Assembly (NCBI GenBank): GCA_963815195.1
Contig: CAWFGE010000015.1
Span: 128,001 to 192,000 of the forward strand
From: an uncultured Planctomycetaceae bacterium
GTDB taxonomy: Bacteria > Planctomycetota > Planctomycetia > Planctomycetales > Planctomycetaceae
DNA length: 64,000 nucleotides
Direction of reading: 5' to 3'
Part shown: in pieces, positions 1 to 64,000 of the stretch
Numbering within the stretch: position 1 is the first letter of the stretch
How the letters are laid out: each line of letters starts with the position of its first letter
The notes under the pieces: model-generated
The model's input: only the letters and a program-made list of their open reading frames with translations
Databases searched by the model: none
Told to the model about the DNA's origin: nothing
Program-made: the position numbers and the translations under genes

Positions 1-1447
1 TCGTGGGATGATGGACTCGATCAGATTTGCACTTCCGTTTCGGACTTGCTGAGCTTCGCCCGGCATCATGGGTTCCTGATCCCCGCAGCCGCCCGCCAAC
101 TCGTGGCGGAGTCCGATCACATCGCCATCATGCCGCAGTTGGTGGTCCAGCTCGATGCGCTATCTCAAAGATGAAAAGGCCAAGGTGAGCGATCTGGCCA
201 AAGACATTTCCTCCGATGCGGCGGTGACGGCGGAATTGATCAAATTGATTAACAGTTCGGCGTTCGGACTCAAGACGAGAATCACGCACGTCGAGTCGGC
301 GGTGAAATATCTGGGGATAAGGCGCACCGTGTCGCTGGTGTTCGAACTTTCGTTCCATTCCATTCGTCAGTCTTGGCATGACCGGTTGCCGCCGGAATTG
401 ATGAACTGGTTCGGGATGCGAAGCGTGGTCAATGCTTGCGTGGCATCGGCCTTTGCCGTTCGGCGGAAGGATGTCCAACCCGATACGGCTTACGTGTTGG
501 CGCTCCTTCAGGATTTGGGAATTTTGGTGCTTTGCCACAAGTATTACGACCAGTACCAACATCTATTGAGACAGGCCCGTTCGGTTCCGTTGTTGCAATT
601 GGAGAAGTTGGAGAAAGCCGAATACTCCTTCAGTCATGCCGACGTTTCCGCGGCCCTCTTACAACATTGGGAATTTCCCGCCACGATGATCCAACTCGTG
701 TTGGATCACCACAATTCCACAGAAGACCTCTCGGAAATGGATCGAAAACTTCTGCATTTGATGAAGTTGGGAGAATCGGTGGCCAATCTCAGGGACATGC
801 CTTCCCCCCAACGCCACATGCGGTTTCAAGAAATGCTCTCCCACTCCGGCATGACCTCGTCCTCCGACGCGAAAGCCTGCATCGCCTCGGCGATCGCGCA
901 TTCGCGGGAAGTCACCAGTTATTTCGACTTGGGAATCCCGGACAAAGACGTTTGGTGGAGTCTCGCCCAGAGGATCCAAGCCTTTGTCAGTGAGAACTCA
1001 TCCAATCAACTCGTAAGCCCATTTCTCCGCAAGCCGGCTGCGGTAAAAACCGAGGCAGGGTCCCGCGTCCTGGTCATCGATGATGAGCCAGCCATTGGCA
1101 AGATGCTCAAGTTCTTCCTAAGCGATCTTCCCCTGACCGTCGAATGCCACGAAACTCCGCCCGACCTTTCCCAAGTGGGCCCGGACGTGGGTATGATCCT
1201 CTGCGACGTGCATCTGAATCAGCACAACGGCATCGACTTTGTCCGCGAATTGCGCGCGAGCGGTTTTACCAAACCGGTGATGATGATTAGCGGAGACCGA
1301 ACCCGGAACACCGTCATGCGGTCAATTGATGCTGGGATCATCGAGTATATTGCCAAGCCGTTTACGAAAGAGGTCATCCTCAAAAAGTTTCAAAAGCACG
1401 GTCTGTTAAAACCCCAAACGGCTTCCAAATCTTTACCGGTCGGATGA
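1..1447 (+). CDS. HDOD domain + C-terminal receiver protein (5' end outside window; frameshift near 150)
   Basis: HDOD motifs (DAAVTAELIKLINSSAFGL, LLQDLGILVL, SHADVSAALLQHWEFP) and REC domain (VLVIDDE...ILCDVHL...YIAKPF). Nt 1-150 match the paralog at ~2955-3110 with one extra base. Confidence 0.85.
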
Positions 1448-1853
1448 TTCATACGGGTGGGACCGGCACTTTCTCGATGACGATTCGGATTGTCACCTTC
1501 CCACACGCTCCCATCCTTCAACCACCATCTCAATATGTGCCGAATCGCAAGCCAACGCATCCGTGGTAAGATCGCTCGCGGCAACATGCCGCCCCGGTGA
1601 CCTGAGCAATAGCCGGGCCACGGCACCTAATACGCTGCCGGAGTAGGACTTCTCATTTGGTGTATCTTGCCACCAAGCGGCCCAATGGGATTCTGCGTCT
1701 TTTTCTGCAATGATTCGCATGGCCTCCCTCAAATGTTCATGCGCTCATGTGGTCTGTTGTCGCAGATGAGAACACATTGCGGCGCATGACTCAAGATGTG
1801 AACAGCTAGTCCTGCACAATCAGCGTTCGATTCTTGCTCCGGCCTCGCCACGG

Positions 1854-2138
1854 TCAGGAGCGGATATTCAGAACCTGCTGCTCGTTTTCCGACAAGCCTT
1901 CCGAAGCCGCGTTCGAACCAACCGGAAGCTGGATCACAGCGACTTTGTCGCCGGGGACAATGTCGCCCTGAAGGAGATTGAGAATATCCCCGGCTGGCAC
2001 GTTCGTTTTTACAATCCAGGTCGAAGAAGAGAACTCCATTGCATAAGGATCGATGCGATTCTGGATGGCAAGGGAGAAGCGATTTGGATTCCGCCCCTCC
2101 TCCGTGACGAGTTTGAAGACGATGAGATGCGTGTTCAC
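1854..2138 (-). CDS. small hypothetical protein, possible ferredoxin-like (Cas2/VapD-like) fold
   Basis: 94 aa ORF; pattern HLIVFKL...SSTWIVKT...GDKVAVIQL resembles small ferredoxin-fold proteins (recognised by eye). Confidence 0.5.
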   Translation of the reverse strand: MNTHLIVFKLVTEEGRNPNRFSLAIQNRIDPYAMEFSSSTWIVKTNVPAGDILNLLQGDIVPGDKVAVIQLPVGSNAASEGLSENEQQVLNIRS

Positions 2139-2646
2139 TGAAAGGCCCTTTGCAGCAATGACATAATTCGTCCCGCCTTGCGAATTGCAGCTTGATAGTC
2201 GAATTCAGGCCTTGGAACCGGGCAGCGAATTTCCCGGAAATTGCGATTTTCCCAAAAGTTTTTGGCTTATCTATATTTTTGTACATAGTGGCATGATTAT
2301 GCAAATCTGCGCAGACATCGCTCCGGCACCCCACGCTAGGGTATTGAACTATCGTATATTAACCAAATTGATGCACGTATTAAATCCCACGAAAATGTCG
2401 ATTAGGCGATTCGATTCTATGGGATGTTTTGGGATCCAATCGAGCATACCTCGGCACGAGTGGAACACTTGAAGGATGGATCAAAGCGGTCGTATCAGAT
2501 CGCGAAACTACAAAGGGTGGAAAGCCGAGCCTGCCAGCATTCGGAGGGGATTTGTCCGAGATCGAGACCCGATAGACAAAATAGCAGTTCGAATGTCAGG
2601 AGGATCTTCTCAAGAAATTGCCCCCCTTCAATCCGAGCCATCTTCC

Positions 2647-4401
2647 ATGAGTGATCACGTTATTGCGGTGTTTGTTTCCCAATCTGGGGGGCAACATCAG
2701 CTTTCAGTGCAGTTAGAATCGCGAGGCCTGAAAGTGCTCGTTGCGCAGTCTTCCGAGCAACTCCACCAGTTTGTCAATACCCACCGCATTGATGCGGTGG
2801 TGGTGCAGCAGAATCTGGGGGGATTTTTGACGGGCCTCGAGATTCTCCAGCGGCTCCGCGAACAGCTTCTTCGGCCCTTGCTCGTGGTGATCGGCGAGTT
2901 GTCGGAAGCCGAAAACCTCCAGGCCGCTGAATTGCGGATCGACCATGTTTGTTCTTGGGATGAAGGGGCTGACCGAATCAGCTCGTCCATTTCGGATTTG
3001 CTGAGCTTAGCCCGGCATCACGGGTTCCTGATTCCCGCGGGGGCGCGGCAACTCGTGGCAGAGTCCGACCACGTCGGCATCATGCCCCAGTTGGTCGTGC
3101 AACTCATGCGGTATCTCCAGGATGAGAATGCCAAAGTGACGGAGTTGGCCAAGGACATTTCCTCTGATGCGGCTGTGACGGCGGAACTGATCAAATTGAT
3201 CAACAGTTCCTCGTTCGGACTCAAGACGAGAATCACCCACGTCGAGTCGGCGGTGAAATATCTGGGGATCCGCCGGACGGTCTCTTTGGTGTTTGAGTTG
3301 TCATTCCACTCCATGCGCCGGTCGTGGCACGATCGATTGCCGCCGGAATTGATGACCTGGTTCGGCATGCGAAGCGTGGTGAGTGCGAGCGTGGCTTCGG
3401 CCTTCGCCGTGCGCCGGAAAAGCGTGCCACCGGATACGGTGTATGTTCTGGCCTTGCTTCAGGATCTGGGGATTCTGGTGTTCTGCCAAGCGTATCAAGA
3501 CCGGTACCGCGGCCTGCTTTCGCAGGCGCAATCCGTGGCCTTGTTGCAACTGGAGAAGGTGGAGAAAGCCGAATACTCGTTCAGTCATGCCGACGTTTCC
3601 GCGGCCCTCCTGCAACACTGGGAATTTCCCGCGTCGATGATCCAGCTTGTCTTGGAGCACCACCATTCCATCGAAAACCTCTCCCAAACGGATCGGAACC
3701 TGCGGCATTTGATGCAACTGGGGGAAGCGGTCGCCAACTTACGGGACGTGCCTTCGCCCCAACGCCACGCGCGGTTTCAAAATCTCCTGTCGGAATCCTC
3801 CGTGACCTCGGCCATCGACGCCAAAGCCTGCATTGCCTCGGCGATCGCGCATTCGCGGGAAGTCACCCGCTACTTTAATTTGGCGGTTCCCGAAAAGGAC
3901 GCTTGGTGGGACCTCAGTCAGCGGATGCAAGAGTTTGTCAACAATGGCTCCCCGAAACCTACTGCGGTCCCGCCGGTTTTCCGCGGACCTGGCTTCCAAC
4001 GCACGAAGCCGTCCGTTGTGATCGTGATTGATGATGAGCCGTATATCGGACAGATCATTACGCAGTACCTAAGCGGGTTCCCCTTGGAAGTGAAATGTTA
4101 CGAATCCCCGCCGGAGGCGTCCCATCTGACTCCAGACGTCGCCACGATCCTGTGCGATGTTCATTTGCAAGGCAAAAGTGGGATTGAGGTGGTTCGCGAA
4201 CTGCGCGCGACTGGCTATACGCGTCCAATCATGATGATCAGCGCGGACCGCACCCGGAATACCGTTCTCAGTTCGATCGAAGCGGGCATCATTGACTACA
4301 TCTCCAAACCGTTGTCGAAAGCGGCCCTTCTCGAAAAGTTCCGAAAGCACGGATTATTACCTCAAACAGCGTCAACTCCATCCCCAGCGAGATCGGATTA
4401 G
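2647..4401 (+). CDS. REC-like / HDOD / REC signalling protein
   Basis: Degenerate N-terminal receiver, HDOD and C-terminal receiver (VIVIDDE...ILCDVHL...YISKP); paralog of 1-1447. Confidence 0.88.
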   Translation: MSDHVIAVFVSQSGGQHQLSVQLESRGLKVLVAQSSEQLHQFVNTHRIDAVVVQQNLGGFLTGLEILQRLREQLLRPLLVVIGELSEAENLQAAELRIDHVCSWDEGADRISSSISDLLSLARHHGFLIPAGARQLVAESDHVGIMPQLVVQLMRYLQDENAKVTELAKDISSDAAVTAELIKLINSSSFGLKTRITHVESAVKYLGIRRTVSLVFELSFHSMRRSWHDRLPPELMTWFGMRSVVSASVASAFAVRRKSVPPDTVYVLALLQDLGILVFCQAYQDRYRGLLSQAQSVALLQLEKVEKAEYSFSHADVSAALLQHWEFPASMIQLVLEHHHSIENLSQTDRNLRHLMQLGEAVANLRDVPSPQRHARFQNLLSESSVTSAIDAKACIASAIAHSREVTRYFNLAVPEKDAWWDLSQRMQEFVNNGSPKPTAVPPVFRGPGFQRTKPSVVIVIDDEPYIGQIITQYLSGFPLEVKCYESPPEASHLTPDVATILCDVHLQGKSGIEVVRELRATGYTRPIMMISADRTRNTVLSSIEAGIIDYISKPLSKAALLEKFRKHGLLPQTASTPSPARSD

Positions 4402-4465
4402 TCGCCTCGTCTCGGCGGCCCCAACACATCTCCAGATTCTCCCTGAGCAATGGTCCCTAAATCCA

Positions 4466-5845
4466 ATGAAAAAACTCCCAAACGACACGCCCCCCTTATT
4501 CCCGCAAACCGGTGATCTAGTTCGGAAGGGCAAGTCTCCGGCCGCCGTATTGGCTCTTCTCATATGCATTATCTTGTCGGTGCAGTTATTCGCTGTGCTT
4601 TTCGGGGGGACCTTGCTTTTCGGCTGGTCTTCTGAAGATTTTTTCCTGCATGTGGTCCTTGAGGCGACGGGGGCCGCAATTTCACTGTCTGTCGCCTATG
4701 GCTTGTATGCGAGAACGATCGCGGAAATGAAGCGTTCGGAACGGAGTCTTCGGTTAACGAAGTCGGCCGTCGAGCATGCGAACGAAGCCATGTTCACGAT
4801 CGGCGCGAATGGACGTTTCGTCGATGTCAATCAGATGGCCTGCGAACGACTGGGATATTCCCCGACCGAGTTGCTGTCCCTTTCGATTTGGGACATCAAT
4901 CCGCAATGCTCCCGCGAAAATTGGCCGGCGTTGTGGCAGGATGTCAAACACCAACGACGGCTGCATTATCCCACCGAGCATCGAACAAATGCCGGCGAAC
5001 GGATTCCGGTGGAAGTTTCCAGCTTGTTTGTGGCCTTTGAAAACGAAGAGTACCTCTGCGATTTCGTCCGTGACATCACCGAACGGATGGAAGCGGAAGC
5101 GGAACTGGAAGAGAGCGAAGCCCGCTTCCGGCAGATTGCGGACCATCTGAAGGATGTTTTGTGGATGACGAACGCCGGCGGCGACGAAATCATCTACATC
5201 AGCAAAGCGTATGAATCCATTTGGGGACGAACTTGCGAGAGCCTCTATCAGGTCCCGGAAAGCTGGTGCGAGGGGATTCATCCGGAGGATCGGAACCGCG
5301 TCCAGAGTGCGTTTTACGAACGGGCGGCTCTGGGCGGCTACGATGAGCAATTCCGGGTCATTCGCCCGGACGGCACGGTTTGCCATGTCTCAGCAACCGG
5401 ATATCCGATCCGAAACGAAGCGGGCGAAGTTTACCGCATCGCGGGCGTGGCGCACAACATCACCCGGCAAAAGGATTTTGAAGCGGAATTGGAGAAATCG
5501 AAAGCCGCCGCCGAATCGGCCAACCGCGCCAAGAGTCAATTTCTCGCCAACATGAGCCACGAAATTCGCACGCCCTTAAACAGCATCCTCGGATTCACGG
5601 AAGTGCTCCGCCGGGGCGTCGCCGCGGAAGAAGAGCAAGACACTTGCTTGGAGACGATTTCCACTAGCGGTCGCCACCTGCTCACCTTGATCGACGACAT
5701 TCTCGATTTGTCCAAAGTCGAAGCGGGGCAGATGGAGTTCGAGAGAATCGCCTGCAGTCCCCATGCGATTATCTGCGATGTCCTGTCCACGCTTCGCGTT
5801 CGGGCGCAGGAAAAGTGCCTGCAGTTGGAGGCGGAGTGGGCCACA
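4466..5845 (+). pseudogene. membrane PAS-PAS-HisKA histidine kinase, truncated before the HATPase domain
   Basis: Two TM segments, two PAS domains and H-box [13 protein letters not shown]. Homology ends at LEAEWAT (~5845); no N/G1/F/G2 boxes follow. Confidence 0.85.
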
Positions 5846-5957
5846 GTGTGGTCAGATTCGCGTCGTGCTGCTGACGGAGATGGGCGGACCACCTCCTTTT
5901 TGCCAGGTCTGTTACGTTCGCCTTCCCCTGCCTCCCCTTGACCCCAGCGTGGGTGGT

Positions 5958-6794
5958 GTGCAAATCGTGTTGGACTCCAACACTCCCAAGATGCGGTTGT
6001 GTTGCCCGCATTGTGCCGATTTTCTCACGGTTTCTCCCGAAGTGGCGGGTCACCGCCGCCGTTGTCCCGCTTGCCGAGGATGGTTTCGGTTGGACCTGAT
6101 GAAGGAAGGCGCCCATGCCGATCGCGGAGAGGCTCACTCCCCCGCCGCCGAAGCGGTGACGGCCGGGCCGGTTTTCGTGGATGTTGACAACGAACCTTCA
6201 CTCGTGTCGTCTCCCGCTTCCCAGCCCGAAGCTTTCGAACCAAAACCCAAACGGGCGAAATCGCCCCCACCGCTTCCCTGGCAGAGATCACCGCTGCCGC
6301 CGCGGGAGACGCAGTGGGTGGAAGAAGATGACTTCGAAGCCGATGAGGAAGATGGGTTTCCCGTCCTGGTCGAACCCGACGAGCCACAGTATCACAGGCA
6401 TGAGAGCCGTCATTCCGGCCTGCCGGCGCTTCCCTACCACGTGATCTTTCGCCTGCTGGCTTGGACGCTGTGGATCGGCTTTCCTCTCGGCTGTTTGTTC
6501 ATTGCGGCTTCGCAGAAAAGCGTGTTTTTCGGGCTGTTGGACGCGGCTTCGTGGTTTCTGCCCGGATTGAAGATCCCCGTGCGGTTGGCCAACCTCATTA
6601 TGAGCATTTGTTTTCGCTGGATTCGGTGCGCCGGATGCGGCGAATCCTTTCCCGCCCACACGCGTTGGACGTGCCAGTGTGGATACACCGCGCCGCGGGA
6701 GAGGAACCTGTTTCATTTTCGCTGCCCCATCTGTCGCGATTACCTCCGCGGATTCAATTGCCCGCAGTGCGAATCCACCATTTTGGTGAAGTGA
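5958..6794 (+). CDS. zinc-ribbon membrane protein, hypothetical
   Basis: N-terminal CPHC...CPAC, acidic/Pro linker, TM region and several C-terminal CxxC motifs; stop is 3 nt upstream of the next gene. Confidence 0.7.
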   Translation: MQIVLDSNTPKMRLCCPHCADFLTVSPEVAGHRRRCPACRGWFRLDLMKEGAHADRGEAHSPAAEAVTAGPVFVDVDNEPSLVSSPASQPEAFEPKPKRAKSPPPLPWQRSPLPPRETQWVEEDDFEADEEDGFPVLVEPDEPQYHRHESRHSGLPALPYHVIFRLLAWTLWIGFPLGCLFIAASQKSVFFGLLDAASWFLPGLKIPVRLANLIMSICFRWIRCAGCGESFPAHTRWTCQCGYTAPRERNLFHFRCPICRDYLRGFNCPQCESTILVK

Positions 6795-6797
6795 ACG

Positions 6798-8557
6798 ATG
6801 CGTCGTCCCGCCCAACTCGCAGAGCAGGTTATCGGGAAAGCCGTGGCGGAAGCCACACGGGGCTGCGGCGTTTGGCCGCTGCAACCGCATGTGGTGGCGT
6901 TGGAGCCGCCGTTCGATCCCTACGATCGATACGAGGTCACGGCGTGGGACTGCTTCGTGAACGGCTGGGACGCCGGATGGGAGAGCAGCCAGATCAGGCG
7001 GTTGCTGCCGACGGAGCCGATCGACGTGTGGAGCGAAGTGACGTTGCCCGCCGACATCGACCAGCTAACTTCAAACACCCGTCGGCTGTCGGTGGCCCGC
7101 TTCCCCGAGGATGAGGCGACGGTGGCTAAAGCCGAGCAGTTGCTGCGGGCCCTGCCCCATCTCACTCAGCCTGTTTCGTTTGAAATCGTGGGGCTGGGGC
7201 CGATGCCGGAATATGACAGCGCAATGATGCAGCAGTTGGCGCGGGACCAAATGCAAGGACGAGCCGTGAATTTACAAACCGCCATCTGCGGTTGGAAACC
7301 GCCCCGGATCGTCACCCAATTCGCGGGCGCCCTCCCGGATATCCGCCGGCTGGAGAGGTTGCTGCTGGCTCATTATCCCAACTCCGCCGTGGTGTTGGAG
7401 GAAATCATGTCGGATGACCCGATGGACAAAGTGGACGTGGGACGGGAGGGCTACGGCGCAAGTTTGGCCTTGCACGGCGGGTATTGTCTGCCCCTGCGCA
7501 CGGTGACGCGGATGGACCCCGATCCTTTGACTGTTCCCATCTCGGCGATGGATCATTTGGGCAAAGAACAGTGGGCGGCGGTGCGGGTTCGGTTTCAGCG
7601 GGCCCTCGCGCCGTGGGAGTCGCTGTTGCGAACGGCCTTGACCGATCCCCACAAGCCAAAGCAGATGCTAATCTCGGATATCAGCGAACGGCACTTGGCC
7701 AGCAAGTTCGCCTCGCCGCTGTACGCCGTGGGCATCACTCTCACGGCCTCGACCAAGAGCGTCTTCCGGCAACTGGTGGGCTGGGCAACGCAGTTCTCCA
7801 CGCCGGACCATGAGTTGTTCTGCAACGACGGCGAATGGGTGAACGGGCAGTTGTCCGACGAAGAGCGGCAAAGCTTGTCCTGGACATTGACGTTCCGGCA
7901 GACCCATCGGCCGGGGATGCTGCTCAACTGCCAGGAACTCTGCGCGCTGGTGCATCTGCCCAATGCCACCGTGGTCAGCCAGCGATTGGAAACCGTCAAA
8001 ACCCGCACCCGGCCCGCTCCCCCGCCCCAGACGCCGCCGGGCGTGATTTTGGGCGAGAACGTCCATCGCGGCAAACGCCGGCTGGCCATCGTCCCGGAAG
8101 AACACCGCCGCCTGCATTGCTACGTGGCGGGAGCAACCGGAACGGGGAAATCGACGCTGCTGCTGAATGGCATTCTGCAGGACATCGAAGCGGGGCACGG
8201 CGTGGGCCTGCTCGATCCGCACGGGGATTTAATCAAGGATGTGCTCTGCCGCATTCCGGATCATCGGGTCGATGATGTCGTTCTGTTTGATCCCTCCGAC
8301 AGGGAGTTTCCGTTCGCTCTCAATATCTTTGAATCGCGGGGCGAACAGGAACGAGATCGGGTGATCGCCGAGTTCTTGATGGCCCTTCAGAAATATTTCC
8401 CGAGCAGTTGGGGGCCGCGATTGCAGCGGACGCTAACCTTTACCCTTCTGGCGGTGATGGAAGCACTCCCCCACCCCACCTTGGACGATGTGGAGCGAAT
8501 GTTGACCAATCCCGCCTTCCGGCGGCAAATCAGCGCAAAACTCACCCGCCAGCGGAT
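6798..8557 (+). pseudogene. HerA/VirD4 (type IV coupling-like, DUF87) ATPase truncated by an IS21 end
   Basis: HCYVAGATGTGKST Walker A, GVGLLDPHGDL, SWGPRL. Reading runs into the IS21 terminus at 8558; the Walker B half is missing. Confidence 0.8.
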
Positions 8558-8630
8558 TGTTCGGCGTCAATTAGCTCTGCTCTTTAGCGTCAATTAGATT
8601 GACCGTGCAAGAGGGAGAAATCGACGGGCA

Positions 8631-9083
8631 TCAGCCTTTGGAGCCAGGCTTTGACCCGTCCGAATCGGCCGAGTTTTTCTTGTTTTTCTTGGCGGTTTCC
8701 AAGCGGTAGCTGGGGATGTTCAACTCGATGATGATCGAGTGATGGATCAAACGGTCGATGGCCGCCGCGGTCGTCATGGGATCCTTGAAGATTTGCTCCC
8801 ATTGAGAGAAAGGCAGATTGCTGCTGATCAGAAGGCTGCCCCGTTCGTAGCGTTCGGCCAGGAGCGTGAACAGCACTTCCATCTCCTCGCGGCTCTGTTG
8901 AACATAGCCCAAGTCGTCGATGATCAGCGCTTCGTAGCGGCTGAGCTTTTTGATCCACTTCTCCAACCGCAGGTCGCGTTTGGCCCGCAGGAGTTCTTGG
9001 ACCAGCATCTGGCAGGTTGTGAATAACACCGTGCGGCCTTGACGCGCGAGTTGGTCGCCGAGTGCGGATAACAGATTCGTCTT
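8631..9083 (-). pseudogene. istB: IstB helper ATPase, C-terminal half
   Basis: KTNLLSALG...LIIDDLGY...LLAERYERGS...SNLPFSQW...AAIDRL; begins exactly at the Walker A Lys codon. Confidence 0.9.
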
Positions 9084-9086
9084 GAC

Positions 9087-11162
9087 TCAGCCATTGTTGT
9101 GCCCCCTTGGGATAGTGATTTGCTCGGTTTCGTGATTTTTGAGTTTTAGCATGGCGTCTTTAACCTCCTCAGTTTTGGGAAACAGATAGCACCGATAAAT
9201 TGGATCGACAGAAACCACGATCTGTCTTTGCTCAATTTTATGATACATCCAGGATATGTTGTGCCCGATTTCCTGAGCCATTTCCGCGGCGGTCCAGGCA
9301 TGGGGCAGGTTCTTTGCACGCGGGCTTTTGATCCGGTAGCGATGTCTTAACTTGTTCACGATTTGCGAGGTGAATTGTTCGCCACGACAGGGATGATGGC
9401 CTTCGCGATTGAGATCCGCCGCGATCATTTCACTCGACCGGCCTTCGCTGGTTTCTTGCCGGATGCGTTCCACGATGTGCTCTTCCAAGTCCGTGTGTTT
9501 CATTGAAAAACGCCGTAGGAGAGCCGACGTTTCGGTCACCGAACCGCCGGCCCAGACCATGCGAATTTGCACCAGCCCATCCGATTGCCGGTGAAGATTG
9601 ACTCCCGTAATCATCGTCCGCAACAACGACTTCTTCGCCTCCCAAGACAACTCGGGCCAGAGTTCGGGAAGCTGCCGCCCGACATCCGCGAAGGCGTCTC
9701 GCAAGGACTTTGGTACGCGGATCGGTTGGGGAATTTCTCGGCGGGCATCCGCCAGGTTTTCTTCGGCTTGCTTTTGCGCCAACAAAGCCGATTCCCATTT
9801 CTCTTCCAGACTGGCCGCAATCAAACGGTTCTTGGGATCGACACAGTCGTATTGTTGCTCGGCCCGATGGGCGGCGTATTGCAAGCGCCCGACGTCTTGC
9901 TCCAAATGCCGAACCACGTCCGCATGCGTGCGAGCCCTTTCGGCGGAGAGTTTCTCCAACACATCGATCTCGGCAGGCCGCAGCACTTCAAAGAAAGCTT
10001 CCGTCACCGCCTCGTCGATCTTGTTGCCGCCCAAGTACTGGCAGGATCGTTGGGCGTAATGCCGATAGCCAGAATTGCATGAGTATTGAAAGCGGTTCTC
10101 CTTGTAATTCACTCCCATCGTTCGACCGCATTTTCCGCAGCGCAATAAGCCCGTTAACAACGCGCAGCCGTTGCGGATGGCTTGCTTGGCGGCGAGTCGT
10201 TGTTGGATGCGGAGGTTGTTTTGAGCGATTCGGCGTTGGTTGTCTTCGTACTGCTCCCAACTGATATAGGCCGGGTAGATGCCGGGAATTAAGACCGACC
10301 ATTCCGCTTGGGGCCGGCGCGTGCGACCCGTGGCAGGACGACCGGGAATTCGTAGCGTGGGATTGACTTGCCGACGCCCATGAGCAAACGCGCCTGCATA
10401 AGCCGGGTTATGCAGGATCGAGCCCAACGAAGCGGCCGTGGCTTCTCTCCAAAACACTTCGCCCGCATAAAGGCCCGAAACTTGGCGCCGGGGAATCTTC
10501 AAATTTTTCTTGGCCAGGAACGTCAAGACTTTTTGAATCGTGCCCAACTCCACGAACTTGTCGAACACCAAATGCAATCGCTTTTGAATGCTCAGATCGG
10601 GATCGAGCATTACCGCCTTGTCCAGATTGCGGACCAAGCCCGTCGGCAAGTTTTGCACCAACTCGCCCCGCGCGGCCTTCGACAATCGACCCGCGTCCAA
10701 TCGCAATCGGAGGCTATGGAGTCTTGCCGAAGACATCGTGCCCTTCAAGCCTAAGAGGAGCCTGTCGTTGAAATCCCGTGGATGATACAACCCATCCACA
10801 TCACCGATGAGTGTGTCAAAGATCGCACACAATTCCAACAGTCGATGCCAATCCACATCGTTGCGGGAAAGCCGTGAAACTTCATAGCCCAGAATGATGC
10901 CGACCTTACCCAAGCCGACGTCGGCGACCATCTGTTGAAAGGCCCCGCGTCCCGCCGTTTGCGTGGCCGATTGCCCTTGATCATCCTCCAGGATGCTGAC
11001 TTGTTCCGGCTTCCACCCCAACTCCAACAACCGGGTTTTCAAGGCTCGCTGGTTGTGGGCACTCTCTTGGTTTTTCTCGACCTGCTTCGTCGTGCTCTGA
11101 CGAAGATATACGATCCCGCGGCGATTCAAATGGCTGGTGCTGACTTTCATCGATCCGTTCAT
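9087..11162 (-). CDS. large serine recombinase (resolvase + recombinase + Zn-ribbon + C-terminal extension)
   Basis: IVYLRQST catalytic motif, EVSRLSR, ILHNPAYAG and LLRCGKCG zinc ribbon; intact 691 aa. Confidence 0.95.
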   Translation of the reverse strand: MNGSMKVSTSHLNRRGIVYLRQSTTKQVEKNQESAHNQRALKTRLLELGWKPEQVSILEDDQGQSATQTAGRGAFQQMVADVGLGKVGIILGYEVSRLSRNDVDWHRLLELCAIFDTLIGDVDGLYHPRDFNDRLLLGLKGTMSSARLHSLRLRLDAGRLSKAARGELVQNLPTGLVRNLDKAVMLDPDLSIQKRLHLVFDKFVELGTIQKVLTFLAKKNLKIPRRQVSGLYAGEVFWREATAASLGSILHNPAYAGAFAHGRRQVNPTLRIPGRPATGRTRRPQAEWSVLIPGIYPAYISWEQYEDNQRRIAQNNLRIQQRLAAKQAIRNGCALLTGLLRCGKCGRTMGVNYKENRFQYSCNSGYRHYAQRSCQYLGGNKIDEAVTEAFFEVLRPAEIDVLEKLSAERARTHADVVRHLEQDVGRLQYAAHRAEQQYDCVDPKNRLIAASLEEKWESALLAQKQAEENLADARREIPQPIRVPKSLRDAFADVGRQLPELWPELSWEAKKSLLRTMITGVNLHRQSDGLVQIRMVWAGGSVTETSALLRRFSMKHTDLEEHIVERIRQETSEGRSSEMIAADLNREGHHPCRGEQFTSQIVNKLRHRYRIKSPRAKNLPHAWTAAEMAQEIGHNISWMYHKIEQRQIVVSVDPIYRCYLFPKTEEVKDAMLKLKNHETEQITIPRGHNNG

Positions 11163-11265
11163 GCTCCAGTTCCTCCGTTAGAATGACGACGATTTGCTGG
11201 ATGATCCGCTGCTGCTCTGGAAGAGTCAGACGGTTCCACACCTGGTCCGTGGCAATGGGTGACAT
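10981..11265 (-). CDS. possible small overlapping accessory ORF (MSPIATDQVWNRL...)
   Basis: GGAGGG SD-like sequence upstream and an amphipathic helix (VWNRLTLPEQQRIIQQIVVIL); overlaps both neighbouring genes. Confidence 0.4.
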   Translation of the reverse strand: MSPIATDQVWNRLTLPEQQRIIQQIVVILTEELEHERIDESQHQPFESPRDRISSSEHDEAGREKPRECPQPASLENPVVGVGVEAGTSQHPGG

Positions 11266-11558
11266 CGGCTTCCCTCCGAGAAAGAATATCCCGAAAGGTA
11301 GTCACCAAATCCTGGAGCGCGTCCGGGGTCAGACAGGAAGTTTTTTGGGGAGGAGCGGTGGAAAGGTTCGTGCTGCTGACGTCGATGTAGGTCATCTCGT
11401 CAGGAAAAATCTCGACTTGATAATACTGACGATAACCTGGCAGGCGGGCTAAGCCGAACAAATCAAATGTTCGGCCATAAAGCGGATGGGCCGGATCGAT
11501 GACGGTGATCTCACCGCGCGATAACTGAGTGACCAGAGGTGTCTTGTGATGGTCGGAC
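11159..11558 (-). CDS. recombinase-element accessory protein (Y4bD/DUF5372-like), lacking a start codon in the integrated state
   Basis: ITVIDPAHPLYGRTF motif; stop overlaps the recombinase start (ATGA). No in-frame ATG/GTG/TTG between the att junction and the motif. Family name is from memory. Confidence 0.65.
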
Positions 11559-11919
11559 CTTTCCCGTCCCCGGTTGGCCGAGAAAACACACATTGAAATG
11601 CTGGGCAATCCACTCCCCGCGGGCCAACTCCAAAATCGTTTGTTTGTGGAGGCCGGGCACCGCTTGGAAGTCGTAATCCTCCAGTCCCTTCTCCACCGGA
11701 AAGTTCGCATTGCGGAATCCGGCTGTTCAAGGCATTGGTCTGCCGGGCCGCGACCTCCAGTTCGGTCAACCGGAGCAGGTACTGCTCGAAGGTCTGGTTC
11801 GAGGCACTCGCTTCGCGGGCCAACTTCTCGTACTCGGCCAGGATTGTCGGCAGCCGGAGTTGCTTGAGGTTGGCCTTGAGGAGCATCTGGTTGGCATCGT
11901 GTTTCGGGTTCGGGGACAT
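11559..11919 (-). pseudogene. istB: IstB helper ATPase, N-terminal half (frameshift ~11710)
   Basis: LLKANLKQLRLPTI...YLLRLTELE, then EKGLEDYDF...NVCFLGQPGTGK. Confidence 0.9.
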
Positions 11920-13366
11920 AATCGGAATCTCCTTGGAAGGAGGACAGGAACTGGTCAAAATGGCTCAAGCTCGGACAGGGAACTTGAACCGACAACACGC
12001 CGGGGTGTTCGCACTCGATCGGAGTGGAAATGCCCTCGGACGATGTTTCCGACAGGCGGAGGGCGGAGGCTTCCACGCGGCGAATGATGCGATCGGCATC
12101 GGCTCCTTCGGGGCCGCGAAGTTGCTCGATCGCCGCCTGCACGCGCGAGAGCGGATGCTCGGCCAGCAACTGCAGCACCCGCACGAATTGCCGCACGCCC
12201 GCGTGGGGACCGTGCCGCCTTTCCAAACGCTCGCGGAGTTCGCCGAACACGGCGGGCAGCTTCCAATCGCGATACACGTTCGCATGATCCAAAGCCGCCG
12301 GGCGACGCGTTAATGTGGTCAAATAGTGCAAAGGATCCAGCACATCATCGCCCGCGTGATAGCTCCGTTCATGGACGGCGATGACGGTTTCGTTCAGCAC
12401 AATCTCGACACGATCCACATAGCCTTTGACCGTCACCGTTTGAAACGCGGCGTGGCGAGGCACGCTGTAGTTCACATTGTCGAACCGCGCGAACTGATAC
12501 TTGTTGACCTTCGCCGATTGCCGGATGCAGGGATCAAACCGCGGCACGGGAAGCGGAGCGGATCGCTGTTTTTCCTCCGCGAAGCGTTCCCCGATCGTTT
12601 GCGTCTGGCCGCTGCTGCAGCGAGTCGTGTTCCTTCAAGCAACACTCGCGAAGATAAGCATTGAACTCTTCCATGTCCTTCACGCGAGGCACCGGCGTGG
12701 ACCATTTCCGCTCCAACGTCTTCACGCGGTTTTCCACCACCGGCTTTTCATTGCCCCGCGCGGGCATGCAGAACAGCGGATCGAACACGTAATGACTGGC
12801 GAGCGCCTGGTAACGCGGATTGATCTTCCGCGAACGCCCGGTCAATAACTCGGTGGCCACGGTCGTCGGATTGTCCCACCAGACTTCTTCCGGCACGCAG
12901 CCGAAAAAATCAAACGCCTGCGTCATGCCCTCCAAGATCGCTTCGGTTCGCTGCGTCGGCAGCGCCACCGCGAACGGAGCGTTGGAGTACGACCAGACCA
13001 GGATCAGCACGTTGACCTTCCGGCGGCCGTCGGGGAAGTCCACCGAAATCTCGCCAAAGTCGGCTTCGATTCGCTGGCCGGGCCGATGATCCAAGGGGAT
13101 GAACGTCTCGGCATGGTTTTTCCGATGCCGATTCACGAACCGCCGCACGGCATCATAGCCGCCCGTGTATCCGTCTTCGTCCCGGATCCGCTCGAAGATC
13201 CGCATCCGCGTATGCCGCTGCTTGGGCGGCGCGGATTCATCCTCTTTGAGAATCTCCAGGATGCGATCGTGAAACCGTCCCAATTGGGGAGCCGCTTGCT
13301 GCCGCCGTAAGGCGTCGGCTCGCCCGCGCCTCGCAAGACCTCACGAATCTTTTTTCGCGAGTGATG
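11920..13366 (-). pseudogene. istA: IS21 transposase IstA (N-terminus lost, frameshifts)
   Basis: PGQRIEADFG, EVWWDN, GNEKPVVE (DDE) and ARFDNVNYSVP, spread across ORFs 12534-13283 and 11159-12547. Confidence 0.9.
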
Positions 13367-13479
13367 AGTTTCGCTGCCGCCAACTTGCGAAGCTCGCCAT
13401 AAACCAGCGGCAGCAGTTGCTCCGCCAACGAGGGATCGCCGGATTGGATTTGCGAGAGGATTCGGGTGACGTCCGACAA
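13367..13479 (-). pseudogene. N-terminal fragment of a planctomycete ECF sigma factor (TIGR02999-like), fused to istA
   Basis: SDVTRILSQIQSGDPSLAEQLLPLVYGELRKLAAAKL switches abruptly to istA HHSRKKIREVL. Confidence 0.8.
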
Positions 13480-13779
13480 GAGAATGGCCTTGAAAGAGGT
13501 GCAAACCAGCACCAGTATAGCATCTCTCCAAAAGGAACACCCGCATCAATTCCAAGCCTCGCGATGCAGGAATGCATCAAAAACAATGGAAGAATTCAAC
13601 GGGACGCCACCAAGTTCACTAGCGCGAGGATCGGCATTGCCCTCCCCGCCCACGGTTGAATGTCCCTACGGGTGTTTCACTCAGATCGCACCAAAAGTGG
13701 AAAACGAATAACCCGCGGGTCCAGAGGGCCTGCAATTCTGGTTCGCCAGTTTGAACGATTCGGGGAAGTGGCCCCCAAG

Positions 13780-13952
13780 CCTGCACCCGCTGACCCTCAA
13801 ATTCCCCATCCCACAACCTCTCCCGACACGCCCTCAGCTGGTTTTTCCACCACGCAAATTGGCGAACTGGTCTTCGTCCCTCAGAAACGGTTCGCCTAAT
13901 CCGTCAGGCTGGCCAACCGAACGCGACACGGGCTAACGTCACGCCACGTGCG
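13780..13952 (+). repeat. dispersed repeat, copy 1
   Basis: Core GGCTGGCCAACCGAACGCGACACGGGCTAACGTCACGCCACGTG; homologous to 18615-18723 and 23974-24117. Confidence 0.8.
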
Positions 13953-13963
13953 ACCGTGAAGAT

Positions 13964-14200
13964 TCAAGAAATCGTCGCCCGATACTGAACCTGCTCCAAC
14001 CGGCACGCCACCCGAAGGGAACCGGTCAAAACGTAAGCCCGCGGCGACCACCCAAAGCTGAAAACGCGGAAAAGATTGAATTGCGGCCCCACATCTTCGG
14101 AACACCGCAGTTCGTTGGCGGTGACGTAGAACGGGGAGTACTTCCCCAGGCCCGTCGTTTTCACTTCGATCAGCAGTTCCGATTCATCGATTTCGTTGAA
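13964..14200 (-). pseudogene. DUF3883 (NO VEIN C-terminal-like nuclease) 3' fragment
   Basis: FNEIDESELLIEVKTTGLGKYSPFYVTANEL...LFRVFSF; the 5' part is replaced by the CRISPR array. Confidence 0.8.
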
Positions 14201-14634
14201 GCCGCGATCTGACGTACCCGGAATACGCCGCGATCCCGTTTCCGCGGTTGAATGACCGCGGCCCCATTGAAGCAAAACGGCAAATCGGATAGATAAGTTC
14301 AACCTCATCGTTTCCGCGGTTGAATGACCGCGGCCCCATTGAAGCTCGCGCTGAAACCGTTGGTAAATTCCCGTTGGTCCAGTTTCCGCGGTTGAATGAC
14401 CGCGGCCCCATTGAAGCGCCCGCAGCTCCGCCAACATCCGCAGCCCGCGCGTGCGTTTCCGCGGTTGAATGACCGCGGCCCCATTGAAGCGAGTTCCACG
14501 AAGTGGACCGTGGTGGCGCGGATTAACGTTTCCGCGGTTGAATGACCGCGGCCCCATTGAAGCTAACGGTGCTCTAAGTTGTCCTCCCTTAGTCCTATGT
14601 TTCCGCGGTTGAATGACCGCGGCCCCATTGAAGC
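14196..14634 (+). CRISPR. orphan CRISPR array: 6 identical 36-bp repeats plus a 7-bp repeat remnant
   Basis: GTTTCCGCGGTTGAATGACCGCGGCCCCATTGAAGC at 14238, 14310, 14382, 14455, 14528, 14599; spacers 35-37 bp; remnant TTGAAGC at 14196-14202. CCGCGGT/ACCGCGG hairpin; repeat style resembles type I-G (I-U). Confidence 0.97.
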
Positions 14635-14871
14635 GGGAGTTGTAATGTCCATTGTCCTGTGGTCCGTTGATGGCGTTGTTTGGTAATTGCATCAATCCGT
14701 GATTTGTTCCGGTCGAACGCGAATGGTAGGATGGACAAACTTGAGACTGCGGTCGGGTGGGTCGATTTTCGATACAACGAGTCCATTCTTCCCCGAAAAT
14801 CCTCCGTGTTTTAGAATCCTGTCAGTTTCCCAGATTATTCAAAGCCTCCCTCGATTGCAGGCGCGGCGGTT

Positions 14872-16326
14872 ATGGTCACGAACCAGCTTTTCATTTCCTA
14901 CTCCCACGTGGACCGGGTATTTGTGGATCAACTCGCGGCGAGGTTGACCCAGGCGGGGTTCCGCGTATGGTACGACCAGAATCTAAAAAAGGGCCTGAGT
15001 TGGTCCCGGCAGGTCGAGAACGAATTGAAAGCTTCCACGGTTTTCCTGGTGGTACTGACGCCTTCCAGCGTCGAATCGGAGGCGGTCCGCAACGAAATTC
15101 ACTACGCCAAAGATCTGCCCCAGATGAAGCGGATCATCCCCTTGCTGCGCGAGGACTGCACCGTCCCGTTGCCTTTGATGGGGATTCACTGGATCGAAGG
15201 CCGGGCCGCGTTGGACCCGTTGATGACCGATCTGGTGAGGTCGCTGCAAACGGCCTCATCCGAAGAGGAAGCTGAGGATGAGGTGTTGATGGCGTCCTCT
15301 GGGACGACGGTTTTTGACAAGACGGTTTTCGAGAAGACGGTTCACGTTCCGCAGTTTCATTTCGGGGGGGTTGTTCCGCCGGAGTATTTCATCGGGCGAA
15401 ACGAAGAGTTGGTGGATGCCGAGAGCATTCTGCGCACCGGGCAGAGTTTTCTGTTGGTGGGCGTCCGCCGGGCCGGCAAGACGAGCTTTTGCAAGAAGCT
15501 GATTCACGACATGATGGGCCGGGAATCCAATTCAATGCTGATGAGCTATTTGAATTTGGAGTCCTGTCGCGATCTAACGATCGACACCTTTCTGACTCAT
15601 ACGATCCTCAATATGACGGGGGAAATCGCCCGGCAGGTGTTTCGCTGCAAGCACGTGGAGTTGAACGCCTCGGACTTGTCGAAGGTGCGTCCCGATTTGC
15701 AGGACGACGCGACGTTTCAACAATTCTACCACCTCAATCGCCTCGTCGTGTCGCGCACGCACTTCCGGGAAGACGCCCCCGTGCCACGGTTTCTGCCACA
15801 GGATTTCGTCGGGTTCACGGCGGATCTCTTGGAGATTATTCGGGCGCGCGGCTGGAGTGGGTACGTCATCCTGTACGATGAAGCCAACCATCTGCCTAAG
15901 GGCTTGTCGGTCGAATTGGTGACGGAAAACGTCGAAGCGTTGGACTCGGCCCAACTCACCAGCTTGTACGCGGCCACGCCGGAAATGATGGATTCGTTCT
16001 GCACGCTGGACGATTTGTTCGGCCACCAAATCCACATCGGACCGTTCGATTCGCGCGAGGACATGCTTCGGCTGTTGGCGCGGTACTACCACGGCGACGA
16101 TGCGAGCCTGGACGATCTGCCCATCACCGAAGACGCCCTGGACGCTGTTTGGAACCGTTCGCAAGGCCGGCCGTTTCAGATGCAGTTTTTGCTGGGCTAC
16201 AGCTTCAAACAAGCCCGCCGCGACTTGGCCTGTCTCGTGGTTCGCGAGCACGTGGACCATGCCTGGGAGAAGTTGGTTCGCCAACGTCCCGAATATTTCG
16301 GCCCTCATGCCGCGGGGAACAAGTGA
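14872..16326 (+). CDS. TIR domain + STAND/AAA ATPase
   Basis: LFISYSHVD...VWYDQ...RNEIHYA (TIR_2, Glu retained), FIGRNEEL, Walker A GVRRAGKTS, Walker B VILYDEAN. Confidence 0.9.
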   Translation: MVTNQLFISYSHVDRVFVDQLAARLTQAGFRVWYDQNLKKGLSWSRQVENELKASTVFLVVLTPSSVESEAVRNEIHYAKDLPQMKRIIPLLREDCTVPLPLMGIHWIEGRAALDPLMTDLVRSLQTASSEEEAEDEVLMASSGTTVFDKTVFEKTVHVPQFHFGGVVPPEYFIGRNEELVDAESILRTGQSFLLVGVRRAGKTSFCKKLIHDMMGRESNSMLMSYLNLESCRDLTIDTFLTHTILNMTGEIARQVFRCKHVELNASDLSKVRPDLQDDATFQQFYHLNRLVVSRTHFREDAPVPRFLPQDFVGFTADLLEIIRARGWSGYVILYDEANHLPKGLSVELVTENVEALDSAQLTSLYAATPEMMDSFCTLDDLFGHQIHIGPFDSREDMLRLLARYYHGDDASLDDLPITEDALDAVWNRSQGRPFQMQFLLGYSFKQARRDLACLVVREHVDHAWEKLVRQRPEYFGPHAAGNK

Positions 16327-18425
16327 TGGCCACGCTTCGAATTCTCCAAGGCATTTCCAGCGGGACGGTTTATTCGCTATCGCAGGAACGCACGGTCTTG
16401 GGCCGACATCCCGCGTGCCAGATCGTAATCGACAGCGGAGCCGTCAGCCGCCAGCATGCGCAGATTTTGGAGAACCACGGGCATTTTTACCTGGAAGATT
16501 TGCGCAGCCGCAATTGCACTTATCTCAACGGAATCGCCGTCGAAGGCCGCGCGGAGCTGAAGGAAGGCGATACACTGAAAATCTGCGATACAATATTTGC
16601 GTTTTCCGAGAACGGCTCGGATTCGGTGAGCGCCTGCGATCCGCTGAAAGCCGAGTTTCGCCGCTTGGCGGAGATCCTGCCCGAACAGCATGTGCATTAC
16701 ACCGGACCACTCTTGACGGAGATTCAGGCCGACTTGCTCAAGGAAGAATCCGTGGGCCGACCGATTCTGCAGCCTGGGTTTCAGGGGATCGTGGTCTTGG
16801 ATGCCGCCCATCAGCAATCACTCTTGCAAATCGACGCGTTTCTGCGATACGCCTACGTCTGCATTTGCGAGGCGTTCGGTCATAACACCGACACGGCGGC
16901 GTTTCACCCCGAACAGGTGGCTCAAGTTCTCAAAGACGAATCGACTTCGTTGTTCTGCTTCCTCAACGTGCAACGCTTTTCCGAGGAAGACCTCCATCGG
17001 CTGCGCGGGCTGGGCTTTACGCAGTCCCACCATCAGGTGCTTTATTGCGGCCTCAACGATTACATCGCCGGAAAGTCGCTGGCGTTGATCGAGGATCCCG
17101 CCGACGGCCAAAACACCATGACCATCGATTCCCAACTAGGATTCTCCTATCGCACGGGAATCTCTGCCTTCGAAACCGATTCCTCCATACGCATACCGAT
17201 CCGGCAGACGAGAAAGGAGTTTCAGTTCGACATTCAGCAAGTGTTGGATTCGCGGGACGACCTAGAAGGACTGTGCGGCAAAGTGCTGGAAGCCGTGTTT
17301 TCCATGTTTCCGCAATCGACTGAGGGGCGTGTATTCTACCACGATCCCGACGAGAAATCGTTGCAGCCGCTGGCGGTTCGTTCCCGCGACGTCCCTGCCA
17401 CCGCTCCCGCTACGTTCGATTCCGCGCTGGTCCGCGAAGTGGCCGACACGGGAATCGCCAAGCTCGCCCTGCTGCCGCGAGACAATATAAGCGTTTCGAG
17501 TTTCAATGTTCGATCATTGATGTGCGTACCTTTGGTGAGTCCAGAGGGCGGCACGTTGGGCGCGATTCAACTCGAATGTGACGGCATCCGCCAGCGATTC
17601 ACCGAGGATGACTTGCATTTCTTGACGAATGTGGCCAGGCAAACGGCGCTCGCCTTGGAAAACCACCAGTTGCGGCAGCGGCTCCTTCGTTCGAAGGAGT
17701 TCGAGCGGGAGTTGGAATTTGCCCGGGAGATTCAGTTGGGCATGCTGCCGGACGTTCGTCCCTCGATTCCCGGTTACGAAACCTTCGATTACTACGAATC
17801 GTCATTTCAAGTGGGGGGGGACTATTTCGATTACATTCCGCTTCCCAATGGCAACTTCGCCTTGGCCGTGGCGGATGTGGCGGGCCGCGGCGTGCCGGCG
17901 GCATTGATGATGGCCCGCTTGCAATCCTCCGCGCGGATGGCCTTGCTCACGGTCCCCTCGCCTTCGGACGCCATAAGCCGCCTCAACGCCGAGATCGCCT
18001 CACATGGACTGGGCTATCGGTTCGTGACATTTCTGCTGCTCGTATTGGACCCGCAGCAGCATCACGTGACGGTGGTCAACGCGGGGCATCTTTTGCCCCT
18101 GTTGCGCCGGATGAACGAAGTGACGGAGATTGGAAGCGATATGGTGGGAATTCCCTTGGGTGTGTTGCCTGATCAAGAGTTTCAAGAGCAAACCGTCGAA
18201 CTCGCTCCCGGCGATACGCTGCTCCTTTTGACTGACGGCATCACCGAAGCCATGGATCCGGCGCAAAATCTCTATGGCCGCCATCGCTTGATCCGCTACC
18301 TGGCGAACGGGCCAACTTCCGCCCAGGAACTTGTCGAGGGGTTGATCGGCGATTTGGAACGCTTCTGCCCCGGATTTCCGAAATCGGACGATAGCTGCGT
18401 CGTCTGCCTGAGGCGGCTGCCTTGA
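16326..18425 (+). CDS. FHA - insert - GAF - PP2C/SpoIIE phosphatase
   Basis: FHA (LGRHPAC, VSRQHA, DLRSRNCTYLN), GAF (SLMCVPL) and SpoIIE (VGGDYFD, ADVAGRG, TDGITEA, SDDSC). Start overlaps the upstream stop (TGATG). Confidence 0.9.
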   Translation: MATLRILQGISSGTVYSLSQERTVLGRHPACQIVIDSGAVSRQHAQILENHGHFYLEDLRSRNCTYLNGIAVEGRAELKEGDTLKICDTIFAFSENGSDSVSACDPLKAEFRRLAEILPEQHVHYTGPLLTEIQADLLKEESVGRPILQPGFQGIVVLDAAHQQSLLQIDAFLRYAYVCICEAFGHNTDTAAFHPEQVAQVLKDESTSLFCFLNVQRFSEEDLHRLRGLGFTQSHHQVLYCGLNDYIAGKSLALIEDPADGQNTMTIDSQLGFSYRTGISAFETDSSIRIPIRQTRKEFQFDIQQVLDSRDDLEGLCGKVLEAVFSMFPQSTEGRVFYHDPDEKSLQPLAVRSRDVPATAPATFDSALVREVADTGIAKLALLPRDNISVSSFNVRSLMCVPLVSPEGGTLGAIQLECDGIRQRFTEDDLHFLTNVARQTALALENHQLRQRLLRSKEFERELEFAREIQLGMLPDVRPSIPGYETFDYYESSFQVGGDYFDYIPLPNGNFALAVADVAGRGVPAALMMARLQSSARMALLTVPSPSDAISRLNAEIASHGLGYRFVTFLLLVLDPQQHHVTVVNAGHLLPLLRRMNEVTEIGSDMVGIPLGVLPDQEFQEQTVELAPGDTLLLLTDGITEAMDPAQNLYGRHRLIRYLANGPTSAQELVEGLIGDLERFCPGFPKSDDSCVVCLRRLP

Positions 18426-18614
18426 CCGGAACTTCGCCTCAGAGATTCTTCAGTGGTGCCCCACAGTGCGCAGGGCTGATTGTGTCGAAGTCTGACATTT
18501 CAATCCGCGCGACCCGGGATCGGAAGGATCTCCGTTCATCACAGCGCGACTTCCGACCATCAGACCAAAATCTGAATTTGCAGGATGCCAACGCTGGCCG
18601 ACGTCGGAATTCGC

Positions 18615-18723
18615 CACACGTGGCGTGTGGTTGGGCCGTGTCGCGTTCGGTGGGCCAGCCGAACGGATAGGGCGAAATACCAATTGTTTTGACGGGCGAA
18701 GAACAGTTCAGCCAATCGGCGTC
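18615..18723 (-). repeat. dispersed repeat, copy 2
   Basis: Reverse complement GGCTGGCCCACCGAACGCGACACGGCCCAACCACACGCCACGTG; flank similar to copy 1. Confidence 0.8.
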
Positions 18724-18740
18724 TCCATCGCCGGAGCGAT

Positions 18741-21632
18741 TCATGGTGCGACACTATGTTTTTCTTCGTGGTCGGAGTGTTGTTCCAGGTACAATTCTCT
18801 GCGTCGTTCGATGGCGGACAATTGATTCTCCAGCTTGGCTACTTTTTCTTTGACTTCGGCGCGGGTCTCGTCCGCGAGATCTGGCTCTTCCAGTGCATCT
18901 CGGAAGATGAGCAGTTCTTCCTTGATCTCCTCGCGTTCCGCCTCGATGGCCTTCAAGGAATTTCGGAGAAATTTTTCGCGCCATTCTTCATTCGCGCCAA
19001 TCTCGGAGTGGCGGTTTCCCAAGTGGAGGACGCCCAAGACATCGCCCTGCTTCTCGGCTTCCCGGATCGGGTCGAGGCCGGGTTCGAGCCTGGAAGAGAC
19101 CAACTCGTCCAATGTTTCATTGTTCGAAGCAACGTAAAAGACCTTCGTCACCAGGTTTCCCTGGCTCGCTTGATTTAAGTCTTCGTCTGTAACCTCCACC
19201 GAGATGGAACTGTGTCTTGCGAACAGCTCGGCCGCCGGCGTATTGACGCGATTGGCAAACGTGCCGAAAAACATTTCGCCCGCATGTCCCGACACATTTC
19301 CCAATTCAAACAGGATCCCGTTTGTCTTCGACACGTTGAGCCGCGCCGGCAGGACTACTTTGCTGGGCGCCCCGTCTTCCGTGGTCCACGTGATATGAGG
19401 GACGGCCTTCTCGCTCGATTCGCTGCTGACGGACAACCGGATCTGCACGGAATCTGGCGGAAGCAAAATTGTTTCGGCGGATGACGTGTCGTCGCTAAGC
19501 CGCTTGATGCTGAAATTCTGAAGTTTGACGGTATAGCCTTTTAGATCCGGGTTGAACGGGTCTTTATCGCCTCCCCGAAAGTATCTCTGAAGCCAGGACG
19601 CGTCCGGGGCATTGGGTTTCAGGTCGTTAAATACATACGTGGTCTCACTGTTGCCCGCGGGATCGACCAACTTGACCGCATGCGGCAGATATTGCTGCTT
19701 GTCGAGGATCACCTCGGCACTTCGCCAGTTGGCGGCATCCTCGCGCAAACGGGGGAGCACATGGAGCTTGACATAGTTGGGGGGGAGTTTGGGATCCTTG
19801 ACCAAGGACCACTGATAGCGATGCTTCGCCTCATTCAGCGGCATGCCGAACAGAAATGGCAACGGCCCATCTATCATGTTGCGGCCCTGATTCGGCGGAA
19901 CGGGAAATATCTCGACCTGTTTGTCGGCTTCGTTGATCTGCCAGGTGGAGATCCCATTGCAAATCCAGCGTTCCGCCGCGCCCTGCTTCAGAGTGTAGGC
20001 GACCGTTTTTCCGGTATCGGGATCTCTGTGCTCGATTTTCTCTCCCGGTGTGATGCTTTTGACGGGCTGGATGTCGATGCGTCCTTTGGAGGGGGCTTCG
20101 TAATAAACAGCGCCCGTGGAACGCTTCTCCACCATGAATACTTTGTCATACACGAACCGCAGAAACGTGCCTCGAAGCGTTTGGGTTTTGGAGGATTCGT
20201 GCGACCAATTCCGGAGCAATTCTTCCAACTCCGGCGGCAGGACCGCTTCGTTGGAATTTGCGTTCTCGTCGGCTGGATTGACGGCCTTTGGCAACTCGGT
20301 TCCCACCCGGTCGCCTTTTTGTAAGGGGGTATTAAGCTTAGCTTTGATGATGTGGGCCGCGCATTTGTCTACACCGACATAAGCGACTTTCACTTCGCCG
20401 ACATATCGGTCGCCGCGCCAGACCTGAAGAGTCGTATTGAGTTTGATGCCATCTTTGGCCCCCAAAGAGAGTTCCACCATTTGACGTTTTTCCGAAACGT
20501 CCAGGATGGCACCTCGGGTTTTTGCAGAGGAGGTGCCCAGACCGCGGGGCCAGGAGAGAGTTCCACCAATCGATGGTTCTCCGTTCGCGGGTTCCTGCAA
20601 GACGAGGTCTCCGACTTCGATTCCGCGGCCTTGATCCTGGCGGATAATCCGTGCCAAGCTACTTCGGTTTTGAACTTCGAATACTTCGATTTGCCCGACG
20701 ACTTTGGCCGGCGGTTCGGTGGGATGGGTCACGGTGAACCACATGCCGGGCGCGACAGCATCGCTACTTCCCAAGGAGATTTCTACAGTCTGCTTTGTTG
20801 CATCAACTCCCAGGATCTTACCAATTTGGAATGGCGCTTGGGTCGGATTTGAACGACTTCCTGTACGAAAAGAGATGGACTTCGAATCCTCTCCCTCTTC
20901 CCATCGCCGGTTCGGGTTTTCGAGATCCGCGACGCGGCGGTCGATGATTTCTGATTTGATGCGCTCCCGCGCTTCGAGCAGGTTCTTCATCTTTTTGATC
21001 TTCTGCTCCAGTTGGGCGATCTCCGCGCGGTGGAGAGTTTGGCGATCTTGGAAAGTCTGCCGCACGGCCGCTTCCAAATCCTTATGGAGTTCCTTTAGCC
21101 TCCGATCATCGGATTTTCGCCGCTGGGATTCCTCGCGGTATTGGGCGGCCCATTCCAGGCTCTTTGCATTGGAGACGGCGTACTGTTTTTTTAAGTCCGC
21201 CACGTTGAGTGAAGTAAACGAAATCCTGGTTTGGGGGGAATAATAAATCGTTCCACCCGAAACTTTGCGTGGGGGGGAACTCGTTCCTCCATCATCCGGC
21301 TCCGGTTTTTGATCCAGCTGCGCGACCAGCTTTTCCGCTTTTTCGATCTGGTCCGGTGTTCCAACGAGAGCCACTCGGTTGGTTTTCGGATAAGCCGTCA
21401 CCGCGATCTCATTTTCAAAGAACTGTTTGAGAGTCTCAGCCAACGCCTCCGCTTCGATGTTGTTCAACTTCAGGATCTGAACCCGCTTTTTCTGCGCTGC
21501 ACTTTCGCCTCCGAAAAAACTACCATCCTCGGTTCTTACCGAAGATTTCGAGCCTTCATCTTGCGCGAAGGTGGGCAAAGCACTCCACGTCGCAATCAGA
21601 ATGACCGGGTACACGAATGCGATTCTTTTCAT
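18741..21632 (-). CDS. large secreted multidomain protein (secretin-N/NolW-like, coiled coil, two beta-barrel repeats, TIGR03009/LolA-like)
   Basis: Signal peptide MKRIAF...TFAQ; KLNNIEAEALAETL...TNRVALVGT; two VEISLG..D.V..G repeats; LRGTFLRFVYDKVF...GPLPFLFG. Confidence 0.75.
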   Translation of the reverse strand: MKRIAFVYPVILIATWSALPTFAQDEGSKSSVRTEDGSFFGGESAAQKKRVQILKLNNIEAEALAETLKQFFENEIAVTAYPKTNRVALVGTPDQIEKAEKLVAQLDQKPEPDDGGTSSPPRKVSGGTIYYSPQTRISFTSLNVADLKKQYAVSNAKSLEWAAQYREESQRRKSDDRRLKELHKDLEAAVRQTFQDRQTLHRAEIAQLEQKIKKMKNLLEARERIKSEIIDRRVADLENPNRRWEEGEDSKSISFRTGSRSNPTQAPFQIGKILGVDATKQTVEISLGSSDAVAPGMWFTVTHPTEPPAKVVGQIEVFEVQNRSSLARIIRQDQGRGIEVGDLVLQEPANGEPSIGGTLSWPRGLGTSSAKTRGAILDVSEKRQMVELSLGAKDGIKLNTTLQVWRGDRYVGEVKVAYVGVDKCAAHIIKAKLNTPLQKGDRVGTELPKAVNPADENANSNEAVLPPELEELLRNWSHESSKTQTLRGTFLRFVYDKVFMVEKRSTGAVYYEAPSKGRIDIQPVKSITPGEKIEHRDPDTGKTVAYTLKQGAAERWICNGISTWQINEADKQVEIFPVPPNQGRNMIDGPLPFLFGMPLNEAKHRYQWSLVKDPKLPPNYVKLHVLPRLREDAANWRSAEVILDKQQYLPHAVKLVDPAGNSETTYVFNDLKPNAPDASWLQRYFRGGDKDPFNPDLKGYTVKLQNFSIKRLSDDTSSAETILLPPDSVQIRLSVSSESSEKAVPHITWTTEDGAPSKVVLPARLNVSKTNGILFELGNVSGHAGEMFFGTFANRVNTPAAELFARHSSISVEVTDEDLNQASQGNLVTKVFYVASNNETLDELVSSRLEPGLDPIREAEKQGDVLGVLHLGNRHSEIGANEEWREKFLRNSLKAIEAEREEIKEELLIFRDALEEPDLADETRAEVKEKVAKLENQLSAIERRRELYLEQHSDHEEKHSVAP

Positions 21633-21693
21633 GGCGATTCTCCAACGAGTGGTTTTGATTTGTGGGGGCGAATTGAACATTGAGCCGGAACGG

Positions 21694-23148
21694 TCACCAG
21701 AACCTGGAAACCTCCGCTTCTAGTTCCTCCGCTTCCTGACTGAGGGCGTCGAGTTCTCTTTGGGAATGATCCCAGTCGGCAAGAGGCTTTTCGGGGTGTA
21801 TTTGTTTCGGCTGGGTTTGCGGAGCCGAGGCCTCTTGCACAGGATGATGGCTTTCGGGCCATGAACCGCCGCTTAAACCTGCGGAACCCCAGGGCCGGGA
21901 AATGGCCAAACCGATGAGGAGGCTCGTTATCAAGAATCCGGCGGTCATAAGGCGGCTTGAAATCCGTTGGGGCAAATGTTTCCGGGGTCGGCAAAACTCC
22001 GGCAGTGGGGCCGCCAAGGGCTGTTGAACGTGGGCGAGACAGGCTTCCAAGAGTTCGGCCACGTCCTCCGCGGAAGAGAACCGCTCGGCCTGCTTCTTCG
22101 CGAGCAGCTTGAAGATGATCTTTTCCAGCCATTCGGGAACGGCCGGGTTTTGTTCGCGAAGGGAGCGAGGTTCGGAATCGGTGATTCGCCGAAGCGTGCC
22201 GTAGGCCGTCTCAGCCCGGAACGGCGGATGACCGGTGCACATCGCATACATCACGCTGCCCAGGCTGAACAGATCGCTTTGGGCGGCAACCGCCTCGCCG
22301 CGGGATTGTTCGGGCGACATGTAATGCGGCGTGCCGGGTAGGCAACCGGAATGTGTGAGGCTGGCGTCATCACTGGCGCGGGCCAGGCCGAAGTCCGTGA
22401 GCAAAGCCCGCTCGACGCTTTTTTCCAGAAGGATGTTCGAGGGCTTCACATCCCGGTGCACCAGGCCCTGGGCATGGGCGGCCGCCAGTCCCGCCGCCAT
22501 CTGAAACGCGATCCGCAGGATTTCGCAAGTCTCCAAGGGGCCTTGACGATCCAGCCGGGCTTGCAGGGATTCGCCGGCGATATACTGCATCACGAGAAAC
22601 GGCGGATCGTGTTCGGATTCCACGTTGTGAATCGCGACCACGTGCTCGTGGACCACAGCGGCTGCGGCGCGGGCTTCACGGGCGAATCGCTTTCGGGCGG
22701 CCCCGCTCCCCGCCAGATGCGGAGCCAACACTTTTATCGCCACCGGACGGTTGAGTTCCGTGTCGAAGGCTTTGAATACCATTCCCATCCCGCCGGTGCC
22801 GATGAGGCGCTCCACTTCGTAGCGTCCCAATCGGCCCAAGAGTTCCGGATGCGAGGCCGGGGCGAGCATTTGCCGAACCAGCACGTCCATCTCGCTTGAA
22901 TGACGGGACTTCGGCTCAGCCCGCCGCCAGGGCCGCCCGCTCATTTCGCGGTCAAGATCGTCATCGCCAAGGAACCGGCTGATGTCGGTCCATTCGCCCT
23001 CTGAGGCCGCCAATTCCGCGAGTTGGCGCTGGCAATCTCCGCAGTTTTCCACATGGGCGGCGAGGGATTGAAACTCGGGACTGTCCTCGGCGACATTCAA
23101 AAGCATCGGCAGCCGGGTTCCATCGCAGGCGAATTGTTGTGAAGACAT
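21694..23148 (-). CDS. zinc-finger Ser/Thr protein kinase (anti-sigma type)
   Basis: HVENCGDC, IGTGGMG, VAIK, HRDVKPSN, DFG, GTPHYMSPE and a TM segment. Confidence 0.95.
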   Translation of the reverse strand: MSSQQFACDGTRLPMLLNVAEDSPEFQSLAAHVENCGDCQRQLAELAASEGEWTDISRFLGDDDLDREMSGRPWRRAEPKSRHSSEMDVLVRQMLAPASHPELLGRLGRYEVERLIGTGGMGMVFKAFDTELNRPVAIKVLAPHLAGSGAARKRFAREARAAAAVVHEHVVAIHNVESEHDPPFLVMQYIAGESLQARLDRQGPLETCEILRIAFQMAAGLAAAHAQGLVHRDVKPSNILLEKSVERALLTDFGLARASDDASLTHSGCLPGTPHYMSPEQSRGEAVAAQSDLFSLGSVMYAMCTGHPPFRAETAYGTLRRITDSEPRSLREQNPAVPEWLEKIIFKLLAKKQAERFSSAEDVAELLEACLAHVQQPLAAPLPEFCRPRKHLPQRISSRLMTAGFLITSLLIGLAISRPWGSAGLSGGSWPESHHPVQEASAPQTQPKQIHPEKPLADWDHSQRELDALSQEAEELEAEVSRFW

Positions 23149-23769
23149 TTAGCTCGGCTCCTGTTCCTCGAACTGCTGAACCAACTCCCGCAAGCGTGCA
23201 ATCACCCGGCTCCGGGCGAGATAGACGCTGCCCGGCCTCATTTTCAATCGGCCCGCGACTTCCGCGATGGGCACGGCTTCGACACTGGACAACCAGAATG
23301 CCCGCCACGTCTTTTCCGCGACCGCTTGTTTGACTCGTTCCGAAGCCCAGCGAAACAACTCTCGGCGGTATTCGGCCTCGAACCGGGCCGAGGCGCCGCC
23401 GGTCGGGTCCGGCTGGTTCGCAAGAAGCCGGGCCGCCTCTTCGCCGCCGACGGGTTGAAATCTCGATCGCGTCAACACATTCACCGCCGTATTCCTGGCG
23501 ATCCGAAACAGCCACGCTCGAAACCGCCCCCGGTCGGTCCGTTCGAGCCAATCGGAGATGGCCCCCGCCACCGATGCGAAGACTTCCTGCACCAGATCGT
23601 CGGCGTCAGCACTTTGGAGACCCATTCTCCGAGCCACCCGATACACCGACCGTCCATAGATCGTCACAAATTCCTCCCACGCCGCGGCATCCTCCGCATT
23701 CGGCAATCGCCAAAGCAAACTCGCTCGGGTTTCCGGAAGACTCGACATCAGCTTAACCATAGGGACCAC
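23149..23769 (-). CDS. ECF sigma-70 factor
   Basis: PETRASLL, DADDLVQEVF, FRAWLFRIARN, VYLARSRV; abuts the kinase gene. Confidence 0.93.
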   Translation of the reverse strand: MVPMVKLMSSLPETRASLLWRLPNAEDAAAWEEFVTIYGRSVYRVARRMGLQSADADDLVQEVFASVAGAISDWLERTDRGRFRAWLFRIARNTAVNVLTRSRFQPVGGEEAARLLANQPDPTGGASARFEAEYRRELFRWASERVKQAVAEKTWRAFWLSSVEAVPIAEVAGRLKMRPGSVYLARSRVIARLRELVQQFEEQEPS

Positions 23770-23973
23770 ATTGACGCCTCTTGTGATGTCCTACCACAAT
23801 GACACACGAGAATGCGAATTCTTTCACGGGATTTTGGAAGAAGTTCCGCCGGTCGAGAAAGAATTTCGCCAAACGTCCCCAATGGCCAAAACCCTTTGCA
23901 CCAATCATTGGCATTGGCGAATGGGCGGGATTGACAATCGGTTTCCATTATTGCATTAAGGTGGCTGACTCAA

Positions 23974-24117
23974 CACACGTGGCGTTGGGCGGTGTCGCGT
24001 TCGGTTCGGTTGGCCAGCCTGAGGATGGTGCAAATTCCAACTGGAAGTGGAAAAATCTGCTACTGCGGACGTGCCGGGAAAAACTGCGGGAGGGCGAAAT
24101 TGAAGGCCAGCGGGTGC
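23974..24117 (-). repeat. dispersed repeat, copy 3
   Basis: Reverse complement GGCTGGCCAACCGAACCGAACGCGACACCGCCCAACGCCACGTG; flank GTGGAAAAA...CAGCGGGTGC shared with copy 1. Confidence 0.8.
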
Positions 24118-24578
24118 CAGAAAATGCACGTCTTCGTTTGCGAATGCAACCCTGCTGGGCGTCTGGGAATGAATCAGGAATTTGGCGAGGGCCGAAGAGA
24201 ATTGTTGAGTTTGCGAGGAAATAAAAAAACGCCACGCCTTGCGGCGTAGCGATTTGAAATGCTCTTTCCCCTGACCTACTTCTTGGGGGTTTCCTTTTTC
24301 TGAGAACCACTTTCTGCTGAGCTGGTTGAAGTTTTTTGCTGCCCTTGAACCGTTTGGAGTTCTTGAACCATCATCGTTGTCAGTTTCACCGCTCCAGTCA
24401 GATCCATTGTTTTTTCCTTCATTTCGAGTCTCCCTAAGCGTAGCGGATCTCACACTTGGAATTCTACACAACCGGAATGTACCCTCTCAAAACCCGCACT
24501 GCAAGCCTTGTAACGGCTCAGTTCGAACTGGAATTTCTGGCTGGTTGGGTTAGTCTATTCTTATGAGAGGACCGACCC

Positions 24579-24902
24579 ATGAGCAACAGCAAACGACGTC
24601 ATTTTACGCCCGAGCAGAAAGCCGAGGTTGTCAGGCGGCATCTGTCGGGGAAGGAACCCGTCTCCAAACTCGCTGAGGAGCTTGGGGTGCAGCCGAGCCA
24701 GATTCATGCGTGGGTGAACCTGGTTCTGGCGCAGGCGGAGCGGGCATTCGAGAAGTCTCAGCAGAATGGACGCGCGCGGACGGACAAGGTCAAGGACCGC
24801 CGCATCGAACAGCTCGAAGGTAAGATCGCCGACAAGAACGAAGTGATCGCCGAGTTAATGGAGGCGAACGTTCGCGCAAAAAAAGAGCTTGGGGAACTCT
24901 AA
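24579..24902 (+). CDS. IS3 transposase OrfA
   Basis: RRHFTPEQKAEVV HTH followed by a coiled coil. Confidence 0.9.
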   Translation: MSNSKRRHFTPEQKAEVVRRHLSGKEPVSKLAEELGVQPSQIHAWVNLVLAQAERAFEKSQQNGRARTDKVKDRRIEQLEGKIADKNEVIAELMEANVRAKKELGEL

Positions 24903-24940
24903 AAGGAGGCTGGGTTCCCCACGACACGCGCGACGAAATC

Positions 24941-25804
24941 GTGGATTACATCACGTATTGGACGGACCGCGCCGAGATTCCCGCCAAAACCCTTTTGGGT
25001 TGGTTGGAACTGGGCACGAGCAAGTACCACTCGTGGAAAGACCGCTACGGAAAAGCCAACGAGCACAACGGGAAGATTCCCCGGGATCATTGGCTGGAGG
25101 ATTGGGAGAAGGCGGCGATCGTCGACTATTTTGACCAGCATCCCTTGGAAGGCTATCGCCGGCTGACGTTCATGATGCTCGATGATGACATCGTCGCCAC
25201 AAGCCCGGCGACGGTGTATCGCGTGCTCAAAGCGAACCGGCGATTGGACCGCAGGAAGTTCTCGCCGTCCAAGAAAGGCACAGGCTTCGTGCAGCCCTTA
25301 AAACCCCACGAACACTGGCACATCGACGTGTCTTACATCAACGTGGAAGGCACGTTTTACTACCTGACCAGCGTCTTGGATGGCTGCAGCCGGGCCATTT
25401 TGCACTGGGACCTCAAGGAGTCGATGACCGAACAGGACGTGGAAGTTATTCTGCAAAAAGCGATCGAGACCTACCCCGGCGAATCGCCGCGGATCATCTC
25501 GGACAACGGGCCGCAGTTCATCGCGCGGGACTTCAAAGAGTTCATCCGCCTCGTGGGCGCCACACACGTGCGGACCAGTCCGTACTATCCCCAATCGAAC
25601 GGCAAGATCGAACGTTGGCACGGAAGTTTGAAGTCCGAATGTATCCGGCCGAGTTGTCCGGCCAACGTCGAGGAAGCCCGGCGAAAGATTCAAAGCTATG
25701 TGGATCATTACAATAATGTGCGGCTGCATTCGGCCATCGGCTATGTGACGCCCGCCGATAAACTGGCGGGCATCGAACAGGAGATCTTCACCGAACGCAA
25801 TCGC
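24941..25804 (+). CDS. IS3 transposase OrfB (last residues lost)
   Basis: rve core with YNNVRLHSAIGYVTP. Confidence 0.88.
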
Positions 25805-26535
25805 CGGTTCGCTTTGAGCACGCGATACACCGTCGCCGGGCTTGTGGCGACGATGTCATCATCGAGCATCATGAACGTCAGCCGGCGATAGCCTTCCAAG
25901 GGATGCTGGTCAAAATAGTCGACGATCGCCGCCTTCTCCCAATCCTCCAGCCAATGATCCCGGGGAATCTTCCCGTTGTGCTCGTTGGCTTTTCCGTAGC
26001 GGTCTTTCCACGAGTGGTACTTGCTCGTGCCCAGTTCCAACCAACCCAAAAGGGTTTTGGCGGGAATCTCGGCGCGGTCCGTCCAATACGTGATGTAATC
26101 CACGATTTCGTCGCGCGTGTCGTGGGGAACCCAGCCTCCTTTTAGAGTTCCCCAAGCTCTTTTTTTGCGCGAACGTTCGCCTCCATTAACTCGGCGATCA
26201 CTTCGTTCTTGTCGGCGATCTTACCTTCGAGCTGTTCGATGCGGCGGTCCTTGACCTTGTCCGTCCGCGCACGTCCATTCTGCTGAGACTTCTCGAATGC
26301 CCGCTCCGCCTGCGCCAGAACCAGGTTCACCCACGCATGAATCTGGCTCGGCTGCACCCCAAGCTCCTCAGTGAGTTTGGAAACAGGTTCCTTCCCCGAC
26401 AGATGCCGCCTGACAACCTCGGCTTTCTGCTCGGGCGTAAAATGACGTCGTTTGCTGTTGCTCATGGGTCGGTCCTCTCATAAGAATAGACTAACCCAAC
26501 CAGCCAGAAATTCCAGTTCGAACTGAGCCGTTACA
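25798..26535 (-). mobile_element. second, inverted partial IS3 copy (left end, orfA, 5' orfB)
   Basis: Near-identical reverse complement of 24509-25246 with a few substitutions (e.g. KLAEE vs KLTEE). Confidence 0.92.
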
Positions 26536-26750
26536 ATTGGCTGGCATCTTTATCTTGTCTTCCCCCTCCGTGGGATTCTCCGTGTCCTCCGTGCCTCCGC
26601 GGTAAACAAACCCATCCAAAGAACCCAGACTCTAGTTCACAGGCAGACCGGGTTCCGCGTTGGCGGTGCTCCAAGAGCTGATGCTCTTCCGGTCCTGGCG
26701 GTCGATTCGCCGGTAGGCATCGCGATTCTTTCTGGCGGCATACGAGATAA

Positions 26751-27715
26751 TTACGCTGGTTTCATCCCGCTGCATTTCCAGAGCGCCAGATCATAGCCGG
26801 CCTCTGCGAGCAGCCGCTGGCAGTCGTTTTCGTCCCGCTGGAGAAAATGCCAGTCCATCATCCATTGGTATTCCACGGGGTCGTAATAACGGGCATCCTT
26901 GAACGCGACATACACCGCTCCGCCGGGGTTGACGGCTTCCCGCCACGCTCTCAACATGGGAACCAGGTGCTTGTCGGGAATATAATCCGCGAGGCCCACG
27001 CTGTAGATAATGTCGCTCGGTCCAAACGTTTTGAGGATGGCGTCCGCCGATCGCATCCGCAGCGCGTTATGGCGAATGTATTCAAACGCGAACTGCGGAG
27101 GGGCCTGCTTGGAGATGTGCCGGCGAATGTATTCGAGCACCCCCTCGTCGGAATCCACGCACGTCACGATGACAGGCCTGGCGGGCAGATCGTCCGAGCG
27201 GCCGCGAAATTCCCGGCCCGGTCCGCAGGCGATGTCCAACACGCGGACAATTCCCGATCGATGCTCGAGTTCCTCGATCAGAAACGACTGGGCATCCTTC
27301 AAGCGCGCCTTGACGGCGCTTCCCAAGGTCATCTTCAAACACAGCCGATCCAGATAGCCGCCGAGCCCCCGCGCAAGGGGAACGCCGTCGTAAATCGCCG
27401 ACAGCATTTGATAGTCCCCCGGAAACCCGCGCGGCTTGGTCCGCGCCGGTGGATGATCCAACTCTGATTCAACCACGGAGCGGTGGCCTCCTGGAATCGC
27501 GACTGCGCGGTTTTGCGCAGATCTTGATCGCCCGTTAGCGTTTCATCCAATCGGCGGCACGCCCTTAAACCCCGGCCTAGTATCGCCTCGAGTTCGTGAA
27601 GGCGTTCGTCGTTCTCCGGGTAGGCGAGGGGTTCGATGCTCTGTTCAAATTCCGCGAGTTGAGATGTCAACTGGGCGATGTCGCGATTGAAGAAATGATC
27701 GATTTCGGCATGCAT
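26751..27715 (-). CDS. class I SAM methyltransferase, PhcB-like (frameshift ~27450)
   Basis: ARTKPRGFPGDYQML, VLDIACGPGRE, DIIYSVGLADY and WMMDWHFLQR across two ORFs. Confidence 0.8.
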
Positions 27716-28123
27716 GGTGAGGTTCCTGTGGTGAGGGGCCGAGGGGAGTTTTGCCGGGCATTAAGCCGTCCGCGCGGAGTGTCGCGAACACCGAGAACGA
27801 CTTAATCCCACAGCAGATGTGAGATTCTCTCCACGGATCCTTCAGGAAACCACCCCAATACTCAGGAAGTTGTAGGACACGACCCGAGAAACTTGAGGCG
27901 CGAACGAATGTTGAAACTAATGATGCAAAGTGCCGCGTATTGCCCGGCTTATCCAACGAGAAAACCTAGAGGTCTTAACAACGAACAGCGGGAAACATCG
28001 TTAGAGGGATCCTTTTCATGAAAAGCGGATTAATCCATCGCATCGGCACTTGCGGAACAGAGGCCCATTTCTCATCAATTCACCCTACTAGATGGGGCTC
28101 AATTTCCGGCACGCGTTGCCCGG

Positions 28124-31100
28124 ATGGCAATTGTGTCCCAAAGTAGAAGTGAGTGGCCGCGCCGATTCCCTTCCCCGGGCGGTCCTTCGACGACAATCGC
28201 TCGAATCGCCAAATCGGACAATAACCGTCAAGATGGAACACCCCAACGCGAATCGATCGCCCCTCGACGGGCCAGAGCCAATGCTCCTCGAAGGAGGCTT
28301 GGGCGCTATGTTCTGAAACGCACCGTGAAAAGCAGTTTCGACGGGATTTCGCGGCTTGGCGTCTGCGTGGAGACGAGCGCCAAAGTCATCGTCAAATCCC
28401 GCCCGATCAGCGCGCTGCCTTCCGGCTATTTAATGCGTTTGCAGCACGAGGTTGCGATTCTCAGCCGCTTGCAAAGCCTATATTACAACTCGCCCCTCGA
28501 GTTGATCGCGGATCAGGACCACGTGCATGTCGTGTTTCCATTCCTGAAAGGGCGGCCTCTTGCCAAATGGATCCGGCGCGGCCCCCTCTCGGTTCAAGAT
28601 GTGGTCGCGGTGGGGTCTTGCCTGCTGACCGCGCTTCGCGACCTGCACGAAAACCATATCATCCATCGCGCGGTCCGGCCGACCAACCTGGTCGTTCCCG
28701 TCGATCGACGGATTTCATCGGCGACGTTAATCGGTGTGGGTTCGACGGCGCTGGTGCTGTCCCAATCCTCGGAGCCCGACCGGTTCCTGAACCAGGCGCA
28801 GTATTACGCCCCGGAACAAGCGGGATCGATCGATCACGACATCACGCAGTCCACCGATCTGTATTCCGCGGGCGTTGTGCTCTTTGAATGCCTCGCCGGT
28901 TATACGCCTTTTTCCGGGACAGACCTCAACTCCGTGTTGTTCAGCCACATGACAACCGCGGTCCCCGAATTGAGATCCCTCGGACTGAAAATCCCGCGAG
29001 CGCTCGATGAACTCATCCAACGTCTGCTGCGGAAGGATCCCAGAGACCGCTACCAGTCGGCTGAAGCGGCGCTCGCGGATCTCGGGGCGATCGAGAAAGG
29101 CCTCGCCGCGGGGAACTCCGAACCGAACGTCGTGATTGGAGCCAGCGACATCCGCCGGACTTTGATCGAACCGGCCTTCGTCTCGCGCGATACGGAACTC
29201 CAGGCCTTCGACGAGCAGATTGCCAGCGTCGAGTTGGGGAACGCGGGACTCGTGTTCCTTGAGGGAGAGTCGGGAGGCGGCAAATCGCGCCTGTTGACCG
29301 AAGCGGCCCAGCGCCACGAAAAGCGGTTTTCGCGTGCTGCGGGGCATCGGTTCCAACGAGGTCGCCCAGCGTCCTTTCAACATTTTCGACGGCGTGTTCG
29401 AGAAGTTTTTGTCCGACTGCAAAACGGAAGCCGGTTTTCTGGAAGGCGTGCGGGACGCTCTGCGCGACGAACTGGACGTCTTGGCCGAGTCCATTCCGGA
29501 GATCTCCGAAGTTCTGGGCACCAAGAAGTCCTCGGTCAATGGACCGGAAGTCACGGGGGAAATGCGGACGGTTCGCGCGTTGGTGCAGTTTTTGAGCGCC
29601 GTGGGAACGAAAGAGAAACCCGCCCTGGTAATCCTCGACGACTGCCAATGGGCGGATGATTTAACCTATAAGCTGATTCGGCAATGGCAGAGCCAGCAGG
29701 CTCAGGAGGCCGAGACCTATGTGCTTTTCGTGGTCGCGTTTCGAAGCGAAGAGGTCGGCCCGGCGCATAGTCTTCGGCAAATTGAGACTTCGACGCACCT
29801 CAGACTCGCGCCGTTTCAAAGCGCCGAGATCCGGCAGTTGACCGAATCGATGGCCGGGCGGATTCCCGAAGAGGCCTTGGAGATCATCGTCCAGCTCAGC
29901 GGGGGCAGCCCGTTTATGTGCTCGGCGGTGCTGCATGGCCTCGTGGAATCGGGGGCCTTGGTCTACGAGCAGGGCCATTGGCGACTCGAGCCGATGGCCC
30001 TGGGGAATATTCATTCCGCGGACCGGGAGGCGGCGTTCTTGATGCGGCGCCTCGATCTGCTTTCGGATTCGGTGCTGGAATACCTCTCGGCCGGGGCGAT
30101 CATTGGAAATGAATTTGACATTCAAATCGCCGCGACGTTGACCGGCTTCCAAGCAGCCGACGCGATTTCCGCCGTGGACCGCGCGGCAGCGACAGTTGAT
30201 TTGGTGCCGGCCCGACGGCGTCACTTGCGTGTTCGTGCACGATAAAATTCGCCAGGCGCTGCTCGATCGTTTGAGCCCGGCGTCCCGGCAGTCGCTGCAC
30301 CTGCGGGCCGCGCATTATTTTCAAGAGCATTTTCCCGATAAGGTCTCCGAGCTCGCCTATCACTTCGATTCCGCCGGCGTCAGTGACAAGGCGTTTCAGT
30401 ATGCGCTGATTGCCGCGGAACAAGCCCGGAATCGCTACGCCTTGGAAACGGCTGAGCAACAATATCAAATCGCGCGTCGCGGCGCGAAAGACGCGGATAT
30501 TCAAGTTCAATACCGCGTTGCGGAGGGGCTCGGCGACGTGCTGATGCTCCGGGGCAAGTACGAGGTCGCGGGGCGGCTGTTTGAGGAGGCATCCCGCCTC
30601 GCCAGCGATCAATACACCAAGGCCCAGATTCGAGGAAAACTCGGGGAACTCTCCTTCAAGCGCGGCGACATGGAACGGGCGGTCGAAGACTACGAGAAAG
30701 CGCTCAGGTCGCTCAGGCGGTGGATCCCGCGAACAAACCTCGTCTTTTTCCTTTGGCTGCTGTGGGAAGTTGTCGTTCAAGTTTTCCATTCCTGGTTCCC
30801 GCGGTTGTTTGTGCATCGCAAACATCAACCGCCGTCGGAGTCCGAACGCTTGACGATTCGGCTGTATAGCGGCTTGGCGCACGGCAACTGGTACTGCCGG
30901 GGCCGGCTCAGCACGCTGTGGGCGCACTTGCGCGGCTTGAACCTGGCGGAACGCTACCCGATCACTCCCGAGCTCGGCAATGCCTATTCCGAGCACGCGC
31001 CGGTGATGTCGCTGTTGGGCATGTTTGGCCGGGCGGTGAACTATGCCGAGAAGTCGCTGCGGATTCGCCGCGAGCTTCAGGATCTGTGGGGGCAGGGGCA

Positions 31101-34100
31101 GTCGCTGCACTATTATGGCGTCGTGCTCTATGCCGCCTCGCGGTACGGCGAATGTATCGAGCGCTGCCGGGATTCGATGCGCCTTTTGGAGCGGATGGGC
31201 GACTATTGGCAGGTGCATATTGCGCGTTACCAAATTGCGGTCTCCTACTATCGGCTGGGCGATTTTGCGATGGCGATCGAGGAATGCCAGCGAAATCATC
31301 AGTCGGGACTCAACCTGGGCGACGAGCAAGCCTCGGGCATCATTCTGGATGTCTGGCGCGGGCCGGCTTGGGGAAGGTTCCTGAAGACCTGATTCAAACC
31401 GAATTGAACCGGGACCGCAGCGATGCGCAAGGGCAGGCTCAAGTGCTGTTTGCTTCCGGAGTGTTTGAACTTTATCGAGGCGATGCCGAACAAGCCTCGC
31501 GGCAATTCGACAAGGCGATCCAGATTGTGCGCCGCGCGGGGATCTGCAATAGCTATACCGTGCCTCTTTTGGCCTGGGCGGTGACAGCCTATCGCCAGCA
31601 GGCGGAACGGCTTTCCGACTATACGCCGAACCGCAGGAAGCGTTTGATTCAACTGGCCGATCGAGCCGCCGGACGGGCTCGCCGCGGGACTTGGATCTTC
31701 AAGAACGACCTGCCCCACGTGTTGCGGGAGCAGGCTTTGATCAAGAGTCTGCAGGGACAGAAGCGTCTCGCCAGAAAACTGTTTTTGAAAAGCCTGCAGA
31801 CGGCGCGGCGTCAAAAGAGCCGCTACGAATACATCCTCACGTTAGACGCCTATACCAAAGTCGGCGAAGAGCTGGGCTGGAAAGTTCACGATCATCATAA
31901 GGAAGAGGCCCAGGCGGTTCTCGCGGAGTTTCAAATCCACACCGACGTCGGAAACTCCTCGGAGCACGTGGATGTGCAGACGCCGAGCTTGTCGCTGATC
32001 GACCGCTTCGACACGGTGCTGGAATCCGGCCGGCGAATCGCCACCGGCCTCACCGAATCGAGCATCTATCAAGAAACCTGCTCGGCGGCGTGCCGACTGC
32101 TGCGGGTGCATCATGGCGTGATTCTCGAAGTTCAACCGGATCGGCCCGCGTCGCAATGGAATACGCTCGCGGGGACCCTCGACTGGCGGATTTCCGAATC
32201 CTTGGTGAAGCAATCCCTCGAAGACCTGCGTTCGCTGGCGGCCCAAGATTCCGGTTTGGAAGCGGACAGTTCCCCGGCCGCGGGCTTTCTGGAGCGTTCC
32301 GCGCTCTGCGCGCCGCTGTATCTCCGCGGGAGAGCCGTTGCGTGCCTGTATGTCATGCATCCCGAAGTTCGCGGGTTGTTTGGACGCGACGAGGAACGGC
32401 TTGCGGATTTTCTGGCGACGATCGCAGGGGCGGCTTTGGAAAACGCCGAAGGCTTCGCCGAGCTTCAAAACTTGAACACCACTCTGGAAGAACGCGTGGC
32501 GGAGCGAACCGCCGCCGCGGAGGCCCGCTCGCACGAACTCGCGGTCTCCAACCAGGAGTTGGAGCGCACCGCCCAGGAGTTGCGGCAGGCCCAGATTCAA
32601 TTGTCGGCCTCCAAACAAGCCGCGGAAGCCGCGAGCGAAGCGAAGAGCCGATTCCTCGCAACGATGAGCCATGAAATCCGCACGCCCATGAACGGCATTT
32701 TGGGCATGGCCGAGTTGACGCTGGGCACGCGTTTGACGGATCGGCAGCAAGGGTATCTTGTGACGCTGAAGGACTCCGCGAACGCGCTTCTCACGTTGCT
32801 CAACGATTTGTTGGACTTCTCGAAGATCGAAGCCGGGAAAATGGATTTGGAAGCGATCGACTACTCGCTGCGGGATGTCGTTTTGGATTCGGCCCGGCTG
32901 CTGGCGATTTCCGCCGGCCGGAAGGGGCTCGATCTGATCTGCCGAATCGAGCCCGACGTTCCGACCCAGGTGGTTGGCGATCCGAACCGGTTGCGGCAGG
33001 TGCTCGTCAATCTGTTGGGCAACGCGATCAAATTCACGCCGGAAGGCGAAGTGGCCGTTCACGCGGCCGCCGTCAAGGATGTTGACGGCCAACGCCGGCT
33101 GCGGATTTCCGTGCGGGATACGGGAATCGGCATCCCTGCCGACAAACAGCAATGGATTTTTGAAGCGTTCCATCAAACCGACAGCTCGGTCACGCGGCGG
33201 TTCGGCGGCACGGGGCTGGGATTGGCGATCTGCTCGCAGTTGATCCAGTTGATGGACGGCTCGATCTGCCTGGAAAGCGCGGAGGGGCAGGGAACCGTGT
33301 TTTATGTGGACATCCCCTTGGCATTGCCCGCCGACTGCGACTTGCCCGCGATCGGCAAACCACCCGCCGCGGATCGGCCGATCCTGGTTGTTTCCGATCA
33401 TCCGGAAAGCCGGCTCGCGCTTTGTGAAAGCCTCGATTATCTGGGCCTGCCCTGTGAGATACTTGCCGAGGTGGAAGCGATTCGGGCCACGGACCGTCGT
33501 TCGATTTTGCTGGTGGATGTCGGCATTCACGCGCAGCCGATGCTCGATCGGATCATGGCGAGAGTTTTTGACGGCTCGAACGACCCGGAAGACCTGATTT
33601 GTTTGCTCCCCGCGGGCCGGTCGGAATTGATTGCCGAATGCGAAGCGCTTGCGGTCGAGCACGTTTTGACCAAGCCGGTCAAGCCGGCGGAACTCGAGCA
33701 AGCGATTCGGAGCGTCTTGGACCGATCCACGTCGGCGGTACAGATTGAAGCGGCCGATTCAGAGAGCGAGCCGTCGGCCCTGCGGATTCTGGTCGCGGAC
33801 GACAGCCCGGTGAACCGCGACGTCGCGATGGGAATGCTCGAGCTTTGCGGCCATAGCGTGCAGGCGGTCGTGAACGGCGCCGAAGCCGTGCAAGCGGTCC
33901 GCGAGAACAATTGGGATTTGGTGTTTATGGATTTGGAAATGCCGGTGATGGACGGCCTCGCCGCGACGCGGGCCATTCGCCAGTTGCCGGATTCCAAGGC
34001 GGAAACGCCCATCTATGCGATGACGGCCCACGCCCTCGAGGAAACGAATCAACAATGCGTGGATGCGGGCATGGACGGGTACATCACCAAGCCCATCATG

Positions 34101-34157
34101 CCCGACCAGTTGTTGGAATTGCTCGCCGGCCTAGTCTGTACGGGCGCTAAAGGCTGA
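28124..34157 (+). CDS. giant hybrid sensor: kinase-like - AAA ATPase - TPR - GAF - HisKA - HATPase - REC (split by 3 frameshifts)
   Basis: ORFs 28124-29659, 29334-30245, 30196-31392 and 30918-34157 are collinear. [45 protein letters not shown]...MDLEMP...TKP. Confidence 0.85.
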
Positions 34158-34416
34158 ACAATCGACGTCAAGGCAATGTGCAGTGCTTTTGCAGATGGCG
34201 ATAAAACGCAAGGACTTCATGCCAAGCGGTCGGCCCCATTTTCCGCGATCTGGATCTTTCGGCCAACCACCAATCGAGCCATCTTCCGGTGTCTGCGAGC
34301 GCGCAGCGCACCCCTAAAAATGGTAAACAGGGCATGCAAACCGCGGATGAGCCGAGTCTCTGCTCGTAAACCCCTTTCACCATGGCCTTCGTCCGGACGT
34401 GGTTCAGTCCACTGCT

Positions 34417-35001
34417 CTAATGAGTGGCACGCATGTGGGAATTGGCATCAATCCGGCCGAAGATTTTTGAGATGAAGGATCGTTCGGCAAGCGACAATGC
34501 CACCTGACGGAAATAGTGTCCCAATCGCCCTCCTAAGTGCTTGAGGATCATCAATGAGACGACCGTAACCACGGTGAAAGAGAGTATGAACGAAGTTAGG
34601 ACCACTTGTTCCAGGATTTTGACATGCGCCCGGCGTCTGATGGAAATCAGTTCGTCGCGCACTTCAGGTGTGAGTTGATCAATCGCCGCATTCCAATGTT
34701 GCCTGTATTCCGTCGCCATATCTTGTGCGATTTGCGTGCGACCGAAAAGATCGAAGAGGACCACATCGCAGAGCCCGTAACGATGACCAAACTGAATCAT
34801 CCCGTTGATCGTATCTCTCAACATCTTGTAGGCCGGATCGTCAAACGCAATCCGCTCATCAAGAGCTAAGTCGAAAAGTTCGTCCCGCAACGCAAAGAGG
34901 GATTGTCGGACCTTATCGAGACGGTAATCCCTATAGAAGAAGAAATACAGGCACCAGATACCGGCGATAGAGATCAGTGTTTGAATCGCAATGGGAGTCA
35001 T
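34417..35001 (-). CDS. hypothetical membrane protein
   Basis: 194 aa, two hydrophobic segments, lower GC; ATGA overlap with the upstream gene. Confidence 0.7.
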   Translation of the reverse strand: MTPIAIQTLISIAGIWCLYFFFYRDYRLDKVRQSLFALRDELFDLALDERIAFDDPAYKMLRDTINGMIQFGHRYGLCDVVLFDLFGRTQIAQDMATEYRQHWNAAIDQLTPEVRDELISIRRRAHVKILEQVVLTSFILSFTVVTVVSLMILKHLGGRLGHYFRQVALSLAERSFISKIFGRIDANSHMRATH

Positions 35002-35420
35002 GGCTTGTCACCTGGGTTTGTCCGGCCGCGCGAGGTAAGATTGCTTGAGGTTCGATTTGGGTCGACGGCCTTCTCTAATTGTCGGTTTCGTTCTTGAAGG
35101 CGTTCAATGGTGTCGTGTCGTAATTTCCGTTGGCTCCAACCATAGCCTATCCCTCCAGTTCCGAATATCCAGGCCACCGCCTCGCTGATCCTAATGTTGG
35201 CCAACAACTTCATACCGATTCCAATGTCGGCAACGGTTGTTTTTCCAGCCAGTGAATCGACGATAAGAAATATCAGATAAAAGATGATGCACAAACCCAT
35301 CCAGGGCACAGCATTATTTGCGACGCCAGCCCACGCTACAGCCTTTTGTTGTTGGATGATAGTTTTGAGTCGTGCATTCTCGACCTTCAACTCGGTTGGC
35401 GTGGGTTTCTTCTTTGACAT
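34998..35420 (-). CDS. hypothetical two-TM protein with coiled-coil tail
   Basis: 140 aa, lower GC, C-terminal DPNRTSSNLT motif. Confidence 0.7.
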   Translation of the reverse strand: MSKKKPTPTELKVENARLKTIIQQQKAVAWAGVANNAVPWMGLCIIFYLIFLIVDSLAGKTTVADIGIGMKLLANIRISEAVAWIFGTGGIGYGWSQRKLRHDTIERLQERNRQLEKAVDPNRTSSNLTSRGRTNPGDKP

Positions 35421-35570
35421 TTGGAGCTTTCTTTGTGTGCCTCACGTCGCTCGTTAACATCTCCTCTAATATACACGTACAGTTATATTATGTCCACACT
35501 CCCACTGAGATTTCAGGGAATCCGCACTGTCCCCGCGAGCCGGCTTGCTCGCCATTGTTGAAACTGGACA

Positions 35571-37444
35571 TCACGCGTCCAACTCGACGACGGGCAATCG
35601 CTCTTCCTGGATTTTCTGGGCCGATTCGGGATCGACATAGTCGCTGTGGCAGGCGGCTTTCTCGCCATCTTCGGGCTGCATGCCGGCTTTGGTTTTGCTG
35701 GCGAGCTTGTGGATTTGATCCGGGGAAAGCACGCCTCGCTTTTCCAGAATCGCCTTTTGCTCTTCCGACAGGGCGGTCGTGACTTTGGCCTTGTCCCATT
35801 GGTAGCCGGCGTCTTTGCCCGAGGCAAATTCCACGATCTCTTTCGAGATCCGCACGCTGCACCAATCGTGCCCGCACATGGCGCAGAAATCCGTGTCCAC
35901 GTCCAGGTCTTCATCGTGATAGGCCCGCGCGGTGTCCGGATCGAAACTCAGCTCGAAATGCTTTTCCCAATTGAGCGCGGCCCGGGCTTTGGTCAGTTCG
36001 TCGTCGCGGTCCCGGGTGCCGGGGATTCCCAAGGCGACATCCGCGGCGTGGGCGGCGATCTTATACGCAATGCAGCCCTGCTTCACATCGTCCTTCTTCG
36101 GAAGGCCCAGGTGCTCCTTGGGCGTGACGTAGCAGAGCATGCTCGCCCCGTGATAGGCGGCGTTCGTGGCGCCGATGCAACTCGTGATATGATCGTAGCC
36201 GGGAAAAATGTCCGTCACCAACGGTCCTAAAACATAAAACGGCGCTCCGTGGCAGAGCTGGCGTTCGAGCTTCATGTTGTATTCGATTTGATCGAGCGGC
36301 ACGTGGCCGGGGCCTTCGATCATCACCTGCACGCCTTTTCGCCAGGCCCGCTCGGTGAGTTCGCCCAAGGTTTGGAGCTCGGCGAGCTGAGCCTGATCGG
36401 TCGCATCGGCCAGTCCGCCGGGCCGGAGACCATCGCCGATGGAAAACGTCACATCGTATTCCCGCATCACGTCGCAAATGTCTTCCCAGAGCGTGTACAT
36501 GGGATTTTGCTGACGGTGATGGATCATCCACTTCGCCAAAAGCGAACCGCCGCGGCTGACGATGCCGATCAAGCGGTCCTTCACATAGGGCAGATGCTCT
36601 TGGAGGACGCCGGCGTGGATGGTGAAGTAGTCCACGCCTTGGCGGGCCTGATGGCGGAGCGATGTGAGGATCATCTCGGCGTCGAGGTCTTCGATCCGGC
36701 GGCCGATGATCATGGAATAGATGGGCACGGTGCCGATGGGCACGGTGCTGTTTTGCACGAGGGCTTCCCGGCATTCATCGAGGTTCCCGCCGGTGGAGAA
36801 ATCCATCACCGTGTCTGCACCCAGCGTTCGGCCCAGCGGAGTTTTTCGATTTCCTCCAAGGTGCCGGACGACACCGGCGAAGCCCCCATGTTGGCGTTGA
36901 CCTTGGTCTTGGACGCCCGGCCGATGCACATGGGGTCGAGATGATGGGCCAGGTGGACTTTGTTGGCGGGAATCACCATGCGCCCGGCGGCGACCTCGTC
37001 GCGAACTTGCTCGGGGGTCAAATGCGATTCACGTTCGGCGACGCGCTCCATTTGCGGCGTGACGAAACCCAGCCGGGCGTGCTCGAGCTGCGTGATCGGA
37101 TCGAAGTCGGCCGGGAACGACACCCGGCGGTAGGTCCCGTCCCCTTGTTGGAATACGAGGCATTTCAAGTGGCCGTTGGAGGATTCCGCATCGTCCGGGA
37201 CATTCGGGCCGAGATCTTCCGTCTCCCAACCTTCGGGCAGGAAGTCCCAAGCGGTTTTGTCCGAAGGTGCAGGCATGCCCGGCGCATCGGGTGAGGAAAA
37301 CGTCAACCGCCCCCGCACGTCTGGAGCGATTTGCGGGGTCCGGGCGAAACTGCCCGGCGTGGTGCCGGCGTTTTGGGAAGAGGGGTTGCTGCCCAATCCG
37401 GGCAGAGCATATTCGCGGCCGGCTTGTGACGGGTGCTGATTCAT
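35571..37444 (-). CDS. thiC: phosphomethylpyrimidine synthase ThiC (frameshift ~36820)
   Basis: [43 protein letters not shown] and FCAMCG..WC. Confidence 0.95.
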
Positions 37445-37632
37445 GGCGTCATCCTCTCGGGCATGGTTCCATCAATGGACTATTGAATCGGACATTCCTA
37501 ACATCCCTGTATCGTAGTTGGTCCGCCCGTAAATGCAACAAGCCTTGCGGGAGGCCGGCTTTCGATTTTTAGGCCGAGCCCGCCCCAAGGCGACAGTTCG
37601 GATGATTCCCGGTCCCTGCGGATGGCCAGCGC

Positions 37633-38586
37633 ATGATTGTCAAAGAACATACTTCCTGGATGCGGCTGTTGTTTTCGATCCGCGGAAGCAGCCTGGCCCA
37701 CACATGGAAACGTATGGTGTTCGTGTTTGCGGTCTCCATTTTCGCGACGGCGTATTATGAATACACCGAAATCAATCACATCCCGCTCTATTCGTTGACC
37801 CCGCTGCCGTTCACGTTGATCGGTCTGGCGGTCAGTATCTTTTTGGGGTTTCGGAACAACGAAAGCTACGACCGGTTCTGGGAAGGCCGGCAGTTATGGG
37901 GACGCATGGTCAACGTCTGCCGGAGTTACGCCCGCCAGGTGTTGACCCTCGCCAATGCTCCGGCGGACGATCCGGAGGCCACTGCCGCCTGCGGCCGGTT
38001 CCAGCGGGATATGATCTTCCGCACGATCGCCTACCAGCACGCGTTCCGCTGCCAACTCCGCGGGGACGATCCCTTTCCCAATATCGCTCGGTTTGTGGAG
38101 GAGAACGAAATCCTCCCATACCGCAGGCATCAGAATGTGGCGGTGGCGATGTTGCAGGCGATGGGAGAACGCCTCCGCTGGGCCTGGCAGCAAGGCTGGA
38201 TTCACGATTTCCACCTGCCCGTGCTAGAGGCGAGTCTCACGGAAATGACGTCGGTCCAGGGCGGTTGCGAGCGGATCAAATCCACGCCCATTCCGTATGC
38301 CTATACGGTGCTCATTCACCGGATCGTCGGGTTTTATTGCCTGACGCTTCCCTTCGGCATCGTGGCAGAGGTCCGCGAGATGACGCCCCTTGTGACGCTC
38401 CTCATTGCCCATGCCTTTTTGGGATTGGATGCAATTGGTGATGAAATCGAGGAACCGTTCGGCAAGCACGCCAACGACCTGCCCTTGGATTCCATCACTC
38501 GGACCATCGAAATCAACCTCCTTGAGATTGCGGGCGAGGAATCGGTTCCCGATCCGCTCCCGTCCCAGGATGGGCTTCTCTTGTAG
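37633..38586 (+). CDS. bestrophin-family ion channel
   Basis: FLGFRNNESYDRFWEGR, GCERIKSTPIP, IGDEIEEPFG. Confidence 0.93.
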   Translation: MIVKEHTSWMRLLFSIRGSSLAHTWKRMVFVFAVSIFATAYYEYTEINHIPLYSLTPLPFTLIGLAVSIFLGFRNNESYDRFWEGRQLWGRMVNVCRSYARQVLTLANAPADDPEATAACGRFQRDMIFRTIAYQHAFRCQLRGDDPFPNIARFVEENEILPYRRHQNVAVAMLQAMGERLRWAWQQGWIHDFHLPVLEASLTEMTSVQGGCERIKSTPIPYAYTVLIHRIVGFYCLTLPFGIVAEVREMTPLVTLLIAHAFLGLDAIGDEIEEPFGKHANDLPLDSITRTIEINLLEIAGEESVPDPLPSQDGLLL

Positions 38587-38735
38587 CGCCGCACGCGGCC
38601 GTTTCGCCACATACTCTGGATCACAGCGAACGCTGCTAATAAGGAACACCGCCCGATGCGGGTTTGGGATTTTCCCGCATTGGGACATTGCGCCTCTCGA
38701 CGATAATGAAATCTCAGTCGTTCCAAAAAAGGCGA

Positions 38736-38804
38736 GAGCCGCGCACGAAGTAAGCGGTCTTGCGATCTCTGAATTCAAAAAACCGCTTACTTCGTGCGCG
38801 GCTC
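38736..38804. repeat. REP-like palindrome (23-bp perfect inverted repeat)
   Basis: GAGCCGCGCACGAAGTAAGCGGT ... ACCGCTTACTTCGTGCGCGGCTC. Confidence 0.75.
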
Positions 38805-38831
38805 GAAAGAAACCGAAGAACGAGGTGCAGC

Positions 38832-40133
38832 GTGCAGCCGCGGATCAACGCATCGCCGGGAGCCAACCACACCGCGGAAGCGGGCCGGCGGGTGTTGGCC
38901 GGGGGAGAGCCTAAAAAAAATCTCTGGGCGAGGCTTTGGCCGTTTTTGGGGCCGGCGTTTGTCGCAAGCGTGGCCTACATCGATCCCGGCAACTTCGCCA
39001 CCAACATCCAAGGCGGGGCGAAGTTCGGCTATACGCTGCTGTGGGTGATCCTGCTCAGCAATTTGATGGCGATGCTGATTCAGATGGCGTCGGCGAAACT
39101 GGGCATCGCCAGCGGAATGAACCTCGCCGAGCAATGCCGGGAGCATCTGCCGGAGTGGGCGATTTATCCCATGTGGGTCTTGATGGAACTCGTGGCGATG
39201 GCGACCGACCTCGCCGAGTTCCTGGGGGCGGCCTTGGGGTTCAATCTGCTGTTGGGAATCCCGCTGTTTCCCGCCGGGTTATTGACGGCGGCGGCGACGT
39301 TTTTGGTATTGGGCCTCGAACGGTTCGGGTTTCGGCCGCTGGAAGCGGTCATCGGTTCGCTGGTGGGCATTGTCGCGGTTTGTTATCTGATCGAGACGGT
39401 GTGGGATCGGCCGGATTGGGGGAATGTCGCTTATCACGCCGTTGTCCCGCAGTTCCAAGGTTCGGAAAGCATTCTGTTGGCGACGGGAATCCTCGGGGCG
39501 ACGGTCATGCCGCACGCCATTTTTTTGCACTCGGCCCTCACGCAAAACCGGATCGTCGTTCGCGATCCGGTGCAGCTCAGGCGGCTGTTTCGCTTTGAGC
39601 TTTTGGATGTCTTGATCGCCATGTCGATCGCCGGGCTGGTCAACGCCGCGATGCTCGTGATGGCCGCTGCGACCTTTTTTCAACAGGGGTTGACCGGCAT
39701 CGGCACGATCGAAGAAGCCCACCGCACGCTGGAACCGCTGTTGGGAGCCGCGGCGAGTTGGGTCTTCGCCATTTCACTTCTCGCGTCGGGGCTGTCGTCC
39801 TCATCGGTGGGCACAATGTCCGGGCAGGTCATCATGCAGGGCTTTTTGCACTGGCACATTCCGGTGTGGATCCGGCGGTTGGTGACGATGCTCCCCTCGC
39901 TGATCGTGATCGCGCTGGGTCTCGATACCACTTACGTCCTGGTGCTCAGCCAGGTCGCGCTGAGTTTCGGATTGCCGTTTGCCATCATCCCCTTAGTGGT
40001 CTTCACCAGCCGCAAAAGCATCATGGGCGTGTTGGTCAACCGCCGATTGACGACGGTGCTGCTCGCGGCCTCGGCGGTGCTGATTGTGTTGTTGAATGGA
40101 TTTCTGGTGTATCAAACGATTTTTGGAATCTGA
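38832..40133 (+). CDS. mntH: Nramp-family divalent metal transporter
   Basis: YIDPGNFATN, GATVMPHA, GTMSGQVIMQGF. Confidence 0.95.
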   Translation: MQPRINASPGANHTAEAGRRVLAGGEPKKNLWARLWPFLGPAFVASVAYIDPGNFATNIQGGAKFGYTLLWVILLSNLMAMLIQMASAKLGIASGMNLAEQCREHLPEWAIYPMWVLMELVAMATDLAEFLGAALGFNLLLGIPLFPAGLLTAAATFLVLGLERFGFRPLEAVIGSLVGIVAVCYLIETVWDRPDWGNVAYHAVVPQFQGSESILLATGILGATVMPHAIFLHSALTQNRIVVRDPVQLRRLFRFELLDVLIAMSIAGLVNAAMLVMAAATFFQQGLTGIGTIEEAHRTLEPLLGAAASWVFAISLLASGLSSSSVGTMSGQVIMQGFLHWHIPVWIRRLVTMLPSLIVIALGLDTTYVLVLSQVALSFGLPFAIIPLVVFTSRKSIMGVLVNRRLTTVLLAASAVLIVLLNGFLVYQTIFGI

Positions 40134-40164
40134 TCTCGATTTCTCAGAAGTGGTTAAAACGCGA

Positions 40165-40230
40165 GTGGCACACCCCTGAGCGTGGCGAACTGCCCGGACC
40201 ACGCCCTTCGTTCCTCAGGGCGTGCCACCC
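40165..40230. repeat. REP-like element (second copy at 55890-55968)
   Basis: Both copies share GACCACGCCCTTCGTTCCTCAGGGCGTGCCACCC and an inverted GTGGCA..CCCTGAG arm. Confidence 0.7.
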
Positions 40231-40259
40231 AACGTCGAGTTTGTGCTGGAGGATTGCGT

Positions 40260-41180
40260 ATGTTTCGTCATTTGCTGGTTCCGCTCGACGGCTCGACGCT
40301 TGCCGAGGCGGTGATGCCCGCGGTGCGGCATTTCCGGGCGCTCGGTGCCAAGGTGACGCTGCTCCACATGCTCGAGCGGAAACCTCCGCGGGAAATTCAC
40401 GGCCAGCCCCATCTCGCCTCGGCGGACGAGGCCGAAACCTATTTGAAGGAACTCGCCGAGCGGACCTTGCCCGGCGGTCCGGTGCAGCATCATGTCCACA
40501 CCAGCAAGATCGACGATGTGGCCCGCAGCATTGCGGACCATGCGGAGGAACTGGACATCGACTTGATCGTCCTGTGCACGCACGGAGCCGGGGGCGTAAG
40601 GCACGCGGTGTTCGGGAGCGTCGCCCAGAGCGTGATCGCTTTGGGCACGATCCCGGTGTTATTGATCCCGGAAACGCGAAACGGCGGGGCGCGCGGCTTT
40701 GCCTGCGGAAACATTCTCGTCCCGCTGGACGGAAATCCCGACCACGAGCAGGGACTCGCCGCGGTGGCGAACCTCGATGATGAGTCCGGGGGCGAGGTGC
40801 GGTTGTTGATGGTCGTTCCCGATCGGCGCAGCCTCAATCAGTCATACCAGATCGCTTCGCGGACGCTGCCCGGCACCGTGGCCGAATGGCTCGATGCTTC
40901 CTGCAGCGCCGCCGAGGTTTACCTCGGCGAAAAAGTGGCCGGCCTCAAGTCCCCCGGCCGGGCCGTCTCCGCGGAGGTGGTCCGCGGCGAACCTGTGCGG
41001 GCGATCGTCCAGGCCGCTCAGGGGAATCGGACGGATCTGATCGTCCTGGGCACGCACGGCACGACGCATTTGAACGCCTTCTGGTCCGAAAGCGTGACTC
41101 CGCAGCTTCTGCGAAAATCGCGCCTGCCGCTCTTGCTCGTGCCCGTCGCGATCGGCCGATCAGGATCGTTCGAGAAATAA
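40260..41180 (+). CDS. tandem-domain universal stress protein
   Basis: Two USP domains: HLLVPLDGS...LIVLCTHG...GSVA and NILVPLDG...LIVLGTHG. Confidence 0.92.
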   Translation: MFRHLLVPLDGSTLAEAVMPAVRHFRALGAKVTLLHMLERKPPREIHGQPHLASADEAETYLKELAERTLPGGPVQHHVHTSKIDDVARSIADHAEELDIDLIVLCTHGAGGVRHAVFGSVAQSVIALGTIPVLLIPETRNGGARGFACGNILVPLDGNPDHEQGLAAVANLDDESGGEVRLLMVVPDRRSLNQSYQIASRTLPGTVAEWLDASCSAAEVYLGEKVAGLKSPGRAVSAEVVRGEPVRAIVQAAQGNRTDLIVLGTHGTTHLNAFWSESVTPQLLRKSRLPLLLVPVAIGRSGSFEK

Positions 41181-41260
41181 CTGAGCGGACTGGCGCTAGC
41201 CACCGGTTGGTGGAACGTCAAAAACCGGCGGCGAGCGCCGTGCCGCTCAAATGTCGAGAT

Positions 41261-41650
41261 TCAAATCGCAATATCGAAGTTGTTGGGACCTTCTTTTGTC
41301 ACTTGTTTGGTGAGCGTGCTTTGCTCGTTGAATTTCGCCGGGATGGTTTCATCGCCGGCTTCTCCCGACATCTTGCTGATTTTGACGGTGTGCTTTCCAG
41401 GGACCGCGCCTTTGTGGTTGGGGGAGTAATCGAGCTCAAACTTCCCGTCGGCATCGGTCATGCCGCCGGAGCTTGGCCCTGTTTCGGGAAGGAACGTCAC
41501 GTTGGCTCCGTCGACCGGCTTGCCTGCCTGCGTCACCCGCCCGGTCACAGGAGCCAGGTCGGGAACATCAAGCGACTCGCCGCAACCGACGAAAAGGAAT
41601 GTGAGGACAATACAAGCGAAAAGAACCTTGGATGCTCGAATACAATTCAT
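41261..41650 (-). CDS. carboxypeptidase-regulatory-like domain lipoprotein (DUF1559 partner)
   Basis: Lipobox FVGC; PVTGRVT..GKPV, TDADGKFEL, GAVPGKHTVKI. Confidence 0.88.
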   Translation of the reverse strand: MNCIRASKVLFACIVLTFLFVGCGESLDVPDLAPVTGRVTQAGKPVDGANVTFLPETGPSSGGMTDADGKFELDYSPNHKGAVPGKHTVKISKMSGEAGDETIPAKFNEQSTLTKQVTKEGPNNFDIAI

Positions 41651-41754
41651 GGGGAATCCCCCTTCAAAAAAATCGCAAAGAAAGGACCTTGGGACGCATG
41701 AACCGGGGCTAGCGCCCGGCGGCTGACGAATCGGACAGTTTTTCGAGAAATCAC

Positions 41755-42710
41755 CTAAAAATCGCCGGGGATGTCGCCGGCACCGATCGTCACCAGACGG
41801 GCGACGGTCGTGGCATTGATATTCTGGCTCAGGAAGCGGACCGAGCCGTCGCCCAGAAGCAGTTGGGCCCCGCCGGTGTGGGCGCTGCCCGCGGCCCAAG
41901 CATACGGTGTCGGCACCGGCGGTGCATTCGGAACATTGATGCCCCGGCGGGGAATGATGTACATCGTGTGGGCATATTGGTTCCAGAAGGGACCGTAACT
42001 CGCGCTAGTTTTTAGCATCGGAGTTTCGATCATCAGCATGGTGTTCGAGCTGCCGTCGCTGATATCGGCGATGCGGGCGGCCCCGTTGTGCCAAAACGCC
42101 GATCTGTTGGTAAAATTGGCTCCGGTTAAACCCGTGAAGTTTGCACCCAGTTGCTATTTTGTTCAATATCATAGCCCACGAAGCCGTAGTTGGTGCGGTG
42201 GGCTAGATTGAGCGAATACACGCCCGCCGCGGTGCTCGTTCGCGGCGTGTTGTAGGGTTGATCGGAAGGGCACACCAACACCGTGAGGGCCTGGTTGAGG
42301 GCCGCGGCGTTCGACCACGAGCCGTCCGTGGTGCGCGAGCAATTGGTGGAGTGCCGGGCCTGCCCGGCCGCCTTCGAGAAGTTGATCTGCTTGTAAATCG
42401 GGGTCTGATCCAGGAAGGGCAGCAACAGCATGTACCCGGTGTGGTTCATAATCGTCGCGGTCGAGGAAAGGTAGTTGTTGCAGTTCGCCGCGCCCGGATT
42501 GATCGTGGCGGGGACGAACATCTTGTGGGTTTCGTGGTAGTTGTGAAGTGCCACGCCCAACTGCTTCAGATTGTTTTTGCACTGGCTGCGGCGGGCGGCT
42601 TCGCGGGCTTGTTGCACGGCGGGCAGCAACAGGGCGATCAGAATTGCGATGATGGCGATCACCACCAGCAATTCGATCAAGGTAAACCCGCGCTTGAGCT
42701 TCTCTTTCAT
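41755..42710 (-). CDS. DUF1559 prepilin-type protein (frameshift ~42130)
   Basis: [30 protein letters not shown] and [18 protein letters not shown]. Confidence 0.9.
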
Positions 42711-42865
42711 TCTGTTTCTCCTAGGATGGACGTAAAATAGAGCCGATTGCCCGGCATGAAAAAATGGAACAGTTCAAAACAAAATCGCTCTTCGGCGCTC
42801 GTGGCGACTCTGAAAGAGCGACTGTGTCGATTGGCAGGACATAATTTCGATGACGATTTCGGAGA

Positions 42866-43045
42866 TCATCTTCCCACGGCGGGATCGATTTCCCTAGCTT
42901 TTGTGTCGGTCGAGGGGTTTCCCTCCTCGGTCATGGCGGGATCGTCTTGGGACTTAGCATCCGTCGGTTGGCTGCCGCCGCAACCAAAAACGGTTAGCAC
43001 GGCGGCAAAAAAGATCAATGCCAATATGCGAAAACGGTTAATCAT
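42866..43045 (-). CDS. small lipoprotein (59 aa)
   Basis: MINRFRILALIFFAAVLTVFGCGG with a GGAG SD; lies directly after a DUF1559 gene. Translated by hand. Confidence 0.7.
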   Translation of the reverse strand: MINRFRILALIFFAAVLTVFGCGGSQPTDAKSQDDPAMTEEGNPSTDTKAREIDPAVGR

Positions 43046-43128
43046 GGAGAACTCCGCAGTTCAAAGGGAGTATCATCGCTCCGGTAAGACGTGTTTGCCG
43101 GCAACGCAGGGTGGATTATGAGCACGAG

Positions 43129-44163
<1,035 letters not shown>

Positions 44164-45365
44164 TCTGTTTTCCTCGAAATTAAGAAGGGGAAAAGGCACG
44201 AGAAAAGAGAAACCTTGAACCGGTTTGAGCGACCGGGTTCTATGATGGAATATCTCTGCGAGCGCAGATAAAGAATCTCAGGGATCCGCCAATTGCCGAA
44301 ACAAACCTTGGATGATTTCCTTTAGGGTTGAGTCGCCGTCGAACGCGGGTACAATAAAAAAACACTCTCCCCGGCGCGCATCGCGATCGCCGAGGTAGGG
44401 GACAGGGTTGGCGAGTCTTGGCTTTGGTCGGTTGGAACTCGCCAATCCTGGTTTTTTATTCCTCTTCAGGGAAATACGGGAGCACCGGCCAATCGCTGGC
44501 CCGCTCCGGAAAACGGTTACGGGGATTTTCTACAAAGGGTTTCCCGCCTTTCACAAAAAACAGTTCTGCACCAATCAAACCCGGATCCCCCCGAAAAGGA
44601 ATCGAAGATTTTTCCAAATTCCGAAATTTCCACAGGACCTTCGATCCGATACGTCCGCTTTCCCCAAACCTCAAACAATCCCCGGACGCCGTTTGTTGAA
44701 GTCGGATCCCGTTGCCGGCTCGCGGCACCTGGCTCCGCGGCACGTTTTGAATCCCTTCCCGCCGCCGCAATCGCACGGTTCATTGCGGCCGAACTTGGCG
44801 CATGGTATGGCGAATTGGTGTCGAACGCTTGCAGAGGGCGTCCTCGAACGGGCCGGCATCCCGCTCATCATCCCCGGGCGTCATCGCGATCACCTGATCC
44901 AGTTCGGCGTCCGGCCCGCCTTTTCCCTGATCCTGTCTTTTATCACCAGGCTCATGTGCTGCGTCCCCGCTGATCCGGTCCCACGCTCCAATCAAAACCA
45001 GAAGGCACATTCGCCTGGCCAACGCAGCGCCGATTGACTTTTCACGACGGGAAGAATTCGGACCTGCGCGCAATGTCATTCGCCCTTGCCGGCCTCGGGA
45101 GATCTCAATGGCAACGGCTCGGCGGTTTCCCGATTGCGGCCCGCGTCCGACTCGACTTAATCTACTCCCTTTTGGCGAAAAGCATTTATTAACAATAGTC
45201 CCTCCCATCGTCACGATGGCGGGATTCGCTTTCAATGCCCTGTCAGCCGGGCGAATTCGTTTTTCTCCCGGCACGGTTCACGAAACGCCTTTTCATCGAC
45301 GGGGCGTCATCTAGGTTTGTCTTAACCGTTTACTTTCCCTCTTTCTCTTGCGAAGAGTGCGCACC

Positions 45366-47714
45366 ATGAGAGTGTCCCTGAACCAGGTTCTCACGTCCTT
45401 TTCTCAACAATTCCGGAGCCACGCGTCACGGCGCCGCCGGGCGAACCCGTTTACGCGGACGGTCGAAATACTTGAAGAGCGAACATTACTGAGCGCCGTC
45501 GCAGATCCCGGGCTCGAAGGCGTGGATGCATTCGGAAACACGTATGATGCCCTCCCCGAGCTCCCGGACGAGTATGCCGCCGACTTGGGACCGGCGGACG
45601 GCACCGGCAATTTTGACGGCACCGGCACGATTGCAGACCTCTCGCAGACATTCTTCCTCAACAGCGACCCCGGAGCCGCCCAGACGATCTACCTGGATTT
45701 CAACGGCGAGGTGACTTCAGGCACAAGTTGGAACAGCGCGTTCACGGGTGGTGCCAACATCGTCACGCCCGCCTACAGCATGGACAGCGATCCGGCGTTC
45801 AGCAATACGGAGTTGGCGGCGATCCAAGGCATCTGGCAGCGCGTGGCGGAGGATTTCCTGCCCTTCGACGTGAACGTCACCACGCAGGACCCCGGATCCG
45901 CAGCCCTCGCGAAGAGCGGTTCAAGCGATGCCGCCTGGGGTGTGCGGGTGGTCATCGGCGGCGATGGGACCTGGTACGCTGCCAACGTCGGCGGCGTGGC
46001 CTATGTGGGGTCCTTCAATTGGAGCAGCGATACCCCGGCGTTCGTGTATGAAGACCACCTCGGCAACGGGGCCGAGAAATACACCGCCGAAGCCATCAGC
46101 CACGAAGCCGGGCACACCTTGGGGTTGTCCCACGATGGCACCTCCACCACGGGCTACTACGCCGGCCAAGGCAGCGGCGAGACCGGTTGGGCCCCGATCA
46201 TGGGAGTGGGGTATTATCAGAACTTCACGCAGTGGAGCCAGGGCGAATACGCCGACGCCAACAACCATCAGGACGACCTGGCCATCATCACCTCGCAAAA
46301 TGGATTCGGCTACCGATCCGACGATGCGGGCAACACGGCGGGCACCGCGGCGGTGCTGTTTTCCTCAAGCGGAATCGTTTCGGATTCCGGGATCATCGAA
46401 CGCCGCTCGGACGTGGACGTTTTCGCGTTCAACACCGGTGCCGGCACGATCAATCTGCAAGGCCTGGTCGCCGGCCGCGGGGCCGACCTCGACCTGCTGC
46501 TGGAACTTTACGATGCGGGCGGCCGTCTGGTCGCGTCCGCCAATCCGGCCGATCAACTCAGCGCGAGTTTGAGCGCGACGGTCGGCGCGGGGACTTATTA
46601 TCTTTCCGTCAGCGGCGTCGGGAAAGGCGATCCGTTGACCACCGGCTACAGCGATTATGCGAGCATCGGTTCCTATCGGCTCACGGGCAGCATCATCGAA
46701 ACCAACCAAACCTTTCCCGCCTATCTGTCTCTCTCCGCCGCCAATGCCGACCGCAGCGAAGGCGATTCCGGTTCCACGGCTTTTACCTTCACCGTGACCC
46801 GCACCGGCGACACATCGAGCGCGGTCAGCGTGAATTATGCGCTGACAAGCTCCCAGGCCGACGCCAACGATTTCGTCGGCGGCTTGCCCGCCGGGACTCT
46901 AAACTTTGCCGCGGGTGAAACCAGCAAGACGATCACGATTTTGGTGGCGGGCGATCTGGCGATCGAAAGCGACGAGTCGTTCACCCTCTCGCTGGCGAAC
47001 GCGTCCTCTGGCGCCGAGATCACCACGGGCACGGCCGTCGGCACCATTCGCAACGACGACCACCCGGGCATTCTCGTCAGCCCCACCAGCGGCTTGACGA
47101 CGAGCGAATCCGGCGGGACCGCCTCATTCACGGTGGTCCTTACCTCCGCTCCCACGGCCGACGTGGTGATCAACGTCGCCTCGCTAAACACGGCGGAAGG
47201 CGTGGTCAATGTCAGCCAACTGCGGTTCACCTCCGCCAACTGGAACATCGCGCAAACGGTGGTCGTCACCGGCGTGGACGACGCCGTCCGCGATGGAAAC
47301 CAAAGCTACACCGTCGTCCTCAGCCCCGCGCAAAGCAGCGATCCCAGTTACAACGGAGTCGATCCCGCGGACGTGCAACTCGTGAATCAGGACAACGACA
47401 AGCGCGGTGGACATGGCGGCGGAGGAGGCGGCAACACGACAGGCGGCGGGAAAGGAAATCTGAAAAAGTCTCCCGCCGCTGCCGATTCTTTGGACGACGG
47501 AACCGACGGCGAACCGGTTTTGGGCCAGGTCTTGACCCCCCAAAGCCCGACCCCGGTGACGGAATCTCAGAGCACAGTTCAGGGAACGGAGCATTCCAAA
47601 ACAGCCTCCGCCAAATCCGGTCATTCCCAGGTCGCTTCACAACACGAAACGTCCAATGGCCATTTGGACCGGTTATTTACCCAATTCGGCCCGCTGTTGG
47701 GGGAACTCCTGTAA
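45366..47714 (+). CDS. secreted zinc metalloprotease (reprolysin-like) with PPC and Calx-beta domains
   Basis: Planctomycete LEERTLL N-terminal motif, IYLDFNG, HEAGHTLGLSHD and Calx-beta (GTLNFAAGETSKTITI). Confidence 0.88.
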   Translation: MRVSLNQVLTSFSQQFRSHASRRRRANPFTRTVEILEERTLLSAVADPGLEGVDAFGNTYDALPELPDEYAADLGPADGTGNFDGTGTIADLSQTFFLNSDPGAAQTIYLDFNGEVTSGTSWNSAFTGGANIVTPAYSMDSDPAFSNTELAAIQGIWQRVAEDFLPFDVNVTTQDPGSAALAKSGSSDAAWGVRVVIGGDGTWYAANVGGVAYVGSFNWSSDTPAFVYEDHLGNGAEKYTAEAISHEAGHTLGLSHDGTSTTGYYAGQGSGETGWAPIMGVGYYQNFTQWSQGEYADANNHQDDLAIITSQNGFGYRSDDAGNTAGTAAVLFSSSGIVSDSGIIERRSDVDVFAFNTGAGTINLQGLVAGRGADLDLLLELYDAGGRLVASANPADQLSASLSATVGAGTYYLSVSGVGKGDPLTTGYSDYASIGSYRLTGSIIETNQTFPAYLSLSAANADRSEGDSGSTAFTFTVTRTGDTSSAVSVNYALTSSQADANDFVGGLPAGTLNFAAGETSKTITILVAGDLAIESDESFTLSLANASSGAEITTGTAVGTIRNDDHPGILVSPTSGLTTSESGGTASFTVVLTSAPTADVVINVASLNTAEGVVNVSQLRFTSANWNIAQTVVVTGVDDAVRDGNQSYTVVLSPAQSSDPSYNGVDPADVQLVNQDNDKRGGHGGGGGGNTTGGGKGNLKKSPAAADSLDDGTDGEPVLGQVLTPQSPTPVTESQSTVQGTEHSKTASAKSGHSQVASQHETSNGHLDRLFTQFGPLLGELL

Positions 47715-47877
47715 CCGCCGCCGCCCCAAACTCAATGTTGCCTGAGCCACGCTTTCCGGTATTTCAGGGAACGGGAGTGAATCCTTTTGGCATCTCGGTG
47801 TTGCCGGGGAGTAGCGCAATTGCATCGGCCGAAGTGATCGCGTTGAGCGAATCTTGGCCGAAGGGCTGAGCCAGGTT

Positions 47878-48471
47878 TTACAAATTCTCGTTGGGAAAAT
47901 GGCGGCGGATTTCCGCGATCTGCCGGCGCACATGGCGTTCGGAACAGCCGAGTTTACGGGAGATATCGAGATTCGTGTAGCCCATCAATTTCCAAACCAC
48001 AATCTCGCGGTCGTCTTCCGGGATCGCCTCCAAAAGCTCCTCGATAACCAGGTCAAAAGCGTGAAACCCCATTTCTCCGATCTGGGAATCTAAGGCCCAA
48101 TCCCCTTGTGCGAACACAGCGCCGAGGTCCGTTTCGTTGAAGACTTTTCCTCCGCCCCGTTTTTGCCGAGACCGGTATTTGAGAAAATCCTTCGCTTGAC
48201 GGACGGTGATTTTTGCCAGGAACGCCCAGAGCCCGAACCGGTCCATATCGAAGGCGGCTTTGTCTTTGGTCGCTTTGGTCCAGAATTTGACGAGGGACTC
48301 TTGGGCCGCATCTTCCGCATCCTGGTAGCTGCCCAGAATCTTGTTGGCGACCCCGACAAGCCGCGGGAAAAACAAATCCCAAAACTCTTTCGTCTTCGCC
48401 TCATCGACATCGCAAACTCCCTGCAGCAGCAGGGTTACGGATCCCGGCGGATTGTGTTCTGTGGAATTCAT
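47878..48471 (-). CDS. ECF-type sigma factor
   Basis: GSVTLLL, DAEDAAQE, RQKRGGG, GYTNLDISRKLGCSERHVRR. Confidence 0.88.
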   Translation of the reverse strand: MNSTEHNPPGSVTLLLQGVCDVDEAKTKEFWDLFFPRLVGVANKILGSYQDAEDAAQESLVKFWTKATKDKAAFDMDRFGLWAFLAKITVRQAKDFLKYRSRQKRGGGKVFNETDLGAVFAQGDWALDSQIGEMGFHAFDLVIEELLEAIPEDDREIVVWKLMGYTNLDISRKLGCSERHVRRQIAEIRRHFPNENL

Positions 48472-49020
48472 CGCCACAAATCTCCGAAACACGACAAATC
48501 TCCGAAATGGGTCAATGCCGATTCGCAACGAATCGAGGCGATCCGGGTTTTTCCAAAAAACACGTGGGATATTTGTCCGCCCGAACGCCCCATTCGTCGT
48601 TTATCCTAAAAACGCCGGCGAGTTTTTTCGGACATTCCCCGATCTGTGTTCCCAAAATAGCCAAGTCGCATTCCCACTTTCCCTTACCCTCGAACCAAAA
48701 CTTTCACACCGCAAGGCACCGCGCTCCTCGTATCGCTTTGATAGGTCCCGCCTCTCAACATCATACCAGTCTGCGGGACGGGAACGAATCTCGCGCCCGC
48801 AAAGATGCACGATGCGTCCCAAAGAATCCGTTTCGTGTGCTCAGTATTGCACGCCATTTTTGTCCACTGTCTCCTGATCTCTAAAAGCCCATTCGTTCCT
48901 CAGGATCCGCCGAACCGGTTTTGTCCGAAGGCACGAAAATCGCTCTCACTTGTTTCCCCCTCCCCGAACGAATCGACTGAATCTCAGAGCCTCCCCTCTT
49001 CTCTGTCCAGAGTGACATCC

Positions 49021-49792
49021 ATGACGCGACTCCTCTCACCCCCGGCTCGGGTAGCCGCTCATCGCGACTCCCCTGTCGAGTACCGGATTGCCAATTCGAA
49101 AAACGACCGGCTGGCGGCGTTTCGGCTGGTTTACGAACACTACGTCCAAACCGGTTTGATCGCTTCCAATTCATTTCGTTACCGCATCACGCCGTACCAC
49201 TTGCTTCCCGAGACGCAAATCTTCCTGGCCGTCCAAAATGAGCAACCGATGTGCACGGTCAGCCTCGTGTCCGACAGAGCCTTCGGGCTGCCGATGGAAA
49301 GCATCTACCACGAAGAGGTCGCCACTTCGCGGGGCCAAAATCGGCGTGTGGGGGAAGTGTCTTGCCTTGCGGGCTGCCCGGGGAACTTTCGCAGCTTTCT
49401 GCCGATGTTCGTCCAACTTACGCGGCTGATGGCCCAGTACGCGCAAGAACGGCATGCACCAGTTTCTGATCGCCGTGCACCCCAAACACGCCGGGTTCTA
49501 CCAGCGGTTCATGGGTTTCGAGCAGATCGGCCCGATTCGCCAATACCCATCGGTGCAAAATGCGCCCGCGGTGGCCTGCTGCTTGGACTTTGAACGGATC
49601 GACCGAGAACGCCCCAAATGCTGGTATGATTTTTTTGGTACGCCGATTCCGAACTCGCGGCTGCAAACGTCGCCCTTGACCCACGAAGAGTTCGAGGTTT
49701 ATCAGCAGATCGTGGCAGCCGATCGTTCCCCGGAACGCGAAGACCATGAGGCATCGTGGCTCGACCGCCTGGTTTGTTCCAAACCGCGATGA
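49021..49792 (+). CDS. N-acyl amino acid synthase FeeM-like GNAT protein (frameshift ~49450)
   Basis: AAFRLVYEHY, ITPYHLL, GLPMESIY, GEVSCLA, then IAVHPKHAGFYQRFMGF...VQNAPAV. Confidence 0.8.
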
Positions 49793-49954
49793 GCGGGTTT
49801 TGCCAGGCCGTCGGCCAATCCCAATCGGCCATCTCCAGGTTCATTTTTGCCCCGATTTTCGGGTGGGACGGTTTGAAAACGCCCGGCGGGAAAATCCCGC
49901 CAGACTTGAAGTTTCTTTTGCATCCCTCGACGGGGATTACGGAGACTGTGACTT

Positions 49955-50125
49955 GAGCGAGGCCACCAACGCCGCCAGCGTGGTGAGCGTGGTCATCAAG
50001 CAGGGACGGACCCGCTTGAGGCCGGCTTCGTAAATCGCCTCGCGCAAGTCGTCCACCGTCTGAATCTGCCGGCGTTTGAGCACCTGGCGGATGTAGGTCG
50101 CCATTACCACGCCGTCATCGACGGC
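49955..50125 (-). pseudogene. internal fragment of a CusA/CzcA RND transporter
   Basis: Hand translation: AVDDGVVMATYIRQ...EAIYEAGLKRVRPCLMTTLTTLAAL. Confidence 0.75.
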
Positions 50126-50195
50126 CGGTTGAGCGCCCTGTTAGGCCCGACAACGCCTTGGTTAAGCACGCAATGCCGCGAGTCGATCAGACTGG

Positions 50196-50594
50196 CTACA
50201 TGCTGAGACCGTCGAACTGTCCGATGTACCAAAGTTCGTAACCATCCCCCTGCACGGATTTCGGCTCGGTGAACTCGTCCTTGTCAGCCACGAAGCAAGT
50301 GTTCGCGTCCTTCGCGTTTAAACGCCCGATCACGTTCAGTACGGCTTCGATTGCGTCATCGGGAAACCCCCAGCCTTCGATCAAAGTTCGTGCATCGGGT
50401 TGAGCGTGAAACTGTGCGTAAACCATGTCATGGTCGTAGAACTGCTCACCCTGATCCGCCGCGAACCGGCTGATCGGCGGCTCTTCAACGTCCTCGGAAT
50501 CGTCGTTTTCGTCGGCGAACGTCTCCTCCATATACTCGTCGAGATCGTCCTCCGATGCGAAGCGAGCGATCCAGACATGGGCGTCCTTAATCAA
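50196..50594 (-). CDS. immunity protein Imm22-like
   Basis: HVWIARFASEDDLDEY...SRFAADQG..FYDHD...LWYIGQF; acidic, 132 aa. Confidence 0.75.
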   Translation of the reverse strand: MIKDAHVWIARFASEDDLDEYMEETFADENDDSEDVEEPPISRFAADQGEQFYDHDMVYAQFHAQPDARTLIEGWGFPDDAIEAVLNVIGRLNAKDANTCFVADKDEFTEPKSVQGDGYELWYIGQFDGLSM

Positions 50595-50619
50595 CGCTTT
50601 CTCCTTTTAAAAAATTGCC

Positions 50620-50703
50620 GCCTAACGTTCAAGTTCACGCGGCGGGCGCGTTTGACGTTGATTTCAAAACGGACGTTGCCGCCCGCTCGCGTGCAACGCC
50701 TTG
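50620..50703 (+). other. attC-like recombination site (degenerate right end)
   Basis: GCCTAAC (RYYYAAC) followed by the imperfect hairpin GTTCACGCGGCGGGCG...CGCCCGCTCGCGTGCAAC. Confidence 0.55.
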
Positions 50704-50773
50704 CCCGCCGGGTGCCACGGGCAGCTTGCCTGCCCGTGTTCTTGATACCATGAAGCTTTGATTCTCGCAACTC

Positions 50774-50800
50774 GCACTGGCAACAAGTTGCCAGTGGCAC
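50774..50800. repeat. REP palindrome (identical copy at 51576-51602)
   Basis: GCACTGGCAACAAGTTGCCAGTGGCAC. Confidence 0.8.
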
Positions 50801-50858
50801 TCGAAAAGGGACGACTTTGGATTACGCTTTTACTTTGCCAGCGCCACCCCGCCCGAAT

Positions 50859-51320
50859 TCAGTCGGATTCTTGAACCTTCTTCAGTTCGTGCAAGTCGGC
50901 CAAGTCCTGCGGACGGCCGGCTGCGGTTTTTGCGCGGATTAAATCGCTTAAGCTGAGAAAGTTTGCCGGCTCATCTCCGAAAGACGCTTCGACACGCCTT
51001 TTCCATAACGTGGAAAACTTGGCACAACCGAGCAGGCTCGTCAATAAATCGATTCTTACTGGAGCAACTCCCAATTGAATGACCCAATCCGGTTCCAAAA
51101 CATCGTCGACACCGTAACCCAAATCCACACCGCCGAAAAACGATCGGACCGCGTCCAGCACCCGGCGGGCGTTTCTCGGCTTTGCATCGATCAGAATATC
51201 CAGATCCTTAGTCGCTCTGGGGCGGGCGTGATGAGCGAGCGCGTGTGCTCCCACGACCAGATACTTGACTCCATGGGCATTTAACTCGGCGATGAACTCT
51301 TCGAAATCGGGGTACGCCAT
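50859..51320 (-). CDS. nucleotidyltransferase-fold protein
   Basis: YLVVGAHALAHH..PRATKDLDIL...RIDLL...KTAAGRPQDLAD. Confidence 0.85.
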   Translation of the reverse strand: MAYPDFEEFIAELNAHGVKYLVVGAHALAHHARPRATKDLDILIDAKPRNARRVLDAVRSFFGGVDLGYGVDDVLEPDWVIQLGVAPVRIDLLTSLLGCAKFSTLWKRRVEASFGDEPANFLSLSDLIRAKTAAGRPQDLADLHELKKVQESD

Positions 51321-51498
51321 GGATGCCTTTGGCTTTCAGGCTCGATTCCAACGCCTCATAAACGGCCAACACCCGCTCCGCGGGCGTCATGCCGTGATAC
51401 CAGAACTCAAAGTCCGCCTCCTCGGCTTCGCTTTGGTGAACCCTTTGAATGGTCCAAACCCGCCCGCGGGCATCTTTGACTTGCCGTCGCTTTTGCAT
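51208..51498 (-). CDS. small partner protein overlapping the nucleotidyltransferase
   Basis: DFEFWYHGMTPAERV...VPRFRRV; overlapping operon arrangement. Confidence 0.6.
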   Translation of the reverse strand: MQKRRQVKDARGRVWTIQRVHQSEAEEADFEFWYHGMTPAERVLAVYEALESSLKAKGIHGVPRFRRVHRRVKCPWSQVSGRGSTRARSSRPPQSD

Positions 51499-51793
51499 CT
51501 CGCCCTTGCCCCTTGGTGAAGCGGATCATTGACGACCCAAAGTATAATGGATCGAGCTTCGTCCGTCGCTGGAAAGCACTGGCAACAAGTTGCCAGTGGC
51601 ACCCGGCGGGTGTGCGTGTTAATAATCGAACATCTGGCCAGCCACGCCCCCCATTTTCCAGTAATTGAGGGGTCAGCACGCCCCAATGTCCCATCACCCC
51701 GAACGAACTCTGAGTTCGGGTGTGGGACAGGGGGGCTGGGGGTGCGACATGGGCATTTGGCAACATTCTGCATATAGGGGGGTGCCAGTAGAT

Positions 51794-51860
51794 GTAGGGC
51801 AGGCTCCGGCCTGCCGATTTGTTGTGACGTTTAATAATGGCAGGCGGGAGCCTGCCCTAC
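51794..51860. repeat. GTAG-type REP doublet
   Basis: GTAGGGCAGGCTCCGGCCTGCC ... GGCAGGCGGGAGCCTGCCCTAC. Confidence 0.75.
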
Positions 51861-51966
51861 TCGGCTGCTCGTAATGGTAGTCCAGTTGCGGGGTGCCGAA
51901 CTCGTCGGTCTCGTGCAGCAGCTTTTTTCTGTCCCATACGTTGCCGAGTCACTCGTGCAAGGCTGT

Positions 51967-52311
51967 TTACTCGTGCAGCCTCGGATCCCGTTCCAGCAAA
52001 TTGCATAGTTTTTCTAGTTGGGACACATAGCCGGGAAAGAATTCTGGCCGTGCAAACGCACCCGCTCCTTGGTCACGGATCAGTTGAAGAGAGTGTTTTG
52101 CTGCCTTGTGTATAAGCATGACGCTTAAAGAGTCCCTTTGGCGTAGGTCGAAGTAGCCCATCGATGTCGAAGTTCTGGCATCTAATAACTCTTGCGCTAA
52201 TTCTGAATTGTCAAGTGCAATATGCCGCGCCATTTCTTCCATTGCATTGTCGAATACCCATGACGCCGGAAGCCAGTCATCCGTTTCATTGATTACAAAT
52301 GTACCTGCCAT
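51967..52311 (-). CDS. hypothetical, probable immunity protein
   Basis: 114 aa, lower GC, GGAG SD; follows a toxin-tail-like fragment. Confidence 0.6.
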   Translation of the reverse strand: MAGTFVINETDDWLPASWVFDNAMEEMARHIALDNSELAQELLDARTSTSMGYFDLRQRDSLSVMLIHKAAKHSLQLIRDQGAGAFARPEFFPGYVSQLEKLCNLLERDPRLHE

Positions 52312-52577
52312 AGCTCCACCTCACAAAGTTACTAAACATCACGTTACGGTTGGACGATCACCTTGCTTTTCAAGTTTGCGGGCATGTTATTCACGAATTG
52401 ACGAACGGTTGCTTGTTGCGCTGGTGTCAGATTCCTCAGATCCACGACTGCAAAATCCGGCGGGGTGGCACTGGCGGAGCTTGTGTGCCACTGGCTCCGC
52501 CAGTGCCTCGGCGAATGCTTTGTGCGACTGAGCCTTGTTGATTTCTTGTTTTTAACAACAGCCGACGATGTTCCGAA

Positions 52578-52805
52578 GCGGAATTCGATCCCAGCCGGCC
52601 TTCGTCTCAACGATTGTCTCAAAACCGCACTGGCAGAGCCAGTGGCACACACACCTGATCCGTTTCACACCATTTTGCCAGTGCCACCCCGGCGGAATTC
52701 GATCCCAGCCGGCCTTCGTCTCAACGATTGTCTCAAAACCGCACTGGCAGAGCCAGTGGCACACACACCTGATCCGTTTCACACCATTTTGCCAGTGCCA
52801 CCCCG
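52578..52805. repeat. perfect 114-bp tandem duplication containing REP palindromes
   Basis: Units start GCGGAATTCGATCCCAGCC at 52578 and 52692; each contains GCACTGGCAGAGCCAGTGGCAC. Confidence 0.9.
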
Positions 52806-52833
52806 CCGATGCAGAAGCTGTTCTAACGCCGTT

Positions 52834-53208
52834 CTAACTTATCTCATTCAGCCGGCTCCAATCAGCCCAATATGCTTGGTCAGCAGGAATTTGTGAAGTT
52901 ACATTGTCGACGCGCTCATACGTCCAATGTGGCGGCAAATAGTCTTCAAAGTTGAGATAATGGTCGTCAGGATGAGACGAAAAGACTGTTTCGCTATCAA
53001 AGTCGATCAAGACTGTCGGCAAGAAGTCATACCTAGCATCAGGTAAATCGTCATCCTCCAACGAGTCGAAGTCCTTCTGAAGCTCTGCCTTGTCGACTGC
53101 AAATTGTTTCATGAACTCAACGTACTGTTCTGCGTTCCGTTTGGTGACAACGCCTAAATTCGGCCTGCATGGTTCGACTGTCTCATCCAGTCGCGAGTCT
53201 AGGTCCAA
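52834..53208 (-). CDS. acidic hypothetical (immunity-like), probably 5'-truncated by IS701
   Basis: FLPTVLIDFDS...FEDYLPPHW...IPADQAYW; lower GC; abuts the transposase remnant. Confidence 0.55.
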   Translation of the reverse strand: MDLDSRLDETVEPCRPNLGVVTKRNAEQYVEFMKQFAVDKAELQKDFDSLEDDDLPDARYDFLPTVLIDFDSETVFSSHPDDHYLNFEDYLPPHWTYERVDNVTSQIPADQAYWADWSRLNEIS

Positions 53209-54235
53209 AACGAAGAAACTTTTCCGATTACCACCGCTTCTTCAGCCACGCGAGTTGGAGCATCGATCAGCTTTGGCGATTGCTGGCGGGACTGTTGATC
53301 AAAGTCTTGATCGGGGGCGACGCCGTGATCTTGCTGTCGGGCGACGACACGCTCTGCCGCAAACGCGGACTGGGTTTGTTCGGCGTGGGCATGCATCACG
53401 ATCCGCTGATTTCCTCGAAGGCCAAGAAGCTGGTGAGCTGGGGCCACGATTGGGTGACACTGTGTCTGGTGCTCGTAAACCCCTGGTGGGCCCCCACCAA
53501 AGTCTTCGCGTTGCCGATCTGCATGCGGTTGTATCGCAATCGGCAAGGGCTGACGAAGGGGAAGAAGAAAAAGCTCACGAAGCCCAAAGCGAAAGACCCG
53601 AAGCACCGCACGCGACCGGAACTGATGCGCGAAATGCTGAAACTTGTGGCGGGGTGGTTTCCCGAGCGGCAGTTCTTGTTCGTGGGTGACAGCCTTTACA
53701 CCGGCGAGAGCGTGCTGCGTTACCTGCCCGAGACCATGCACATGATCGGCCAGGTGCATCCCCAAGGCGCGATGTACGAACCGGCGCCGGAGAAACCAAC
53801 CGGCCGCGGCGCACCGCGCAAAAAAGGCGTGCGGCTCTCCACGAAAGAGGAATGGGCCAACGATGGTTCCGCCTGGACCCGGTTGACGTTCAACCAGTAC
53901 GGACTGCACACGACACTCGAGGTCAAGACCCGCCAGGGATTGTATTACAAAGCCGGCAAGGACCGCTTGCTCACGTTCGTATTGACCCGCGACTTGGAAG
54001 GCAAGCGCCGATGCAAATCTACTACTGCACCGATTTGGCGAGGGACGCACGCAGCATCCTGTCGGCCTATGCTTGTCGGTGGTCGATCGAAGTCACGCAT
54101 CACGATGCCAAACAGTATTTGGGTTTGGAAGACCCGGCCAACCGCCTGCCTCTGGCGGTGGAACGCACGGCTCCGATGGCCATGTTCTTATATAGCTTGA
54201 CCGTGTTGTGGTATGCCGAACACGGCAGTCGAGTA
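53205..54235 (+). mobile_element. IS701-family transposase remnant (both ends truncated, frameshift ~54010)
   Basis: YHRFFSHASWS, GDDTLCRKRG, WGHDWV, VGDSLY, YACRWSIEVTHHDAKQYLG. Confidence 0.85.
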
Positions 54236-54314
54236 GGGCCGGCTTTGCCGGCCGTTTGAGTTGTCGATCCAATCGCATTCATCGGCCGGCACAGCCGGCC
54301 CTACGCTTATTCCG

Positions 54315-55733
54315 TTATCCCATAACCCCATAGATCGGCTTCCCGGAGGCGATCGGCAACGGCCGGTTTAATGTGTCTCTGACTTCGGTTTCGTGGTTGA
54401 TCCCTAGCAGGTGGAACATGGTGGCGGCGAGGTCGTCGGGGCGGACGGGGTCTCGGTCGGGATAGGCGCCGTGCTTGTCGCTGGCGCCGTGGATGTGGCC
54501 GCCCTTGACGCCGCCGCCGGCGAGCAGGACCGTGTAGCACTGCGGCCAGTGGTCGCGGCTGATGTTTTCGTTGATCTTGGGGGTGCGGCCGAACTCGCCC
54601 ATCCAGACCACCAGGGTTTCATCCAAGAGGCCGCGGTCGTCGAGGTCGTTTAGGAACACGGGCAGCGTGTGCTCGGTGATGGGCAGATGCCAGGCTTTCA
54701 TGATGGGGAACATCCGCGTGTTGTTGAAGCCGTGCGTATCCCAGCCGCCGCTGTCGAACTTCTGCCCGCCGATGCTCGAGGAGAAATACACGTTGACGAA
54801 CTTGACGCCCGCTTCCACGAGCCGACGAGCGAGGAGGCAGCTTTGGCCGTAAGTCGTCCGGCCGTAGGCGTCGCGGATCTTGTCCGGTTCTTGGGACAGG
54901 TCGAAGGCTTCCCGGACCTTGGTCGAGTTGAGCATCGACAAGGCCCGGTCGTAGTAGGCATCGAGTCCCTGGGCCTGGGCCGAGTAATCCAGCAGCCGGG
55001 ATTGCTCGTTGATGAGCTTCTGCATGGCCCGGCGGTTTTGGAGCCGGCCGGGGCTGAGGTTCTCCGGCAGGCTGAGCTCTGGGAGCTTGAAGTTCCGATC
55101 GTTGGGGTCTTCGGTGACCAACAGCGGATCGTGGGCTTTGCCCAGAAAGCTCGCGTGCTGGCCCGGTGTGATCGCTCCGTCCCGGATGACATACGGGTAG
55201 GCGACGAACGTCGGCAGGCCGTTGGTCAGCGGGCTTAAACGATCCACCACGGAGCCATACGCGGGGAACAGCTCGAGCGAATCCCGCAGGCGGATGTCGT
55301 CCACCGGCGGAGCTTTGCCGGTGAGGGCGTAATAAGACGCGGAGTTATGGTTCTTCATCGTATGCTGCATGCTGCGGATCAGCGTGACCTTGTGCATCAC
55401 TTTCGCGGTCTCGGGAAGATGCTCGCAGACCCGGAGCCCCGGCAGGCTGGAATCGATCGTCCCGAACAGCCCGCGAATGCCGTCGGGGGCTTCGGGCTTC
55501 ATGTCGAAGGTCTCCAGATGGCTCGGCCCGCCGAACTGGTAGAGGAACACGACCGATTTGGCTTTGACCGGCGGGGCGGCGTGTTTGGTTTGCTTCTCGG
55601 CGGCTTGTAACAGGCGGGGCATGGTCAGCCCCAACAGTCCCAGCCCGCCCGCTTGGAGGGCCTGCCGGCGGTTGGGATGTTTTACGATTGCGAATGGGTT
55701 TTGCGTCAAGGACGGATTAATCCGCATATCCAT
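54315..55733 (-). CDS. DUF1501 domain protein (Tat-like signal)
   Basis: NRRQALQAG, GGPSHLETFDMKP, CLLARRLVEAGV, WDTH, GEFGRTP. Confidence 0.93.
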   Translation of the reverse strand: MDMRINPSLTQNPFAIVKHPNRRQALQAGGLGLLGLTMPRLLQAAEKQTKHAAPPVKAKSVVFLYQFGGPSHLETFDMKPEAPDGIRGLFGTIDSSLPGLRVCEHLPETAKVMHKVTLIRSMQHTMKNHNSASYYALTGKAPPVDDIRLRDSLELFPAYGSVVDRLSPLTNGLPTFVAYPYVIRDGAITPGQHASFLGKAHDPLLVTEDPNDRNFKLPELSLPENLSPGRLQNRRAMQKLINEQSRLLDYSAQAQGLDAYYDRALSMLNSTKVREAFDLSQEPDKIRDAYGRTTYGQSCLLARRLVEAGVKFVNVYFSSSIGGQKFDSGGWDTHGFNNTRMFPIMKAWHLPITEHTLPVFLNDLDDRGLLDETLVVWMGEFGRTPKINENISRDHWPQCYTVLLAGGGVKGGHIHGASDKHGAYPDRDPVRPDDLAATMFHLLGINHETEVRDTLNRPLPIASGKPIYGVMG

Positions 55734-56128
55734 CGGCCTTTCGCGAGGTTGATGCGAGGTTTTTTATGTGTTGGTTCATCATACCAAGCGAAATTGGTGA
55801 GGAAAAAGCCACGGAGCGTTCTGAACCGGGGCTGTGTGTGTTGCATAAAAATCGTTGGATCATCTTTCGCCCTATTTTCCAGGGGATTGGGTGGCAGGTC
55901 CCTGAGCGGAGGGAAGGGCGTGGCAAGGCGCAAAGACCACGCCCTTCGTTCCTCAGGGCGTGCCACCCAAGTCCGTACCGACTTCTGCCGGGGCGAGCGC
56001 CCTGCGGCTGATGAATACGACAATTTTTCCTCAAGTGATGCCAACGCAATTTGACGGAAGGCGGAATGTGACCTAGTTTTCAGCGCCATTCTCTCCTCTT
56101 GGTTCACGATTGCGGAAAAAGAACAGCC

Positions 56129-57805
56129 ATGACCGAGCGAAATTCGAAACTTTCCCCCGCGGAGTTTCTCGCGGAACTCAAGAAAGGCACATCCCCCGCC
56201 CAGGCTTCGACCAAACACGATGCGGCGGAGGCCGGCGATCCGTTTGCGGATCTCGATTTTGACGATCTGGACCATCTGGATGATCTGAACGATCTGAATG
56301 CAGACGACGGCGAGTCGGGTTATGCGGAGGACGACGGTTCGGAGGATTCCGATTCCTCGACGGCGGAGCGGATGCGGGCGGCGATGGCCACGTTCGACAC
56401 GATCGATTCCCGCGACGGGCTGCTGGGCGAGTCGCCGGACGATGGGGTCGTGGACAAGCCGTCCGGCGTCCGCCGGCCCAACCGCGACCTCGCGGAGTTG
56501 TTCGAGCGGGTGAACACGCTGCTCGACGGCGACTGGACAGGCGACGCCAAGTACCGGCCCATGGCCGTGGAAACGCTCCAGGAAACGGGCCTGTCGTTCG
56601 AGGAAGTCGAGCGGCTGATTTTGAAATATCTGATGTCCAAAGGCTCGGCCACGGGCCGGATCATCTGCACGCAGGTCTGCCTGCCGTTCCACGTCGTCGA
56701 TCCGATCCTCAAGCAACTCAAACACCAGCAGCTTTTGTCGTTCAAGGGCACGGCGGAGATGGGCGACTACGAGTTCGCCATCACCGAGCAGGGCCGGGAC
56801 CGGGCCTACGGCTACAACCTGGAGTGCACGTACTTTGGGGCGGCTCCGGTGAGCCTGCCGGACTACCTCAAGGCGATGGCCGCCCAGAGCATCGCCAAGC
56901 AGGAAGCCACCGAAGCGGACTTGCATAAGGCGTTTGCCGATCTGATCATCAACGAGAAAATGCTCGACCGCTTGGGACCGGCGGTCAATTCGGGCCGGGG
57001 GATGTTTTTGTTCGGCGAGCCGGGCAACGGCAAAACGAGCATCGCCGAGCGCATCACCCAATGCTTCGGCAGCACGATCTGGATTCCCCGCGCCCTGGGC
57101 ATCGACGGGGACATCATCCGCCTCTACGACCCCGGCATTCACAAGGCGATTGAAGAAAGCCGGGACGAGGGGCTGTTCGATCTTTCGGGCATCGATGCGC
57201 GGTGGGTGCTTGTGGAACGTCCCACGGTGATCGCCGGGGGCGAATTGACGATGGCCCAACTGGAAGTCACCCAGAACCAGACGACGAAAATCTGCGAAGC
57301 CCCGCTGCAGCTCAAGAGCAACTGCGGGACCTTAGTGATCGACGACTTCGGCCGGCAGACGATGCCGGTGGATGAGCTGCTCAACCGCTGGATCGTGCCT
57401 TTGGAAAAGCGCTACGACTTTTTGAACCTGCCCAGCGGGAAGAAGATCCAAGTGCCGTTCGACCAGTTGATTATTTTCTCGACGAACCTGGAGCCGAAGG
57501 ACCTGGTGGACGGGGCGTTTTTGCGGCGGATTCCGTACAAGATCGAAGTGCCGGATCCGTCCAAGGACGAGTTTTTGGCGCTGTTCAAGCTGATGACTCC
57601 GCTGATGGGCTTCGAGTATGACGCGGACTGCGTGGATTATCTGATCCAGAAGCATTACGAATCGGTGAACCGGCCGTTCCGCGCCTGCCAGCCGCGCGAC
57701 CTGCTTTTACAGGTCCGCAATTTTTGCGTGTATAAGAAAAAGCCCAAGACGCTGTCGAACGAAGCCTTCGACTTCGCGGTGGAGAATTACTTCTCGGTGA
57801 TGTGA
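56129..57805 (+). CDS. AAA-family ATPase
   Basis: [29 protein letters not shown]. Confidence 0.9.
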
Positions 57806-57979
57806 GCCGGCTTTTTCCGGCTCTCCGCTCTCCGTCTCTCGGCTCTCCGCTGCTTTTGCCCCTTTTTCTTGCCGGGCATTGTTCTTAGAATCCTATTCCG
57901 GTTTTGTGGTGCACTTGATAATATCCGCCGCCTTTGTCTGCGGTTTTGATATTGAATTTCGACGGCTGTTGTCTGACAC

Positions 57980-59365
57980 GTGATTCGGCTCCTCGATAAT
58001 GTCTCGTCCTCGGTGGAATCCGCCCAAAAGCGGATGGTGCTGCGCCGGGATCTGCGGGCCAGCGTGGGGGATGCCACCGCCTACGGCGGCATGGTGGGAC
58101 TGGGTGAAACCTACCTCGCGACGTTTGCCCTCGCGGCGGGGCTGGGCGAATTGATGGCGGGTCTCGTGGGCAGCGTGCCATTGGTGGCGGGCGGGATCAT
58201 GCAGACGATTTCGCCGTGGGCCGTCCGCAAACTCGGCTCGCACAAGCGCTGGGTCGTGTCCTGTGCCGGCTTTCAGGCGGTGGCGTTTGTGCCGCTCATC
58301 CTGGCCGCCTGGAAGGGCACGATCAGCGGCCCCGCGATCCTTGCGGTTGCGACGCTGTATTGGGCCGCGGGTCTGGCGACCGGGCCGGCTTGGAACACCT
58401 GGATCGGCACGCTCGTCCCGCCTGTGGTCCGTCCGCGGTTCTTCGCGATGCGAACCCGGTCCCAACAAGCCGCGGTGTTTGCGGGGTTTCTCATCGGCGG
58501 GATCGCCTTGGAATGGGCCGCCGGAAGGAATTGCGTTCTGACGGTCTATGCCGGGTTGTTTGCGGCGGCGGGGGTTTGCCGATTGATCTCGGCGTGGGCG
58601 CTTTCGCGTCAAAGCGAACCGGTCCCGATTCCCACAAGGATGCGGCGGCTGACGCTCGGGGAACTCTTCGGCCGGCTGCGCGGGCAAAGCGGCGGGCAGT
58701 TGCTGTTGTATCTGGTCGCGGTGCAGGCGGCGGTGCAGATGGCGGGGCCGTTTTTTACTCCGTTCATGTTCCGCAAGCTCGACATCAGTTACGGGCATTT
58801 CGTGGCCTTGATCTCGGTGGCGTTTCTGATCAAGATCATCGCCTTTCCGATCTGGGGCCGCGTGGCGCATGCGGTCGGAGCGCGAAAGCTGCTCTGGATC
58901 GGCGGCTGGGGCATCGTGCCGATGAGCGGCAGTTGGGTCGTCTCGCAAGACTTCGCGTGGCTGCTGTGCGTCCAGGCGGCGGGCGGCGTGTTTTGGGCGG
59001 CATACGAACTGGCCTTCTTCCTGTTGTTCTTTGAATCGATCGCCGAGGAAGAACGCACCAGTTTGCTCACGGTTTATAATCTGCTTAACACCTCGGCTTG
59101 GGTCTTGGGTTCGCTGATGGGAGCCTTGGTGCTGGCCGCGATGGGCGGGACGTACAACAGTTATCTGTGGGTGTTCGGGTTATCGTCGCTGGGCCGGGTC
59201 TTCGCCTTGAGGCTGTTGGCGAAATTGCCGGATACGGCGGTCGCGTCCGACGAAATGTCGGTTCGCACTATGGCCGTCCGTCCGAACTCGGCCTCGCTGG
59301 ACACGCCCGTGCTGCCCAGCCTGCCGGACCAAATCCCGGAACCCGAACCCGTCGCGGTGGAATGA
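57980..59365 (+). CDS. MFS transporter
   Basis: About 12 hydrophobic segments in a two-fold MFS pattern. Confidence 0.85.
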   Translation: MIRLLDNVSSSVESAQKRMVLRRDLRASVGDATAYGGMVGLGETYLATFALAAGLGELMAGLVGSVPLVAGGIMQTISPWAVRKLGSHKRWVVSCAGFQAVAFVPLILAAWKGTISGPAILAVATLYWAAGLATGPAWNTWIGTLVPPVVRPRFFAMRTRSQQAAVFAGFLIGGIALEWAAGRNCVLTVYAGLFAAAGVCRLISAWALSRQSEPVPIPTRMRRLTLGELFGRLRGQSGGQLLLYLVAVQAAVQMAGPFFTPFMFRKLDISYGHFVALISVAFLIKIIAFPIWGRVAHAVGARKLLWIGGWGIVPMSGSWVVSQDFAWLLCVQAAGGVFWAAYELAFFLLFFESIAEEERTSLLTVYNLLNTSAWVLGSLMGALVLAAMGGTYNSYLWVFGLSSLGRVFALRLLAKLPDTAVASDEMSVRTMAVRPNSASLDTPVLPSLPDQIPEPEPVAVE

Positions 59366-59484
59366 CCGATCCTCCAAAACGACGCCAGGCCGACCAGCCC
59401 TTGGTTTCTTCCTTTGTCACGGAAAAACCCGATGCGAGCGCTGGGGCTGATCAATAATCCCGGCGAGACTGTTGGCGATTCGAT

Positions 59485-60519
59485 TTAGAGCCAAAAGATT
59501 TCGGCTTCGCGGGCGAATTGCAAATCCATCGCCGGGCCGTTCGACCAATCTTCCCAGAGGGCGATGCTCTCGTCGGAGAACAGTTGCAGATCGGTGTCGG
59601 GGCGTTTGGGATCGTGGTGCACGATCCGCACGCGGCGGGGCAGCCGCGGGCAGCGGAGGAACATCGGCAACAACCGTTCGGGCGTGGCGTGGCCCCAGCC
59701 TTCGCGGGACATCGCCTGTCCGAAATCGCCCCCGATCGCCGCTTCGCCCCGGTACTCCGCATCGCGGTACTGCATGTCGGCCAAGAGCAACTCGGCGTCA
59801 CCAAAAAACTCGACCACGTCGGGATCGGGTTCGGGCGGCGGTTCGTAATCGGTGGCGATCACCACCGCGCCCACGCCGGGGATTTCCAGCCGATACCCCG
59901 TGCAGCCGCCGGGATGCCGCAAGGCCACCGTTCGCACCGTGACTTCATCCAGTTGGAACACCGCGCCGGGCACAAAATGATCGTACTCCCGCTCGGCCCC
60001 GTGCTGGGCCAACAAATCCAGCGTCACCGGCCAATAGCTGGCGCAAAACTGGGCCGCGAGGACATCCTGCATCGTGGGCGGCATCGGGCAGGCGACCCCC
60101 GCGGGATGATAGCTCGAATACGGCTCACAAAACTCCCCGAGCGCGGCGAGGTTCGGACTGTGAAACCTGAGCGTCAATCCCTTTTGAAAAAACAGCGAGT
60201 TCGACCGCAGGCCCTCCAGGTGGTCGTCGTGAAAGTGCGTTTGCAGGCAGTGAATTGTCGCTTCGGTTTTGCCCTCGGCCTGGAGCATGTCGATCAGGAA
60301 TTCGGAAATGGGTTCCACGCCCAATCCCTGATCGATGACGATGAACGTGTCCTCGTGGCGGAGGAGAAAACTCGTGGTCCGGCTGCCGAACAGATCCCGG
60401 CGAAACGGCACGCGACGCATCTGCCGCGGGGCGTCGGCATCAAAAACCGGCCGGTTCTCCGACGGGGCCGCAAAACTCCCGGAACACCCGCCGATCAAAA
60501 ACATCGTCCGAGATTTCAT
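59485..60519 (-). CDS. MBL-fold metallo-hydrolase
   Basis: THFHDDHLEG, HPGG, TDYE, WGH, HHDP. Confidence 0.88.
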   Translation of the reverse strand: MKSRTMFLIGGCSGSFAAPSENRPVFDADAPRQMRRVPFRRDLFGSRTTSFLLRHEDTFIVIDQGLGVEPISEFLIDMLQAEGKTEATIHCLQTHFHDDHLEGLRSNSLFFQKGLTLRFHSPNLAALGEFCEPYSSYHPAGVACPMPPTMQDVLAAQFCASYWPVTLDLLAQHGAEREYDHFVPGAVFQLDEVTVRTVALRHPGGCTGYRLEIPGVGAVVIATDYEPPPEPDPDVVEFFGDAELLLADMQYRDAEYRGEAAIGGDFGQAMSREGWGHATPERLLPMFLRCPRLPRRVRIVHHDPKRPDTDLQLFSDESIALWEDWSNGPAMDLQFAREAEIFWL

Positions 60520-60529
60520 CCGCGATTCC

Positions 60530-61645
60530 TTATTTCAACATCGTCAATGGATGTTTGCGGTTCGCGAGCGGAAATAGCACCGGGGCGGTTTGGCGGTGGG
60601 ATTCCCAGACCGCGAGGATCATTTCCGTGGCGGCGCGGGCGTCTTTGGCTCCGCAGCGGGGTTGGCGGTCGGTTTTGATGGCGTCGATCAAATCGTTGAC
60701 CGCCGCCGGGTGCCCGCCGGCGTAGCCGCGGTCCGTGCGGGTTTCCGGTTTGTTCAAACCGTTCGAGGAAATCGGCTGCCACTCGGATTTCGTCGACCCG
60801 GACGACCAGTGGGAATCTTTGAGGAGCCACGCGGTTTCCAGAAATCCCGAGGGCAATTCGATCACGCCTTGGGAGCCATAGATCATCAGCCCGAACCGCG
60901 AAGGCCGGCCGGCCTTGTTTCGGTGCGAAGCGAAATGCCCGCGGACGCCGTTCTCGAAAGCGTACATCGCATCGATGCCATCGCCCGCGAGCGGCCCGAG
61001 ACCTTCCGCTCCGTCCACAACATCTTTTTGGGTAACAGGCCGGCCTTGGGCGGTGACACTCGCAAAGCACCATTTGACATCGCCATTCACGGCCCGCATC
61101 AGATCGAGCATATGGCTGCCCAGGACCCACAGGTCTTCGCCGCCACCCCGCCGGTCTTCCTTGCCGCGGGCACGCAGTTCCAGAACGTCGCCGATCTCGC
61201 CGTCGGCGATCAGTTTTTTCACGTGCTCCAACTGCGGCGAGTAATGGGCAATGTGGGCGATGCCCAGCTTCAAATGCCGCATGTCGAGAGCCTGCACCAC
61301 TTCGTCGGCTTCTTCGAGGGTTCGGCAGAAGGGCTTTTCCATGTAGACGTGGCAGCCATGCTCCGCCGCGGCCATGAGCATTGCGTGATGCTGGTCGGTC
61401 CAACGCGGGCAGACGGCGACGATGTCGAACTTCTCCTTGCCGAGCATCTCGTGATAGTCGGCGTAGGACGTTTTGGCCCCGGTGACTTTCACAGCCTCGG
61501 CCCGGCCGCCGGGATGCGGGTCGGCGACGGCGATGACTTCGGTCTCGGGAATCTTTTTCCAAACCTGATCCACGCCGTGCCCGTAGTTCCCTCGTCCGGT
61601 GTGCCCGATGATCCCCACGCGCAGTTTCTGTTTGGGGGTGTCCAT
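60530..61645 (-). CDS. Gfo/Idh/MocA oxidoreductase
   Basis: VGIIGHTGRGNYGH, HVYMEKP, GSHMLD. Confidence 0.92.
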   Translation of the reverse strand: MDTPKQKLRVGIIGHTGRGNYGHGVDQVWKKIPETEVIAVADPHPGGRAEAVKVTGAKTSYADYHEMLGKEKFDIVAVCPRWTDQHHAMLMAAAEHGCHVYMEKPFCRTLEEADEVVQALDMRHLKLGIAHIAHYSPQLEHVKKLIADGEIGDVLELRARGKEDRRGGGEDLWVLGSHMLDLMRAVNGDVKWCFASVTAQGRPVTQKDVVDGAEGLGPLAGDGIDAMYAFENGVRGHFASHRNKAGRPSRFGLMIYGSQGVIELPSGFLETAWLLKDSHWSSGSTKSEWQPISSNGLNKPETRTDRGYAGGHPAAVNDLIDAIKTDRQPRCGAKDARAATEMILAVWESHRQTAPVLFPLANRKHPLTMLK

Positions 61646-61778
61646 GATGTCACTCCTCGCAAAAGCCAAGAACCATTTCGCCGCCCTGCCAGCCTATCCC
61701 GGCGGTAGGTTCAACGCAAGCGGCCCTTGAGCGGCTGGGCGGGGCGAGGGCCCTGCGGCTAATAATTGCGTCCGAGCG

Positions 61779-62906
61779 TCATTTATCTTCCAGCACTTCC
61801 GCGATTTCCACCGCGCGGTGTTCCTTCGCGGAAAGATAGCAGGCATCGACGAGGGCCATGGTGTGGAGATTGTCGCGGCCGTTGATTTCGGGTTCGCGGT
61901 TTTCTTCGAGAGCGCACATCAATTGCGCCATTGTTCCCGCGAACGCATCGGGGAACCAGACCTCTTTCCAGCGCGGCTGGAACCAATAGCCCGGCTGCCG
62001 GGTTGTGGTCCAGTTGAGCGTGCTCGGCGTGGGATTCGGATAATCCGGCCAGCCGATCGTGCCGTGGGCCAAACCTTCGAGGCCTTCGACCCGCCAGCGA
62101 ATGCCGATGTCGGCTTCGGAACCTTCGCGGGCGGGACCGGTCCAGACATCATCCCAGGACGAGGCCCGCACGCCGGTGTCGTATTCCAGGATATACAGGC
62201 AGATGCCGTCTTCGTGCTGGAACAGCTTGGAAGTCCGCGGATCGGGGCGGATGCTGGCGAAGACCCGCGTCGGATTGCCGAACCAATACCGGAAGGTATC
62301 CAGATGATGGATGCTCATAATCCGCAGCGTGACCCAGCCCAGCCGTTTTTGCCAGGGCATCCAGTGCGGAATGGCCCGCATGTCGATCGTGCCGAGCACG
62401 GGTTCGCCCAAGTCGCCTCGCTCCAAAAGATGCTTCAAAGCCCGGACCGATTGGTCGTAGCGCATGTTCTGATTGACCGCGAGCACAATGCCCGCGTCTT
62501 CGCAGAGCTGGACGATTTCGCGGGCCTCGGCCAGGTTCATCCCCAGCGGTTTTTGAGCCAGGATGCCCCGCAGATGGTCCGCGTGCTTCACCGCTTCCCG
62601 GATGACCTCCAACTGCACGTCCGGCGGCACGGCCACGTCCAAAACTTCGACGCTGGGATCGTTCAGCAATTGGCGGTAGGTGTCGTAAACGTTCGGGATC
62701 TGATGCCGGTCCCCGACTCGGCGGGCGTTCTCCGTGTTCCGCGAAGCAATCGCCAGCGGCCGAAATCCGGCATTTTTATAAGCGACCAAATGGCAGTCGG
62801 CCATGATGAACCCCGCCCCGATGCACCCGATCCCCATCCCGCGATTCTTTGGGAACTTGGGCCGATAATCGAGCTCCAACGAAAACGCCTCGCCCGCATG
62901 CGACAT
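61779..62906 (-). CDS. Gfo/Idh/MocA oxidoreductase
   Basis: [25 protein letters not shown]. Confidence 0.92.
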
Positions 62907-63343
62907 GTGTTCTCTCCCGGTGTTTGAAATGGCGGCTTTCGATATCTATGTGACTCAAACGGTAACCGTTTGGGTGGCTGGGGCGCAAATCGTCCTTGGA
63001 ACAAGGCTTGAACTGCGAATGCTGGGGCTGTGGCCGGGCGAGAAAAATCTCACACGGCCCCAGGCCTCAACTCTGCTTTTTCCTTGGAACATTTCTTTGC
63101 GCCCAGCCACCCCCTGCGGTTTCTGAAATCGCGGTTTTTCTATGTGACTTCTGAATGACTTCTGAAATGTGAAATATCAGCCGGCTTACGCGGGCCGTTC
63201 GCCTTTGAATTTCATCATATTCGACTTGACCCGCATCCGACAATCTGCGAGAACCCCGGCCTCTCTCCACTCTCCCTATCTCCGAATCTCACAAAAACAC
63301 CAAGGATCCAAATCCGCCCGGGACCGGTGTGGACTTGGATGGG

Positions 63344-64000
63344 ATGGCGATGATGTTTCGAATCACGCTGCCGCGGGATCTGTGCGTGTTTGCGCTGGTC
63401 GGGTTGATGGGCTGCACGCATTTGGTGGAAAGCCACGCCATCCACCAGTTCACCGATGCGCTCGAAGAGCAAAACTACGAGAACCTCCGCTCGGCCACGT
63501 CGAAGAAATTTGAAGAGCGGGCTCTCAAGACGGCCGAAGCCCTCGACGACTTCAAAATCCTGAACCTGCCCAAAGGCGAAACGAGCGTGGTCGAGGTGCA
63601 GGACACGTCCGAGACGGAAAAACTCGTCACGGTCTCGGCCGGCAAGCTCAAAAGGAAGCTGTTTTATCGACTGATCAAAGATCCCGGGACGGAAGAATGG
63701 GTCGTGGATGATGTTTACATCCGCCAGCGGAAAGGCGGCGTCAAAGTCGACAAGTCCGTGACCGAGCAAATGGACCTGTTGCAGGGCGTCCGCGAGTTTT
63801 TGACGGTCTGGGATTCCGGCACGCGCGAGGAAGTCTTAGGCGTCGCCACGCCGGATCTCGCCGCGGTGCTCGGCCAGCTCCCGCCGATGCAGCTCTCGCG
63901 GTTGTGCCGGTCGGTGGTCAGCGAGCACGTCGATGACAAACGGCACCACCCGCAGGCCCAACTGGACAACGATGTGGCCGTGGTCACGCTGCCTCGCAAG
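63344..64000 (+). CDS. putative lipoprotein, runs off the window
   Basis: Hand translation MAMMFRITLPRD...LVGLMGC (lipobox); frame appears open to the end. Confidence 0.65.
   Translation, partial: MAMMFRITLPRDLCVFALVGLMGCTHLVESHAIHQFTDALEEQNYENLRSATSKKFEERALKTAEALDDFKILNLPKGETSVVEVQDTSETEKLVTVSAGKLKRKLFYRLIKDPGTEEWVVDDVYIRQRKGGVKVDKSVTEQMDLLQGVREFLTVWDSGTREEVLGVATPDLAAVLGQLPPMQLSRLCRSVVSEHVDDKRHHPQAQLDNDVAVVTLPRK

Follow-up and report, generated by a model that had tools for sequence, protein, structure and literature searches.

A small serine recombinase element in IS21 istB genes with an accessory gene whose start signals lie at the opposite end

How can a protein be made from a reading frame whose body lies at one end of a mobile element and whose start codon lies at the other? 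This question is raised by a unit of 2478 bp (9082..11559, minus strand, as are all features below) in the window, the 64,000-nucleotide stretch of DNA from an uncultured Planctomycetaceae bacterium that was analyzed here. A large serine recombinase (LSR) would move this minimal cut-and-paste element, whose three genes overlap and share one strand; one of them, the accessory gene, has its start signals left behind at the far end.

Boundaries, target, and gene order

The element interrupts an IS21 istB gene, at the AA of its Walker-A lysine codon. The N-terminal part of that gene (11562..11958, minus strand; IstB_IS21 profile positions 61-104), with a 1-base frameshift near 11716, leads into the Walker-A codons G-Q-P-G-T-G-K (11559..11579, minus strand), and the C-terminal part (8631..9081, minus strand; IstB_IS21 E 9e-36, profile positions 106-236) restarts at 9081, the G of the lysine codon, followed by T-N-L-L-S. 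Each half matches PF01695, with the break falling at profile positions 104/106; a contig of run X1 has one base fewer at 11716. Copies of the crossover AA lie at 9082-9083 and 11560-11561, one of which is counted in the rebuilt unit. The initial annotation had the ends joined at a shared AAG; since only the AA is common to both junctions and the base that follows varies with the target (giving TCAAG or TCAAA at the right junction), the crossover has to be narrowed to AA. Exchange at this 2-bp core is conservative, with the duplication limited to the core and the empty target left intact.

The source genome holds eight full copies with identical ends, showing four left and four right flank types, all of them IstB P-loops. 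In this genome, the target sites at C9 and C23 are uninterrupted, and contigs of runs X1 and X3 also show uninterrupted P-loop sites. Junction comparison placed the insertion at the same position of the target in every relative. Among the 401 genomes of a phylum sample, the accessory gene was present in one, the window's own, and no relative was found in viral contigs.

The largest gene encodes an LSR of 691 amino acids (9087..11162, minus strand) with Resolvase (E 6e-16), Recombinase (E 3e-17), and Zn_ribbon_recom (E 3e-10) domains, all above the Pfam cut-offs. It is 53-70% identical to seven relatives, and Y19, R21, Q22, and S23 are invariant across the eight sequences. Its best NCBIfam match, XisF, scored 67.7 bits, far below the cut-off of 375. 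The start of the LSR gene overlaps the accessory stop (ATGA), and its stop overlaps the far-end ATG. The third gene, ORF2 (10984..11265, minus strand), is read in a different frame from its own ATG (11265-11263), with GGAGGG approximately 6 nt 5' of it; this ATG and a Shine-Dalgarno (SD) motif were found in 17/17 elements, and ORF2 is present in the second family described below, too. It overlaps the accessory tail, is conserved over its first ~38 residues, and overlaps the LSR gene with the remainder. ORF2 matched no Pfam or NCBIfam model and belongs to no known family, and its best Atlas score of 0.81 gave no lead. Three overlapping genes thus occupy a ring that had been described as fully coding; the coding part of that description holds and the count of two genes does not, while the rebuilt unit agrees with the claimed 2478-bp circle and contains no intergenic DNA.

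The separated start and its recurrence in relatives

The accessory gene body (11159..11560, minus strand; 133 codons and a stop) has no ATG, GTG, or TTG inside the element before a TTG at codon 34, which falls after an invariant D-P-x-H-P-L motif. At the far end lies a module (9084..9108, minus strand) that consists of AAGGGGG (9108-9102), an ATG 7 nt downstream of it (9094-9092) within the last LSR codons, and three further codons up to the crossover; the same module doubles as the P arm of attP. Joining the ends sets the accessory ORF in phase with this ATG, yielding a gene of 137 codons in which the crossover falls 4 codons after the beginning, so that attP lies inside a coding gene. With its start at the far end, the accessory gene is probably whole only in the excised ring. 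On these points of sequence (the LSR, the far-end ATG, the start-less accessory frame, and the ATGA overlap), every statement of the initial annotation was verified.

That annotation had also proposed comparing homologous elements across rebuilt attP sites, and an in-frame start proved to be conserved there in two families. In family 1, which targets istB (n = 10), the frame stays open across the junction in all ten elements, and the position four codons upstream of the junction codon is ATG in seven, GTG in two, and CTG in one. Eight of these are complete elements (2475-2496 bp, with LSRs 53-70% identical; ATG in six, GTG in one, and CTG in one), and two, L095 (ATG) and L096 (GTG), were added after being read by eye. 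In the CTG element, L052, an ATG accompanied by AAAGGAG stands at -13, nine codons upstream of the CTG. Family 2, whose LSR is 37.7% identical to that of the window, targets an rve-type transposase motif and reverse-transcriptase-like motifs; here, 13/13 loci in nine genomes have an ATG that is in frame and accompanied by an SD-like motif; this ATG precedes the crossover by 11 nt at 12 loci and by 14 nt at one. All 23 joins examined are open and in phase, a count that does not represent independent events since the elements are related. A lone in-frame ATG is not beyond chance; its recurrence at the same distance from the crossover in two families whose LSRs share 38% identity is more than chance.

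These counts omit L011, L023, L024, L025, L027, L028, L031, L035, and L036 (contig stops before the right end); L012 and L053 (LSR interrupted); L013 (accessory gene truncated); L030 (identical in sequence to L029); L097 (accessory-like ORF not found by pattern); and L098, L100, L101, L102, and L105 (LSR broken or interrupted). L098 and L100 were used for boundary comparison, and comparing L102 with L103 gave no resolved boundary.

Could the far-end start be a coincidence, its ATG and purine run being simply attP binding letters and the last LSR codons, with the protein made from integrated copies? In that case, the start would be a codon supplied by the host gene, a non-canonical codon, or the internal TTG. 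We consider this unlikely, although it is the strongest competitor to our reading. The attP site, of approximately 50 bp, is an imperfect inverted repeat with 12-22 of 32 positions symmetric per element, and in 8/8 elements TGG (-10..-8) and A..GG.G.A (-25..-17), with its GG.G motif, are mirrored in the P' arm. Most of the SD letters and the TGG that follows the A of the ATG are therefore symmetric attP letters, and the SD argument made initially, correct in that AAGGGGG does precede the ATG, carries less weight than it was given. The A of the ATG, however, is not symmetric: among the three letters of the family 1 start codon, symmetry leaves just the first one unexplained, a base that is also base 2 of the penultimate LSR codon and is A or G in 9/10 elements, with T at the mirror position. 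In family 2, moreover, the ATG recurs at the same 11-nt distance, and yet its T and G are unmirrored in the other attP arm (read by eye). That 23/23 joins are open and in phase likewise argues against coincidence, whereas the CTG of L052 at the start position is what coincidence would allow.

The integrated copies bear on the same question. Upstream in-frame ATG, GTG, or TTG codons were found at 16/26 integrated junctions, six of them with an SD-like motif; some in-frame start is present in the flank or junction of 10/17 relatives and 6/9 local copies, and in L051 the junction codon itself is ATG when integrated. Since such starts exist, the accessory protein could be made from integrated copies, and transcription of the IS21 operon would run into the element. 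On the other side, these starts lie at varied distances and are missing in 7/17 relatives and 3/9 local copies, none of the 17 relatives has a flank start with an SD-like motif, and the flank ATG of the window copy, in frame 11 codons upstream of the junction, is without an SD; integrated copies have no conserved start. The internal TTG would cost the protein its invariant motif, which is modeled at the interface with the recombinase (see below). Two other arrangements at this junction were considered and rejected: an in-frame accessory-istB fusion, as the frames are offset by +1 in every element, and re-initiation after the stop of the truncated IstB, as a start codon is absent nearby and the stop is unconserved.

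The joined form itself was sought in the available data. Neither a 50-mer nor a 28-mer of the attP junction was found in the genome assembly, and no joint was seen in contigs of runs X1-X4, contigs being prone to lose rare forms. For RNA, no run is listed as containing the stretch. A scan restricted to sigma-70-like promoters in the unjoined sequence gave none on the coding strand and two sites on the non-coding strand, compared to 1.5 expected.

The accessory protein and its proposed role

The predicted structure of the accessory protein comprises a folded part (residues 1-101) and a poorly conserved tail (residues 102-133), the former with four strands and a helix arranged as a small SH3-like barrel plus helix (pLDDT 75-90 for residues 11-70). 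Pfam and NCBIfam gave no match, and a Foldseek search against the PDB gave none at E <= 0.001, returning only weak SH3-, KOW-, and Tudor-like barrels. Of the 30 nearest Atlas clusters, 29 are DUF5372 (score 0.94). With hhalign, the match to DUF5372 reached a probability of 96.7% (E 4e-10) when two bridging sequences, found with a relative of the query, were included; when the set was limited to the four members found by Pfam, the probability was 50% (E 1.6e-4); the DUF5372 model of Pfam (PF17342) matched 0/17 members of the accessory family, even at E values up to 10. An HPL.GR motif and a C-terminal helix are common to both, and we regard the protein as a putative, remote DUF5372-like protein. 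No mention of DUF5372 was found in the literature searched.

Models of the accessory protein in complex with the LSR scored 0.74, 0.75, and 0.75 (best control, 0.00), with at least 66% of contacts common to the runs and a partner pLDDT of at least 70. In the tool's own test, the score mark was reached by 116/157 solved complexes and 2/215 mismatched pairs, counts that are only roughly valid here because custom alignments were used. The modeled interface comprises LSR residues 341-346, 393-408, and 461-544 and accessory residues 23-28, 39-57, and 73-96; a protein begun at the internal TTG would be without residues 23-28. The accessory protein is thereby predicted to bind the LSR where directionality factors bind, and a role alongside the recombinase gains support from the models.

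Putting these observations together, we propose that this is a minimal LSR element in which an accessory gene, split at attP, is complete only when the ends are joined and in which its protein reports that state to the recombinase. We hold this to be probably correct, with some reserve. Integration would proceed by conservative exchange at the AA of the lysine codon in IS21-family istB. As the accessory gene contains attP in its 5' end, that exchange parts the start codon and ribosome-binding site from the gene body, and the start signals would be left at the far end, in the last recombinase codons. The full 137-codon gene would then exist only where the ends join, which may be a head-to-tail joint as well as an excised circle. 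The protein made there would most likely bind the zinc-ribbon domain and coiled-coil base of the LSR, at the place of directionality factors, and report the state of the element to the enzyme. Our preferred guess is that excision is made possible by ORF2 and the LSR, whose start signals stay with them, after which the protein made from the circle would tip the enzyme toward integration. The sequences establish the anatomy, the target, conservation of the layout, and the coding nature of the frame; we infer the circle, expression from it, binding to the LSR, and the direction that the accessory protein favors. It counts against this reading that, were the protein a classical excision factor, its production only after excision would be paradoxical.

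A second competitor follows the logic of SSV-type integrases and takes the accessory protein to be an obligatory cofactor for both directions. As the protein would be needed both ways, integration would disable the element unless the protein were supplied in trans, from a circle or from a lucky copy. The split-gene layout resembles that of suicidal integrases, which are partitioned after integration according to PMC8371274, and the predicted binding to the LSR would suit such a cofactor. The accessory ORF is intact in all nine genome copies and the LSR reads through in only three of the eight full ones, a difference that would fit a locked element; the LSR frameshifts may, however, be assembly errors, and the large serine recombinases studied so far integrate without a partner, as PMC11722253 describes. 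We rate a one-way lock as quite improbable, below coincidence.

That the accessory frame is not a gene at all, its conservation stemming from DNA sites or from the overlapping ORF2 and recombinase genes, is suggested by its last ~45 codons, which are poorly conserved where they overlap ORF2 and where conservation shifts into the ORF2 frame (columns 315-420), but is highly improbable in view of a coding frame over columns 0-285 that is stop-free (0 stops in columns 0-60, where the two alternative frames have 8 and 17), shows by far the most synonymous change (synonymous/non-synonymous pair counts of 698/832, versus 126/1437 and 189/1359), is retained in relatives down to 37% identity, and encodes a protein with a predicted fold (pLDDT as given above) and a remote resemblance to a Pfam family.

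Should the joined form be the sole source of the accessory protein, the element would possess a self-contained directionality switch in which the topology of a gene replaces a regulator, and few known autonomous recombinase elements are as small as the one that would carry it. It would also account for the control of both excision and integration in a 2.5-kb element without spare DNA, and the field of serine integrases, enzymes applied in genome engineering, would gain a small partner protein of a new kind to test. Insertion hits invariant codons, those of IS21 helper ATPases here and those of transposases and reverse-transcriptase-like genes in relatives, a choice by which mobile elements would reversibly parasitize other mobile elements, precise excision restoring the interrupted genes. 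Going further, we tentatively speculate that the members of a widespread class of fully coding, serine-recombinase transposons of 2.4-2.5 kb sense their own topology, with a ring-only protein, its start placed across attP, that takes up the directionality-factor site and flips the recombinase from excision to integration, ORF2 as an always-available excision factor, and reversible insertion into the most conserved catalytic codons of other mobile elements; as a whole, this is possible but more doubtful than not.

Relation to known systems

Tn7088, as described in passages of PMC10763512, has no bearing on this element. Our literature search found no description of this split-start layout, no serine-recombinase case of a start codon tied to a circular intermediate, and nothing relevant, judged by title or abstract for IstB/IS21, on serine recombinase elements in IstB/IS21 or transposase genes. 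In mycobacteriophage BPs, integration removes the 3' end of the repressor gene, and activity resides in the shortened protein, whereas here the 5' end, with the start, would be removed. For BPs and its relatives, PMC4557955 describes an attP site within a regulatory gene and products that differ between the integrated and free forms. The accessory protein resembles recombination directionality factors (RDFs) such as SprB of SPbeta (PMC11722253) in its small size, in the position of its gene beside that of the recombinase, and in its predicted place on DBD2 and the coiled-coil base; no sequence likeness to known RDFs was noted.

Closer in layout are the SSV-type ("suicidal") tyrosine integrases known from archaeal viruses and plasmids, where attP, as outlined in PMC8371274, sits within one of the element's own genes, which integration splits and which is whole only in the circular form. 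SSV splits a tyrosine integrase in mid-gene, whereas here the serine recombinase stays whole when integrated, and the split gene is that of a small partner, from which only start signals and four codons are separated. Among small LSR elements, the joint of the circular forms of Tn4451 and Tn4453 reportedly creates the promoter that serves TnpX, the large resolvase, a finding ascribed to Lyras and Rood in 2000. The present element shares with them a small size, an LSR, and a circle joint that would create an expression signal; unlike the Tn4451 joint, which serves as a recombinase promoter, the joint here would complete the coding sequence of another protein.

The mobile unit and its istB targets

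Rebuilt with one copy of the shared AA counted, the mobile unit comprises 2478 bp (window 9082-11559, minus strand) and consists of three overlapping genes. The largest (11162-9087, minus strand) encodes a large serine recombinase (LSR) of 691 aa with Resolvase, Recombinase, and zinc-ribbon domains. Upstream of it lies the accessory frame (11560-11159, minus strand), whose stop overlaps the LSR start in an ATGA. Within the element, this frame offers no ATG, GTG, or TTG before a TTG at codon 34, which already lies past the accessory protein's invariant D-P-x-H-P-L motif; the gene is thus start-less, and its start signals are found at the far end of the element, where an ATG (9094-9092, minus strand) overlaps the LSR stop and follows an AAGGGGG located 7 nt upstream. 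When the ends are joined at the common AA, the far-end ATG comes to stand in frame, four codons ahead of the junction codon, yielding a 137-codon accessory ORF and a unit without intergenic DNA. The initial annotation had described this ATG, the start-less body, the 137-codon ORF, and the absence of intergenic DNA; all proved correct on rebuilding the unit, confirming that end-joining completes the accessory ORF.

Aligning 17 elements revealed no stop in the accessory frame over columns 0-285, and synonymous substitutions were far more abundant there than in either alternative frame. Directly at the junction (columns 0-60), it showed 698 synonymous and 832 nonsynonymous pairs and no stops, compared to 126/1437 and 8 stops for the second frame and 189/1359 and 17 stops for the third; the accessory frame is therefore read from the junction onwards. 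From approximately column 315, conservation shifts to the frame of the third gene, ORF2, whose ATG (11265 in the window) is conserved in all 17 elements, together with a GGAGG-like motif 5 to 8 nt upstream. ORF2 is also recognizable in a second, distant family of elements (family 2) and matched no known family. The accessory tail (residues 102-133), poorly conserved and disordered in the model, nonetheless remains free of stops until it reaches the ATGA overlap or comes within two codons of it (17/17 elements). In family 2 locus L113 (genome G806), an ORF2-like peptide (about 1524-1690) is located in the recombinase frame, upstream of the recombinase start, and could represent a fusion or a frameshifted copy.

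An IS21-family istB gene is split by the element, its two parts meeting at IstB_IS21 profile positions 104/106, i.e., in the Walker-A motif (G-x-G-K-T). The genome (8.87 Mb in 25 contigs) contains eight full copies and one truncated at 681 bp; these are 99.4-100% identical, with identical end sequences, and are inserted in four left and four right flank types (two of the left types being ~98% alike), all of them IstB-like P-loops. At the right junction, the sequence is TCAAG or TCAAA, depending on the target, which places the exchange at the dinucleotide AA of a lysine codon. Two of the targets are also present uninterrupted in the same genome (contig C9 near 15061 and C23 near 241689), and contigs from metagenome runs X1 and X3 continue beyond 9083 into an uninterrupted P-loop. 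The same IstB-like P-loop point was found for all relatives elsewhere (3 genome-contig loci, 14 metagenome-contig loci, and further genomes). Insertion into istB is a conservative AA exchange.

The full copies are located on contigs C15, C16, C8, C7 (two), C18, C12, and C23. Their flanks occur in mixed left/right pairs (A-a, A-b, A-c twice, B-a, C-d, and C-c), explained by recombination among the copies or by contigs assembled through repeats; type A was always found with the element (5/5). The LSR gene reads through in only three of the eight (C15, C18, and C12), the others having 1-base length differences. The N-terminal part of istB in the window is frameshifted near 11716, where the run X1 contig is one base shorter, and istA is broken into two frames near 12540; these breaks represent either real decay or assembly indel errors. 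On contig C6 (1454-1545; L010), a 92-bp stretch with 81% identity to the right end of the element adjoins right-flank type c and may mark the terminus of a diverged copy. Just beside the IS21 copy, a 599-aa ORF (6798-8597, plus strand) contains the P-loop A-G-A-T-G-T-G-K-S.

Conservation of the start across attP

Both ends were available for eight istB-targeting (family 1) elements: those of the window, L026, L029 (identical in sequence to L030 and counted once), L032, L033, L034, L051, and L052. The rebuilt units measure 2475-2496 bp, their LSRs are 53-70% identical to that of the window, and the accessory frame is open across the junction in all eight. Codon -4 is ATG in six, GTG in L033, and CTG in L052; four (L029, L032, L033, and L052) have an extra ATG at codon -13, preceded 9-10 nt upstream by AAGGGAG, AAAGGAG, or AAGGTGAGG. 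Taken together, each of the eight thus offers at least one ATG or GTG. By eye, two more complete elements have an ATG (L095) and a GTG (L096, the LSR of which contains an internal stop).

The main reservation is that part of this conservation has another explanation. The attP site is an imperfect inverted repeat around AA: in 8/8 family 1 elements, TGG (-10..-8) and A..GG.G.A (-25..-17) are mirrored in the other arm, where the accessory protein's conserved T-P is encoded. Since the T and G of the start ATG fall within the symmetric TGG, recombinase binding alone accounts for these two start-codon letters, as it does for the "SD." In family 1, only the first base of the start codon is arm specific (A in six, G in one, and C in one; the mirror is mostly T).

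The accessory family also occurs, often in multiple copies, in 24 of 121 genomes of another planctomycete order, where it forms family 2, with an LSR 37.7% identical to that of the window. Family 2 ends were set without regard to reading frame, from copies with different flanks or, for L054, by joining the flanks so as to rebuild an uninterrupted rve-type transposase motif. At all 13 loci (9 genomes), the ends join in frame and without a stop, and both an ATG and an SD-like motif are present, although the start and layout counts of both families are not independent, because the elements are related. The distance from ATG to crossover is 11 nt in 12 loci, as in family 1, and 14 nt in L114; the script searched for ATG at these distances, so that presence, phase, and openness were tested jointly. 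One right junction (L113) has AC in place of AA. By eye, the family 2 ATG has no mirror in the other attP arm, which speaks for a real start. The in-frame start across attP, whose conservation the initial annotation proposed to test, was recovered in both families, and the split-start layout is conserved across them.

Family 2 insertions lie inside other mobile genes (L098-L100 of genome G849, L054, and L041). The L054 and L041 insertions interrupt an rve-type transposase at an E-[KR]-F-I-x-[ST]-I-K motif; the G849 flanks resemble, by eye, D-x-x-x-[FY]-F-D-[ST]-I, which we take to be a reverse transcriptase motif.

Starts available in the integrated state

In 10 of 17 relatives, an in-frame ATG, GTG, or TTG lies upstream of the junction and after the last preceding stop, at variable distances; the other seven have none (the L033 contig ends after 41 codons), and a flank start with an SD-like motif was found in 0/17. 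The integrated L051 element carries an ATG directly at the junction codon. The five type-A copies of the genome, including that of the window, have an ATG 11 codons before the junction and, 16 codons before it, a TTG accompanied by an SD-like motif; in the three type-C copies, the frame contains no start between the junction and a stop 43 codons before it. With flank starts variable or absent, the integrated element has no conserved start, but accessory protein may be translated from some integrated copies. The proposed recombination-state switch, in which the protein is made only from the excised circle, is thus partly supported: the layout is conserved and a conserved integrated start is lacking, but exclusivity may not hold for copies with in-frame flank starts.

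The accessory protein and a possible mechanism

The accessory protein matched nothing in Pfam or NCBIfam. Its model (pLDDT 67 overall, 75-90 over residues 11-70) consists of four strands and a helix, for which Foldseek returned only weak SH3-like barrels. In the Atlas, 29 of 30 matches were to DUF5372 (score 0.94), and profile comparison with DUF5372 members of related genomes gave a probability of 96.7% with two bridging sequences and 50% (E 1.6e-4) without them. We therefore call the protein DUF5372-like, rather than a DUF5372 member. A start-less layout of this kind is also possible for Pfam-level DUF5372 genes of related genomes (L055, L057, L060, and L061). They neighbor transposase fragments, and a conserved peptide, I-A-P-D-C-D-G, is encoded ahead of the earliest codon at which translation could begin. 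In two relatives, L012 (1476-3830) and L053 (from about 1860, reverse strand), the recombinase gene of the element is itself interrupted directly after a conserved L-L-L-G-L-K. The ~2.35-kb insert in L012 encodes, on the opposite strand, another serine recombinase and has a DUF5372-like ORF at its edge; it would represent one such element nested within another.

Complex prediction for accessory residues 1-102 and the LSR passed the tool's mark, with model-confidence scores, as opposed to measured values, of 0.74, 0.75, and 0.75 (best control, 0.00), with at least 66% of contacts common to the runs and a partner pLDDT of at least 70. In the tool's own test, this mark was reached by 116/157 solved complexes and 2/215 mismatched pairs, counts that apply only roughly here because our own alignments were used. 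On the LSR, the predicted contacts fall in the zinc ribbon (341-346), in the coiled coil where it begins (393-408) and returns (461-468), and in the domain that follows (481-544); the accessory protein would thus bind the LSR at its directionality site.

We speculate that ORF2 and the LSR, each retaining its own start, could be read from IS21 transcripts and permit excision. Excision should yield a ring carrying the whole accessory gene, the product of which might then bias the LSR towards integration, whereupon the gene would be split again. Alternatively, the protein could be an obligate cofactor, acting as a "one-way lock." A classical excision factor made only from the ring would be paradoxical.

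No description of a split-start arrangement, or of DUF5372, was found in the literature searched. Among the nearest parallels to the ring-completed gene is, reportedly, the joint promoter of Tn4451. Others are the suicidal integrases of SSV type (PMC8371274) and the integration-dependent immunity of phage BPs (PMC4557955).
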